A DNA stretch of 63,769 nt, filler included, from Craspedostauros australis (lineage: Eukaryota): assembly GCA_030167865.1 (NCBI GenBank). It is 7 parts of 7 records of this genome, joined end to end, with 100 filler letters (N's around TTAATTAATTAA, not from the genome) between each part and the next. Parts side by side here need not be neighbours in the genome. Positions count along the whole stretch, not along the records: positions 6,279 to 14,909 come from JALAGF010006330.1; 6 more parts are not named here. The stretch is one strand, 5' to 3'. A program made the translations under genes and the position numbers. The notes under the pieces are model-generated. The model saw only the letters and a program-made list of their open reading frames with translations, was not told where the DNA came from and did not search any database. Of this stretch, positions 1 through 63,769 are shown in pieces (position 1 is the first letter of the stretch; each line of letters opens with the position of its first letter).

Positions 1-81
1 AAGTGCGTATGAGAGAATAGCGGGTGAACGATGCACATATACACGTACATCTTGATATATACTCACATGTACATCTCGACA
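1..81. repeat. LTR terminus (ends ...TCGACA) of a retrotransposon inserted into the Copia gag
   Basis: Near-identical to 6281-6361. Both copies end in CA, interrupt a Copia ORF and diverge immediately after. Confidence 0.7.
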
Positions 82-990
82 CCCAACGACACCGCCAGTG
101 TAGCTGTCAACCAGGTCGGCGTATGCAGCTCTGCCATCACAAGTCTTCTTGAAGGCACGGACGATGCAGCGCCCTTTGGATGTCTTGACATGCTCGGTCA
201 AAACAGCGAAGAGGTACCGGTTCTGACTCGCGAAGAAGGTCTCATCCTTTGGAGCGGGGATGAAGTCCATGTCGAGGTGATGGTTCAATCCGTGGGAGAA
301 TGAGAGGGTCTCGAAGGTCCGCATGAAGGTGAGGAAGTGCTTGTCATCCTTGAGGGTAGGAAGAGACAAGGTCTTACGCTTGATGGCCTTGCTGAACTCC
401 TTGACGTAGTCAGCTGGAAGTTCCTCGGATCGGACGCCCTGGAAACCGGATGAGGTTGGCATGGAAGGGGTCACAGGTGGTTGGGGGTAGCCACCCCCGG
501 GTACCGAACCCAAAGGATCGAATGCGAAGTTCACATGCGGCGGTTCCTCGGGCACAGGACGAAATGCGGAAGGAGGAGTGGAATGGTTGTTCATCCCCAT
601 TGGAGATGGAATGGGTGAGCTTGCGTTCAAATGCGAGCGCGAAGAAGAAATGGAAGGGTTGCTCTGCTCAGCCGTGAATGCCATGAAGGTAGCCTGATCC
701 AGATTGTTCCAGGTATCATCATCCAGGATGGACTGGGTGAGGTACCACTTGCCAAGGTTCAGGATCTTGCGGATGTGGTTGATACCAAGGGATGCAGTGA
801 AGGGTTCGCCATCATCAGTGTGGCCACTGAGATGGAAGCTGCAAAGATCGTCCTCAGTGAGGGATACAAGGTCAAGAGGGCTGACAATGTCCTCATGAGC
901 GATGATGTCGCGAGGGGTAGAATCAGAAGGGATGCCAATGACGCCAAGGATATGGTCCAAGGTGGCGAGATCCGTCTCAGCAGTTGTCAT
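82..990 (-). CDS. Gag N-terminal part of a diatom (CoDi-like) Ty1/copia element, interrupted at 81
   Basis: Absent from the ORF track because the frame runs off the window. Manual translation gives MTTAETDLATLDHILG...EFSKAIKRKTLSLPTLKDDKHF...QNRYLFAVLTEHVKTSKGRCIV, resembling diatom Copia Gag. Confidence 0.75.
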
Positions 991-1298
991 GGTGGGAGAT
1001 GGATGGATGGGGAAAGAAGTTGCAGATGGATGGAACCGGAAGGTAGCTGGGACTGGAATGCACTGACTGGAATGTCTTCTGGTGCGAAAGGGGTGCTGCA
1101 GGGAAGTCTTGAGGTGCTGAATGGGAAGGCCCAATCTCAGCAGGAGAACCGAAAGAGAGGGGTACTGCGGATGCAGGAAGGCCAAAGGAAAGCCGAAATC
1201 ACGTCGTCACGTGAAGGAAGTGTGAAGGGATCACTCGTTGATGAACGAGGAATGAAGGTGGATGAAGTGTCATGCAATCAATTCAGTAGGTGAAAGCT

Positions 1299-1312
1299 TG
1301 CGACTGTTAATC
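1299..1312 (-). promoter_or_regulatory. Primer-binding site complementary to the anticodon arm of tRNA-Asn(GTT)
   Basis: Plus strand reads TGCGA-CTGTTAA-TC (stem, loop with GTT, two stem nt) and abuts TG at 1313, the 5' LTR boundary. Confidence 0.65.
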
Positions 1313-1765
1313 TGTTAGAACGAAATCAAAGATGGGTAGGGTACCGCACCGAAAACGCAGAGTGATCAATTCATAGTTATTGGTGAGGATGATTGTTTGT
1401 TATTGAGTTATTCGTATGAGTAGATGAAGACTGTTGAGTTCCAAAGATTGAGATCTTGGAACTGTGAGCATGAGAGGCAACTTGCAGGTCTCATGCGATT
1501 GCAGATGGAATATAACACAGAGACAACACGACAAATGTGCGTGTTACTGCGTGGGCTCAGATTTGCAAAGTCAGAAAAACAAACACCGCGATACGCCGTG
1601 TTGTAGTGTGCAACTCCTCACGATGTTGCGAGTAGAACGATCACACGATTGATCGTATTCACTCGAGAAGGTTGGGGACGGTTCCATATTTATTGGACCC
1701 AAGACCGAAGTCTGTCCTGATTGGACAGAGTGGTTCATCTTGGCAAGAAATTCATTTCCGCGACA
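1313..1765 (-). repeat. Probable 5' LTR of the Copia element (far boundary uncertain)
   Basis: Starts TGTTAG next to the PBS. The distal end at ...CGCGACA (1765) is only a guess. Confidence 0.4.
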
Positions 1766-1938
1766 TGTTGGAACTGGGATTGACGGGAAAACGGTTCTTG
1801 CGACGCGAAATGCGACACAAAATTGACACAACGGAATTTTGACCAGAATTTCCGTTCGGAACGGAAAAGGTAAGAAATGTGAAGATTTCTGATTGGTCGA
1901 CAGGTTTCGCTATTGTTAGGAATATAGCGTTGCGCTAA

Positions 1939-2257
1939 TATTTAACGTGTTCGAAACGCTCGAGGAGGAAGGAAAAAGCTGGAGACACCAACGTGAATGG
2001 ACACCTTTCGTTATTCACTTAGAACAGCAAAGAACTTTCCGAAAAACTACAGTGCGGAAAATGACGTTTGATCTACTCGACTCCAAATATTGGATGATCC
2101 ATAAAGCTTAAACTATGGACTTTGAGATTCTGGGTAATTTTCCTGTTGCTATGGAGACTATAAGGAGTAGAGTTACATGCTTGGTTCTGTTAAAATCGAA
2201 GAAAAAGTGCCACTCTACTTTACAAACGGTAGGTAGACTCACGCACATGGGTCTTAA
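1939..2257. repeat. Diverged non-coding repeat, probable DNA-element terminus, homologous to 16757-17068
   Basis: Six collinear conserved blocks at near-constant offset. Confidence 0.6.
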
Positions 2258-2330
2258 TTTCCACACTCCCAGATTATGGCAATGTGCGAGTAGTCGTACC
2301 TTGTATTATATTATGCAAAGTGTTGAATAG

Positions 2331-3560
2331 TCACAATGATGTTATCGACCTGAGGTCCATGGCTGTTGTGGATGGTTCAGTTGGGATTGAGGAACGATGG
2401 TTTGAGACGGATGAAGGAGTACTCCNNNNNNNNNNNNNNNNNNNNNNNNNNNNNNNNNNNNNNNNNNNNNNNNNNTTCGAGAACATGATGAGATTATTCT
2501 GAGCAAAAGAATCAAAGAAGTTGACCAGCACCTTGGTTTGTCTTTGCAACGGCGATTCTACTTGCGCATTCGGGGCCTTGGCGTCTTCATCGCGGAGTCG
2601 TGGTGGGACATGGATCTCGATCAGAATCTGCCTAATCTTCTCGTACTTGGTGAAGTCTTCGTAGGAGATGTACTCGCAACCCTCGCAGTCGATCTTGAAG
2701 AGATCGATGACTCGGTCCTGGTGTCCCAACCGTTTGATGATCTCGAACAGATCGACGAACATGTGAGCCTTGCCGGCTGGGAGGTCGGAGTCTTGGGTCT
2801 TGGATCCCTTGTATCCCCACTGATGGAAGTGGATGTTCCTCTCAGCGTTCTCCTTGCGGTCGTAGTTACGTGAAAAATCGAACACGTGGATTTCGCACGC
2901 CTCCCTGCCAAGCTGTCCATAGATGGCATCCTCGAAGAGGTAATTCCCTTTGCTTCCGATGGAGTAGACGAGGCAGCCGTACTTCGATGCATCGTACTCA
3001 GCTGTGGCTACAGCAGCAGCAGTAGACGATGGTGAGTCGCCGCCGTCGTCAGCGTTGATGGAAATGCGCTTGCCACTTGCTACATCTGCCTTCCAACGAT
3101 CCTGACCGATGTCCTTGAGACGATCCAGGTTGCAAGTCCATTTGGGACCGTCTCCGATGCCGCCGATTCGTTTGTTGTACGGGCATGCAAAGTAGGGGTC
3201 GTAGTTGAAGAAGAACCATAAGTGCACTCCTTCGGCGAGCCATCTCTCTGGCTTGTCCGGGTACTTGTGGAAGCCAAAGCTTCGAGCCCAGGACTGTGCT
3301 TGTTTCCATTTGTCATTGGAGATGCCATCCAGCACGCCGTAGGACTCATCGTACGCCAACTTGAAATGCTGCTCAAGGTCATCCTTCGGCTTGCTCTCCG
3401 TATTGCTTGCAGCGGATATGTCATATCCTACGAAACTCACCGGGGTGGTTTTGATGCAGGCCAAGAGCTGGACGCCGGATAGCACGACCCCGATCGCCAG
3501 AATAACCCTCCCGCAGGAATAGCCTCTCGTTGATGCCTGCTGCTTCTGCTGAGGCTTCAT
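2331..3560 (-). CDS. Methyltransf_22 / METTL24-like methyltransferase with N-terminal membrane anchor (3' end uncertain, N gap)
   Basis: Motifs GDGPKWTC, CLVYSIGS, CEIHVFD, IDLFKIDCEGCEY, QILIEIH; hydrophobic N-terminus. Confidence 0.8.
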   Translation of the reverse strand: MKPQQKQQASTRGYSCGRVILAIGVVLSGVQLLACIKTTPVSFVGYDISAASNTESKPKDDLEQHFKLAYDESYGVLDGISNDKWKQAQSWARSFGFHKYPDKPERWLAEGVHLWFFFNYDPYFACPYNKRIGGIGDGPKWTCNLDRLKDIGQDRWKADVASGKRISINADDGGDSPSSTAAAVATAEYDASKYGCLVYSIGSKGNYLFEDAIYGQLGREACEIHVFDFSRNYDRKENAERNIHFHQWGYKGSKTQDSDLPAGKAHMFVDLFEIIKRLGHQDRVIDLFKIDCEGCEYISYEDFTKYEKIRQILIEIHVPPRLRDEDAKAPNAQVESPLQRQTKVLVNFFDSFAQNNLIMFSXXXXXXXXXXXXXXXXXXSTPSSVSNHRSSIPTEPSTTAMDLRSITSL

Positions 3561-4546
3561 CTCTGTGCCTTCGTTGATGTACTAGTCCAGGTAGCACGTG
3601 TACTACATGGATTCCTGACGGCAACGGCGACAGCGACGGCAATGACAGTGGCAGTTGGTGATCTTCCGACACCTCTCCGTCAGCTCAACTCGACTCAGCC
3701 AGGCTTGGTGTGGGCGCTCCCTCCGGCTGGTGTTTGTGGGTGGACTGAGAGGCGACGTTTTGCCTTGTGCTGCGATCAAAGATTTGTCGTGTTGTGTCGT
3801 GTCGTGTCGTGTCGTGTTGTATCGTTGTGCTTCTGTGTTCGTGTGTGCCTGTTTTGCACGTGATGTCCGCTGCGTTTCGTCCCGTTCTGTGTTCCTTGTG
3901 GTGTTGCTGTGTGTTCTCGTTTTGCTGTTGTGGCTTTCGCAGGGGTTCGAGTGGCTCTTTTTGGCGTGGCCGGCGACTCCAGCCAATCAAATGTCTTAGA
4001 CTCTATCGCTGGCACGAGCAAGCCATCCCATTGAAGGGTGCATTGAGGGGAGTTTGGGTCATTTCTCCCGAGCTTTGTTGCGCTTGGGGTACCGATCCAC
4101 GTAGGTCCCAGTTCGTTGTCGGGCATGTGGTATTCTTGGCGTGATGGATAGTAGCAGTAGTGCTCTATTGTTACGAGAAGGGGGAGTGGGTCCAGCCACC
4201 TGACTGTGATCGATTCACTCGAGTGGATACCGTAGGTAGTCCCAAAATCCGAGGGGATCCTGAGAGTTCCATCTGCATCACTGCCTGCATATCGAGTCCA
4301 GTCCCGATTCATCTTCATATAGCAAATGCTATCTTGCAAGAAGCTTATCCATTTGGATATGGGGTGCCCGAAGCAAAGTGCTCGCGACCTGGGTCGCTGC
4401 CACATCCCAAAGTGACGTACGTCACTCAGCCTCTCACTTGATCCTGCAATGCCGATATTCCGAGAACCGCTTGTCGGTTGAGTGCCGAAATCCTTCCCCC
4501 TCCGGGTCCCAGCTGCTTTCCCTTCTTCGTTCGGACGCCAATCCGA

Positions 4547-6103
4547 TCAAAGGGCAGCGGAATATCGTAGCAGGGACGGCAGCATCTGCATGACGTCCCC
4601 GTAATGTTGTTGCATCTGCAACCTCGGCTGCCTCCCAGCCGCTGCCTCAAATCGACGCCATCTGTTGTTCAGGTCAACGTCGCGCTCATCTACCTTCTGG
4701 TTGATGGCCTGTGTGTTGGAGCCTCTGCGAAAGCTCCGTCCCACTGCGTACTCCTCAGTGACATCGAGATGCAATGGTATGAGATCTGGTCTGTCATCCT
4801 GGATCTCCAAGAGGACTTCATGGATCTTGGGTTGAAGTTTGACCGGCTTGATTCGATCTCCCATCGAGGATCGAAAGACAGGTCCATCGATCACTGTTCG
4901 CTTCTCGTACCAGACCAGCATTCGATCCACCCATGCCGCTGGTTTCAAGCCGGAGCGAGATTCCAGCGCTATTGGCATCAAATGGTATTTCTCTCCAGTC
5001 TCCGTCTTGAATCGCCCCAGCAAGGCGATGACCGTGTGTCTCAAGGTTGGGTCCCTGTGGTTCGTGCCCATGTTGTGGTGCTTCCGCATTCCCACGAGAT
5101 CGCACAGCACCACTTCTTCTGCTCTGAGTCCACCCATGAAAGCGAGCACCGCAAAGAGTGCCGGGAACAAGATGTGCTCCATGTCCGAGTCCGACCACCC
5201 GTTCGCGATGCCTTCACACCATCTGTTCTCAAACCGAGCCATGAGCTCGAGCATTACTCCGATCGAAATAGCCAGGTCAGGGCAGGTTTTGTCTCCCATA
5301 CGGCTGTGCATTCCCCTGGTGAAGCGCTCAAACCATACCCTGCTGGAGGGACTGGTCGTCATCTCGAACTTCTGGGCTTTGCGTACCGCTACTGTCTGTG
5401 CATCTGCACTGTTGGCAGAGGCCTGCCAAAGGTTGAAGTAGGATGATCTCATCTTCCGAACCGTGTTGAACTGGACCGTTGGCTCGTTCTTTCCTGTGTC
5501 GAGCGATCTGTAGAGTAGATTCACCGCAAGAAACATGCCGATCTCGTCTTCCACTTTCGTTGGGCCCAGAGGTGGGAGATTGTATGTTGGTGACAATCCC
5601 AGTGCACTGGACTGCATGACCATCCGGTGTAGGTGAGACCAGTTCCGTGCCACGGTGGAGCTCTCTCGACTCCAGAACGCATCGAGGTTCGCTCGCTTGA
5701 TGAACTTCATGAGAGCGGAGTCCTTTCCGCTTCCCACCACTGGATCCCTCTGTTGCAAGTTGCGGAAGTGACACAGCTCGCACTGGAAGCTGAGCATAAG
5801 GTGGTCCCCAAGGCGGGCGTGCTGGAAGCGGCGTTCGTCCAGCTTGAACTGCATGACATTGCCATCTTCGTCCACTGGTCTGCGGATCGGGAACGTGTCG
5901 TCGCCAAGGAGATGGTAGCAGTTACCGCACCATGTCCCACGACACTCGCTGTCGAAGCCTCGCTTGTGACAGTAGTTCGCGTAGAACAGCCCTGCTCCCT
6001 TCCGCACCTGTCTCCCACACTGCTTGCAACTCCCGCTTAGCTCGTGAAATGGTGGGTGAGTTTTTGTATTTCCAAGGGGAAGTTTTGCTGAGAGGAAGAA
6101 CAA
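4547..6103 (-). CDS. Tyrosine recombinase of a DIRS/Ngaro-like retroelement
   Basis: Catalytic pattern GLRAEE (R), GRFKTE (K), GRSFRRG, NRW, MQQHY (Y); Cys-rich N-terminus (CELCHFRN). Confidence 0.8.
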   Translation of the reverse strand: MFFLSAKLPLGNTKTHPPFHELSGSCKQCGRQVRKGAGLFYANYCHKRGFDSECRGTWCGNCYHLLGDDTFPIRRPVDEDGNVMQFKLDERRFQHARLGDHLMLSFQCELCHFRNLQQRDPVVGSGKDSALMKFIKRANLDAFWSRESSTVARNWSHLHRMVMQSSALGLSPTYNLPPLGPTKVEDEIGMFLAVNLLYRSLDTGKNEPTVQFNTVRKMRSSYFNLWQASANSADAQTVAVRKAQKFEMTTSPSSRVWFERFTRGMHSRMGDKTCPDLAISIGVMLELMARFENRWCEGIANGWSDSDMEHILFPALFAVLAFMGGLRAEEVVLCDLVGMRKHHNMGTNHRDPTLRHTVIALLGRFKTETGEKYHLMPIALESRSGLKPAAWVDRMLVWYEKRTVIDGPVFRSSMGDRIKPVKLQPKIHEVLLEIQDDRPDLIPLHLDVTEEYAVGRSFRRGSNTQAINQKVDERDVDLNNRWRRFEAAAGRQPRLQMQQHYGDVMQMLPSLLRYSAAL

Positions 6104-6178
6104 GGAAGAGTGTGAGGGGTTCGAGTTGTACAGTATCCCACCAGCTGGCCATTCCTGCCTTCACCATCATGTCGAAAT
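5922..6178 (-). CDS. Probable C-terminus of the upstream (pol-like) ORF of the same element, overlapping the recombinase ORF
   Basis: Open frame running from the contig end (…EPLTLFLVLPLSKTSPW…) into the YR ORF; overlapping ORFs are typical of YR retroelements. Confidence 0.5.
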
Positions 6179-6278
6179 NNNNNNNNNNNNNNNNNNNNNN
6201 NNNNNNNNNNNNNNNNNNNNNNTTAATTAATTAANNNNNNNNNNNNNNNNNNNNNNNNNNNNNNNNNNNNNNNNNNNN
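6179..6278. other. Artificial contig linker (also 14910-15009, 20766-20865, 26247-26346, 56654-56753, 62535-62634)
   Basis: About 44 N + TTAATTAATTAA (stops in six frames) + 44 N. Confidence 0.97.
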
Positions 6279-6361
6279 CCAAGTGCGTATGAGAGAATAG
6301 CGGGTGAACGATGCACATATACTCGTACATCTCGACATATACTCACATGTACATCTCGACA
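6279..6361. repeat. LTR terminus, same family as 1-81, inserted downstream of the host integrase
   Basis: Near-identical to 1-81 over 81 nt; ends in CA. Confidence 0.7.
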
Positions 6362-7045
6362 TCTCTGGAGACGAGTCTCTTGATGATGAGTCGTCGTCTG
6401 CGTTCATCACTCTGGATATGTTGGCATCCTTGATACCCTTGAACTCTCCATACGACTTATTCAACCATGTTACGTCTCGAGTCATCAGGATTCTCGAGGT
6501 AGCAAGGTTCATCATNNNNNNNNNNNNNNNNNNNNNNNNNNNNNNNNNNNNNNNNNNNNNNNNNNNNNNNNNNCGGTCGTCTAGCTTGGCCTTGATAGTC
6601 TGTCCACCGATGTGTACCATCCCCATTTCACCGAACACACGCAGGTCATTTGCATACTTTGGGATTTTTCCGTTTAACAGTATACACGCTGGTTCCCTTG
6701 ACTTCGTGCCAATGATGTTCTCCAGCTGCGTCGCCGTGTGAGCAGCCTCTGCCCACAGCTTCCCTCGCGTTGTTTTTGGTAGATGGGTTTGGTTCAGCAT
6801 GGCGCGTACTTTGCCGTAGAGTGTCGCGAATTTCCTTTCGACNNNNNNNNNNNNNNNNNNNNNNGATGCCGCAGTGTACTCGAAGGTTGGGGCGAATCCC
6901 TTGTTAAGTAAGAGTTTCTCTGTAGAACGATTCTCTCCTGCGTTGTCACATCTGACATTTTGAACCGTTACTCGCGGATTCGCTTGGAGCCATTGGAACA
7001 ACAAAAGCATCTTCGACCCCACGTCGCCTTTCTCTGTGATGAAGT
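6362..7045 (-). pseudogene. Integrase core/C-terminus of the host Copia element, continuing from 12428
   Basis: VRCDNAGEN, VERKFATL, LWAEAA, LRVFG, KLDD, TRDVTW. Rejoins ...DDYSDYCWSYF once the nested element is removed. Confidence 0.9.
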
Positions 7046-7321
7046 TGTTGGTGTTTGTGGTGGCCAAGGTCCACGTGGCAGAGCAGAAGAGCACAACAAT
7101 GACCCAAATGACCGGGCAGAGGCAAAGATACGCAGCCGCGGAGCACAGCACGACGAAGCACGAAGCACGGCAACAGCAAGAAGCAAGAAAACAACCCCAT
7201 AAAATCAAACAAACAGTATCCGACGAAACAACCACACGTGAACTCGCACAGTGCATGCTCTGGCTCCACCCTTCAGCTCAGAGCTGAGTAGGGAACCGTG
7301 CACACCGCTGTTGCATCAACA
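7046..7321 (+). repeat. 5' LTR
   Basis: Direct repeat of 12152-12427. Confidence 0.97.
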
Positions 7322-7337
7322 TACTGTTTGTTTGATT
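7322..7337 (+). promoter_or_regulatory. Primer-binding site complementary to the element's own LTR (7203-7218)
   Basis: TACTGTTTGTTTGATT is the exact reverse complement of AATCAAACAAACAGTA; no TGG start expected for a tRNA 3' end. Confidence 0.75.
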
Positions 7338-7355
7338 CTCCGCTCTATCACAACG

Positions 7356-10300
7356 ATGAGCAGCGACGTCAAGCCACCCAACCCGGCAAAGCCGAAGGCA
7401 GAAGGTGGCAGCAACAACAACAACAACAACAAAGGCAAACAACGCAACAAGCCGTACACCCCGTTCGCAAAGCCCGCCAAGTTCGAAGGCGCGTGCGCAG
7501 ACCTGAAGGGACACGTCTTTGATTGTGCTGCCGTCCGATCAAGACAAGTCGATGAGTACAGCAAGACCATCGAAGCCATCACCACATACGTGGGGACACA
7601 ATACGGACCACTCATCAGCATGGCGGTGGAGAACCTCACCGAACCAACCATCAATGAACCAGACGACTATCCTGCCAATGCGACAGACATTCAAAAGGAC
7701 AAATGGAAGCGGCAATACGCCCTCTACACAACACGCCTGCTCAACGCTGAGACCGATTACCAGAAGGTGTATTCGCTAGTCTGGGGCCAATGCTCCGATA
7801 TCATGCGCACCAGGATCCAAGAATCCGATGACTACACATCCACATCCACCAGCCGCAACACTGCTGGCCTCCTCAAGATCATCAAGAGCGTGGTATTCAA
7901 TTACCAAACGCACGAGCAGGGCACAGTTGCAGCATGCATGATCATGCAAGAACTCATGGGGCTTCGCCAAAAGCGACGACAGCCAGTGCAGGAGTACTAC
8001 GAGTCTTTCCTGAACCTCTCCGAAGTCAACGACTCAATCAAGACCTCCATCTCCGAAGTGGGCTGCATCATCGAAGCAGTCACCAAGGACAGATCGATCA
8101 CCAGTCCAAGCGCAGCACAGAAGAAGATCATCGCAGCTGCTGCCAAGCAGCGGTTCCTGGCGGTGCAATTCATCCTCGGAGCAGACCGCCACCGTTTTGG
8201 TTCTCTCATCGAGGAGCTACGCAACGACCACATCAAGGGGTCAGACCGTTACCCAACAACCATGGTTGCAGCACTCACCATGCTCAGCCATTGGTCGAAG
8301 GATCCACGTAACGTCCCCGGCATCCACACTCCAAAGGATACCGGGATGGCCTTCGTGAATGCCGATACAACCAAGGCGACATGCACACGCTGTGGGCGCT
8401 CCAACCACACTGATGAGCAATGCCACGCGAAGTACCACAGCAATGGCACTGTACTGGTACACAGCACAGAGGAATGCGACAACAACGACTTCGTGTTCCT
8501 CCATGCTCACATGTCCGGGAGTGCTGCACATACACACAATCAAGACACTGGCATCATCCCACGTTCGTGGATCCTACTCGACAACCAGTCAACCGTGGAT
8601 GTCTTCAGCAACCATCAGCTGCTCAAGGACATCCACACAACCAACAACGCACTCACCATCCACTGCAACGCCGGCACCGCCACCACCAACCAGCGCGGCA
8701 CCCTCCCTGGATACGGCGATGTCTGGTATCACCCCACAGGCGTTGCCAACATCCTCTCACTAAGCAAGGTGAAGGGTCGCTTCCGGGTCACATATGACAG
8801 CACTGGCGCCAACAGTTTCACTGTACACAAAGAGGATGGGTCAACACAGTCATTCCGCGAGTCGGCAGGAGGACTGTTCTACCTTGACACCGGCCGCATC
8901 ACGGGAGTGACAATGATTAGCACTGTAGACGATAACAGAAATAGCTTCTCGTCATTCGATTACTCGCAGGCCAAGCTGGCCAGGTCCATTCAACAACGTA
9001 TAGGTCGTCCCACCTCGCGCAACTTCATTCGATATGTGCACAATGGCCTCATCCCCAACTGTCCCATCACCACCAAGGATATCCGCACTGCTGACCTCAT
9101 CTTTGGTCCAGATGTGGCATCCTTGAAAGGGAGGACTGTCAGACAGGTGTCGCCAGCTGTTCGTGCACAGATTGCACAGCTACCAGCAAACATCATGCAA
9201 CAGTACCGAGACGTGCAGCTGTCGGTTGACATCATGGTCGTCAATGGCATCAAGTTCCTTGTGTCTGTTGCGAAACACATCAAGTTTGGAACGGTCACGA
9301 AACTGGACTCGGCGAGCAACAAACACCTCAACACGCAATTCAACAAATTGATACAACTCTACAAGCAACGTGGGTTCCGCGTCACCATCATCATGGTTGA
9401 TAACCAGTTCGAATCCCTTCGTGGCGACCTGGCGGAACATGGAGTCAGTATCAACGTTACGTCCAGGGACGAGCATGTGCCTGAAGTCGAGCGCTACATT
9501 CGTACCATCAAGGAGAAAACCAGATCGACATATCACAGCCTACCATTCAAGCACTACCCACCAATGCTCATCATCGAGATGGTCAACCACTCAGTCTTCT
9601 GGCTCAATATGTTCCCACATCCCAATGGAGTGAGCAAGCGGATGAGTCCGTCTGAGATAGTGGTCGGGCGAAAGATCGACTACAACACACATTGTCGGAT
9701 TGAGTTCGGCAGCTATGTGCACACTCATGAACAACATGATAACACCATGCGACCAAGAACAGTCGGAGCCATCACACTCCGACCATCCGGCAATGTTCAG
9801 GGCGGGCACGTATTCTTCAGCCTCGAGACCGGTATGCGAATCCATAGACGATCATGGACAGAGCTGCCCATGACACAAACAGTCATCGATCGTGTCCACG
9901 CAATGGCGAAGGCAGCCAAAGCAAACAAACAACTGAACTTTGCCACTCAGCGAGGTCTCGAGTTGTATCCCATTGCTGATGATGATGACAGCGATGATGA
10001 CAATGATGATCAATCCGATGCCAGCGACAGCCACGACGACGATGATGATGATGATGACGACTTCAGTGACGACGATGACGAATCCAGTGATGAAGACGAT
10101 GACGATGATGACTCCAACGACACAAGCAACGATGAATCCGATGAGGACTCCATTGACAGCGATGACGACAACAACGATGGAGACATCAATGAGGACCCAG
10201 ATGGCCCAATCTATGACATCCAACCAATCGCCGGCCAAGACAACGAACCAGATGTCTTCGATGACCCACAAGAGGATGCACAAGAGGAACAACCAAACAT

Positions 10301-12308
10301 CCAGCCAGCCCCTGCAACGACGTCCACGCATCACATGACCACGCGCAGAGGGCCACGAATTGACTACCGCCAACTACACAGCACAGGGCGCGGTGACACG
10401 CACGCCACAGTCACGGTGCTCTCTAATGAGCCCACTGAGGAAAACATCGAGCAACACAACGAATGCGTTTTTGTGACAGAACAGATGAACTGGAAGCGCG
10501 GACTCAAGCTGTTTCAGGAACGCGGTGAAGACGCAATCAGCAAGGAACTGGAGCAGGTACACGAGATGGATGGTTTCGAACCAAAACATTGGCATCAGCT
10601 GACTCGCGACGAAAGAGCCAAGTCCCTGCGGTACCTCATGTACCTGAAGGAAAAGCGGAACGGTATCATCAAGGGACGCGGGTGTGCTGACGGACGGAAG
10701 CAGCGCCTATACCTCACCAAGGAGGAAACCAGCTCGCCTACAGTCTCACTGCTCGGACTGATGCTCTCATGCGTGATTGATGCACATGAAGGACGTGACG
10801 TTGCGACCGTTGACGTGCCAGGAGCGTTCCTGCAGACCACATTCGACAAGGGCGATGTGGTTCATGTGCTCATCGAAGGACGGATGGCGGAACTATTGGC
10901 AAAGGTGGCTCCTGATGTGTACGCAGAATATGTGCACAAGAAACGTGGACAGTCGGCTATCTACGTGAAGCTTACAAAGGCACTATATGGCACACTGAAG
11001 GCGGCGCTACAATGGTGGAAAGACTTGACGGCGACACTGGTTGCTGACGGATTCACCATCAACCCATACGACTGGTGTGTCGCCAACAAGCACATCGATG
11101 GCAGTCAATGCACTGTCGTGTGGCATGTGGACGACTTGAAAATTTCCCACATCAAGTCATCGGCTGTGAGTGACGTGATCACCATGCTCAATGATGCCTA
11201 CGGGAAGCGCACTCCACTCACCGTTCACAGAGGAAAGCAACACGAATATCTGGGCATGACACTTGACTACTCTGAGCCTGGTGAGGTGAGAATCGATATG
11301 AAAGAATACATCGACGGCATTCTTGCAGGAGTGCCTGCCAACATGGATGGCCATGCCGTCACACCAGCTGCCAACCACCTATTCGAAGTCAACAACAACG
11401 ATCCCACTCTTCTGGATGACGACACCAAGGAGATGTTCCATCACATCGTGGCCAAGCTCCTTTTCCTGTGCAAGCGCGCACGTCCCGACATTCAAACCGC
11501 CATCTCATTCCTTTGCACCCGCGTGAAGAGCCCTGATGAGGATGATTACAAGAAATTGGCACGTACAATCAAGTACCTCCGCGCAACCCGACACCTCACT
11601 CTCACACTTGGTGGGTCCTGTCTCAGTGACGTACAATGGTGGGTGGACGGTGCCTTTGGCGTCCACAACGACATGCGCAGCCACACGGGCGCACACATGT
11701 CGACAGGAGCAGGAGCCATCTACGCCACATCGGCAAAACAGAAGCTCAACACAAAGAGCTCCACGGAAGCTGAGCTTGTGGCTGTGGATGATGTGATGCC
11801 CCAGGTGCTGTGGGTTCGCTACTTCCTTCAAGAGCAAGGCGTCGCAGCCAAACCATCAACCATACATCAAGACAACCAAAGCGCGATGTTGCTGGAGAAC
11901 AATGGGCGGCGATCCAGTGGCAAGCGCACTCGGCACATCAACATTCGATACTTCTTTGTGCACGACAGAATCCAAAACAAGGAGGTGACAGTCCAATATT
12001 GTCCCACCGATGACATGATTGGTGATTTCTTCACGAAGCCTCTGCAGGGATCGAAATTCCGGGAATTCCGGAACGCAATACTCAACCTCAGGCCGACTGC
12101 TGCCAACAAGGCCAAGACATACAAGGAAGCCCTGTTGACATCACAGGAGTGTGTTGGTGTTTGTGGTGGCCAAGGTCCACGTGGCAGAGCAGAAGAGCAC
12201 AACAATGACCCAAATGACCGGGCAGAGGCAAAGATACGCAGCCGCGGAGCACAGCACGACGAAGCACGAAGCACGGCAACAGCAAGAAGCAAGAAAACAA
12301 CCCCATAA
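7356..12308 (+). CDS. Gag-Pol polyprotein (1650 aa): Gag, Zn knuckle, protease, integrase, RT, RNase H
   Basis: CTRCGRSNHTDEQC; WILLDNQST; VDNQFE/EHVPEVER; KGRGCADG, DVPGAFL, ALYG, WHVDDL; STEAEL, QDNQSA, DFFTKPL; Copia domain order. Confidence 0.95.
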   Translation: MSSDVKPPNPAKPKAEGGSNNNNNNKGKQRNKPYTPFAKPAKFEGACADLKGHVFDCAAVRSRQVDEYSKTIEAITTYVGTQYGPLISMAVENLTEPTINEPDDYPANATDIQKDKWKRQYALYTTRLLNAETDYQKVYSLVWGQCSDIMRTRIQESDDYTSTSTSRNTAGLLKIIKSVVFNYQTHEQGTVAACMIMQELMGLRQKRRQPVQEYYESFLNLSEVNDSIKTSISEVGCIIEAVTKDRSITSPSAAQKKIIAAAAKQRFLAVQFILGADRHRFGSLIEELRNDHIKGSDRYPTTMVAALTMLSHWSKDPRNVPGIHTPKDTGMAFVNADTTKATCTRCGRSNHTDEQCHAKYHSNGTVLVHSTEECDNNDFVFLHAHMSGSAAHTHNQDTGIIPRSWILLDNQSTVDVFSNHQLLKDIHTTNNALTIHCNAGTATTNQRGTLPGYGDVWYHPTGVANILSLSKVKGRFRVTYDSTGANSFTVHKEDGSTQSFRESAGGLFYLDTGRITGVTMISTVDDNRNSFSSFDYSQAKLARSIQQRIGRPTSRNFIRYVHNGLIPNCPITTKDIRTADLIFGPDVASLKGRTVRQVSPAVRAQIAQLPANIMQQYRDVQLSVDIMVVNGIKFLVSVAKHIKFGTVTKLDSASNKHLNTQFNKLIQLYKQRGFRVTIIMVDNQFESLRGDLAEHGVSINVTSRDEHVPEVERYIRTIKEKTRSTYHSLPFKHYPPMLIIEMVNHSVFWLNMFPHPNGVSKRMSPSEIVVGRKIDYNTHCRIEFGSYVHTHEQHDNTMRPRTVGAITLRPSGNVQGGHVFFSLETGMRIHRRSWTELPMTQTVIDRVHAMAKAAKANKQLNFATQRGLELYPIADDDDSDDDNDDQSDASDSHDDDDDDDDDFSDDDDESSDEDDDDDDSNDTSNDESDEDSIDSDDDNNDGDINEDPDGPIYDIQPIAGQDNEPDVFDDPQEDAQEEQPNIQPAPATTSTHHMTTRRGPRIDYRQLHSTGRGDTHATVTVLSNEPTEENIEQHNECVFVTEQMNWKRGLKLFQERGEDAISKELEQVHEMDGFEPKHWHQLTRDERAKSLRYLMYLKEKRNGIIKGRGCADGRKQRLYLTKEETSSPTVSLLGLMLSCVIDAHEGRDVATVDVPGAFLQTTFDKGDVVHVLIEGRMAELLAKVAPDVYAEYVHKKRGQSAIYVKLTKALYGTLKAALQWWKDLTATLVADGFTINPYDWCVANKHIDGSQCTVVWHVDDLKISHIKSSAVSDVITMLNDAYGKRTPLTVHRGKQHEYLGMTLDYSEPGEVRIDMKEYIDGILAGVPANMDGHAVTPAANHLFEVNNNDPTLLDDDTKEMFHHIVAKLLFLCKRARPDIQTAISFLCTRVKSPDEDDYKKLARTIKYLRATRHLTLTLGGSCLSDVQWWVDGAFGVHNDMRSHTGAHMSTGAGAIYATSAKQKLNTKSSTEAELVAVDDVMPQVLWVRYFLQEQGVAAKPSTIHQDNQSAMLLENNGRRSSGKRTRHINIRYFFVHDRIQNKEVTVQYCPTDDMIGDFFTKPLQGSKFREFRNAILNLRPTAANKAKTYKEALLTSQECVGVCGGQGPRGRAEEHNNDPNDRAEAKIRSRGAQHDEARSTATARSKKTTP

Positions 12309-12427
12309 AATCAAACAAACAGTATCCGACGAAACAACCACACGTGAACTCGCACAGTGCATGCTCTGGCTCCACCCTTCAGCTCAGAGCTGAGTAGGGA
12401 ACCGTGCACACCGCTGTTGCATCAACA
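12152..12427 (+). repeat. 3' LTR
   Basis: Direct repeat of 7046-7321, preceded by CACAGGAGTG. Confidence 0.97.
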
Positions 12428-14174
12428 GAAGTAACTCCAGCAGTAGTCACTGTAATCGTCGATCACAAGAAGCCAGTATTTGCCCCTTCCCAGGCTGTGT
12501 GTCTGAACACTNNNNNNNNNNNNNNNNNNNNNNNNNNNNNNNNNNNNNNNNNNNNNNNNNNNNNNNNNNNNNNNNNNNNNNNNNNNNNNNNNNNNNNNNN
12601 NNNNNNNNNNNNNNNNNNNNNNNNNNNNNNNNNNNNNNNNNNNNNNNNNNNNNNNNNNNNNNNNNNNNNNNNNNNNNNNNNNNNNNNNNNNNNNNNNNNN
12701 NNNNNNNNNNNNNNNNNNNNNNNNNGTCGGTTGACACACCAACATGAGCTTGGTCGTCGGCCTTGGCATTGCTCACCATGTTCACTCCGCAAACGAAGCC
12801 GCTCTGGGTCGCCATGATGCGGTCGAAGCTGATGCGCACGCTGCCCTTCTTCAGGCTGATCACGATACCGCGGTTGCTAATGTCGAACCCATTTTCGAGA
12901 GCTTTATTGATGCTCAGCAGGTTCACCCACAGCTTCGGCACGTACTTCACTGACTTGAGTACGACGATGGATGTCCTTCCATTCTTCTGCATGACGGTCA
13001 TGCGCTTGTCCCCCACCTTGGTTGCCTTGAGGAAGCGTCCGTTTCCGATCTTCACCGATTGGTCGGAGACTTGGACGTTGGTCATTCCTTCGTCGCTGTT
13101 GGTGAGATGGCATGATGCGCCTGAATCGCCTAGCCAGGTGTTGCTTTCGTAGTGGTCTGGTGCGATGGCGGATCTCTTCGCGTCGACGTCGTTCACGTTC
13201 CCGATCATCAGAGCCACCTCGTGGCCCTCGTCGTGTTCCATGTAGAGTGGCAACACCGAGAGTTCTGGCTTCGAGTCTTGGACCCCTTTGTCGCTATCGT
13301 GATGCATCCAGAGGATGGAATGCGTAGCGTGGAGGGTCATGTGCGAGATCAGGTCGTGGGGGAACGGGTTGAAGTGGTGAAACTCCAGGCTGTTGTTGAT
13401 GTTGCACGGATTGCGACAGACGCTGATCACGTTGAACATCCCGATCTCGTGGAGTTGGAAGTACACCGATCGTGCTTCGACTTGTGGAGGGTATGCGCCC
13501 GTGTAGGTTCCAACTGCATCATAGCACAACAAGGCGAGTTCAGATCGCACGTCATTGGCTGTAAGCACGTTGCTCAATGATGCTCGGACAGCACAGCGGA
13601 GAGACCCTGCTCTTGCGAGAAAGGCGCGTCGCTCCGCGCGTTCCGCGTCGTTGGTTGGTACATCACCGCGTGGCTCGTTCGCGAGCTGGATGAAAAAGGG
13701 GACTTCGGCGCATTCCACACACCATGCGTATAGCAGACCACGCTTGAGGCACAATGGGCACCAAGCCGTGTTGGTGAGGAGTCGTGCAGACTCTTCGATC
13801 ATGCCGTCTACATAAGAGCGCTCGGGGGCAAAGTTGTAGACGGGGAGGCGGGCTGCGCCGCGTTGGTTGCCCTCGCCCATGTCGTCATCGGCGTCCTCGG
13901 TGTCGGTGGCCCCTTCGTTGGTGAGGCTTGCATTGTAGTAGGACTCTTGTCCTGGGTTGGAGTTGCTCATCTTGTTGTTGACGTTGTGTGGTCTCAAGGA
14001 AACAATGGGAGATGTGTCAGTCTGTTCGACGATGGCTGCAAAGGCGACATCTTCCATTACGTTGGAGTCGGATTGATTGTTGCTTCCGATGTCGCGTGTT
14101 TTCCCTCGTCTGCGTTCACAGACAAGTTGGTCACATTTTCCAATTCGTTCGTGTTTCCCGAGGTGGGGACACAA
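12428..14174 (-). pseudogene. Pol (extra domain, protease, integrase start) of the host Copia, disrupted by the nested insertion
   Basis: WLGDSGASCH protease; VKYVPKLWVNLLS; KYWLLVIDDYSDYCWSYF. Confidence 0.9.
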
Positions 14175-14909
14175 ATTAGCTCATCTGTCATCACAAGAGC
14201 CACGTCGTTGTTTCCCTCCATCCCATCAGTCGCCACATTGGCCGAGTCTGCCTCCTTCATGGCTGCTTTCAGCTCGAAGCACTGTAGGATCTTGTGTCCC
14301 TTCTTACCGCAGTACTTACACTCCCCGTTGAACTTGGGCTTGCTGTTGTTGTCTCCTTGGCCACTCTTCTTGTTCTTGCCGTTGCCTTTCTTAGGGGCGG
14401 AGCGGCAGTCTGCTTTCTTGTGGCCGTAGGCACCACAGTTGCGGCAGTGACCTTTGAAGCCTCCTACTGCAGCGAATGCAGTCTCTTCCTTGTTACTATT
14501 GTTCTCACGTCTATTGCCGCCGAGTTTGAGGTATCGGCCGTCGTAGGTGGCACTGACAGCCTCGCGGATGTCTTCGAGGGTCATGGTATTCTCCATACCG
14601 TCGAACTTGAGCTCCAAGAGCTTCACGTCCGTCTCGTATTCCCTTCCGAGGGCGTTGAGTACGAGCATGTGGTACTGTTGCATATCCATCTTGATGCCAG
14701 TACTACCGAGGCGATTACGCAGCACTTCCATCTCAGTTAGGAACGTGTCTGGGTGTTCACCTTTCTTCAACCGCATCCCGTTGAGTTGAGCCAACAACTT
14801 TGCCTTGACAGGCGCAGTACGCTGTTCGTAGATGCGTTCAAGGGCCTTCCACGCCTTGCGTGGGTCTCCACTCTCAGTGGGCCCGCCCTTGGTTCCCACC
14901 ACAGCCATG
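14057..14909 (-). CDS. Gag of the host Copia with two CCHC zinc knuckles, 5'-truncated by the contig end
   Basis: AWKALERIYE; CRNCGAYGHKKADC; CKYCGKKGHKILQC. Confidence 0.9.
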
Positions 14910-15009
14910 NNNNNNNNNNNNNNNNNNNNNNNNNNNNNNNNNNNNNNNNNNNNTTAATTAATTAANNNNNNNNNNNNNNNNNNNNNNNNNNNNNNNNNNN
15001 NNNNNNNNN

Positions 15010-16405
15010 TGTGTTGCCATCCAGAAGTAACTCTCGAAGGAAGAAAGGCCCGTCTTGATCTTGCTTTTGCGTGTGAGGAGGTTTGTCATGAGGATGAACG
15101 CGGGCCTTCCCACTGGATTGTTAGTCGTAGATGAGTACATGTCCAATAGTTGTTTGATGGAGGTGCTACCACGATCGAACACCGGGACATTCTCGAATTC
15201 AACTCCACCATACNNNNNNNNNNNNNNNNNNNNNNNNNNNNNNNNNNNNNNNNNNNNNNNNNNNNNNNNNNNNNNNNNNNNNNNNNNNNNNNNNNNNNNN
15301 NNNNNNNNNNNNNNNNNNNNNNNNNNNTCGCCACGGCTAAACATATCAAACCCACGTCGCAATGTTGTTAGCTGACTCCTAGTAATAGTGGCACGCGTGG
15401 GCTCGACACGATTGCGTTGTTCCTCTGGAAGAGTCTTCACGTGACGAGACAGGATTGCGGAGCTGTTAGTGAATGATGTAGATGCAGCGAGCACAGCTCT
15501 GGCAGCGTTAGCAAGTGTCTTTTCTCCCCTCACACATAGGGTGTACAGGTTCGCACCAAGTNNNNNNNNNNNNNNNNNNNNNNNNNNNNNNNNNNNNNNN
15601 NNNNNNNNNNNNNNNNNNNNNNNNNNNNNNNNNNNNNNNNNNNNNNNNNNNNNNNNNNNNNNNNNNNNNNNNNNNNNNNNNNNNNNNNNNNNNNNNNNNN
15701 NNNNNNNNNNNNNNNNNNNNNNNNNNNNNNNNNNNNNNCGTTCACATCGAAGTGATCCGTGAGCTCCTCCATCACACGAATCACAGCAGGGCGCCTCCAA
15801 TTTCCCCCCTCTTCCGGGTCATGCCCAAACTGACCTCCTCTCCTGTTCCTGCTGGCGCGCGTTCGTTTCCCCCTGTCGTTGTCCTCGTAGGTGGTGTCGC
15901 TGTCGTTGGAGGTGTCTGCATAGCCACCAGCAACAACAGCATTGCAGCGACGAGGGAGCCTCGCCAGTGGGGCAGGCTCGACAGGTGGTGCAACATCAGC
16001 TGCAGCAGGCGGGGGTGGCGCGTTCACGATAACGCTCACCAACGTACCATCGCCGACACCTCGTCCTTCCGAGCGCACCCTGACGTTGGAGTTGTTGTAG
16101 ACACCTCCGTTGCCATCGTGGATGTGTACGAACACGTGCAGCTCGCGAGCATGCGCATGTGTACTGTTCGGGACGAGGCTGCCATCTGCTGCATGCATCG
16201 GCTTCACATCGATCACTTGCGTGATGGTGCTCGGCTTCCTCAATGTAGCAGACGGCTTGTCAGGCAACAGTTGCTCTGCAGTAGGCAGCAGGAACCCCTT
16301 CGAATCGAAGGGAGGAGCAGATGCAAGGCGAGCAGAACGCGGTTTCTTACTGGGGGAGGGGTTAGCATCGTTGGGGAGGGCCTTGGCAGCGGCAGAGGGG
16401 AGCAT
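15010..16405 (-). CDS. Hypothetical protein, gapped and 3'-truncated, probably transposon-borne
   Basis: Long open frames across N gaps, downstream of a repeat terminus; no recognised domain. Confidence 0.4.
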
Positions 16406-16756
16406 GGTTGAATTGGTGCTGGAGAGAGTAGTTATTTGCTAGTTCGATGTGATGGTGTGCACTGGTCTGAGACGAAGTGAGGAAGGAGAGCATTCAAAGG
16501 AAGGTCGATCATTCAGCAACAACGACAACAACTACAACTACTACTACTACACGAACACTACCAGGGCGAGCACAAGCATGGACCACAACAGCGAGTGCGC
16601 ATGGCATTGGCGAGGGAAGTTGTGAGATGGAGCGAAAGAGTGGCGATGATTTGCGAAATTGTGAGGGGATGGCGATGATTTTGGATGTGTGATGTGTTTT
16701 GTGTGATGTGTTTTGTGACGAGCAAAATGTGAGATCATGTCGCAGATGCTAACGTG

Positions 16757-17068
16757 TATTTAACGTGTACCAAACGAACGACTCCTTCCGGAGCAGGTCC
16801 GTGACTGATCACCCGGCGATAAATACTTCGGAACAGCATAGAACCTTCTGAAAAACAACCAGGAATTTCATGGGGTCGACTCATAGGACTTCAGCATATC
16901 TTTGACTGTACATAAAACTTAAAAAAAGATATACAACAAAAATCGATCGGTTAATTAATTGTAAGAATACTATAAGGATTACTACTATGTGCTTGGTTTG
17001 GATCTACTAGATAAAAGTTATTGAGTCCCATGACAAAGTGCAGGTCGACTCACTGATCGGGCTCATAA
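16757..17068. repeat. Second copy of the diverged terminal repeat (see 1939-2257)
   Basis: Collinear conserved blocks. Confidence 0.6.
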
Positions 17069-19183
17069 TGCAACACAGCAACGTGCAGCCCTGTGGGGTG
17101 GCAAGTGATGCAACATCTGCATCGCACCACACTTTTGAAGACTTGCGATACTCTTGGATACGAACGAAAACATCAGTGCCAGTACCAATGTGCGAGACTG
17201 GAAAGCAGAGGAAGTGTAGACCAGAGCAATCGTATTCTGGTGCATCTGCAGATCATCTACGGCGACCACGTCTGACGGTCGTCGGAAAGGCTTCTGGCGG
17301 GAGGATCGGAGGCGATGATTCCACACTCTTCTCATCTGTTTCGTTCGGGTGCACCTTTTTGCGCCACAGGTTCAGTACTCATGACATGGCCGGATGTTGC
17401 GTTTGCGGGAACCTGTTCGTATCACATGCAAGACAACTCCTGTTGGACTCTGCGCTCTGCGATATCATGTGGTGCTGTTTCTTTCCTTTTAGTCATTTTG
17501 GTTGGTTTGATCGTGGTATTTGGCGTATCTGTGCCATACTACTGGTAGAAATGAGATTCGACATTGCGTTGGAGCGCGTTCAGGCACGCCGATGAAGGCT
17601 GACCGAGATAAAGTACAGATTCAATTCCAACATCGCAGCCCCCTCCACTTCTGTTGGTTCTGCAACGGGATTGCGAGCGTGGCGGCGCCACTTCTCCTCG
17701 TCTCCTATGAAGAACCGAAAAGCCAACCTCCATGGGGGCAAACAGAGCACTCCGCCAGTTGCGATTGCCGCTACCAAATTTACGTCGAATGCTATTTGCG
17801 GTGTCGTACCAGGATAGGCGCAGAACACAGAACACATGCGACTTGTCCTGTGGCAACGAAATGGCACCACCTTCCTTCGTCTACACAAGTCATACTCGCA
17901 GAGCAATGCACTATTGCTTCGCGAGGCATCGTTCGCAAGTTATCTCCTCTCTATTTGTACGAGTACCACCTATGTACGGTAGTGCACTGGAGGTTGGCAG
18001 AGAGGAGTGGGGAAAGGAGACGGGCTCAGCGCGCACAGCAAGATGACTGGCAGCCACGACGACCTTGCAACCAAGATGATTTTGGAAAAGTCGAGCAAAT
18101 GACTTCTCCTCGTGGGAAGCGCGGTAAAGACACCACATGTGTCGATTTGTACTTTATTCACGCTTGAAGCGTGTTGTGCCGTGCTTTGTTCGTTGGGATC
18201 ATCGACTCATGCGACTACTAGAGCACGCCTTTCCCGTGTTGGCATGACGTTGCGCTTATTAACGTGAGTGCCTGGCGATGTCCAACACTGTGTGAACGTG
18301 CCAACGACGTCCACTTTGCACTCCTTCCATCCCCTCGTGTCTGCTCCAAGGCATCCCCATTCCCAGACACGCGACGTCACATTGCCTCCTTTCCGCCGTG
18401 ACAGCCCTTCAGCTCAATCGCCCCTTGCTTTTCAAGAGGGTCCTTGCTTCGCATTCGTTGTTCGTGCTGGTGCGTGTCTTCGTGCCGGAACAACTCTCGA
18501 ATGCGTGGGGGTGTTTTTTTTTCGCGCCACAATTCATTGCTGCGCAGCACTCCAAAAAACATGCATCGTCTCATCATACTCTTGCCCAGTGTACTTCGAT
18601 TCTTCACTCGTCACTCTCCACACCCGTGACGAAAGTGAGCATGTTCGTTCGCAGGGGGGTAAGCAGCATCATGTCGTCCCTTTCCTGTCCTGATAGGCAC
18701 GCGTCATTGCGTGATGAACCCTGCTCGTGTCGCTTCCCTGCTCGTGTCGCTCTCATCGTCGGCTGTTGCTGTCAACATCCTCCCACCCCTCCGCTCAACG
18801 TGCGTGTGATTGCACAGTCCGGATGTTTCTCTGGTGTTTTCGTTCGTTTCATTAGGACACACTCGGATTGTTTTGCGCCAGCAACAGTGTCTGGTTGCCT
18901 AGTCCATCCTCTTGTGATCCAGAAAGGATGTCGCACCACAGGGACGAAGCTCCATCCCCAAACTGCGTTTCCAGTGGGTCCGAGATGCATTGTTGACAAC
19001 TAGTGTTCCCTGCGGTAAAGCATAGCACTTACACGATGAACAAGTCAGTGTGATGCTGTGCTTGCCTTTTTTCAAACCAGGACACCAAACACGAACTCAC
19101 TACAGCAGACAAGGGAGGACATCAACGATTAACATTTTATGCTTGTTAAATTCTGGCTATTTGTTACTGCTACGTGGGACGGC

Positions 19184-20392
19184 CTAATTAGTAGTGTTTG
19201 TGTGTTGTGCATCTGCACGGGCGATGGCACGTTCGCGTGCTTCTTGCATCGCGACAACCACGTCAAACGAGGGGAAACCGTTGCTCAATTCAATTTGCGT
19301 CACGATGGCAACCGCGTTGAATGCAAGGCGATGCTTGTCCACGTGGTGCCGCCACTTCAGGTGCATGCATTGCCAGTGCTTGATTCGCCTGTTGACCGTT
19401 TCGTGGCGGCACCGCATGATCCCATCCGCGCGAAAAGTTGGGGGGAACACACAAGGGTCCCCACGGTATCCGGCGTCTGCGACGACGACTTCGTGTTGCN
19501 NNNNNNNNNNNNNNNNNNNNNNNNNNNNNNNNNNNNNNNNNNNNNNNNNCATGCATTGCCAGTGCTTGATTCGCCTGTTGACCGTTTCGTGGCGGCACCG
19601 CATGATCCCATCCGCGCGAAAAGTTGGGGGAAACACACAAGGGTCCCCACGGTATCCGGCATCTGCAACGACGACTTCGTGCTGCACTAATTTCGGTTTC
19701 AGTCCCAGACGGAAGATCGAGAGATCGTTCAGCAGGCCACACGGGAAAGGCCCATTCGCCCAAACGATCTCACCAGTGGAAATCGCAACAGCCAACTCAT
19801 AACACAAACCAGAAGCGCGAAACTTGAACGAGTACCACTTCTGGCTAAACGGTTTGGGTTCGGTGATTCGCATGTCAGTCCCGTCCACAGTGACAAGCGC
19901 TTTTGCATCGTGACTTGCGCCAANGAAACGACGGTTCCAGACAATCTGTCAATTGGAGCGGTACCAGGAAAAATCAGAACCATGTGTGAGTGAATGGAGT
20001 GAACAGAATTTTGTGTTGCAGTTCGGGTGTGCGAATTTATTAGTACTTACAATGCGATCCTTAACGGTTTCAACGGCTTCCATCATTAGCCACATCCATT
20101 TCCGAAGTGTTTTGGCAGAACACTTGCACATGGTGGCNAGNGCAGTCTCAGACACGTACAGNCGAAGAAACGCGCACGTCCACAGGAGATGTTTCGGTTT
20201 CGCCGTGAGTGGCAGAGCTCGCGCATGACAGAGCTCGTTCCACAAGATGTGCACGATGTCAGGATGCGTTCCGAACACGGATGCGAACTGTCGCAGTGCC
20301 TCCCTGGAAAGGTTGTTTGTGTCCAAGCCTCTTGGGCGTGACCCAATCAACCCGAACCCCACGGTGGCAAAAGTTCCACTTGGTAGAAGCAT
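19184..20392 (-). CDS. DDE_Tnp_4 (PIF/Harbinger-ISL2EU-like) transposase; exons 20392-20051 and 19945-19184
   Basis: VDGTD, WYSFKF, WANGPFPCG, ADAGYRG, RHETVNRRIK; GTAAGT...ACAG intron of 105 nt restores the frame. Confidence 0.85.
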
Positions 20393-20865
20393 TCTCGTGT
20401 TCTTGCGAATTATGAGCTCTTGTGCAACTTGAAATGTCAAAATGAGGCGAAAAACAAGAATGCCAACAAGTAACCGTTGAGCTAGTACAAATTGTGCGCA
20501 AATCAACTGCAACTTGNNNNNNNNNNNNNNNNNNNNNNNNNNNNNNNNNNNNNNNNNNNNNNNNNNNNNNNNNNNNNNNNNGCTTTGCTGTGGGGAAGCC
20601 AATCAAGCGAGGGCGTTCTTCCAGATTAATCGCAGAGAAGTCGAACAAAGTGTACGGTTGTCCTCCAATGCTGCGCCCACTTGTGCTTCGTTGTGACCAA
20701 GGTACCAAGGAAGGCAGGATTCAACGGACGAAACATCCAATGAATTCCTTCGTTGCCGTATGTAGNNNNNNNNNNNNNNNNNNNNNNNNNNNNNNNNNNN
20801 NNNNNNNNNTTAATTAATTAANNNNNNNNNNNNNNNNNNNNNNNNNNNNNNNNNNNNNNNNNNNN

Positions 20866-22665
20866 TCTGCAGCATTCTTGGACTTCATGACTTTGATGCC
20901 GATATGGCCAGGAGCATTTGGGATGGTGGAGAAGTAGCTGAACCGAAGGTTCGCAATATCGTCACAGCGACCAATAAGATGGAATTGCAACTTGAAAAAT
21001 GCGGTGAGACTGTACGCAGCGACATCATCGCTGGAGTCAGCGAGCATAGACAGGACCTGTTCAAACTCTTCGAGCTCAAATGGTTCCCTCTCGCTCCCCT
21101 CCTTGCAATCTCCTTTCTTTTCCAGCTTCTTGACTGCATTGATCACATCCCAGACAGGCTGACTGCGGCATGGATTACCAACCTCGTGTCGATTGGACCA
21201 TCTATTTTCCCCATCAATCATGATGCTGGAGATAGCAGAATAGTAGCCCCTCAGTGTTCCAAGCCTCGCATAGGAGGATGAGGCACCAGGAGCAGGATTC
21301 TCTGTTCCAAATGCCTTCTTGCGCAAGAAGTTGGCAATGTGCACAGGACGGACAGCATCGTACTGCTCACGAGTGAAGGGAAGCACTCCCTTCTTGATCT
21401 CCTTGATGTCGTCTCTGGTGAATTGCAGATCGAAGACATATGCCATGAATGCAATCACCTTCGCGTTTTTGCTTTGCTGTGCTGTAGATACAGTATGCAC
21501 AGTGCAAGCAGCTGCAGTAGTCTCAACCGCGGCGCCAGTATTGGCAGTGTTGGGTTCGGCGGCGAGCGTAGCAGCGGGCGCAGTGGTGGGTGCATCAACG
21601 ACCATTGCTCCAGGTCCAGTAGCAGGAACTGCAGTGGGTGGAGCAGGAAGCACCGTGGTGGGCACAGCGGCGGGTGCAGCGACGGGTGCAGCNNNNNNNN
21701 NNNNNNNNNNNNNNNNNNNNNNNNNNNNNNNNNNNNNNNNNNTCTGCAGCATTCTTGGACTTCATGACTTTGATGCCGATATGGCCAGGAGCATTTGGGA
21801 TGGTGGAGAAGTAGCTGAACCGAAGGTTCGCAATATCGTCACAGCGACCAATAAGATGGAATTGCAACTTGAAAAATGCGGTGAGACTGTACGCAGCGAC
21901 ATCATCGCTGGAGTCAGCGAGCATAGACAGGACCTGTTCAAACTCTTCGAGCTCAAATGGTTCCCTCTCGCTCCCCTCCTTGCAATCTCCTTTCTTTTCC
22001 AGCTTCTTGACTGCATTGATCACATCCCAGACAGGCTGACTGCGGCATGGATTACCAACCTCGTGTCGATTGGACCATCTATTTTCCCCATCAATCATGA
22101 TGCTGGAGATAGCAGAATAGTAGCCCCTCAGTGTTCCAAGCCTCGCATAGGAGGATGAGGCACCAGGAGCAGGATTCTCTGTTCCAAATGCCTTCTTGCG
22201 CAAGAAGTTGGCAATGTGCACAGGACGGACAGCATCGTACTGCTCACGAGTGAAGGGAAGCACTCCCTTCTTGATCTCCTTGATGTCGTCTCTGGTGAAT
22301 TGCAGATCAAAGACATATGCCATGAATGCAATCACCTTCGCGTTTTTGCTTTGCTGTGCTGTAGATACAGTATGCACAGTGCAGGCAGCTGCAGTAGTCT
22401 CAACCGCGGCGCCAGTATTGGCAGTGTTGGGTTCGGCGGCGAGTGTAGCAGCGGGCGCAGCGGTGGGTGCATCAACGACCATTGCTCCAGGTCCAGTAGC
22501 AGGAACTGCGGTGGGTGGAGCAGGAAGCACCATGATGGGCACAGCGGCGGGTGCAGCAATGGGAGCTGCGATGGATACAGCGTTGAGCGTAGCAGTGGGC
22601 GGATCAGCAGCAGCCACGACGGAACGCGCAGTTGGATTGGCGGTGGGATTGGCGGTGGTGGTCAT
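20866..22665 (-). CDS. Crypton-like tyrosine recombinase, N-terminal half (present twice through assembly duplication; 3'-truncated)
   Basis: GNPCRS...VINAVKKLE and QFHLIGRCDD (first catalytic Arg), similar to stramenopile Crypton recombinases; no RT visible on the contig. Confidence 0.7.
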
Positions 22666-24018
22666 GCTGGCGATATCAAGCTGGTTGGCAGTATGCAGGG
22701 TGGTATGATGGAGGTGGGAGGATGACTTTCATTGCAAAACAAGGGCACCATGGTGGAGAACATCAAGCATCTGTTGCGCTGCTGTTCCGCTGCTGCTCCG
22801 CTGCTGTTTTTGTTCCGATCGGTCTGTGAGCCAAATTATGTGTCGCGCAAGACGAAGAAAATGCCGATTCAAATCTGGCAAAAAGGGTCCGTCAACGTTT
22901 TCCCCCAAAAGAGAGGGCATCCATTCCCATTCATGCATGCAGCCAACAAGGCCGATGACAACAATAAAGTGTACCACAGCAGTGATTGTCAAATGTTCCG
23001 ATACCTCCATGACGTCATGGGCATGGGCGTCCGTTGTGCCTCCTGCGATTGGGGGACAGCACTGTCGCAGGACGGGGTGCCCTAAAAGAGCAGGCGATTC
23101 CCTGGCCCCTCATTGGCCCATTTCGATTTTGCGAACCGTGTTTTGGGGGACTACTACTTTTGCGAATCATCGAAAACAAATTCAAATCGGATGCTGGCTG
23201 GCGCATTGTTCGTGAATGAAAGACAAACACGACTAACATATCGAGAAAGAAATTGACCAAGTCGATCAATGCACTGCACGTTTGGCCGTCGCGTCACCCA
23301 TCGTGCGAAATACTCCATCGTTACCATACACATGCGGAGCACATGAAGCGCATGATACATGGTAATATGTTAGAGTCTCATTACATTATGCACGGAATGG
23401 TCCCATTATACGTATGTACCATATGTGTAACATCAGAATCGCCTCTGTGCAAAGGTGTGGATTGCCCTGACCTAACAGAAAAACAAGGTGTTGCGACTTG
23501 CTCGTGCCATCCAGTTTCACACCCAGACTATTTCCAAAAGTTGTCTTTGGGACAAAACATCAGCAATCTCTCACACATCTGTTTCATGACCAATAGAGCT
23601 AAACCAGCATGCACTATGCAGAGGACACTATCAGTACCTATGATCCAGTATCCCAAAAACACACATGAACCACATCTCAAACACAGCCATGTGTGGAACA
23701 GACATGAGCTGTTGAAGAGATCTCTGGGACTAAGAACCCAAAGGATTCCAATGATCAGATCATTGAAACCCTTCTACAGGAAAATTGGTGCCAACACAGC
23801 AACAAACCACAAGGAGCAGGAAGGCACTGAAACCAGCACCATGGACCTCCATCATGTTTCCACCTGTCATTAGTATGATCCATTGGCTACTTGTGAACAG
23901 AAGACTCATGTTCAGACAGCTTGCAATCAAGCCTCTACCAACAGAACAAGCAACAGAGACCACAGCCATTGCTGAAAGAGCACTATTGAAAAATCACGAG
24001 GGGAGAGCAAAAGCAAAG

Positions 24019-24090
24019 TACCACGCCAGGATTTGAACCTGGAACCTCAGTGAGAATTGCTGGTGCTCTACTGTTGAGCTACAGGCGTTG
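24019..24090 (-). pseudogene. tRNA-derived sequence (tRNA pseudogene or SINE head)
   Basis: A box TAGCTCAACAGTAGAGC and T arm CCAGG-TTCAAAT-CCTGG; acceptor and anticodon stems are broken. Confidence 0.6.
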
Positions 24091-24639
24091 CGATTGCTGA
24101 ACCGAACACAAGTGAAATTTATAGATAGTGGGGGCTACAGGTGTAACATAATTTGCACTATACATATTTGTGCAGATACTAGTGTCTTTTGGCTTGGGTG
24201 GAGACCAATTTTTTTGGTAACCATTGGTAAAAATTGGTAACTAGTCGTATGAGTCAATTTCGCCGTTGACGCTGGTACATTTTGTACGTCAGTCCCACAC
24301 GAAGAGGCCCAAAAACCACCTTTTCTGCCACAAACCTCCTCGGCAAGTCCATGCCGCTCCGTTTGTTTGGGCTCTCCTTTCGTGAGCACTCTCATGAGTG
24401 GCTTTTGATCACCCTCTCCAACTTTGGTGGCGATTGGTTGGGCAACGGCGGAGATCTGCTCGTTTCTCTGGAGCCGCCACTCGCTTTTTTCATTCACGAA
24501 TTCTCATCAACGCGATGTATCGTGGAGAATTTCGGTGCAACTATGCAGTGATCATCTTGCTTCATCCTGGAGCCATCACTAATGCTCAACATTACAATAC
24601 ATCATACATTCTGTTCATAGTATGTTAATATAGTTAAGT

Positions 24640-26246
24640 TCAGACAGTCAGTCCAGGGTCCTCGGTGCGCTTCAATGCATGTTGCTCAAAGCAATTGCTT
24701 CTGCTGCCATCTTCCCCAACTGGAGAGCAACACCACACTGTTTTATTCGCTGCTGCAAAAGGGCATCCATGGCAGACATACTTGACACTCTTCTTGCATC
24801 TGCAGCACATGCCTCTTTTCTTCCTCCGTCCCATCACTGTCTGCCCCTTGGAGTTTGTGTACGAGTTGGGGATGGAGTCTTCGGTGACTCGAATGCAATG
24901 ATTGCATATTTGGAACTCTGTGTTCCTTTCTTTTGGCTTTGTTGGTGATGGAGCGATCTCTGCACATCTGACTGACTTGTTGCTGGCTGTATCACTTGAT
25001 GCTGCACTGATGCCAACAACAAGTGTTTGGTCACATCTTGCTATGCGGTCTTCCTTGTTTTGTATCATGTCTTCTGCAAGTAGATTGACAAAATCATAAA
25101 GAGGCACCTGCTTGTGCCTGTGGTTTCCCGCCAAGTGATGTCTGTACGCCAGCCATGCATCCACCACAGTTATCCCAAACAACGTCGTCACGAGGCGAAA
25201 GTAGCCATTGTGGGTCCTCCACACCCTCTCAAGACCGAGGGTGTCTTGGCGTGCTTGATTGTGGCTATCCACTTTGCCACAGTCGCGGAAGTATTTCGAT
25301 GCAACTTGTGGTCTTGGAACTTCCCTGGACTCGGCAGTATCTTCATCTGAGATCCACCGGGCGATGTATGGGTTGCCTGGGTTTGCATGACCTGCCCCTT
25401 CCAAAAACACGAACAAGATCACTTTCTTCTTGCAATACTTGTACCCCATTGCATAGTATGCAGTTCTTGTTTCATTGCTGCCATCGCTGCTGTCTTCATC
25501 ATCGCCTTTGCACCGAAGGAGCAACTGCGATCCAGATGGCCAATTCTGCATTGATTTCTCAAGAAAGGCTTTTGGGAAACTGGCATGGTTGTTCTTGACG
25601 ATGCCAATGAAATCAGAATCTGCTTGAGTGGTCAAGGCATGAACTGTCCGATAGGAACCGAACCAGGCATCACCAAGGAAAATGCTCTTTGGAAGGTGTG
25701 GTGGATGGTAGTGAAGGTTCTGCTCTCCCATTCTGCTGGTGGCCATTGCCATGCGAAGGGTGCAGGCAACATGTGCTCGCTTCACAGTATCAAGATACTT
25801 TGCGTTCTCCATTCCCTTCTTGCCTCTCTGTATCTCCAGATGCAGCATGATGCCAGTTGCACCATCAGCCACCGACTTGAACTCAGTACCTAAGGGCTCT
25901 GGCTTGCGACTGACGAATGTTAGGTGCGGCAGGTTCCCATTTTTCTTTGCTTGAGGCTGAAAAGCACTCATCGATTCGTCAAGTACTTTGATGTGACTTG
26001 GTATGACAACTTCGGAGCGGCGGCGGTTGAATGCCTCGACGCCTGCCTGAATTTGCCACCATGGATCCTTGCCCCTCCTTGATTCATCCGCAAATATCAT
26101 CGGCATCAGAATTTCGCGGAGTTGGCGGAAGCGTCCTTTGGACATGTAGTTTGAGATGTTCGTAGTCTGCAGGAGCCCTTCCTGTTGCCCCTGGCCCCAA
26201 AGGTTGCAGGTGTTGTGTAGCTTTCCCAGAAGCATGATGCCAAAGA
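24640..26246 (-). CDS. piggyBac-family transposase (DDE_Tnp_1_7), 5'-truncated
   Basis: LDESM, RKPEPLG, GDAWFGS, VDSHNQARQ; C-terminal Cys-rich finger. Confidence 0.9.
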
Positions 26247-26378
26247 NNNNNNNNNNNNNNNNNNNNNNNNNNNNNNNNNNNNNNNNNNNNTTAATTAATT
26301 AANNNNNNNNNNNNNNNNNNNNNNNNNNNNNNNNNNNNNNNNNNNNTATTATATGATACTATATGATATAATATTATG

Positions 26379-26690
26379 TTGTGTCATATTCGCAAGTGTT
26401 GCTATTGCCATGAACGTGGAAGTGGATGTGTAGGGATGCCACCACCAACACCGTGCTGTTTGACATCCCACGCACAAAGGGGAAACGCACACCAGAGCCA
26501 AACCATCGACAACACAAGGAATGAACGTAACACTGAACCTTTCACAACATCACCATCGAGGCGGCTGGATACCATCTCAGTCTGGCATCGACCGTCGATG
26601 ACGTCACCATTTTCGTCCACGGTGAGGACAAGCCAGCCATGTATTTGTGTCGTAGANGCTAGCTAAATATATCTAACCCTANTNGACAAC
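26379..26690. repeat. Dispersed repeat; uninterrupted paralog of 45493-45644 plus 47095-47240
   Basis: Shared blocks GGGATGCCACCACCAAC, CACGCACAAAGG, CACAACATCACC, CATTTTCGTCCACG, GCTAGCTAAA. Confidence 0.75.
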
Positions 26691-26773
26691 ACGAAAAATT
26701 GATGTCTAAAAATATCACGTTTCAGTATCTCAAATCCGCAGAATAATACTCGACTTCGCTGAATGGGGCCCTA

Positions 26774-27474
26774 CGTAGCATGCGTCCGGACGCAAATTGA
26801 ACGCTCAGTTTGCGTCCCGACACAAATTGGGCCAATTTGCGTCCGGACGCAAATGTAAGGTCGCCGAAAATACCACTTGTACTACTTAAGTCCCATGTTT
26901 CTCCACNNNNNNNNNNNNNNNNNNNNNNNNNNNNNNNNNNNNNNNNNNNNNNNNNNNNNNNNNNNNNNNNNNNNNNNNNNNNNNNNNNNNNNNNNNNNNN
27001 NNNNNNNNNNNNNNNNNNNNNNNNNNNNNNNNNNNNNNNNNNNNNNNNNNNNNNNNNNNNNNNNNNNNNNNNNNNNNNNNNNNNGGTTCCTTTCCGTGCG
27101 CCTGTCTTGCTTTTCTGACGTCATGGGATCTAAGGTAATGATTTTTTACTTTTTGATTTCGATGTCATCCACCACGCTCCTGACAACAACACCAAAATCC
27201 TGGCAAGGGTGTAACACAACAAGGAGGGTGGACCACGAATCATGATTATTGTTTGTTCAATTACCGCAACTTTAGCGATTATTATCGATGTAAGACATGA
27301 GTCATGTCGTGAGTCGAGATGGCCAGCGAAAAAGGGTTTGAAAAAAAAAACGGCTTCTCGTAAAGCGTATTTGGGCTAGTCCTTTGAGTCGCCGATTGCG
27401 TCCGGACGCAAATTGGCCCAATTTGCGTGGGGACGCAAACTGCACCTCCAATTTGCGTCCGGACGCAAGGTACG
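26774..27474. mobile_element. MITE with ~80-bp imperfect TIRs built from TTGCGTCCGGACGCAA palindromes, flanked by TA
   Basis: About 26774-26852 versus reverse complement of about 27396-27474; TA at 26772-73 and 27475-76. Confidence 0.8.
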
Positions 27475-28734
27475 TAGGCCAGTACCAGGCCAAAATCATT
27501 AGGGATATGTACCTTTAGTCTTACCTGTTCCATATTTTTGTTATGTCTGTGCTGTCCACTGTTACACAGTGGTGCGCGGCATTCCTTCGCTTTCTTTCTT
27601 CCGCACCCCTGCTCACGTCACACACCAGCCTTGCGAACAAATAAAATACGCGAACATCAACAACGAATTGTCGCGTCATATTGGACTTTATGTATTTCTC
27701 CATGTAGTTATGTCATTGGTGTTGGCGGTTATTCGCGGATGTGGATGCATGCAGCGTTTCATGAAAGAGAATTCGGAGACTCGCAATGGTGCCGGTTGTC
27801 TTTTCCTGCATACAGAACGGAGTTCGCACGTTCTGCCGGTTTGCTTGAAGAAACTCCGTCTGCAACAACACAACATATTTGCGTAGACTACCGGTTGCCT
27901 AGAGGCTAGAGAGAGATAGTATACCTGGAGATTGCCGCTGTACAGCCACAAGTACACGTAACTACGAGTACACGTATCTATTATCTGCGCAAGCAACACT
28001 CTATATCACGAGCACAGACACACTCACATGCTTAGACCAAACGTCCAAGCACCACGACCAAAGTCTATCCGAAGGGATGCGTAGCGCTCGATTCTCTTTC
28101 ATGGATTTTAACTTCGTTCATGTCACCCCTTCTTGAGACGTCAAGGCTCTCGTCGCTCACCCTCTTGACTGCGCAATGCGATAATAACATCCTCGTACTC
28201 GCAATGCGATAATAACATCCTCGTACTCGCAATGCGCGCCACCTATGGACGAGCGCGACCAGAGCCCGAGGACTGCGGAGAGTATTACTTTCGGCGGTTG
28301 CGTCCATGAAGTAATCATTTGGTTGGAAAAAGTCCGGTGTGCCACACGTTCACGTTGCGTCTGCATCTGCGCCACGCGAGTTACTCGTGCGACTGCGAGC
28401 TAATGGTCCACTCTTGCTACCACGACCACGACCTGCGCAGTTTGTGGGTTTTGTGACGCGCGTGCCGCATTGTGTGCACGAATTCACAAAGCCCAAAAAC
28501 TCCACAGAGAGAGAGAGAGAAAAAGTGATGATGGGAAACTGCATGACGAGTGGTGTCAACTGTCGCAAAGGACCCCACCGGATAAAATCTGTTGCGTGTG
28601 TGTCCAACTATCACGCGTCGCCACCACACGACCACACAATTTGCATAAAAACTGCGAAACAGAAACCGCACATCCGATTCGATCATAAAAACAAGCCAGA
28701 GCAACAGCAGCAACAACATCAACAACAAGCCAAG

Positions 28735-29538
28735 ATGATCACAATCGCAACACCAGCCGCAGAGCAGACCCACTCGCATCCACAGAACGAGTCACACGCA
28801 GTCTCCGCAACAGTCCCACAGCACACCATGACGAACATCACAGTGAAGAACAACAACGACGAAGACACCGTTCACGTCGAGCAAGCCCTGGAGCAGATCA
28901 GCGGCCTGCAGCAATCGATGGAGCGCATGATCCGAAGGAGCGGTTCCGTTTCGGATTCCAACATCACGACTGCCACCATCATGCTCCAGATCGCCAGCCT
29001 GTACGAAACCATCGACATGAAGGAGGAGTCGCAGCTGTACTACCAGCAGGGCGTGGACACGTTGGACTACCTTTCGCGCATCCACGCACAGTGCGGACAG
29101 TTCGAGGATGCACGATACCTCCTCGAGCAGTCGCTGGGCGTCAAGCAGCGACACATGTACAACATGGACGCGATGAACTTCGACCTGGCCCAGACCATCT
29201 CCTCCATGTCACGCCTCAGCATGAGTCTTGGAGACCAACGCAGAGCGAGCATGGAGTCCAACGCAGCATTGCAGATGGAGCGCAGCCTTCTGGTGGAATT
29301 CGATGACAACAGCCGCGAGAGTTACGATCAGCGACCCACCGAGCCGCAGCAGCCGTCCGTCTCCTCAACGCCCAAAAGCACGCACGAGCCGTCGCCGGTG
29401 ACTTCTCGTAAGTCCATGACGGAGCAGCAGGAGAAGAAAGACACCAAGCGCAAGAGCAAGGGCAAGTTGCGACCCTCGGAACGACCAAGCCTGGTCGGTC
29501 TCGTCATTGAGGTCCGTCACGACGAAGCCTGGTTCTGA
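28735..29538 (+). CDS. TPR-like helical repeat protein
   Basis: TLDYLSRIHAQCGQFEDARYLLEQSL and LAQTISSMSRLSMSLGD; start chosen after a CAA-rich leader. Confidence 0.6.
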   Translation: MITIATPAAEQTHSHPQNESHAVSATVPQHTMTNITVKNNNDEDTVHVEQALEQISGLQQSMERMIRRSGSVSDSNITTATIMLQIASLYETIDMKEESQLYYQQGVDTLDYLSRIHAQCGQFEDARYLLEQSLGVKQRHMYNMDAMNFDLAQTISSMSRLSMSLGDQRRASMESNAALQMERSLLVEFDDNSRESYDQRPTEPQQPSVSSTPKSTHEPSPVTSRKSMTEQQEKKDTKRKSKGKLRPSERPSLVGLVIEVRHDEAWF

Positions 29539-31680
29539 ACAATGCAAGACGCAGCACAACGCGGCCGCTACTGCATGACTGAGAAAACGAAACACGCTTG
29601 GCAGAATAGCAACAATTTTGAAATCATAACCCCCCATCAAAATCATACAACTTGTATTATATTTGGACAGACATAGAGTACTCTATCACACGCGCACTAC
29701 CCATGGCATACTTGAACTCCTGATTCGCCAAGTGCAGCATTCTGTGCTCGTTTGTCGTCGCATACGTGCCATTGCATCGCAACTTGTTCCAGTGCGCATT
29801 GCTGTGCATAGTTGGCAACTCTTGGGAGCATTGTTCCGGTCACCAGAATCCGTGCCAAACTCGTTGCTGTTGTTCCGGTGACATCAACAGTGTCGACCAT
29901 CGACGTATGAGCATGGTGCACTACGCAATGACCTCGATGCTACGACTACCTGGCGTGCGGTACGTGCGTACGAATCTCAACGGGTTTCCACAAGTTAGCA
30001 CTCCTTGTGTGTGTTTACGCGTAAGAACCACACATCCACACATCCACTCACAATCGTTGAATGCGATGGAAATGCACGTATCGCACTCGCACTCGCACTC
30101 GAACCAGACAAATAGACGCGCACGTACCGTTCTGGACGCACATGTACCATACCAGCGTGTACACACGCATGTCCATGCAGACGTTCCAGCATAATCGTAG
30201 AGTAGGCTACCACGTGGTGGTATTTATTGCGCATTTGTACTTGGTTGTGCGCACAGTTGCGACTTCGTCATGGCCTATCACCAAGGGAGAAGAAAGGCTT
30301 CCTGCTTGCATCATGCATCATGCATTCGACTCCGCGTTGACAAACCTAGTTGACTTCATACTCACGGCACACCGTTGAGAGTCAGCGGTTTCTCGTAGCT
30401 CGCACTACACTGTACATACTCGTGCATGGAGCGGGTATCACCATGGGATCGCCATCGCGATCATTTCATCCCTGGCGGCACTGTGCCATCGCGTTGTTTG
30501 GTGCCTGTGGACGTTGTGCAGGAACCGAGAAATCGAGAAGGCCATCATTGTCTCCTCGCCATGCAAGCATTCCGATTCGCGAGGAGTTTCACGTCACCAT
30601 CCTGCGCTGCACCAACATCGCAACGAACCAGCCAGGTTCTCGGCTTCGGATACTGTTTTGGTTTTCCCAAGTCGATTCACACAAAACGTGAAGACAGCTT
30701 CACTGTTGCGCAGCCCATTCCATTGTTGCGCATCGCACTTCGCGACATCTATGGCTCCTCTATCAAGTGTTCTGTCCACATGAGTGCTTGCCCATGGTTT
30801 CTCCTCCGCCTCCTGCTCCAGCACGTGATACCCCAATCCGTCTCTGTCGACTCTCTGTGCGGTCTGCGCGTCTTTGTGTGACGATGGACCACCATCTCTC
30901 TGCAAAGTCGCCACCAAGGTGAACAGTTTTCTTTTTGGTTCTGCGTTCTCTTTTCTCATTTATCAACTCGTTCTTCGGACATGTCCTAGGATACACGTCT
31001 GCAACCAGTGAATGACAATTCCCGCACGATTTGAAGTCTGGCCTTCGACCGACTTGATGACGTCATTACTGAAGTCATCATCTGAATTGGGTGTTCCTTC
31101 GAATTCTTCAGCGACTTCAGCGTGTTCCGTCGAAGCGTTATTGAAACACGAATGGTGCAGGACTCAAAAACTATATCCATAGACTGAATATTATCCCGCC
31201 TCCACCGTGACAACGACAAGTAAAGCGGTAAAACACACCAAAAACAACACGAGCAACTGTGAAGATGCAGCTGGATGGCGTTCATAAATTGAGCTTGCGT
31301 TTCTCTCATAATTTCCACTTCGGTGAGTTTGACACGGATACAGCCTTCACACAACAAACTGTTTCTCTTGTGTGTTTGGGAACATGTTTCCTTGCGTTTT
31401 CTCCGCACTGCGTCACGCTCAATCTGTCGCTATGAATTGTCGACCATGGCCATTTTGCGCCCGTTGTTTGTTGCGTCACTTTTTTCTGACACTCGTTCAT
31501 GCCAAAAATATTTGATTCTATTGCATTGTTACATGCACTGCGTGTTATTCTGCTCTGTTTCCAACTTCGCACAACACAACGCACGACGTCGTGATGCTGT
31601 TCTTCCATTCTCAACAACGCAGAAAGCACAAGTTTCCTGAGACGAATTCACCCACCAACCTGCGCGAACGATCCAACATC

Positions 31681-32496
31681 ATGACTGCCGCACCCAAAGA
31701 CGACGACCCGATCGCGCCCATGATCATCCAGTCCTTGAACGACAAGACGTACGCGCTGAGCGCCGACCAAACTGCAAAACCCAAATCCGCCCTCGAGCGC
31801 GTCAAATCAACCATCACCTTCATGATCATGGCGCCCATCTTCGTGCCGGTCCTCGTGACGTTGTCGATCGGATTGCTGTCGCCGCTGCGCGATCGCATCC
31901 TGAGCTTTTGGATTCCCATGATGATGAACAACGTGGCCAAATGCTTCGCCAAGGAACGCAAGACGCTGCTGGAAGACGTGCGCGGACGCGTGCTGGACTT
32001 TGGCTCGGGCGGTGGGGCGTATCTCGATCACTGTCGCCATGCCGATGCCGTCGTCGCGATGGAACCCGTGGTGAAGATGCATGCCGTGATTCGCGATCGC
32101 GCGGCGGCCAATCAGATTCGCGATCTGACCATCGTGTCGTCGCTGCAGGAGATCCTGGATGACGGCAAGAAGTCGTTCGATTGGATCATTCTTGGCAACG
32201 TGCTGTGCGAGGTGGAGGACGTGTCGGAGACGCTGGAGCAGCTCAACACGCTGCTGAAGGATGGCGCGATGGTGTACTTCTCCGAGCACGTGGCATGCGA
32301 ACGAGGCACGAAGACCCGCATGGTGCAGAACGCCGTGAACCCGCTGTGGAATCACATCGTGGGCGGCTGCAACTGCAACCGCGATTCGTTGGAGCTCATC
32401 CTGAAGGTGCACGGATGGGAGGTGATCTCGTGGACCTACCACAAGATCACAGTCGTCGGTGGGCCGTTCAAGGTCGGTCTCGCCTACAAGAAGTAG
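31681..32496 (+). CDS. METTL7-like SAM-dependent methyltransferase
   Basis: VLDFGSGGG, AMEP, VLCEV, FSEHV, GGCNCNRD. Confidence 0.85.
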   Translation: MTAAPKDDDPIAPMIIQSLNDKTYALSADQTAKPKSALERVKSTITFMIMAPIFVPVLVTLSIGLLSPLRDRILSFWIPMMMNNVAKCFAKERKTLLEDVRGRVLDFGSGGGAYLDHCRHADAVVAMEPVVKMHAVIRDRAAANQIRDLTIVSSLQEILDDGKKSFDWIILGNVLCEVEDVSETLEQLNTLLKDGAMVYFSEHVACERGTKTRMVQNAVNPLWNHIVGGCNCNRDSLELILKVHGWEVISWTYHKITVVGGPFKVGLAYKK

Positions 32497-32736
32497 AGCA
32501 GACGGCTGGCTGCGTCGTGTTGCGTTGTGTTGGTTCGGTGGTGATGGTTGTGGTTGTGTCTATCCTTCGTTCCCAGTTGGATGATGATGCAGAGGCACGT
32601 GATAAGAAGCTAATCTGTACTCTGCTGGGTTTGTACACATGAAAGAATGTATCGTAGTACTCATTTGGTATGATAACGCAGCTCTCTACTTGATTCCTCC
32701 GAGTAGCATACCGGTGTATGTCCAGGGCATTTGGGT

Positions 32737-33891
32737 TTAGCGTTTCGTTTCCAACGACTTCTCCCACTGATCTTGCACGAGCTTGAAGACCTCCATCGTG
32801 GCGCGCGCATCATCGACGGAATCGTGCGATCCTTCCTGAAAGCCTTCCATACCGGATAGATTCTCCTTGACGATATCGCGCAACTTGCGCGGGCGCCATT
32901 TGTGGTTGGCATAGCGCTGAAAGGGTCGATACTTGGCCGTGTCGCGGATCATGTTCTTGGGATGGTGCAGCATGAGGGCCTTGAGATCGTTGCTGAGGGC
33001 ATGCCCCACGAGAACCTTGCCGCGCAGGATGTTGGCGACGAGATCGCGGCACTTGGCCTCGGGCATGGCGTCACGGATCTTGGCGGGCGTGATGCCGCTG
33101 ACGTAGGTCCTAAAGTCCGTGACGCGCGTGGGGACCTGCACGAAGGTGTCGAGCGTGACGGTGCCGTCCCATTCGACGATGGAGACGCGGGCCAAGGCGC
33201 TCTTCTTGCCGTCGATGCCGATGCCCACCATCTCGCAATCGAGGGCCCGGTAGAGGAGCTTGACGTCGTCGGGCACGCGTCGTTCGCGCTTTTCGGTGGC
33301 GGCCTGTTGCTGCCGTCTCGCCTTTTCGAGGGTCTCCTGGTCCTTCTTTTGCTGCAGCAGCTCCTTGATGGAGGGGTACTTCTTGCTGCCGTCCTGATTC
33401 CTCCTGTGCTTCTTCGTCTTGTGCTGTGGTTGCTGTGGCTGTGGTTGCTGTGGCTGTGACTGCGGCTTGTCGAACGTCTTTTCATCGACAAAGTCCACCT
33501 CCATGCCATTGCCTTCATTCGCAGCATCACTCGCAGCAACATGGTCTGCATCATTGTCAGCAGACGACTGCGACGATTGCTTGATCTGCCGCCGAACCTT
33601 CTTGCGAAAGCTCTTGACATCCTTGCTGCTGAGATTGGATGGCACGCGAATCTGAATGCTGCCGTTTCCAGCCTTGCGAGTCTGCACCGTGAGCTTGTCA
33701 GATCCATCCAGACCGGCGATCTCAATCGTGCCGTGAGGCGTCTGCGGCTCCGCCTCATCGAGACGACGCTTCTCACCGCTGCTGCTGGACTTGGCGTCAT
33801 CGCAGGCCGATGGTTCCGAATGCTTCACCTTCTTGCGGCGTTTGCGCATCAGCGCCTTCTGCTTCTTCGTGAAGAATTTATTCACAGCCAT
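32737..33891 (-). CDS. REX4: RNA exonuclease 4 (DEDDh)
   Basis: ALDCEMVG, LARVSIV, DFRTYVSGI, LVGHALSND, RDTA, HDSVDDARA; basic N-terminus. Confidence 0.9.
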   Translation of the reverse strand: MAVNKFFTKKQKALMRKRRKKVKHSEPSACDDAKSSSSGEKRRLDEAEPQTPHGTIEIAGLDGSDKLTVQTRKAGNGSIQIRVPSNLSSKDVKSFRKKVRRQIKQSSQSSADNDADHVAASDAANEGNGMEVDFVDEKTFDKPQSQPQQPQPQQPQHKTKKHRRNQDGSKKYPSIKELLQQKKDQETLEKARRQQQAATEKRERRVPDDVKLLYRALDCEMVGIGIDGKKSALARVSIVEWDGTVTLDTFVQVPTRVTDFRTYVSGITPAKIRDAMPEAKCRDLVANILRGKVLVGHALSNDLKALMLHHPKNMIRDTAKYRPFQRYANHKWRPRKLRDIVKENLSGMEGFQEGSHDSVDDARATMEVFKLVQDQWEKSLETKR

Positions 33892-34437
33892 GGTATGGTT
33901 GTCTATTATTCTATTCTATTATATCATACAATTGTAGCAATGGGCGGCTGCTGATCGATGCTGCCAGTGGAGTGGTCACAACGACGGCAGCATCAGTCAA
34001 CAATCGAGGGTGGGATCAACTGTGCGCCATGGTCAACCACATTCAACACGCGCATTCTCGTGTTGGAACAGAAAGCTCTTGTTGTTGCACAAAGAAGAAA
34101 TCGAGAACACTTTTTGGTGGTTGTTCGTGTTGTCAACGGACAGGCAGCAAGACGGATTCTGTTTGTGGTCGTACGAGTCCATACAGTGCATAGTAACCAT
34201 GACTCAAATGATGGCGACAAAACCCACCCAAAACGAAACAAGGAAAGATCGTGATGGATCGGTTGCTGGAGTCGTCCAAGATGATGGCATGAGCGCATCA
34301 TCATCATCATCATCCTCGAGATCGGCCATACTCTAATACTAGTACTATTATTGCATAGTAGGACTCCTTCTCACACTCGGCCACTTGATAGAAGTGTAGC
34401 ACCACCATTTGCAACTGAAGCACTCCCATACCATACG

Positions 34438-35322
34438 ATGGAGCGTCTTCTCCTTGCCTTGATCTGTCATTTGGTCGTTGCGTCACCATGGGTCCTCTGT
34501 CTGGCTGAGACACCACCACCAACAACAACGACGACAACGACGACCACCGCTACATATCCCAATCAATGTGTGAACAGCGCAAGCAATAGCACCTTCGGAA
34601 CGTATCCCAACCCGCTCAACATCACGCAACACGATCGCGACGGCTTCCATCCCGTCATGAAGTTCCCCGCGCCGTCCAAACCACAGCCCGCCGCCATGGA
34701 TCTCACGACCTGCGCGGACGGCATCGCACCACAATCGCAACGACACGCCGCGCAACGACGTCACGACGCCTGGCACACTCGCATTCTGCGCAGGTTCACC
34801 TTCGTCGCCGACCGACGCACCGTCGACAAGATCGGCAAATACGACGAGGATCGACAGGCGCTCTACGCGACGCAGCACTTCTTGAATGCCGACATCGACA
34901 TCGACGGCTACCGCGGCGCGCGCACGATCCATCTCGGCATCGATCTCATGGCGCGCGTCGGCACGCCCGTCTACGCCTTTGCCGATGGCGTCGTCCACGC
35001 CATGGGATACAACGCGGCGCTCGGAGATTATGGCAACGTCGTCGTCGTGCAGCACGCGCTATCGGGCAACCGCACGCTGTGGGCGCTCTACGGGCATCTC
35101 GGCGAACTGTCCTGCGCGCAGCAGATTCGCAAAGGGCAGATGATTGGGCGCATCGGTGACGTCCATGAGAATGGCGGGTGGGTGGCGCCGCATTTACATT
35201 TTCAGCTTTCGATGCATGCACCCGAGACGCATGATATGCCGGGTGCGGCGTCGCGGGAAGATCGTGAGCGGGCGTTAACACACTATCCGGATCCGCGGTA
35301 TGTTTTGGGGCCGATCTATTAG
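34438..35322 (+). CDS. Secreted M23-family metallopeptidase
   Basis: Signal peptide; HLGID (HxxxD) and HLHFQ (HxH); GDYGN, ALYGHL. Confidence 0.85.
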   Translation: MERLLLALICHLVVASPWVLCLAETPPPTTTTTTTTTATYPNQCVNSASNSTFGTYPNPLNITQHDRDGFHPVMKFPAPSKPQPAAMDLTTCADGIAPQSQRHAAQRRHDAWHTRILRRFTFVADRRTVDKIGKYDEDRQALYATQHFLNADIDIDGYRGARTIHLGIDLMARVGTPVYAFADGVVHAMGYNAALGDYGNVVVVQHALSGNRTLWALYGHLGELSCAQQIRKGQMIGRIGDVHENGGWVAPHLHFQLSMHAPETHDMPGAASREDRERALTHYPDPRYVLGPIY

Positions 35323-35635
35323 GGGTGATGTAAAGTGTGAAGATTGGAGTGGAGCCCTTGCATAGTGATACCACCGCACTTGTAGGAACCGCACGCTCCA
35401 CTCCAGAACAAACGTATCAAATGTCACATCTGTTCAACATGTTTGTACATAGTATTACTAGTTAACAGCTCTTCAATAATGGTGATAGTTGACATTGTAC
35501 GCAGGAACGCGAACTTCCTCTGAATATATTGAACTGCCATCGATTGTTTGTTGCATTGCGCTGCGTGATATAACTATCTCAGTGCCAACACAACACAACC
35601 GAGCCGTTCCATCCATCTCCATTTCATTTTTCATT

Positions 35636-36904
35636 CTACAAAATGACACAGCTGGGAGCAAAGCAACGATCGCCTTCCTCGGCCGACGCATCCACGGCAC
35701 GTCCTTGGGCCTCCTGCACGCGCTGTGCCCATGCCGCGGGAAGGCAGAATGCGTTGCGATGCAGGTCCGTGTTGTACCATTGCAGATCCTTCAACACGGC
35801 GGATGTGGGCCATCGCAGAGGCGTTTGGCACGACCGTGCGGATGGACCCTTCTGCGCCAGCACCATTCCAGTTTCGCCGGTCTGGCACGAGGGTGCCTTG
35901 ATGGTGGCGAATTCCACGGCGTCGAACAGGGCAGAGAAGGCTGTGATGGAAGCCTTGATGGCCGCCTCCTGGATCCAAAACGATCCCGTCTTTGCGCAGA
36001 CAACGCCGTTCGCCTTCAAGGCGTCGTGGACATACTTGCACAGCTGCGCATTTGATGTGGATTCCTCTTCTTCGGGTTCTGGCGTCGTTGGCATCGCAAG
36101 CTCGAGGTTCATGTTGATGAAAATAACGTCGTATTGGTTGCTCTTCGTTTCTGCGAGCTTGGCCAAGAATTCCTCGCCGTCCTGCTCGACGATCTGCAAT
36201 CGAGAATCTTGCCACACTTTGGATGGCACCATGTCTGACAGATGCTTCTTGCTGACTTCGATGAGCGTGGGATCGGCCTCGACCATCGTGATCTTATCAA
36301 CGTGGTTGTGCCGGCATACCTCGCGCACGATGGTGCCGTCTCCGCCACCCAACACGAGCACGTTGCGTGGTCGTTTGTGCGAGTACATCGTGATGTGCAC
36401 CATCATTTCGCTGGAGACTCGTTCATCCTTCTCCGTGAGTTCTGTTGTTCGAAGCGATAGTACATTGGCATACGGATGTACAGACGGTGTTGGGATGAAG
36501 CAGAATGAAACAAATGGGTGAGTGGATGTTGCTGATGGCAGAACAGGAGACGCCTCAATGCCAAGCCCAAACAAACCTCACTTACGAATCGTCTTGTCCA
36601 CGGTCAGAACCTTGCCGTACTGCGCCGATTGGAACACGAGCACATCGTTGTTGACGTCCGATTTGGAATGACACAAGATGGCCTGCTTGTCCACGGACTT
36701 TTCCAATGCCAACGACATGCGCTGACCCGTGGACTGCGTCTGCGTGAACCAACCATGTTCGATGCCAGGATACGTCTTGACCTTGGGCGGCTGTGGTTTG
36801 GGCGGTTTGGCAACGACGGGGATGCTGGCCGGTTCCTTCAAACCCTTCGTGGGAACGCTGTGGCGGTATTTCGCCTCTTGGCCTTTGGATTCGACGGCGC
36901 CCAT
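35636..36904 (-). CDS. Spermidine-synthase-like protein; exons 36904-36586 and 36441-35636
   Basis: GWF, YGKVLTVD, QLTEKDE (across a GTAAGT...ACAG intron), VLVLGGGDG, YNTDLHRNAFCLP. Confidence 0.88.
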
Positions 36905-37801
36905 TGTTGCTGTTGCTTGGTGTGGTGTCGATGAACTTCGATGATGCAAATGAGACCAATGGAAGTGTTGCTCTTGATTCAGTTGTTACTTGTGTGCGCC
37001 TCTTGTGGGTGTGAATGACTGCTTCTGGATACTGTGTGGAAGTTCGTCGTCTCGTCAGAACTCAAGAAAGAGAGAGGAACCCAGCACCCAATACGGACGT
37101 GGAGATTCGTTTCAAATTCTCACAAGGGAGGCTGGTTCTCCCTAAAACGATGCAAGCGGAGAGGAACTGTTTTTATGGCCTTTCTCGTTGCTCGTCGTTT
37201 CGATTTCTCGATCAGCTTGTTGTGGCAACTTCCGTCGAAACGATGATGATGGTGATGATGATAACAAGTACTCTATGACTCTCTCTTCTCTCTTCTCTCT
37301 CCTCTCCTCTCTCTGTCTCAGTCAACACACACAAGAGGGAGATCTCACGACCTTTCCATGACTTCTGCAGCGATGATGATGATGTGTTGTTTGCGTGTTG
37401 TTTGTTTCGCTTTGGCCCGCGCTTTCTGCGACGCCTTGTGGAGAAAGAAGAACCTTCTCATTGAATTGTGACCGTCATCGTCCCTGATCGTCATCGACTG
37501 TTCGCAAACCAAACACGATTTCGGTTTATTTCGAACCAAAAAAGTCGAACAATGTACTCCAATGGGTCATACAGGACTAAAGTTGCTTTCCGCTCGCGCA
37601 GGCGAAACTTCGCCAATGCAACTGCACAAACTTCCGTCACAATTTCGGTAAAATTCCGAACGAAAAGGAGATGTTGTTCGTTGCGTACTGTTCGATACGA
37701 GCCACTGTCGTGAATTCCGTGCTCCTCCTATCTTGCGTTACCTGCCGTCTATTGTATAATATTATATTATACTATTAGATTCAATACCTCACTCGCTCAT
37801 G

Positions 37802-40450
37802 TCAGACGGTATTGTTGATGGTCAAGTTGTTTCCGTACACCGTGATCGTCTCCAGATTGGGCAGCTCGGTCACCTGCGTTGGGATCGTGCCGACCAGATC
37901 ATTCTCGTGCAACTCAAGACTTGTCAGTTCCACCAAGTTGCCGAGGTCTGTGGGTATTATACCCGTGAGGAAGTTGGAGTTCAAGCGGAGCATCTGCAGG
38001 TATGGTAGCATGCCCAATTCCGAAGGGATGGGACCGGTCAGCTCATTGCCGTCTAATCGTATGAGCGCGATCTCAGTCATGTTGCCCAACACGGTTGGAA
38101 TCGTACCATTGAATGAATTATCCCACAACTCCAAATTGGACAGACCCCGCAAAGCCCCCAGTTCGTCAGGTAGTGGCCCTGATAGCTCATTATTGGCCAT
38201 GATCAGGGATGTCAGGTTACCCAATCGCCCAATCTCGGATGGGATCTGACCGCCAATTCCTGTGAACAAAATTTCGATCCCCTCCAACAAAAGCATGTCG
38301 CCAATCTCGGTCGGGATCGTTCCATTCAACGGGAGACTTTCCAATGTCAGGAACGATATCTTCGTCAGTCGTGCGATGGTGGTTGGAATGGTTCCCTGCA
38401 GGTTGGTTACGCTCACGTCCAAATGCATCAGATTCGTGCACTTTCCAATCTCGGATGGGATGGTTCCGGATATCGATGAGAAGATGAGACCGAGGGCATC
38501 GAGATTCGTCAGCAATCCGATTTCCGTTGGAATCTGGCCCGTCACTCTATTACCGTCCAAGGCTAGCTGTTTGAGCTGCCGCAAGTCACCGATGTGTGAC
38601 GATATCGTACCAGTGATCTCGTTGTTGTTCAGATCCAGCCAGCGCAGGCCGTTCAATAAAAACAGAGCTGGATCGATAGCACCTTTCAAACCATAATTGA
38701 GTAAGAACAGGCCACTCACGGTTTGAGAGTCGTCGCATACCACCCCAAGGGAAGAACGAGCGTTCCACTCGCAGATGTCCAGATCGGACAGGAAACCGAA
38801 TGAGATGCCCCAAGATGCACCGTCCATCGACATGTATATGCTCACGAGGGCGTAGTATTCCAAGATCCGGCGGCCTGAATTTGCATTTGCTTGTCGCAGC
38901 AGCTGGAATGGAATCCCGTTTTCGCCATTGGCCATCCAATCTATCACTTGGTATGGGACGGTTTCGTTGTTGGTGAACAGGGATCGTGGAATGGAGGTTG
39001 GTGGTTGCTGGAGGGTTGGTGCGAGAAATTCCATCAAAGCGAAGAATGCATCCGTTTGCTCGAATTCGGTGGTCGGTTCAATCGACGGTTGGCCCGACGG
39101 AGGTGCCGATGGAATCTTGGACGGTGCTGATGATGGCAGTCGGGATGGTGATAAAGACGGTGGGTGGGATGGGATAGATGATGGCTGCTCGCTTGGTGAT
39201 ACGGACGGGTTGTTGGTTGGTTGGGACGATGAGATGATATCATTTCCCACAACCGCACTGCCGCCATCGTCTCTGGTTAGCAGTACAATGAGTACGATTG
39301 CAGCGACGACGGACAAGAGCACAAGGAGCACGGCGGCTATGCCCCGGATATATTTGCGCTTGCCATGCGCATTGCTGCTGTGGCTGGATGAGTCGGCCTC
39401 GATATCACCACTGTCGCCATCAGTGGGAGACATGCCAAAATCTCCGTTGCCACTCACCACCTGCGCGGACAGGTGAGGTGCGGCAACCACCGCAGCGACC
39501 GGAACGTTTCTCATCTGCTGATGGTGTCGCTGCACTTCCCGTAGAATGGTTGCTTCGACATCAGCGGGGGTGAGGGAGTCATCAACGGCGATGGCGGAGG
39601 CGATGCCTTCGATATCCAAGCTTCCCATGGCGTTGGCGGAAGCTGCTGGTGAGGCTGATGGCGGGTCGGTTCGCAACGTGGGGGTATCATTCGCTGTGGC
39701 AGTCGCCTCCAGCGCGATCCCGGAGTCAGCAGTGCGGATCTCCTCCATTCGTTCCGACGTACTTTCCCGACTGCCGCTGCGTGCACCGCTACTGGATTGC
39801 GTCATGGCGGTGGATCGTCCACCATACTGCAGAGTAAGGGTGTCATCATCGTCACCGTCGAACAACTCCGGTCCGTCGTCGTTGTCGTCGTCGGTGGCAT
39901 TGTCAGTGGCATTGTCGAAGCCGCGGATATTAGAATCCACATCGCCCTCTTCATTTTTCATGACAGCTGAGTCATCTGAACTTGCCAACGTTTTCATCAC
40001 GGCGCGCTCATCATCATCCTCAGCACCGGAATTCATCATGCCTGGAGCGATGAGCGACGCTTCCTCTTTGTCATCGCTGAGAATGTTCGGCGCGCCCGTC
40101 GACGGCAGATCCGTCATCATGGCCTTGGCCATGACATTGTACCGTTGCTGCGTCGACTTGCGGGGCTCCCGCAGCTTGTCGCCACCGGTTCCGACCGATG
40201 GTCTCATGAGGATGGAACCATGCGGTTCCTGTTTCTGCGGTAGCGGGTTCGTCGAGTTGATTGCAATGCCTTCGGCAGCACGCAACGACGTGAATCGGCG
40301 GCTTTGTCGCTGACTGCGCCTGTTGCGCAACACCTCGGAGCGGGCTCTGCGCATGGCTAGTGAGTCATCAGCAGCATCATCATGGGGGGCTTCGTCTGCC
40401 GTGTCCTCCTGATCCTGACCACCGGTCTCTTCTTCTGAAGATCTATCCAT
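37802..40450 (-). CDS. Diatom-type LRR receptor-like membrane protein (no kinase)
   Basis: Low-complexity N-terminus, TM helix, PSxxP stalk, CEW..GVVC cap, many LxxNxLxGxIPxxIG repeats. Confidence 0.92.
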   Translation of the reverse strand: MDRSSEEETGGQDQEDTADEAPHDDAADDSLAMRRARSEVLRNRRSQRQSRRFTSLRAAEGIAINSTNPLPQKQEPHGSILMRPSVGTGGDKLREPRKSTQQRYNVMAKAMMTDLPSTGAPNILSDDKEEASLIAPGMMNSGAEDDDERAVMKTLASSDDSAVMKNEEGDVDSNIRGFDNATDNATDDDNDDGPELFDGDDDDTLTLQYGGRSTAMTQSSSGARSGSRESTSERMEEIRTADSGIALEATATANDTPTLRTDPPSASPAASANAMGSLDIEGIASAIAVDDSLTPADVEATILREVQRHHQQMRNVPVAAVVAAPHLSAQVVSGNGDFGMSPTDGDSGDIEADSSSHSSNAHGKRKYIRGIAAVLLVLLSVVAAIVLIVLLTRDDGGSAVVGNDIISSSQPTNNPSVSPSEQPSSIPSHPPSLSPSRLPSSAPSKIPSAPPSGQPSIEPTTEFEQTDAFFALMEFLAPTLQQPPTSIPRSLFTNNETVPYQVIDWMANGENGIPFQLLRQANANSGRRILEYYALVSIYMSMDGASWGISFGFLSDLDICEWNARSSLGVVCDDSQTVSGLFLLNYGLKGAIDPALFLLNGLRWLDLNNNEITGTISSHIGDLRQLKQLALDGNRVTGQIPTEIGLLTNLDALGLIFSSISGTIPSEIGKCTNLMHLDVSVTNLQGTIPTTIARLTKISFLTLESLPLNGTIPTEIGDMLLLEGIEILFTGIGGQIPSEIGRLGNLTSLIMANNELSGPLPDELGALRGLSNLELWDNSFNGTIPTVLGNMTEIALIRLDGNELTGPIPSELGMLPYLQMLRLNSNFLTGIIPTDLGNLVELTSLELHENDLVGTIPTQVTELPNLETITVYGNNLTINNTV

Positions 40451-42473
40451 GCTGGGGTTCGTTCGAGAAGCCGAAGAGCGTATGCGGTTTGGCCGGCGTT
40501 GCTGTCAATGCATTGGTTGCGCTGGTGGTACGCAATACTTATGATCTATCGTGATCCACTTTTATGATTGTTGACACCGGCGTTTCACATGATTGTGGAC
40601 ATCATGGATGCGGTCAAACATCATCGTCAATGCTGCATGGGGGCAGACGTCCATGTGCAGAGTCCAGCTCGCCTCATTTTTGCGTCGATCGCGGTTTGTG
40701 TGAGTTGCGCTGCTTTGCGGTGACAAAAAAAAGCGCAGATTTGATTCGCCGATGCGTGACGTCTTCTACCTCTTCTTTCACTCCTTTTCGACTTTGTCGA
40801 AACTGTCCTCTTTCGTTCTGTCAGTCAACCGTGTAAACAAGGTACATGCAAGAGCGATGATGTGCGATAGTTCGCTGCCTGATATTTAACGGAAGGCTGA
40901 AATGATTGCCCTTGAGAACACCTTACGACTACGCCATGGCACAGACAAGTCTGTACACGCGCGGACCAATAATAGAGGTGGCAACGCCAGAGAGATTCAG
41001 ATTACTCTATGAGGGCTACCAGGTCGTGTATGCCCACCACATCTTCCGTTGTCTCAGGCTCCTTAGGCGACGCTCGTGTTCGCACCATAATGCTGTGTTA
41101 ACCGTTTCACCTGCATCTCTCCTTGCAGAAAAACACAGACCTGTATTTGAAGCAGTGTGTGTCATTGTGCAATACCAGATCAATGGTGGAGCAGAAATGT
41201 TCGCAACCGAACGGTATTGGTGAAAGGGAACAACCCAATGCGACAATCTTCACACGCAGCAGTCAGAGCAGTAGTATCACACTAAAACAATCGATAGGAC
41301 CACAGGAATCACACAACTAGCCATTGTTATGAGAGTGAAGCCTGTCCGGATTTGTCAAAGCCTGTTGAGATTTGTCCGGATCTGTCCGTATGTCCGATTA
41401 TATTCTTGTCCGTTAATAGGAATTTCACATTTCAAGGAATTTCTCGTTCAATTGCGGTGTCTGAAGAAATCGAAGAACAAATGGATCAACACACTGATAT
41501 TCTCTATTATTGGTCCCGCAAGACTCAGGAAGAGGTCATTTCTGGAATTCTGGACCAATTATCGGGTGTCGCAGAGTCGCGCGAATTCTTGTGGTCGTGA
41601 TGTCAAAGGTCCTCGATGGCACCCAATTCAGATTTTCTGATTCGTTTTTCCTCGCTGTCGTACTCGTACACTCGGTGCCATCTTTGCGAATCGACGGCAT
41701 AGCAAAGCGCTTGTATTGGTGATCGTCACTTGTGCTCCTCTTCTCGTCGCTCTCGCTGGAATCCTTCCATGCAGTTTCATTGGCATCGACTCAAGACCGA
41801 CAATCACACGCGTGCAAGAAATCTCAGGATCCTCTCCCCATCGTCTTGGCCGGACGGCGACAGGATACTAGAGTACGACCAAGAGTACTGCCTTCACCGA
41901 ATCTCGCGAAAACGGGAGAGATCCAAAGGATCCGCGCATGGGATCGCGACACAGTTTCTCTGGTGCGTGTTTGTGTGTACATACGTCGTCGGATACTATG
42001 CTTGCCAACATTTGGATTTCTATCCTCTGTGATGTCGTCTGGATTCATTCCCGTTGTCCACCTGACAGGGGTGACGCTCGGTGGAACTCCGTAAATGCTG
42101 CACAGCCAGCGACACCTCCAAAACACATCCTGGTTCATCGTTTTTGGTTCCTTTCACATCTTTCTCACTTGAGGTGGTTGGGAGGCCTTGGTGGAAATGA
42201 AATACGTACAGTTGTCAGCATCTCGATCACAGATCCGCAGTAGGAGACCTACCGCAATGGCTGTAGAATCGTATCCAAAACCAATCCAACCTCCAACGTA
42301 CGGCCCTTGGGCGTCGTTTGCATGCTGCGCCACCTGTGCGCTGGCATCGCCCGTATTTCCAACAACAAATCTAGCCGCATGTCTTCACATCCTCACAAAA
42401 AGCAAAACTAGGACTGATTCACCCATCAAACGCCTAAAGCCAACAACTAACCAACTAACAAACAAACAACACC

Positions 42474-43088
42474 ATGAAGCTCTCCGTTTCCTCCGCCATC
42501 GCTGCCGCCCTCATGGGCATGTTCTCCGCAGCCAACGCCGACGTCCTCTTGCAGAGCTTCGCCGGCGACAGCGGCTGGGAGGTGAAGACCGACGACGTCA
42601 TCACTGGTGGAGAATCCACAGGCACCCTCGTTCCGGCAGGCGATCGTTCCTACTTCGATGGGTTTGTCAATTTCCAGCCATTCATCGGCGGACCAGGATT
42701 CGCCAAGGCCATTGGCACCAAGTCCTTCCCCAACATCGATGGCTGCGAAGCCATTGAGATCACCATGGACTCCGTCATCGGCTACAATGGATACTACATA
42801 GCCTTCGGATATACTCGTCCAACTCCCGAGAAGCCAATTCCATTCGAGTGGCGCGCTGCCATCCCCATCTCTGGATCAGGCAAGCACGCAAACACCATCC
42901 CACTCACCGAGTTCAGCAATGCCTGGGACTTTACCACCGGCAAGATCATCACCACATGCTCTGCCGACCCAACCGTCTGCCCAACCCCAGCTGTGCTGTC
43001 CGACATCCAGTTCATGGAGGTCTGGGCTCAAGGAGTCGAGGGACAGTACGTCACTGATCTCTTCAGCATCAAGGCAGTCGGTTGCTAA
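42474..43088 (+). CDS. Secreted CIA30-like domain protein
   Basis: Signal peptide MKLSVSSAIAAALMGMFSAANA; W..DDVITGGESTG and GGPGF motifs. Confidence 0.7.
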   Translation: MKLSVSSAIAAALMGMFSAANADVLLQSFAGDSGWEVKTDDVITGGESTGTLVPAGDRSYFDGFVNFQPFIGGPGFAKAIGTKSFPNIDGCEAIEITMDSVIGYNGYYIAFGYTRPTPEKPIPFEWRAAIPISGSGKHANTIPLTEFSNAWDFTTGKIITTCSADPTVCPTPAVLSDIQFMEVWAQGVEGQYVTDLFSIKAVGC

Positions 43089-45821
43089 GGTAGCAGTCGC
43101 AGCCTGTGCCCTCTTGGAGTAGGGTTGTGGACGTGGATCCTGGTGCGCAAATTGAAGCAGATCCTGCCAATGCCAACTATAATATTCTATTATATAATAG
43201 AATAGATGATGATTGCAAACCTACCGCATCATGACACAGAATCGGTTGCTATCATGCGGACTCATGAACAGCAGCAACAATACTCATATCCTTCACGTCC
43301 CTACACTCCCCTATCAATAAATATGTAAAGATGTAGTCTTTCACCACACAAATAGCGCAGTGTCGAGTGCACGCATCGGTAGAGTGGAGTATCGAGGCTA
43401 GGGTGAAGCAAACACACGCTCATGTCTTGCATAGCCACCCGATAAATCAGCTTCGCTGATTAGAGGCACACATTCAGTCACTTTCTTGGCGCTTTTCGTA
43501 CTTGAATTGCTTCTGAGATTGAGGTCTGAATTTCGAATTGAGTTCATGTCTCGTGTGGTGATCGTTGTGATGGTGGAGAAGCTCGTTCTGGGCTTCCTCC
43601 AAGGGTTGGGCAATCGAACGTGAGGATGGTACGCTCAATTATACAACACGAGTACGAGTAGTAGTGCAAGTACCAAATCCCGTCCATCCATCATCAAGGC
43701 ATTCTGTATGGCAAGAGGATCCACACCATCATATGACGATTACGCTGCATCACACATGTTAGGAATCGGGGGTACGACTTTGTCAAGATACCCATGATTA
43801 CCGCACCTCCCAATATTATTCGTCACATCTTTGAATATTATTCATCAATTGTTCGAACATTATTCATCACACCTTTTTGAGTCTTATTCATCACATCTAC
43901 GAACAAACACAAACATAACTGATCTCAGTCCCACCAAGAAGACAAGGTAGCCCCTCGAATAGTCTAAGAACTTCACCAAAAGCAGAACAGGAGGTCCCAA
44001 CACCAACCCAGCCACAGCAGCTAACCAGATGGCAATGTCAGCCAGAACAACAGCAGGGCAATGGGCAAGTGCTGCACCCCATCTGGGAAGCGGCACGCAC
44101 CCCTCCTACGGACAAGAACAGCTGCAGGTTTGGAACATCAGAAAGGATCAGAACAACTGCAGGTTTGGAACATCACTAAGGGTGACACCAATCGTAAGAC
44201 AAGGTGTCACAGGATCAAGGATAGAAACATATGTCAAGCAAGTATGCAGGACTGCAGATTTGTACCATGTGGACATAGACAGATACGAGCACGCATACGC
44301 AGATGATGAGTTGTTGAGACGAGGACATGAAGAAAAGCATATGAAGATGTATGGGCAAGTCATGATGAACATAGAGAGAAGCATCCAGAGAATGCAGCGA
44401 TACCCCATGATGCTACCACAGTGAATGCCTACAATGAAAATGAAATCGGAAGAGAAAGTGAGATTGAGCTCACAGTTCTAAAATGGTACAATCTAATAAC
44501 AGTTTAGATTCTTACTGACTATTACCCCAGATTTCCAACACATACATGCCCAACAGCTGTAGCCAACTCGTCGCACAAGTCCAACATCTGCAAGGCCACC
44601 CTCGTTGAGACTGAAACGAGCCTGTCAGGCAATGCGTCGATTCCATCTTTGTGGAGTGCTGCGCATGCAGCCTGCTGCATGCAATGCATGTCCTTGACCG
44701 TGACAGCCGGCGATGTGCTTGGCGGTGTTCCGGATGGGTCGGAGCTCTCTTGAAGCGTCCCACAACAAGACGATTGTTGGCAAATCCCACGCGTGGCAAT
44801 TCCCTGCTGATAGATGGTGGTGTAATTGCTGGTCCTGTTTGGTATCTCATTCCATGAATGGCTGAGTATCTCTGCAGATACCTCTCAACTATGAGTTCAC
44901 ACAAGATGCCCTCTCGCAATTATGTCTCTGTCTCTCTCTCGTCCATGATAATACTGCGCGTTATTACGTATTCAATACGCACTTGATCATCTCCCCTCAT
45001 ATTGACCTACTACTTCACATGTACTTATCAATATCTCATCTGAACTCCATGTTGCACCCTCAAGATTCACAATCCCTTGGTCATCGGATCTTCACCTTCT
45101 TGTTCTGATGTGGAGCCAGCTGTCAAGATGTTGATGACACCTTGCTTGTCAACGTCAGTCATCATCGTTACATGGCTCTGTCGATACCACATTCCATTGA
45201 GGATGCTTGAGGTAGTCAAGGGTAATGTCACTTCAGGTTCAGTTGGGAAGTAGATCAATTAAAACTCGATGTCACATGTTTGCCAGATCGCAGCCATACC
45301 GAATCTCTGATGCTCTCAGAATTGAGTTGTGACAAGTTTCCAATGAAACTTTGGATGCATGGACGTACCAAGTCTGGGATGCGGTTTATTCAATTTCTGC
45401 TTGTAGATCAAATATACATTGACAGCGCTCGTACAACAGGTAGAAGGACACTGAGTGAGCGATGCACATACACATATTCATCCCAACATAGATTGTGTGG
45501 TATTTGCAAGTGCTGTTGTTGCAGCTGATGCGCAGGGATGCCACCACCAACGCTGTGCTCCTTGACACAACACGCACAAAGGAGGCAACCCCTCACGAAG
45601 CTAATTCAACAACAACGTGAAGAATCAACGTGACACCAAATCTGCAAGGCACGGGAAAAACGTTGAAACACGACTCCAAGTGCACATGACCAGTACGACC
45701 CCCTGTCAATGACGAACGACAGTGATAGACTACACGACTCGATTGATTGAACCACATGTTTGTCTTTAACGTCTATAACGCTTATTGGTTTGAAAAACGA
45801 ACACCGAGCCCTGAATAGAAA

Positions 45822-46078
45822 TCCAATGAAAGTAATGACGATTCAATGAAAGTAATCACGATTCAATGAAAGTAATAACGTTTCAATGAAAGTAATANNN
45901 NNNNNNNNNNNNNNNNNNNNNNNNNNNNNNNNNNNNNNCGTTTCAATGAAAGTAATAGCGTTTCAATGAAAGTAATCACGATTCAATGAAAGTAATAGCG
46001 TTTCAATGAAAGTAATGACGTTCCAATGAAAGTAATGACGTTCCAATGACAGTGATGACGTTCCAATGAAAGTAATGT
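45822..46078. repeat. 20-bp tandem array (TTCAATGAAAGTAATnnCGn)
   Basis: Visible tandem units, partly gapped. Confidence 0.9.
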
Positions 46079-46710
46079 CGCACCAAGATCCAACGACAAA
46101 AATCATGNNNNNNNNNNNNNNNNNNNNNNNNNNNNNNNNNNNNNNNNNNNNNNNNNNNNNNNNNNNNNNNNNNNNNNNNNNNNNNNNNNNNNNNNNNNNN
46201 NNNNNNNNNNNNNNNNNNNNNNNNNNNNNNNNNNNNNNNNNNNNNNNNNNNNNNNNNNNNNNNNNNNNNNNNNNNNNNNNNNNNNNNNNNNNNNAAGAGC
46301 AATCAAGGAATCGACCACCCTTTTGACCTCCCAACAATTCAACAGAGGAACAGTCAAACAAGGAAAGCAGGGAACCAGACAGCTAACAACACCAGCAAGC
46401 AACAATTGGCAACAACAGAGGAAGGACAAAAAGAAGGCAAAATGATGACAACGATACCAACAGATGTCCTGTTAATAATATAATAGGTATCTGTAAGCCT
46501 ACCTTGGCTGTTTCTNACAAATCCTTGACTGAGTTGGTGAGTATTTGTTGAATTGCCTTGGACAATACTCGTGCATTGCACGCTTACATTGTGATTTGTG
46601 TTCGTGTGATCAACACGTGCGTGGAGCCTGGAACGAGACACGAATCGCTCTGTGTGACGGAAATCGAATACATGGACTGCAACGATCACTCAATGGAAGT
46701 GTCACGATGA

Positions 46711-46928
46711 CGTTTCAATGAAAGTAATCACGATTCAATGAAAGTAATCACGATTCAATGAAAGTAATCACGATTCAATGAAAGTAATAACGTTTCAATG
46801 AAAGTAATANNNNTTCAATGAAAGTAATAACGTTTCAATGAAAGTAATAGTGTTTCAATGAAAGTAATAACGTTTCAATGAAAGTAATAGCGTTTCAATG
46901 AAAGTAATAGCGTTTCAATGAAAGTAAT
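46711..46928. repeat. Second 20-bp tandem array, same orientation
   Basis: Same unit. Confidence 0.9.
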
Positions 46929-47572
46929 AAAATCGACGTTAACGCTTATAACGTCTACTTAACGTTGGATTCACCGTCTTCCATTGCTCAGTGGTTGACT
47001 CGATGGAGCCCACAGATGCGACAAATCGAACATGTCTGTTCGGAGCAGTCTGTACGTCGTCCGGGCCCACTTTCAACGTTTTTCCCGTGTCTTGCTGCCA
47101 CAACATCACCTTCAACACTATTGGATACCGTCACAGTCTGACATCAACTGTCACTGACGTCATCATTTTCGTCCACGAAAAAGACAAGCTAGCCGAGTAT
47201 TTGTGTTGTAGAAGCTAGCTAAAATTATCTAAACCTATTGCATAACACGCCACATCGTTTCTTAAACAAATCATGTTGTCCGATTAAAAATCGGCAGGAT
47301 GCTACTGTTGTGTCCTGAATGGGGTCCTGCAAGCTGGAAAGGTTACTCGTACATAAAGAGACTACAAGGATGATCATTATGTGGCTAGTTTGGAAACCCC
47401 AGGGAACAAGTTCGAATGTCCATTTCAAAGTGTTGGACGACTCGCTCGGGGAGGCCCATAGCGTGAGCGTTCTCTCCTCGCATCTGTTCTGGCTTCATGG
47501 TCTTGATCTGTCTGAAGATTGATAGGTTCTACACGCTCCTGGCATTATACAACACGGGGGTCGGCATTTCGC

Positions 47573-50500
47573 TCATCGGGGTGCCGAAACGGTGACTTGC
47601 ACATCCAAGACATCAGTTTGAACGAACATGAAGTACTTCATCCCTGCTGTCAGTTGCACAGACCCGTTGTCGGCAACACCGCCAGGATCTGAGATACGGG
47701 ACAGTGAAGTGTCGCATTTGATGGCATCTGCGCCGGCCAAATAGAAGTGGACGCGCACGTTCGTCGTGGAGGCGCCCGGAAATCGCACTGCGTAATCCGT
47801 AAAACCTTGCGCATCGAGCTCGAACCATGCCCCCACGTGGTCTTTGTTGATGATAGCACCCTTGTAGTCAAAGCAGGTATCGATGGGCCCGGTGTTGCTG
47901 GGAGTCAGCGTGGTAGTGAATGCAAAAGAGTAAGTAAGGACCTCACGGCAGAAGCAGGTGCCCTTGGTGGAAGGAAAATCGTCGCAATCGAGACCGAGAT
48001 CATCGGTGGTGGAGCCAGCTGTCAAGAATACCAGCTGCGCACGTGACAACAGAGCCGGATCGGACACCTGTAGGAGAAAGTCCCGTTTTGCTTCCCCGGG
48101 AATGTTGCCGAGCAAGATGATGGTCCGGGTACCAGTTGTGCAGGCGCCAATGAGATTGTTTGTTGAAGTGCAGAGGGAAGGATCGCAGCCTTCTGCATAC
48201 GAAGCGGTGATCACGGCATCGGTGTTTGAGTTAGTGATTACCGCAAGGCTGATACCTTCCGTTGGAATGCGGTACCATGCACCAGACAGAGATGGTTGAC
48301 CCGAGCAATCGGTAAAGACCACAGGCACTATATCAGTCTGAAGGACGTCAACCGCGGAGTCTGCCGACGGAAAGTCGGGGCATTGGCAGGACGCGTAGTT
48401 GTTGTCGTTCCCTGATGCACATGCATCTCTCATGGTCAAGACTGTGCTCTCGAGAGCGTTGGGATTGCCTCGCTGTACGTAAAAGTAGTACATTCGGTCT
48501 TTTCTCAAGAACAGAGGGATCTCGCCGCTCGCATGAAGCTGACCAACGCATGAAAAAGATGCGCACGATGAACCTGAAAGCACCGTGACAATCGGCACTC
48601 CAGGACCGGTGTCAGCCTCGAATGCCTTGAGAGCAACTCCCTGTGACTCTGGCAGCGCCGGTCCCGCAAACCAAACTCCCTCTTCCGTTGAGATCGAACA
48701 GATTGGTGGAATGGTGACTGTGATGGTCTCACCAGTTGCCGATACTGTTGTGGCAACTTCCACGCTGTCCAGCGATGCGGGTGGACTGTTGATGCTGTAC
48801 CCCATATTCGTGATGCCGGAGAACACACCATCAATCCTGGGGCCTTCAACCAGCGTGAACGCTGACCCGCACATGTCGTTAGCCGGAGGAACGAGGTTGG
48901 TGAGTGTGGCCTCTAAATCCGTTGATGCTCCCGAGGCTTGCACGACGATAAAGTAGGACGTGTCCGTCTCCAGTTGGACGGTGCTCCCATCCGCTAGGCC
49001 GCTCATATCGCACATGAGGGTGTCGCACTTGTCGACGGTGTTGGCTGTCACAGTAGACGAAGTCTTGAAGATGACGGCGGACAACTCCACGCTACCTGCG
49101 TTGTCAGTTAGCCCCAACCGGAAATCCGTGATCGCCAACACAGATGGCGTTGTGAATTGGAACCACTTGGTCGGACTGCTCAAGCCGACGCCGCACGACA
49201 CGTAGCCGAAGCATGCGTCAGGGTTGCTGGAGCCGTCCGATGCCAGCGCGAAACTGACGCCGTTCCCATAGGTGAGTGCCCCGCCCACTAGCGCTGACGA
49301 CAATTCGTCGGCGCAGTAGCATGTGACGACATTCCATGAAGAACAGAAGCTTGCGATCTCTGATGGTTGGTACAGCTCGGTTGCGGCGAACGGCGGCAGA
49401 TCCGTCACGGACTGAATGATGAGCTTGTAGTCGCCCGCTACCGTGAAGTCCACGGATCGCACTGTGAAGGCTGCGTNGCAGGCAGAGACAATGGCAGGCT
49501 GGCATGTGAACGTGGTGCAGTCACTGCTGATACCTCTGCTCACCACCAGCTTGACACTCTCTTCTTCATCCGTGGTGAAGAAGAATAGCCACTTGTCGGT
49601 CCCAGCACCAATGTCTGCAGGAGTCAAGGTGAGGTCATAGAAGAAGCCAGGGATGGAAGTGTCGGAAGCACAGCCAGCCGGTTCAAGTTCGCCTGTCCGC
49701 GGAGGGAAGCCTTCTTCAGATGCACCGTTGAGGGTAAGTTCCGTAGCACAAACGCAGAAGTTGCTGTTGCTGGAGGATGCACAACCATCGGAGATGAACG
49801 GTAGGCCTTCTGTCACTGGGACCAAGTCATCAGCATTCTGAAGCAACATGTAATACGTCAGACTGGCGTCGAGGAGAAGTAACTTGACTTGAGACGACGA
49901 CCCCGGTCCCTCAGGGTCAGGCTCAATAATGACTTGCAATAAGCGCATGCCCACCTCTATCGGTGGAGGAATGAGATCGGAGGACCCAATGCAAGCCAAT
50001 CCTCCGCAACTTCCTGAAAATACTGTCACCCTCACCTCTGCCGGTATCGAGTCATTCTCAGTGAATGTCAGCCTGTAGACGCTGGCTTCCGGTATGGAGA
50101 ATGTCAACCAGACACCGTTTGTGGATGCAATGTTGCAATTTTCCATCGGGTCTGAAAATGTCAGGCCATCTTCTGGGGTCGCATCCACAGTCGTGACGAA
50201 GTCAGCGCTGGTCTGCGGACCGTCGACCACGGTATCAAAATTCTCGACGGTTATGAAATCAAAGTTCCCATCGAAGTCATAACGAATCAGGGGCTGCGCA
50301 CCTTCACATTCGTCATGCTCGTTGGCATCGGTTGGCATGCTGGTCGGCCTACTCGTTGGGCTGCTCGTTGGCATGTTGGTCGGATTACTAGTTGGTTGGA
50401 TAGTTGGTACATCCGTGGGTGCCGATGTTGGAGCGGAAGTTGGAGCGCTGGTTGGCTGGACGGCCGGGGCCGCCGACGATGCCAACACGGTGGGGTTGCT

Positions 50501-53500
50501 GGTCGGCCTGGAAGTTGGCACGTCTGTCGGTGGCAGGATGTCGATGATCTCGTCCGTCAATCCACAGATGCTCTCCACGCCCATCTCCGTGAGCTTGCTG
50601 TTGAGGGCAGCGTAGAGCTCCAGCAGAAATGGGCCTCTGTCAGGAATCGCGTCCACGGCACAGAAGCACGTGTCTTCGGTTTGCATGCGACGACGGCGGG
50701 GACGGCCAGCAAGGTCCACGTTGAACTCGCGATCCAGATCCAGCTCGGTCAGGAGCTGCTGCAAGGATCGTCTTCCGGCATCTCCGGTGGTGGGGGATGT
50801 TGCAGAAGGATCTTCGTCCACCAACGGCGTGCCATCACCGCATCCACGGCATCTTCCGTCGGTCTCCATGGTGGTATCACCGAGAACGCATCCGTCCGAA
50901 TTAGGCGTTTGTCCGGCGGGGACGTTGATGGTGGTGGTCGCGCTTCCCACGAGGACGCGTCGGAAGAGCATGTCGCAGTACTGAGCTGCCAGCTCGTTGT
51001 ACACCATCTCGAAGATGGTGGAGAAGCTCTCCAGGTCGGAGGCGGACACATCTGGCACCACCAGCAGCATGAGCTGCAGGTCTTCCGACACGAAGTCATT
51101 CGTCTCCGCCTCGCAATCTTGTGTCTGGACCAGCTGGACGTCATCGAGGGTGATGTTGGGTGGGAGGTCGACTTGCTCGTCAATCTGGTCGCGGAAGTCG
51201 TCGGCGTTGAAGATAATGATCTGGTTGGTTCCGACGCCGCAGTAGCACTGAGATTCATCTTCTCGGACTCCTTCGGTGTCGATATCCGGCTGTAGGCGTC
51301 GGAGGTTGGCAACTCCATCATACTCGTGCATGAAATCTGGGATCTTGCTGGATCGGATGTTGGAGCGGATGCCAGCGTCGGCGCGGTCGTTCGTCTCGCC
51401 CGCAGTCGCAGTCACGTCCTCAGTCGCCATGCTCAGGGCAGTACGGGCATGGATGCCCATGCCAGTATCTGCGAGGAAATCCGCGCTGCCGACTCTGTCT
51501 TCACCTCTCGCGAAGAGATGACGCTGCTTTCTCACAGTGACGAAGGAGGATTCTGTGATGTCATTTCCAAAGCCAAAGTACGAGGAGCAGAATATGCAGG
51601 TTCCGAGCCCGGTGACCAGTATGGAGAGCGTTGGNNNNNNNNNNNNNNNNNNNNNNNNNNNNNNNNNNNNNNNNNNNNNNNNNNGGCATGGATGGCGGCA
51701 TCAAAGTACGGCTGGCTGCGATCGAAATCAAGGTCATCCCTGCCCTCGCTGTCCAGGTGCATGGTTTTGGAGTCCTCATCCATGAGGAATCGATTTGAAT
51801 TGAAGGTGAACGTTTCTCCTTCGTTGTTGATCTGGACGCTGACGATCGTGGTGACAGTGGCGAGGTCACGGAAGCTGGGGTCGCAATCGCCTTGGCCGTC
51901 GCTATCGGTACTATTGTAGAGATTGAGGAAGACCTGGACGACGGCATTGACCAGATCTTCAACCTCTTGGAAAGAGAGGGATGTTTGGCCCGGGGTCGGG
52001 TTGCCAAAGTTGGTGTCAGTGAACTGAACGTAGAGTTCCGTGGTGAAAGGTTCACGAGGTGGACATTCATTGACGCCAACGATGCAGGCCAATCCGAGGT
52101 CCTGCACGTTGATGTTGTACACCGCCATGAGCNNNNNNNNNNNNNNNNNNNNNNNNNNNNNNNNNNNNNNNNNNNNNNNNNNNNNNNNNNNNNNNNNNNN
52201 NNNNNNNNNNNNNNNNNNNNNNNNNNNNNNNNNNNNNNNNNNNNNNNNNNNNNNNNNNNNNNNNNNNNNNNNNNNNNNNNNNNNNNNNNNNNNNNNNNNN
52301 NNNNNNNNNNNNNNNNNNNNNNNNNNNNNNNNNNTGTTGGATGTGCAGGCACGATTGTCGTTGATGTGGAGTCTGTCATCCGCGGCTGTTCGTTTGAGCA
52401 CGTTGGTGCTATCATCACCATCACTATCACCAAGAGTCTGACTATCGCTGTCGCTGCCGTTGACATCACCGTTGACATCACCGTCGACATCACCATGTGC
52501 ATTAATGCTGCTTCGAAGATGGTCGTTGAGCTGTTCGTCGATGACGTCACCCATGCCATGTCCAATATCACTGGTACCATCATAGTCACCACCATCGTGA
52601 GCACCACCATCGTGAGCACCACCATCGTGAGCACCACGATTGGAGGCATGATCGGTGTATTGCATCTTGCGAGAACGCCTACCACCTGACATGGTAGCGA
52701 GCAAGGGCCCCTCGGTATAGAGTGTGGTGACAGCCGGATCGCATCCACGGCATCGCAGGGTGACGATGGCCTCGATACTGACGGCGATAGATCCGCTGAT
52801 CTCCTCCGGCACGACCGTAGATCCATCCGTGACGATGCTCGTGAAGGTGACGTTGTTGATGACGCGGAAGACGGGATCGCAGTATCTCTCGGCGACAAGG
52901 TCGTTGTAGGTGGTGGCGAAGGTGGCCTCGAGCTCTGGGACGCGAGGGTCGTCGAGGGAGAGAGATGAAACCTGCTGGTCGTCCTCACAGACCAGGAGCT
53001 CGATGGCGATGCGAATGTCGAACACTTGCTCGTCATCGACGGTGTCGGAGCAGTCGATCTCCTGCACCTCCTGAAGGTTGGTGATGGAGAGAATGGGGTC
53101 GGTGTTGTTGATCTGGAGGGTCTCGTTGAGAGCGTTGAGGATCTGCTGCTCCGTGACACCTTCCTGCGTTGCGTTGGCACTGCAGAGACAGTCGATGTCT
53201 GGGTTGATGGTGTCGTCGGGGTCACCCTGCAGAGAGCGATGGTTGGCGATGGCGGACTGTAGCTGGCGATGGTTGTTGATATTGAGCGGCGGACCGAATG
53301 GGCTGTCTTCGGGTTGGAAGCCGGTTCCGGCTCCAGCATTTGCACCTGCATTTGCATATGCACGTTCCTTCGCCTTGTGGGCGTTGATAGCATTGAGGAT
53401 GTCGGCAAAGCGTGGGTCTTCCTCGTGGTGTTGAGATGGGGTGAGCTCCTCGGCCGTCCAGGATGAGTAGCCATATTCGCCTTCAATGGTGTTGATGTCA

Positions 53501-55524
53501 GCACTGTCGTCGGAGGTATCACCTTCTTCGTTGAGCGCACGGCCGCGACGAACCGTGACAAAGTCGATGTCGTCGTAGAGCAGCGTGCCCGATTCGCAGC
53601 TGAAGCAAAAGAAGGTATAGATTGAGATGTAGATGGAGATACCAATAGAGGAGCTGAAGTCAGTCGAGGTTTGCATGTTGCGGTGGCCGTGGAATGAAGG
53701 CTCCGTGTTGGAATCTTGGAGACGGCGGCTGTAGCCTTCGACGACCTGCACCAGCTCGACGTTGGTGACGCGTCTGAAGAAGGGGTCGCAGGACTGGTCG
53801 TTGAGCGCGCCGCTGTTCTGCGCGTTGTACTCGTTCTTGAGATCCTCCTCGAACTGCTCCACCTGTCCGTCTGTGAGACCACCACCGGCCGTGGAAGACA
53901 GTGATGTGTCGATCTGGATGGTGATGAGGACGATGGCAGTGCGTGTCTCGAAGTCGTCGGCGGTGCATGCACTGGAGGGGTCCACGAGGACGAGAGAGAG
54001 GATGACGTCGATGCCGGTGGTGGCGGCGGTCTGGAGACGTCTGCCGCCTGTGTTAGAGTTGGTGGCTTGGATGACGGCATCGTACTCGTTGACGAAGGCA
54101 GAGATGGTTGGTGGAAAGCAAATGCACTCCTTTGGACCATTTCCCGACTTGGACATCTTGGTGCTGGTGCTCGTGCCTCCCGGCATGAGGGATCCCGCCT
54201 TGGATTGCTTCTGCGAGTCGGAAGGAACGGAGGAAGGTTCTCCCATCTTACTGCCCTTTCCGGACGGTGCTGCCGTGGTGTCCGGTCCAGGCACTGGTCC
54301 GTTGGGATTGGTGGAACTAGTTGGAGCCGACGTGGGTTCTGAGAACATGGATGCCTTGGCGCCCTTGCCGCCCTGCACTGACTTGGGAGCTGGTCCGTCG
54401 GGCGTCTCGCCATCCCCTTCTCCACTAGCGCCGCCGCCGTTGGCCTTAGTCTTCTTGTTGTCGTTACCACTTCTGCCCTTGTCCTTGTCATCGTCGTTCT
54501 TTGCCATCGCGGTGTTGAGCGAGCGTCTGTGCAGAAGGGAGAAGGAGAGGCCATTGTGGGTGCGCTCCTTCGAACCGCCTAGGTGTCGTCGTGGCTTGAG
54601 GCGGGGGCTGTTCCCCCGTGGTGATGATGGTGGAGCGGAGGGCCCAATTGCGTCTTCGTCGTCGTTATCATCTCGCAGATCATCGGAGAGGCCGTACATG
54701 GCGAATCTCTCCACTCCATGTTGCCTGTTGTTCTTTTCCCCGCTGCCTCTGTGTGGTTGGTGGTTGCCTACATCTGTGTTTGCCTGTGTGTTTGCATGTG
54801 TCTTGGTCTGATGATGGGCTTTGACGCGAGGTTTCGCAGTTGCATCTGTGTGAGTAGCTGCCTTGCCAGAAGACCCTTCCTGATGCTGCCACAGCTGCAT
54901 CATGCGACGCTGAGTCTGATCCAGGATGGATGGATCGATCTGGTCGATAAAGACAGGCCCGCTGCCACCGCCAATGTCGGGACAACCGACGCACTCTCCT
55001 TCGATGAGGATGAGGAACTCGATCTCCTCGGTCTCTTCCACATCCTCTAGCCTGCGGTTGCGGCCGCTATTCCCAGATGGATTAGTGACGATGAAGGTGG
55101 AGCCAATGCTGGACCTCACGATGGACATGGCCGTGAGAGTGTAGAAAGCTCCATTCTGGGCACAGCTGGCCACGGCGTTGTACGCATCGACGAAGTTGGT
55201 CTCCAGCAGGGTGCGGGCATCCTCGGCGTTGTTCACAAGGGTGTTGGGACGTGCGAGAACGGTCAGAATGGCATACTGGTTGATGGGAGTTGGACCGTTA
55301 GGGTTGGTGTTGATGCACGTTCCGTCATCTTCCATGTCTCTGCGAGCGACGGGTGGAAAGGCGTCGGAGTCGGTGGTCTTCCTCATCTTCCTGGCCAGCT
55401 TGGTGACTTCCTGCGGATGTTCCGTTGCCATCGCCGTTCCTTCTGCTGGACTTGCAGCCATCGTGGCCGTGACCACCATGGCCATGGCCATCATGGCAAC
55501 GACAGAGACGGCGAGCATCTTCAT
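47573..55524 (-). CDS. Giant (~2,600 aa) secreted modular protein with many RxL/RRLQ motifs; the two track ORFs are probably one gene
   Basis: Signal peptide MKMLAVSVVAMMAMAMVVTATMA; repeated YN..CDPxFR..CxxC modules; PTSxP linkers; NDxCxxA modules; downstream frame is open back to the N gap at 51635. Confidence 0.8.
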
Positions 55525-56823
55525 GGTGCTATCGCTGATGGTTGATGCGCAATTCGAAGAAGCAATCTGAGCTATAATAGGGCAGAGTAATAGCAAATGT
55601 TGATAGCAAATGCAAGTAGAATAGTACTCCAGTGAGCGAGCACAGAGTTGTGAACCAACCGTGCTTTCTTCTGGTACTCCAGTGTTGCGCGATCCGTTGT
55701 GTTTCTTGGGCGCCTCACAGCAGCCCAGTCGGTGTGTGAAGTCCCCACTTCTTTGCCTTCCGCCTGATCCTTGTGTGGTCGATCTCCAAGGCGATTCGCG
55801 GCCAAGCGTTTGCTCTCGCGGACAATCACCACGATTCAATTCGAGATGGAATGAGTTCGGGTAAGCTGGAGTGCAGGAGGACAGTTGGTTTCGATGTTGG
55901 CTTCGATGCTTGTTTCAGCTTTCGACAAGGACAGGGACACGTGCCGACAGCGAGAGCGCGCAAAGGCTGTCGCTGGCTGATACACTGTACTCGTACACCT
56001 GCTTCGAGGCCTCGATGCCTCGGAGTCTCCATGTGATGGTTGTCCTTGGGGGCTTTGGCTTTTGACTATTTGTGTGTGTTCCGCGTTCCTTGTCTGTTTC
56101 TGCGTCACCATGGCATTGTCTTGTGTTCGTTGCTGTCTTGCCTCTTGGCCCGCGCTTCAGCGCTTCCATGTCCATGACATGGCCATTCCCCATGCTCCCT
56201 CGCTGCCTCTCATGCCTCATGTCAAGGATCGCTTCGTGTTCTTGTGGTTGCAATTGTTTGTGCGCGAGATGCTTTCTTGCGAATTCTCCCATCCTTCTTT
56301 CATGACATCCCATTCCGTGTTGTTGTGTTTGGCGACGTGATGTTGGGCATTTTCTCCATCCCACCAAACTCTCCTACTGGGAAAAGGCATGGAATTGGAA
56401 GTAAACAACGGATTATGAGCTCAAGGCACGAGCCATTTACCTCTCATGTGGTCTCTACTCTGCTGCAAGTGCCCAGTCTAACGCTCAAATAACCGGTAAT
56501 AACGTCCGTATCTGCTTGGTCCCCTCGATATGCGGTGGCTCTGCTGCTCGTCAGATCGTCTCAATCTCTTCGGTGCTCTCGTTGATATGCATTCGTACGG
56601 TATGTACCTGCTGCATGTCCTCATGAATGGACACCACAGGGCGCTCATCCCATNNNNNNNNNNNNNNNNNNNNNNNNNNNNNNNNNNNNNNNNNNNNTTA
56701 ATTAATTAANNNNNNNNNNNNNNNNNNNNNNNNNNNNNNNNNNNNNNNNNNNNACACCCCCCCACGGTCGCTGGGTGGAAAACCCAGTGACCGGAACAAC
56801 TCGATTAAATGTATTATGTAAAA

Positions 56824-59800
56824 CTAGGCCTCAAGCCTAGCAGCAGACCACACCGGCACGAGTGCACCGGAAACGTTGTCCCAGTGCCTAAAGAACGTGG
56901 GCGGAGCCGNCTGCTTGGTGCCCATGTCGGCAGCATTCACAGTTGTGTCGATATCCATGAACGTGATGAGCTCGTTTTCGACCCACTGCTGCACGGCAAA
57001 ATGCCGAATCTCAACATGTCGTGTGCGTCTTGAGGGTTGCCCAGCATTCGCTATCATGAGGGCCCCTTGATTGTCTTCGTACAGGACAGTTGCCTGCACT
57101 TGTGGCACACCGAGTTCCTCCAGCGTACATCGCAGGCAAAGGGCCATGCGACCCGCATCAGAGGCGCAGAGCAACTCAGCCTCAGTGCTGGACATTGCCA
57201 CTGTAGGCTGCACTCTCGCTTTCCACGCGACCGTGGCGCCTGCCAGCTTGAAGACGATGCTGGAAACGGACCTGCGATGCCGAGTATCGGTGGCCCAGTC
57301 GCTATCAGCGTACCCGTAGAGGACAGAAGGATCTTCATTGGGATGGCGATGAAATACACCATCCTGAACCGCAACGGCGGCCGGCAGGGGAAGGTCCGGA
57401 AGGTCCACGACCCGCTTAGTGCGATGGTACGTGACCCCGCGACCCATCGTGCCATGAAGATACCGAAAGATTCGCTTGACCGCCGTAAAGTGCAAAGCTG
57501 AAGGTCGTGCTGAGAACTGCGAGAGCTTGACCACGGGGAAAGTGATGTCTGGACGACAAGTCACCATGGGCCAGATAAGCTCACCAACAGCTTGCCGATA
57601 TGACCCAAACTTGGCTTGAATCTTGCGAAGCTCATCAGATTCGAGTGCCTCCGCATCATCCAGAGCCTTGACATGAGCGTTGCTGGCCGCCATGGGAAGT
57701 TCAGTGTCATGCATGTCGTCCCAATCATGACGCCGGAATACCTTGCCGAGGTATGTGGCGTTGTGCATGGTGATATGCGTGGACGTTTGAATGATGTCGG
57801 CCCCATTGAAGTGCTGGAGCAAACCAAAACGCTTCATGGGCACGAAGAGAAACCCATCAAGTTCATCACAGATCGCCCCAAACGTGTCAGCACAGTCGCA
57901 TGCGATGGCGAAGTCGTCAACTTGTCTGAGGAACAGAACATCGCGCCCTTTGTATGTGGCCCTGTAAAGGCACGGTGCATGCGTGGTCGGCTTGAACCCC
58001 ATGCGTTGCAGTTGAGCATCGATGTGTCTTGCCCATTGCCGGGGCGCCTCAGGATGCCCTTGAAGGTTCTTGCAGATGGGAATGACATGCCCCTTCGGAA
58101 TGGGTGGCTTGCCTTTCGACTTCCACCAGTTGGCGAATGGTATGTCCACATGCATGAAGTATCGTTGCTCACCGCAAGGGGCTTCTGCAAATGCATTGGA
58201 CACATCGGCGCCGTAGATTTTCTTGTTTTCCAAAGCCGAGATGGCCACAAAAAGTCGAAAATCCGTAGCATCCGGTGTCGCAGTGAATGTGTGTCCAGTG
58301 ATGACAGCCTTGCCTGCGCGAGGAGATCCATCGCACACTGCGCGGGCCTTGCGGCGCGTCTCAGTGGGATTCTGTTTGAGCACGTAGACCCAGACCCAAT
58401 GGAACACCTGGTCACCGCCTTGAGCAGCCACTGGGCTGCCGAACATGCCCTGGTCGTCGTATTGCTGGAGCTGCTGAAACTCAGATTGCTCCCAAAGTTC
58501 CCACTCGTCTTGACCACGTAACACTCGTCGTGTGAGCTTGAGCGCCACTCGATGACGTGAAGATGAGTCGTCCCCGCCGTCGTCTTTGGCGGCACGGCAC
58601 AGCGCCCGGATGTCTCGCCACTGGTCGAAGTACAGTTGTACCAGACCACGAGCGGACAGAGTGTTGCGTATGGCGTCAAAAGCGAACGTGAAGGTGGCTT
58701 GAGTTTCACCAAGTCCTCGAGCGTCACGGACGACCGTCTCAAGTTCCGGCAGGTCGTATACTGGTAGGCCATTGACCGCCAGCAAGTATGCGCCGCGAAG
58801 CCTTGATTTCCACTGGGGTACACGCCNTGCGCGCTGCCCAGAAGAAATGTCGAAGAGTCGAAGCCTCTCACGGTGATTGTTCGAGTTCCACTCGATGCCC
58901 GCATGCGGATGGTTGCCAAACAACGGTATGTCCACGTCGAAAGACTTGTCATACGGATGGCCGGACATGTCCAGCATCATGACGTCGTTCATGGGTGGTT
59001 TGNNNNNNNNNNNNNNNNNNNNNNNNNNNNNNNNNNNNNNNNNNNNNNNNNNTGTCCACGTCGAAAGACTTGTCATACGGATGGCCGGACATGTCCAGCA
59101 TCATGACGTCGTTCATGGGTGGTTTGGCATGCACGGCTGCAGCAGACGCAGCCGGCGCGATGTGGAATCCATCACGGAGAGGTAGCGGAACGAAACTTGC
59201 ACCTTGGATCCCAGGCAGGACTTTGAGCTTGTCAAGGGTTGGTTGAATGGCGAAAGGTGGACCACCAACTTTTGGTTCCGCAGCTGCACCTTCGACAGGT
59301 GCCTCAACCTGTTCAGCACCCAGGTCGAAGAGAAGTTGGGCTGAGGGTGGACGATCCGTGCACATGTAGTGTGCCTCATCGAACACCACGGAACCACCAA
59401 CCTTGACAGTGCCGGAGTCCAGATCGATGTACCGAATATTGACTCCATTGCCCATGAATCCAAGGAAGATCCCGCTGTAGGTGTGCACATCCAGCTTTCG
59501 GATGGCTTTGTCAGGCTTGCGAACCGTGACGCGAGATCCAAATACCCTCAGATGTGCAATATCGGGGATGTTGCCGTTGAGCGCTTCATATGGCGTTTTG
59601 CCAATGGCAGCATGCCACATGCGATTGCGCAGATATGCAGCATGTAACAGCGCTGCCGACCAATACTGCGGTGGCAGACCAGCCCCATACAGCATGGCAC
59701 GAACCATGACCGCGTACACTCGATTGAGTCTCTCAGCCTTGCCATTTCGATGATGTACACCGGCGCCCGTTGGTTCGAGGATGTACCCAGCATCACGAAC

Positions 59801-61402
59801 CATTTCCGCGAATGCCCGGGATGTGTACAGCTCACCACCATGATCCACTCGAATGGCACGGTAGCCGTCCTTCCGACCGAACCGTTGGAGGTGTGTACGC
59901 ACCACATCAACTGGAGTGCTCTTGCCTTCGGTGTTAAACACCCACGCGTACCTCGAGTATGCATCCACGATGAGCAGATATGCAGTACATCGGTCAAAGG
60001 ATTCCACCACTGCCGGCATGTTCTTGACTTTGGCGTACTGAGACGAGCTCGCACGCATGTAGCCGAAGTCCATATGGAATCGAGAACCAACCGCCAGAGC
60101 GGAAACGTCAGCAGTAGGACCTCTCGGCTGTCGNTGTGCACGGGCCTCCATGCACGTGGTGCACATGCGGACCGGATGTTGACCGGTTGCAACCTTGGCG
60201 GGGATGCCCACAGAGTGTTGCGGAAGATGTACCATCTGATGATGCCCAGGATGTCCAAGGCGCTGATGCCACAGCTCGTAGGTGAGGGCTTTGTTTCCAG
60301 TAGATGCTGTCACGCTGTGTACAGAGTACAGAGCCATGAAAAAGTAGAGGTCGTTGATCCTCACCATGGAAGCGCGCTTGGAGAACTTGTGTGCGTTGCC
60401 ATAGAACCTGACATGGGGGTCATTACGATCCCTGCACACCACATCGAAGGTGTCATACACCGCCGAGTGCTCACAGATGAGCTGTGGAGAGAGAAGAGTG
60501 GCCGAGACGTGCTGGCAGAAGTACATCGGGATGGGGATGACATCGCCATCGTCGAGCCGGAATGGAAAGACACCACGGTGTGTGCACACCATAGCACCTG
60601 ACCTGACGTCGGCGCCGGATAGGTCGAGTGGAAGGTCGAGTGGNNNNNNNNNNNNNNNNNNNNNNNNNNNNNNNNNNNNNNNNNNNNNNNNNNTCACGCT
60701 GTGTACAGAGTACAGAGCCATGAAAAAGTAGAGGTCGTTGATCCTCACCATGGAAGCGCGCTTGGAGAACTTGTGTGCGTTGCCATAGAACCTGACATGG
60801 GGGTCATTACGATCCCTGCACACCACATCGAAGGTGTCATACACCGCCGAGTGCTCACAGATGAGCTGTGGAGAGAGAAGAGTGGCCGAGACGTGCTGGC
60901 AGAAGTACATCGGGATGGGGATGACATCGCCATCGTCGAGNCNGAATGGAAAGACACCACGGTGTGTGCACACCATAGCACCTGACCTGACGTCGGCGCC
61001 GGATAGGTCGAGTGGAAGGTCGAGTGGNGTCACGTCCGCAAGGACGTGTTTGGCATTGGTGACTGAGATGTTGGCACCCAAGTCGCACTGCTGGCGGGCA
61101 GCGCTGTTGAATCCGCCAACCGGTGTCACATGATGGAGCAGTGGAACGCTGTGTATACGTTCATGACCACCGCTCGCCTCATGGGCAATGACACATGCGA
61201 TGCTTGGCCCTTCAGGCACGAGCATGTGCCACTCAGTCGGCTGCGCGGGTGGCTTTGGAAGCACCTGCGAGGTCGACTGAGTACCATGGGCCTGTGATGG
61301 CGCAGGCAGTATGCCAACGGAGTTGGCTGGCCCTGAATCTACCGCGCNTNCATGTGTGATAAGCCGTTCACCAGCAGAAGGATGTGCTGGCCGGCTTAGG
61401 AA
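56824..61402 (-). CDS. Pol: protease, integrase, PDZ-like insert, RT, RNase H
   Basis: CDLGANIS; LWHQRLGH..CTTC; IRVDHGGEL, NGKAER; RKARAVCDGS, DVSNAF, RQVDDF; YADSDWA, STEAEL, YEDNQGA. Confidence 0.9.
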
Positions 61403-62534
61403 AAATCCTGCCCGAACTGGAGCACGGACATGAGAAGATCGTCGTCGTCGATATCGGACCCATCACTATCTTGTGCCCTGGTTTGAAGCACCCTTGCAAC
61501 GGCCTTGCGCCCATCGGGTGTGGCCATCTTCATGAGGGTGTTGCCCAGTTTCTCGGCCAGCTTCATGTTCTTCTCGCGGAAGCTGGCAAGATTTTGGTGG
61601 CGAGCAAGNAACACGCAGCTGGTGCTCTCGTGCCCTCCACGGCCGCAAGCGGCGCAGATGGCGCCCTTGACTGGCTTGCGGAAGTCGTCGCGACGAGCGC
61701 GGAAGTCTTGATTGACCCCATCATCATCGTCATCGCTCGCACGATCGCGATTCCTGCGACCACGGCTTTGGCCATGTGGCCCGCCTTGGCGTCGTTGGGA
61801 CCGGGTCACGGCATGTGCGGTCTTGGTGTCGCCTGCACTGTCAGCAAGTTTGACAGCCAGCTCCCCAACGTGTAAGGTATGAGGAAAGCTGGAGTCATCT
61901 TCGCGTGCGAGAACCAGCTCTTTGTACTGATTGACGTTGTGTCCGGCGCTCTGCATCTCATCCAAAAAATGAATGGATGCTCGACGCGGACTGAACTGAT
62001 GCAATGATCCATGCTGGTCGACGAAGGTCATGAGGGACGTCGCGAAAGAGATGATGCCTTGCTTCCCATCAAATCTTGGTGGCATGGGAATGCCTGCAGC
62101 CGCCGGTGCGGTTACCGTGCACTGTAGGACGCGATGCAGAAAGTGAAATGCGTTGAGCATTTCAAAACTTCGCGTCTGTAGGAAGCGCTGGTAGTGGATG
62201 GCAAGCTTCGTGTCAGGCTTGACCTCGAGCACCCCGGGTGACAGCAGCTTCATGGCGTGCGCCGCGTTGATAGCAGCGACCGTGCTGCTGGTGAGGAAAG
62301 ACGGAAACACGACGCAGTCGACCCTGTAGAAGGAAAGGGGAATGATGTACGCGCCGTACTGTTCCGCCACCATCTGGTAGTGCTCATACCATGTACGGAC
62401 ATGGTGAGGCTCCAGACTGCTGAGAGGAGTGACATGGGCATCAAGGAAGCCGCGCTTGTCAACTTGAATGCGCGAGCTGGCTTGATACTGCCACGTGGGA
62501 TGCTTCTTGAGGTCGACACCATAAGGCGCGGAAT
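61396..62534 (-). CDS. Gag with CCHC knuckle, 5'-truncated
   Basis: CAACGRGGHESTSC; frame is open to the contig end. Confidence 0.85.
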
Positions 62535-62634
62535 NNNNNNNNNNNNNNNNNNNNNNNNNNNNNNNNNNNNNNNNNNNNTTAATTAATTAANNNNNNNNNN
62601 NNNNNNNNNNNNNNNNNNNNNNNNNNNNNNNNNN

Positions 62635-63769
62635 GCTTCAGCTTGAAGACCCATTTGCACTTGCAGCATCTGCGGCCGCGTGGGATGGCGTCTCGTTTGA
62701 TCTTGCTATACACCTTGCATGTATCCATGGAGTCGAACTCCTTCTTGATGGCTGTTCGATATCCCTTCCGATGGATAGGATCTGGGTGATTGAAGGCTCC
62801 GTCGAACGTTGTAGGTTCGATGTGCTTCTCTGGTTCCTTNTTCTCGTCCTGCATCGACANTCCGATGTCGATCGCTGGTGATTCGGTAATGATTGCATTC
62901 ATTCCGTATAGTCCTGTTGTGCTATGATGAGTGATCTCGATCTCTTCATTTTCGTCTTTGATTTCTTCATCATCTGTAGTTTCGTTGTTGGAATCGTCGA
63001 TCATCTCGTCGCTGAGTTCGTCACTCGTCTCGTTGGATGATGGATCGCTCTCATAGCCTTCTTCCTTTCGACCTCGTTCNNNNNNNNNNNNNNNNNNNNN
63101 NNNNNNNNNNNNNNNNNNNNNNNNNNNNNGTCCTGTTGTGCTATGATGAGTGATCTCGATCTCTTCATCTTCGTCTTCGATTTCCTCATCATCTGTAGTT
63201 TCATTGTTGGAGTCGTCGATCATCTCGTCACTGAGTTCGTCACTCGCCTCGTTGGATGATGGATCGCTCTCATAGCCTTCTTCCTTTCGACCTCGTTCGT
63301 TGAAGTCTGCGAGCTCGCGTAGAGCTCTGGGAACACTCTTCCCTGCAGTTGACTTGGGATTAGCTTCTCCCTTCCTGCCTCGTGCTTCATGACGTCGGAT
63401 CCTCTCCTTTCTAGCTATGTCACGCTTGTTTGGTTTGCTTGGTGGAGATCTGGATGGTGTGTCATGTGTAGATCTCGCTGGTGTGTTCGGAGGAGTGACA
63501 CCTGTCTCGTCATCGGCTTCGTCGCCGGAGGGTAGGATTTCGTCATCCTCATGATTGGATTCGCTCCAATCTTCCTCGTCATTCTGGATTAGTTGAGTCA
63601 CTACTCCGTCGTCCTCATTATCCTCATCGTCGCTGTCCGATAGGATGTAGTACCTGTTGCTGTCAGCGAAAGATACTCTCTTCGTTTCCGATGTTTGACG
63701 CGTTGCCGTCCTTGGCGTTGCTCCCTTCCGTCCGATGGTTGTGAAGCCGTCTGCGTCCGTTGTTCCTGT
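62635..63769 (-). CDS. Copia Pol fragment: acidic IN-RT linker and RT N-terminus
   Basis: EPTTFDGAFNHPD..AIKKEFDSM..CKWVFKLK. Confidence 0.88.

Follow-up and report, generated by a model that had tools for sequence, protein, structure and literature searches.

How does an LTR retrotransposon begin reverse transcription when the sequence directly behind its 5′ LTR is complementary to that same LTR and lacks the hallmark of a tRNA-type PBS? The question arises from a Ty1/copia element of the diatom Craspedostauros australis, carried on a stretch of 63,769 nucleotides (GenBank assembly GCA_030167865.1) that was analysed whole and is called the window below. An initial annotation of the window had proposed that this element primes from its own RNA, independently of tRNA, and had described Copia elements as normally tRNA-primed. 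Comparison with relatives leads us to consider it likely that an element of a large, diatom-associated Ty1/copia clade starts reverse transcription with its own RNA in the manner of Tf1, as a prediction from sequence.

Tf1 is an established case of self-priming, and the same mode is inferred for the Tf1/sushi group of Ty3/gypsy elements (chromoviruses); as the cited sections describe, the first 11 bases of Tf1 pair with the primer-binding site (PBS), and cleavage by RNase H falls between bases 11 and 12 (PMC7175516). The premise that Copia elements are tRNA-primed holds for most lineages, but self-priming has already been predicted for the plant TAR lineage of Ty1/copia (Neumann et al. 2019, PMC6317226); the relevant passages refer to a previous proposal of this kind, made for Houba and Osr-1. 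The literature searched contained no description of self-priming in diatoms, and the initial annotation knew of no demonstration in this lineage, but TAR means that the case is not the first for Copia. In that literature, which included Llorens 2009, Filloramo 2021 and the main text of Maumus 2009, we found no statement on priming or the PBS of diatom Copia elements; the terms primer binding, tRNA, priming and PPT are absent from the Maumus 2009 main text, as are PBS and self-prim from Llorens 2009.

An intact and recently inserted Ty1/copia element

The element is delimited by the one clear LTR pair of the window, and self-BLAST of the window returned no other. Its LTRs, with termini TGTTG...CAACA, are 100% identical over 276 nt each, are flanked by a GAAGT target-site duplication and enclose a single gag-pol open reading frame (ORF) of 1,650 amino acids (Table 1). 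Integrase lies before the RVT_2 reverse transcriptase (RT), which is the Copia domain order; the element is thus a member of Ty1/copia (Pseudoviridae), intact and recently inserted, as the annotation's "young, intact" Copia had it. The ORF extends 157 nt into the 3′ LTR, where its stop (TAA, 12306–12308, corresponding to 7200–7202 of the 5′ LTR) directly precedes the copy of the proposed primer arm.

Searches of ORF sub-regions against Pfam, at E values up to 5, gave no match for integrase, protease or RNase H. Integrase was recognized from an AlphaFold model of residues 530–870 (14-row alignment A4; mean pLDDT of 74), which matched the integrases of PFV, MVV, RSV and HIV (Foldseek E = 2.5e-9, probability 1.00). 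In the Gag zinc knuckle, C343, C346, H351 and C356 are invariant among 44 sequences (alignment A1, comprising the query and 43 homologues). At the expected protease position (residues 405–417, approximately 8570–8600), the conserved sequence is W-x-L-L-D-N-Q-S-T-V-D, not the canonical D-T/S-G, with L408, D409, S412 and T413 of this block invariant in the same 44 sequences. The A1 profile gave only weak Gag and zinc-knuckle matches to PDB sequences, with the Copia virus-like particle (VLP) protein 8vvw at E = 0.014. A long, acidic, low-complexity linker rich in Asp, Ser and Glu separates integrase from RT (residues ~890–1000, ~10020–10350) and differs in length and sequence across the family alignment.

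The insertion, at GAAGT, placed the element inside another, distinct Copia-like element that lies on the minus strand (6231–7045 and 12433–14909). The enclosing element has a gag-protease ORF at 12447–14057, beyond which gag-like coding sequence extends as far as the gap at 14910, and its integrase-like ORF resumes at 6231–7045; no LTR or PBS of the enclosing element is visible between the gaps.

Table 1. Coordinates of the element in the window and of loop-length variants in related contigs
Feature	Position	Strand	Remarks
5′ target-site duplication, GAAGT	7041–7045	+	identical 5 nt at 12428–12432
5′ LTR, 276 nt	7046–7321	+	100% identity to 12152–12427
U3-like part of LTR, promoter inferred	7046–7202	+	U3/R border inferred; fully coding in the 3′ copy
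5′ arm, proposed self-primer	7203–7219	+	16 nt pair with the PBS, plus T7219 with the last LTR base
TCAAA, matching the diatom initiator-like TCAH+1W	7205–7209	+	predicted +1 at 7208
Predicted long R-U5 stem-loop	7246–7314	+	minimum free energy (MFE) fold of 7203–7337, −45.1 kcal/mol; tip is the palindrome 7273–7287
Putative PBS	7322–7337	+	perfect complement of 7203–7218; begins at first base past the LTR
Single intact gag-pol ORF, 1,650 aa	7356–12308	+	674 homologues at E ≤ 1e-3
Gag CCHC zinc knuckle, aa 342–367	8379–8456	+	Pfam zf-CCHC_5, E = 2.1e-5, 24.6 bits, under the curated cut-off of 27
Integrase, aa 530–870	8943–9965	+	AF2 model and Foldseek, not Pfam
Copia-type reverse transcriptase, aa 1083–1324	10602–11327	+	Pfam RVT_2 PF07727, E = 2.6e-11, 44 bits, cut-off 31.6
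Short polypurine tract, AGGAG plus TG	12145–12151	+	adjoins the 3′ LTR, within the ORF
3′ LTR	12152–12427	+	contains ORF stop 12306–12308 and primer-arm copy 12309–12325
3′ target-site duplication, GAAGT	12428–12432	+	matches 7041–7045
Arm-loop-PBS variant, L024	754–837
Arm-loop-PBS variants, L030	4674–4759; 9876–9961
Arm-loop-PBS variant, L031	3962–4047
Arm-loop-PBS variant, L058	3584–3656
Arm-loop-PBS variant, L066	1914–1974
Arm-loop-PBS variant, L028	3562–3741

The putative PBS pairs with the LTR of the same element

Read directly from the sequence, the complementarity described by the initial annotation is exact: the 16 nt following the 5′ LTR (TACTGTTTGTTTGATT) are the reverse complement of 7203–7218 (AATCAAACAAACAGTA), and T7219:A7321 extends the pairing to 17 bp, with 7202 and 7338 unpaired. 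Because the two LTR copies define the LTR end, the 3′ arm can be said to start at the last LTR base. When the 400 nt preceding the ATG were shuffled 200 times with dinucleotides preserved, the longest inverted repeat (loop of 30–300 nt) measured 11 nt and no shuffle reached 17, which excludes chance for the pairing. The annotation had also seen no tRNA-like PBS; TGG, the expected first bases of a PBS that pairs with a tRNA 3′ end, does not occur in the sequence following the 5′ LTR. ARAGORN found no tRNA gene in the window.

Perfect inverted repeats of at least 12 nt with loops of 15–250 nt number only three in the whole 63.7-kb window, and the remaining two belong to an unrelated repeat at ~26.8/27.4 kb. 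There, two inverted ~83-bp copies (26770–26852 and 27396–27478; 90% identical, ~550 bp apart) contain perfect inverted repeats of 19 and 21 nt; the copies are composed of palindromic TTTGCGTCCGGACGCAAA-like sub-repeats and resemble the termini of a short element of the foldback or MITE-like type.

The same signature recurs in all testable relatives

A protein search with the ORF returned 674 homologues (E ≤ 1e-3), the best 120 of which share 37–64% identity with it and are mostly metagenome proteins on contigs of ~5.2–5.9 kb. Among named homologues, those of two diatoms, Fistulifera solaris and Fragilaria crotonensis, score best (41–44% identity), and it is solely from these two that the clade would be attributed to diatoms; in this it is like the CoDi and CoDi-like elements, which are likewise Ty1/copia elements of diatoms (Maumus et al. 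2009; Llorens et al. 2009). Scanning of a metagenome contig collection (metagenome_contigs) with A1 matched at least 650 stretches, of which at least 612 proved on confirmation to be relatives, and the 80 best, corresponding to 78 loci, were kept; the same scan of viral_contigs gave 120 pattern matches and 0 relatives. Many of the metagenome contigs show matching ends or circular permutation, the outcome to be expected if the assembler collapses both LTRs. None of the 78 loci ends in polyA or starts with polyT, and contig ends were not taken as RNA ends.

The gag N-terminus was matched by tblastn in 31 of the 78 loci, starting at query residue 46 or before in 26. In 21 of these 26, the longest perfect inverted repeat upstream of gag (700-nt search window) places its 3′ arm at or right after the conserved CAACA and its 5′ arm ~90–110 nt further upstream (L058 and L066 have shorter loops). 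The 5′ LTR of four more (L008, L010, L035 and L040) is cut by the contig start, and their PBS complements (14, 14, 14 and 15 nt, respectively) were recovered either from the copy in the 3′ LTR or by reading over the circular join; L037, whose sequence opens 6 nt upstream of the PBS and includes no 3′ LTR, was left out of the testable set. A perfect complement of the element's own LTR therefore lies directly after the LTR end in 25 of 25 testable gag-bearing loci, and the same signature occurs in 8 loci without a gag N-terminal match by residue 46 (L004, L019, L023, L024, L028, L030, L031 and L038). The other 45 loci (44 fragments and L037) were excluded as tests.

An unbiased scan of all 78 loci (368,649 nt; perfect repeats of at least 12 nt, loops of 15–200 nt) retrieved 39 repeats, 30 of which, across 29 loci, bear the signature; their LTR ends include the variants CAACT (L058) and TAACA (L020 and L033). 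The remaining nine are short (12 nt), consist of low-complexity AGCT or are located elsewhere (L062, L063 and L064). The 400-nt window used for the shuffles missed the repeat in L016, L026, L027, L032 and L036, because their estimated ATG lay 344–460 nt downstream of the PBS; the 700-nt window finds it. LTR ends are set by two LTR copies only in the window and in L005 and were otherwise inferred from the TGTTG/CAACA termini; the LTR start reads AGGAGTG/TGTTG in 14 of 22 representative relatives and AGGAGTG/CGTTG in one more.

The polypurine tract and the first LTR bases lie within the pol ORF, and relatives read AGGAGTG/TGTTG as a conserved R-S-V-L; in the window element these bases are translated in a different frame (Q-E-C-V-G-V), which runs through all of U3 to the TAA that abuts the arm. 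A stop codon abutting the primer arm was considered as a family trait and rejected, since the ORFs of 15 relatives in the R-S-V-L frame end 17–248 nt into the LTR, and their distance to the primer arm varies. Long direct repeats that span LTR, PBS and gag start in L022 (7240–16237) and L030 (4500–10706) suggest tandem arrays of elements with a shared LTR.

Primer arm and PBS change together

The window and the 29 loci from the unbiased scan provide 22 distinct PBS 13-mers, to which the four loci with a cut 5′ LTR add four, giving 26 PBS versions, the window included. All 26 are perfect complements of their own LTR, none starts with TGG and many are pure A/T, among relatives that share 36–63% protein identity; complementarity in relatives, which the initial annotation had proposed as a check, is thus present in every testable relative and covaries. 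By PBS position, pairing is Watson–Crick in all 22 families at positions 1–13, in 21 at position 14 (the lone exception being T:G) and in 6 at position 15. Cognate runs measure 13–17 nt (mean 14.4, mode 14), against a mean of 1.7 nt and a maximum of 8 nt for the 462 non-cognate combinations of arm and PBS. Near relatives capture the change in small steps, with L014 and L018 differing by one compensated pair and L016 and L023 by three.

Without guidance, RNAalifold predicts the primer/PBS helix from 24 leaders, with 14 of 14 pairs compensated. The MAFFT alignment (A2) placed several 5′ arms out of register, so pairs were counted in a register anchored on the LTR end, and alignment-based pair counts were restricted to a better-aligned subset of 10 families (A3). 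In A3, 89.5% of cells pair, as opposed to 32–53% (maximum 52.9%) in slid registers; 25 of 27 pairs show double changes, and none of 500 shuffles reached the observed value of any of five measures.

Wobble pairs are absent from this helix. One-sided changes occur in none of its 15 pairs in A3, as against U:G cells in 6 of the 12 pairs of two U5 hairpins, and in MFE folds of the 22 families G:U accounts for 0 of 325 pairs of the closing helix versus 69 of 603 internal pairs. The argument is partly circular, because the arms were found as perfect repeats and an element bearing G:U would be missed; this is mitigated by the perfect repeat found in every testable locus. Recopying of the PBS from the primer in each cycle would explain why pairing stays perfect and free of wobble as the sequence drifts.

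Leader architecture and the predicted start of transcription

The consensus of the 10 families comprises three helices, namely the primer/PBS helix, a 4-bp hairpin that immediately follows the primer and an 8-bp U5 hairpin, after which ~6 unpaired nucleotides (TCAACA) lead to the PBS; both hairpins show compensatory changes. The leader of the window element folds similarly by MFE, with a long stem-loop (7246–7314) where relatives have a covarying hairpin. The annotated hairpin TCAGCTC-A-GAGCTGA accordingly survives in altered form: the palindrome is present (7273–7287), but a 1-nt loop is impossible, and the palindrome is instead the tip of this stem-loop. Loops between the arms may be as short as 27 nt (L066), 45 nt (L058) or 52 nt (L024, L030 and L031), with U5 structure absent or reduced in these five families, or as long as 150 nt (L028). 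These variants keep the pairing, so the internal U5 hairpins are not universal and appear dispensable or replaceable.

TCAH+1W has been proposed as an initiator-like motif of diatoms, in the sections cited here (Kadono et al. 2015, PMC4686930). The +1 of this motif is the base opposite PBS position 14 in 14 of the 22 families, position 15 in two and position 18 in one; four have GCA, CCA or TTA at the TCA register. Since the limit of pairing falls at the +1 in 14 of 22 families, the paired block is probably the first 14 nt or so of the RNA, as far as motif positions can indicate. In most relatives CTCA precedes the arm; it is absent from the window element, whose TCA is inside the arm. There the motif puts +1 opposite PBS position 11, with pairing continuing to 7203, so that transcription may start at 7208 rather than at 7203. 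With the TCA inside its arm, the length of the window element's primer is uncertain (11 or 16 nt). A start upstream of 7203 is also compatible with the self-priming model.

A self-priming model and its alternatives

In the mechanism that we propose, transcription would begin at or just before the 5′ arm (approximately 7203–7208 in the window), and the RNA 5′ end would fold back onto the PBS, closing the structured R-U5 leader. The element's RNase H would then cut past the paired block (after 7218 or 7219) and free an RNA primer, predicted at ~14 nt across families and 11–16 nt in the window, whose extension through 7321, 7320 and onward would give minus-strand DNA starting 5′-TG. Plus-strand strong-stop DNA would subsequently copy the primer, rewriting the PBS from it in every cycle. 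The standard model of plus-strand strong-stop synthesis is the basis for this predicted recopying. The tRNA-independent priming put forward by the initial annotation thus remains a prediction, one that the 25 of 25 loci and 26 versions support.

Could the helix be merely structural, serving packaging, dimerization or translation control, with another primer starting the minus strand? It does close a conserved multi-helix leader whose small hairpin and U5 stem-loop both covary. We nevertheless regard this reading as unlikely: in every family, the base immediately past the LTR, where a PBS has to lie, is also where the 3′ arm starts; no further conserved block follows the LTR and no alternative primer site is visible; and a structural helix would be expected to tolerate G:U as the adjacent hairpins do, whereas its 15 pairs show no one-sided change. 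Were a host tRNA or an internal fragment of one the primer, which is the situation in Drosophila copia, Osser and Bianca, the LTR match would be incidental. Most Ty1/copia lineages do use tRNA-Met or half-tRNAs, by the account in the sections cited (PMC6317226), but a conserved tRNA would keep the PBS constant, whereas here each family has its own and many are pure A/T; that the PBS is family-specific and never starts with TGG argues against any conserved primer acting in trans, and with all 26 versions perfectly matched to their own LTR we judge tRNA priming highly improbable.

Self-priming might also follow another geometry, with transcription starting well upstream and an internal block being cleaved out, or with pairing in trans between co-packaged RNAs. 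In the window, pairing reaches 5 nt upstream of the initiator-like +1, and contig L047 starts 26 nt before the arm, though contig ends are not RNA ends; the data are compatible with pairing in cis and in trans. The sharp stop of pairing at the TCA/H border in 14 of 22 families is best explained by RNA that starts there, however, and we hold such geometries to be quite unlikely. Priming from the paired 5′ end of the element's own RNA is accordingly the reading that we carry forward.

Relation to known priming systems

As in Tf1 and Tf2 of Schizosaccharomyces pombe, insofar as the cited sections describe them, the PBS beside the 5′ LTR complements the 5′ region of the element's own RNA and is not of the tRNA type; as in Tf1, R-U5 contains the paired block, ~100 nt upstream, and a U5 stem-loop separates the arms. 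The element works like Tf1 but stands outside the Tf1/sushi group, as integrase precedes the RVT_2 RT and the order is not RT-RNase H-IN. It further differs from Tf1, by the same partial comparison, in being Copia rather than Gypsy and in the length of its block (13–17 nt, mode 14, versus 11 nt in Tf1), and cleavage and priming are here predicted. The plant TAR lineage, which includes Houba and Osr-1, resembles it as a Ty1/copia group with self-priming predicted from sequence, in TAR likewise a prediction, and differs in belonging to another host kingdom and probably another lineage. GalEa, a fungal Copia in which a Conserved Hairpin Site replaces the PBS (Donnart et al. 2017, PMC5445492), is similar in that it is a Copia without a tRNA-type PBS and, in the portion of that report cited, its conserved structure starts at the last A of the 5′ LTR. 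The GalEa site is, however, a local palindrome and hairpin for which its authors, in that same portion, found no complementary U5 sequence (PMC5445492); here the partner is a distant LTR block and a local palindrome is not needed. Set against the parts of these reports considered here, the diatom Copia elements would represent a new lineage for a known mechanism, Tf1-type self-priming.

Implications

A broader reading, which we offer tentatively and rate as possible rather than probable, is that a deep and widespread diatom Ty1/copia clade has abandoned host tRNAs, each family having a private primer/PBS pair of ~14 nt that begins at the transcription start, is rewritten every cycle and drifts freely as an address against cross-priming. 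If so, the family-specific address would block cross-priming among co-resident families, in line with non-cognate pairing of at most 8 nt, and Tf1-like priming would have either arisen independently in the clade or been retained from an ancestral self-priming state of LTR elements, depending on the place of the clade in the Copia tree. Self-priming of the Tf1 type, shown experimentally only in a Ty3/gypsy group, would extend to a large Copia clade of algae. The evidence from comparison is unusually clean, with the families serving as natural compensatory mutants, and it yields a sharp prediction, namely a transcription start at the first paired base (7203–7208 in the window).

The case also bears on whether tRNA priming was a late acquisition in LTR elements, for which a self-priming ancestor has been suggested, in the sections cited (Benachenhou et al. 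2013, PMC3601003). Pipelines that require a tRNA-type PBS, of which the LTRdigest filter in the Cyclotella cryptica annotation is an example in the cited part of that report (PMC7466962), would discard the clade, so that transposon censuses of diatoms may be biased.

Assembly features of the window

Near-identical duplicated blocks flank N gaps in the window (for example, 19364–19685, 20866–22557, 60310–61027 and 62911–63298). The N runs are interrupted by TTAATTAATTAA and, together with the flanking duplicated blocks, look like artefacts of assembly or scaffolding rather than biology.

Follow-up and report, generated by a model that had tools for sequence, protein, structure and literature searches.

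The closest described relatives of the protein reported here are the spermidine synthases (SpdS) of diatoms. In Phaeodactylum tricornutum, PtSDS2 carries Phe as residue 79, yields spermidine in vitro and has its expression in G1 and in G2/M; it pulls down PtSDS1 and thus provides a precedent for heterodimers among diatom SpdS paralogs (PMC10968388). The same study names Tyr79, Asp104 and Asp173 among the catalytic and substrate residues of SpdS, reports that the single exchange Tyr79Phe cuts diatom SpdS activity about 12-fold and localises PtSDS2, as a C-terminal EGFP fusion, to the cytoplasm. Uncharacterised aminopropyltransferase homologs are numerous in diatoms, with 8 standalone and 32 fused in Nitzschia inconspicua (PMC12803844). 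A system that works alike is the AdoMetDC prozyme of trypanosomatids, likewise a dead paralog of the polyamine pathway that is retained under selection (PMC6221367 and PMC5201418). The prozyme belongs to another enzyme and fold and has no lipid anchors, and activation by heterodimer formation has been demonstrated there, whereas it is only proposed for the protein described below.

The locus analyzed here, from the diatom Craspedostauros australis, a species employed in the literature for imaging proteins in living cells, appears to add a new variant to this theme, namely an SpdS homolog that lacks what a working aminopropyltransferase needs. With canonical eukaryotic SpdS (P. falciparum, human SRM, A. 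thaliana SPDS1) its product has the two-domain architecture, the fold and the GGGDG motif in common, whereas other residues stand in place of the two Asp (catalytic and second) and of the two substrate tyrosines, an acidic insert takes the place of the gatekeeping loop, and flexible extensions of 45 residues at the N-terminus and 25 residues at the C-terminus, each with a lipidation motif, are added. The CaaX-tailed SpdS of diatoms, such as PtSDS2 and P0269 of N. inconspicua, display the same fold, fall into the same clade (33-43% identity) and share the C-terminal module composed of an acidic linker, C-F-[LA] and a CaaX box. However, they keep D196, D199 (numbering of P. falciparum SpdS, PfSpdS) and PTYP, and none of them starts with MG.

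Gene structure and fold

The window, i.e. the whole stretch of DNA that was analyzed (63,769 nucleotides, filler included; GCA_030167865.1), contains a two-exon gene on the minus strand, the coding span of which is exactly 35636-36904. Its features are:

36905..37161, minus strand: 5' leader with coverage from run X1 contigs; all frames of the 257 covered nt are free of ATG
36586..36904, minus strand: exon 1, codons 1-106 and base 1 of codon 107; disordered N-terminal linker and SpdS N-terminal beta domain (Pfam Spermine_synt_N, E 5.2e-09)
36884..36904, minus strand: codons 1-7, MGAVESK, N-myristoylation consensus (Gly2, Ala3, Ser6, Lys7); MGAAESR in the ortholog
36442..36585, minus strand: intron of 144 nt, GTAAGT...AACAG, phase 1; its retention leads to an in-frame stop
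35636..36441, minus strand: exon 2, remainder of codon 107 to TAG (35636-35638); Rossmann-type SpdS catalytic domain and C-terminal tail (Pfam Spermine_synth, E 2.4e-36)
36404..36427, minus strand: DERVSSEM, residues 112-119, in place of DE(F)xYxEM
36335..36349, minus strand: GGGDG, residues 138-142, nucleotide-binding glycine loop including its Asp, kept
36107..36130, minus strand: DVIFINMN, residues 211-218, in place of DVIIxDSSDP; codon of Asn216 at 36113-36115
35882..35893, minus strand: PSCQ, residues 290-293, in place of PTYP; Cys at the position of Pf Y264
35639..35668, minus strand: C-terminal tail (residues 365-374, RCFAPSCVIL) with Cys366 as part of the C-F-[LA] motif common to the family; CaaX box CVIL at 35639-35650, X = Leu
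35468..35635, minus strand: 3' untranslated region, to the limit of the covering contig

The spliced translation computed from the window comprises 374 amino acids and agrees letter for letter with P0003, a C. australis protein predicted from a 1693-nt transcript contig (UniRef name 'PABS domain-containing protein'). Exon 1 (36904..36586) reads MGAVESK...VDKTI and exon 2 (36441..35636) reads (Q)LTEKDERVSSEM... through ...RCFAPSCVIL, followed by the TAG codon. Contigs of the public run X1, which is guessed to be RNA, cover 35468-37161 with zero differences; one of them joins 36441 to 36586, and the skipped piece is the exact intron, with the ends CT..AC on the plus strand. No extra splice joints are seen in the covering X1 contigs, and two other runs of the same study contain next to none of the words of this locus. 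An in-frame stop is situated 27 codons upstream of the start ATG, with no ATG in between. Owing to the identical transcript-derived protein, the intron-skipping contig, the upstream stop and the ATG-free leader, start, stop and splice sites are as secure as sequence data allow. The first-pass annotation of this stretch did not include the intron (36585..36442).

Both Pfam domains of the SpdS family are present: Spermine_synt_N (PF17284) in exon 1 with 36.3 bits (cut-off 22.1) and Spermine_synth (PF01564) in exon 2 with 125.5 bits (cut-off 22.9). The best match in the PDB is SpdS of P. falciparum (E 4.7e-34), followed by the spermidine synthases of C. elegans, human and Arabidopsis, among 26 distinct sequences with E <= 0.001. 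An AlphaFold model based on 56 aligned homologs displays the SpdS fold with a mean pLDDT of 86.2 and a pTM of 0.82. The core (residues ~45-216 and ~233-351) is mostly predicted with a pLDDT above 90, and confidence is low for residues 1 to ~35, ~217-232 and ~352-374, the C-terminal tail reaching a pLDDT of ~55. In a Foldseek search against the PDB, all listed ranks are SpdS, with E about 1e-30 at the top and target TM-scores of 0.86-0.94 (0.88-0.94 for the top hits). A signal peptide or transmembrane anchor was considered and rejected, as no hydrophobic segment is present (maximum 19-residue Kyte-Doolittle hydropathy 1.2). Likewise, a functional tie to the neighbouring genes was dismissed, none of them being polyamine-related.

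The active site and the ortholog of Stauroneis constricta

The active site was compared across 385 homologs, each 250 or more amino acids long, which were aligned with MAFFT; PfSpdS numbering is carried by P0291. The columns considered are, on the basis of the established structural knowledge of SpdS, taken to be the catalytic and substrate ligands; the second Asp and the second substrate Tyr presumably correspond to Asp176 and Tyr241 in human numbering. In 379 of the 385 sequences, Asp occupies the catalytic position Pf D196 (human D173), which corresponds to Asn216 in the C. australis protein; Asn occurs at this position in two sequences, this protein and its single ortholog P0123. Pf Y102 (human Y79) corresponds to Ser116, where 352 homologs carry Tyr, 26 Phe and one, the C. 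australis protein itself, Ser. The adjacent Pf H/Q103 is also exchanged for Ser (Gln or His in 368/385). Pf D199, an Asp in 371 homologs, is lost; the residue aligned to it varies with the aligner used (Thr, Leu or Met). Moreover, Pf Q229 is replaced by Lys (Gln in 358/385), Pf Y264 by Cys292 (Tyr in 346, Phe in 15), Pf Q72 by Asn (Gln in 352/385) and Pf E231 by Gly, the latter also in P0123. The gatekeeping loop is swapped for the acidic, low-pLDDT insert at about residues 217-232. At the level of motifs, DEFAYHEM of P. falciparum SpdS has become DERVSSEM, DVIIVDSSDP has become DVIFINMN(LE...) and PTYP has become PSCQ.

By contrast, the ligands of dcAdoMet are retained, namely GGGDG (Pf D127), the Glu following strand 2 (Pf E147), which binds the ribose, and the adenine-binding Asp (Pf D178), so that the C. 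australis protein may still bind dcAdoMet, MTA or AdoMet. In conclusion, a catalytic Asp, a second Asp together with an ordered gatekeeping loop and both substrate tyrosines, all expected of a competent aminopropyltransferase, are missing. Judged from the alignment, these changes are far beyond chance variation and support the classification of the protein as an SpdS-fold homolog with a degenerate active site, which is predicted to be non-catalytic. The first-pass annotation had already read the start as MGAVESK and the end as SCVIL-stop, and both lie where it had placed them, identical in P0003. Its observation that GGGDG is kept and that the three catalytic motifs are altered likewise holds against P. 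falciparum SpdS and the 385 homologs, and the correspondence it drew to human Tyr79 and Asp173 agrees with PMC10968388.

A HMMER scan of 1.84 billion representative proteins yielded 5868 relatives at E <= 0.001, of which P0123 alone stands above the general family level (372 amino acids, 44% identity, E 1.3e-77; next P0005 with 6.2e-57). In a profile search of a set of 5.8 billion sequences P0123 scored 753 bits and P0003 744 bits, followed by 279 bits for the next sequence. P0123 originates from the transcriptome of Stauroneis constricta, starts with MGAAESR and ends with RCFMKECIIL; its model has a pLDDT of 83.5 and disordered ends. The two species are assigned to different orders in the NCBI taxonomy, and they were not found together in the full-text literature. 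Their true distance is uncertain, and hence so is the evolutionary rate of the pair.

Besides Asn at D196 and Gly at E231, the two proteins have a two-residue deletion in common, which removes the Trp of MWPGQ. These shared derived changes suggest, in our reading, that catalysis was lost before C. australis and S. constricta split. P0123 retains Tyr102-His103. However, its glycine loop reads GGGGYGG, with two inserted residues and Gly in place of D127, D178 is replaced by Ser, and the PTYP loop is deleted. Since P0123 has lost ligands other than those lost in the C. australis protein, no cofactor or substrate site common to both orthologs appears to be preserved.

Conservation between the two orthologs is unevenly distributed along the chain. 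Identity amounts to 5/7 in the N-terminal motif (MGA[VA]ES[KR]), 8/37 in the N-terminal linker, 24/59 in the N-domain, 53/105 in the first Rossmann half, 3/13 in the insert replacing the gatekeeping loop, 49/104 in the second Rossmann half, 6/19 in the acidic C-terminal linker and 6/10 in the C-terminal tail (RCFxxxC[VI]IL). The core is thus 41-50% identical, compared with 22-23% in the N-terminal linker and the insert and 32% in the acidic C-terminal linker. We read this pattern as a protection of the fold and of both termini after the split, with cofactor and substrate sites left unprotected.

Because synonymous sites would be saturated at 44% protein identity, a crude neutral simulation was used instead of dN/dS. 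Unconstrained substitution of the coding sequence down to this identity left none of 1000 runs free of stops (mean 10.7 stops, minimum 3), whereas the real frames are intact in both species over 372-374 codons. The intact frames, in combination with a core more conserved than the linkers, argue that the gene is not a decaying pseudogene and point to a loss of catalytic residues together with purifying selection. The branches of the pair are long, with a stem of 1.12 and tips of 0.79 and 0.97 compared with a median tip of 0.45. This would fit a release from catalytic constraint, and constraint may be weak overall.

Lipidation motifs and the C-terminal tails of the family

N-myristoyltransferase recognizes Gly2 directly after the initiator Met, together with a residue at position 3 that is small and uncharged and Ser or Thr at position 6; Lys at position 7 is favourable. 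MGAVESK provides Gly2, Ala3, Ser6 and Lys7 (Arg7 in P0123) at the first ATG after the in-frame stop. At the opposite end, CVIL fits a CaaX box with Cys at position -4, an aliphatic a2 residue and Leu as X, located on the flexible, low-confidence C-terminus; Leu in the X position selects GGTase-I. Both termini are of low confidence and flexible in the models of either ortholog. An MG start is found in 15 of 495 homologs, and its combination with Cys at -4 is restricted to the C. australis protein and P0123 (2/495). The N-terminal motif appears to be new to this lineage and is conserved beside an unconserved linker, an argument of modest weight with one ortholog.

In order to survey the C-termini, 495 homologs of at least 200 amino acids were reduced to 470 distinct C-termini, a sample that is enriched in diatoms by the choice of queries. 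Cys occupies position -4 in 109 of these, compared with 1-8 for each of the other positions from -1 to -8 and 66 for position -9. Among the 109 tails, position a2 holds Ile 93 times, Leu 8 times and Val 6 times (107/109), and position X holds Ser 44 times, Gln 27 times, Leu 25 times and Met 6 times (102/109). Position by position, this pattern matches the rules of prenyltransferases. A strictly canonical CaaX box is present in 106 of the 470 C-termini, mostly from diatoms, and 89 of these 106 additionally show C-[FLI]-[LAMVF] upstream. The nearest homologs, the catalytic motifs of which are intact, end with CTIS, CTIL, CSIL, CVIL, CAIL, CTIM, CTVS or CTIQ, usually preceded by an acidic linker and then C-F-L a few residues upstream of the box. 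CaaX-tailed diatoms include the centric Coscinodiscus wailesii as well as P. tricornutum, Seminavis robusta, N. inconspicua and Pseudo-nitzschia multistriata; Cylindrotheca closterium and Chaetoceros tenuissimus are further CaaX-tailed species. Outside of the diatoms, such tails are found in Heterosigma akashiwo, Chrysoparadoxa australica and a Dictyocha-like entry. The arrangement resembles the Ras-type combination of a CaaX box with a palmitoylated Cys: on a flexible tail, Cys at -4, an aliphatic a2 and a canonical X are accompanied by another Cys, located 5-9 residues further upstream. Unlike in Ras-type proteins, the tail is attached to the fold of a metabolic enzyme and is preceded by an acidic instead of a basic linker; in the C. 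australis protein it is combined with an N-terminal myristoylation motif.

In a maximum-likelihood tree of 59 rows, most CaaX-tailed sequences gather in one clade of 33 rows (SH-aLRT 94). Within this clade, the C. australis protein and P0123 are sisters (SH-aLRT 100) and stand beside a subfamily with the altered motif DTLDP (SH-aLRT 87), no C. australis or S. constricta member of which was among the 120 matches listed. On this distribution, the CaaX tail goes back to the ancestor of a large clade, mainly from diatoms, whose SpdS members seem to be catalytically intact, and the traits confined to the lineage of the C. australis protein are the MG motif at the N-terminus and the loss of catalytic residues. 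The first-pass description of a probable spermidine-synthase-like pseudoenzyme with two lipidation motifs thus stands in its fold, degenerate site and motifs, and both motifs are conserved, as MGAAESR and CIIL, in the only ortholog despite 56% sequence divergence; the CaaX box, in contrast, is no peculiarity of this protein. The family-wide tail is, on the sequences surveyed, a new observation and the one most worth following up. SpdS in connection with CaaX boxes or prenylation, in diatoms or elsewhere, was not found in the full text of open-access papers and bioRxiv preprints, the matches for SpdS and CaaX being irrelevant by title and abstract; prenyl, CaaX, farnesyl and myristoyl do not occur in the review PMC6356823, and the literature matches listed for prenylated proteins or farnesyltransferase of diatoms contained nothing relevant.

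The P. tricornutum member of the CaaX clade is PtSDS2 (XP_002185737.1; full-length JGI model P0387). The NCBI model cited in PMC10968388 comprises 275 amino acids; the JGI models (327 aa) run on for another 27 residues and end in CSIL. The word 'C-terminal' does not occur in PMC10968388. Because of the C-terminal tag and of a cited model that is devoid of the last 27 residues including CSIL, the cytoplasmic localisation of PtSDS2-EGFP does not test the tail.

Possible roles of the protein

We consider it fairly probable that the gene encodes a non-catalytic SpdS paralog with two lipid anchors, which arose as a duplicate within the CaaX clade and serves as a membrane-bound scaffold or partner. 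In this explanation, a duplication inside the diatom-wide clade of CaaX-tailed SpdS enzymes would have given rise to the gene, the catalytic residues would have been lost and the N-terminal signal gained before C. australis and S. constricta diverged, and purifying selection would have kept the dead paralog thereafter. The protein would preserve the complete two-domain fold and perform no aminopropyl transfer by the known mechanism. N-myristate on Gly2 would form the first anchor and a geranylgeranyl group on Cys371 of CVIL the second, possibly reinforced by palmitate on Cys366. Since the folded body would be suspended between two flexible tethers, each ending in a lipid, it may rest flat against a membrane on the cytosolic side. 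The most likely role of the protein would be structural, as a membrane-fixed scaffold or subunit which uses the conserved dimer surface of SpdS to pair with a second copy or with an active paralog bearing a CaaX tail, and thereby organizes or modulates polyamine synthesis at the membrane. The active paralogs carry a CaaX box of their own and therefore would not need this protein to reach the membrane. Several points speak against this explanation: the case for N-myristoylation is built on two sequences, the cofactor ligands are retained in the C. australis protein, the active paralogs have CaaX boxes themselves, PtSDS2-EGFP was reported as cytoplasmic (although this construct does not test the tail), and the long branches also fit a partly relaxed constraint.

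The main rival is a repurposed ligand-binding protein, which would bind dcAdoMet, MTA, AdoMet or a polyamine and act as a sensor or sequestering device at the membrane. GGGDG, E147 and D178, all retained in P0003, and a pocket-forming core modeled with a pLDDT above 90 are in line with such a role. Yet Gln72, Tyr102, His103, Asp199, Gln229 and Tyr264 are replaced in the same protein, and the cofactor site of P0123 is disrupted by the two-residue insertion in its glycine loop and the loss of D127 and D178, so that a function shared by both orthologs cannot depend on canonical nucleotide binding; ligand binding as the main role is unlikely. The retained cofactor residues of P0003 would also suit a protein that is still an enzyme, transferring aminopropyl or other alkyl groups with non-canonical residues or onto an unusual acceptor such as a long-chain polyamine or a protein-bound amine, and the many uncharacterised aminopropyltransferase homologs of diatoms such as N. 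inconspicua (PMC12803844) as well as the sister subfamily with its altered DTLDP motif leave room for such departures. However, both orthologs carry Asn in place of the deprotonating Asp, P0003 has neither of the substrate tyrosines, P0123 has a deletion of the PTYP loop and no intact set of active-site residues is common to the two, which renders remaining activity very improbable.

A soluble, fast-evolving SpdS paralog, whose MGxxxS and CaaX termini are unused and mere resemblance, would agree with the chance occurrence of MG starts in 15 of the 495 homologs and with the cytoplasmic PtSDS2-EGFP (PMC10968388). Against this stand the conservation of both motifs between orthologs whose adjoining linkers are not conserved, the adherence of the 109 tails to prenyltransferase rules at each position, and the fact that the tail was masked or missing in the PtSDS2 construct; we regard unused termini as quite unlikely. 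The lost catalytic residues and the long branches might finally be taken as signs of a decaying pseudogene or of a wrongly modeled gene. This possibility, which the first-pass annotation had named as fatal to its own reading along with a wrong start or stop, is already contradicted and hardly credible, given frames that remain open in both species where none did in the simulation, a spliced transcript-like contig and an identical transcript-derived protein, a GC3 of 0.725 compared with 0.572 overall, conservation structured by region and confident models of both orthologs.

The preferred explanation of a doubly anchored, non-catalytic paralog can be extended, tentatively and with more doubt than confidence, to the whole group: diatoms and some other ochrophyte algae may tether much of their SpdS-type machinery to a membrane by a conserved tail with a palmitoylated Cys and a CaaX box, and in the Craspedostauros lineage a doubly anchored dead paralog may organize or regulate it. 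It is not settled at which site and by which route diatoms make their silica-templating polyamines, the enzymes for which have so far been treated as soluble. The family-wide tail of diatom SpdS homologs, with its upstream Cys and a CaaX box that obeys the rules, leads to a directly testable prediction, namely that polyamine synthesis is membrane-bound. If confirmed, the C. australis protein would provide the SpdS family with its first pseudoenzyme, none having been found in the full text of open-access papers and bioRxiv preprints, where the matches concerned, by title or abstract, trypanosome and DHS contexts. A metabolic-enzyme fold with a lipid anchor at either end would be unusual as well. 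Should membrane tethering hold true, extension of polyamines, perhaps also of long-chain polyamines, would take place on a membrane surface, for example at the Golgi or at the silica deposition vesicle, and the dead paralog would represent a lipid-anchored counterpart of the trypanosome prozyme.

Genomic surroundings of the gene

The features around the gene of the window protein, a spermidine synthase (SpdS)-fold paralog with replaced catalytic residues, are as follows.

Flanking genes and mobile elements
34438-35322, + strand: convergent neighbour, a Peptidase_M23-domain protein (E 9.1e-19) with a Thr-rich N-terminus ahead of the domain
37802-40450, - strand: upstream neighbour, an 882-aa ORF whose C-terminal third carries leucine-rich repeats (LRR_14, E 3.7e-23)
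7356-14908, 24640-26235 and 56824-61225: mobile-element ORFs, comprising copia-type gag, integrase and RT pieces and a piggyBac-like transposase

On the 3' side of the Peptidase_M23 gene, positions 35200-35438 are covered by a contig of run X1, a public run that may be RNA. The leucine-rich repeat ORF is also rich in Ser and Pro over one stretch and has a hydrophobic segment. Among the mobile-element ORFs, the copia-type pieces correspond to RVT_2, Retrotran_gag_2 and gag_pre-integrs, and the piggyBac-like DDE transposase matches DDE_Tnp_1_7 (E 1.3e-19).

C-terminal ends of the SpdS homologs

Outside the window, P0004-P0020, P0269-P0272 and P0415-P0506 belong to a large clade of SpdS homologs, chiefly from diatoms, whose catalytic motifs are intact and whose tail is built from an acidic linker, followed by C-F-L, two to six residues and the CaaX box. 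A canonical CaaX is present at 106 of the 470 distinct C-termini in the diatom-enriched homolog sample, and CaaX-like ends are also found in Heterosigma, Chrysoparadoxa and one Dictyocha-like entry. In the clade members P0010, P0015, P0023 and P0007/P0401, a longer, hydrophobic-rich extension takes the place of CaaX after C-F-L (e.g. CFLDG..L..FQ...); it may be a different type of membrane-binding terminus or result from read-through or missing splicing in the model.

For the P. tricornutum member PtSDS2, the 327-aa JGI models (P0387) end in CFLADPKCSIL; the partial NCBI model XP_002185737.1 (P0392; 275 aa) lacks the last 27 residues, this motif included. The published cytoplasmic localisation of PtSDS2 was obtained with a C-terminal EGFP tag (PMC10968388).

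Related subfamilies and degenerate members

Among the 1.84 billion representative proteins scanned, the subfamily of the window protein is shared only by Craspedostauros australis and Stauroneis constricta, despite their assignment to Mastogloiales and Naviculales, respectively, in the NCBI taxonomy. The strain called S. constricta probably clusters with Craspedostauros; a full-text search of open-access papers and bioRxiv retrieved no paper on this grouping.

In a sister subfamily (P0269, P0270, P0124, P0131, P0153 and P0415-P0440), which shares an extra 'VP' segment with the window protein, DSSDP is replaced by DTLDP. This subfamily is widespread among Bacillariaceae, with 59-75% identity to the Nitzschia protein.

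Two further CaaX-tailed clade members, P0165 and P0185, carry independently degenerate motifs (GGGNGG with VEETPP; DTWNL). These motifs suggest that catalysis has been lost repeatedly within the family.
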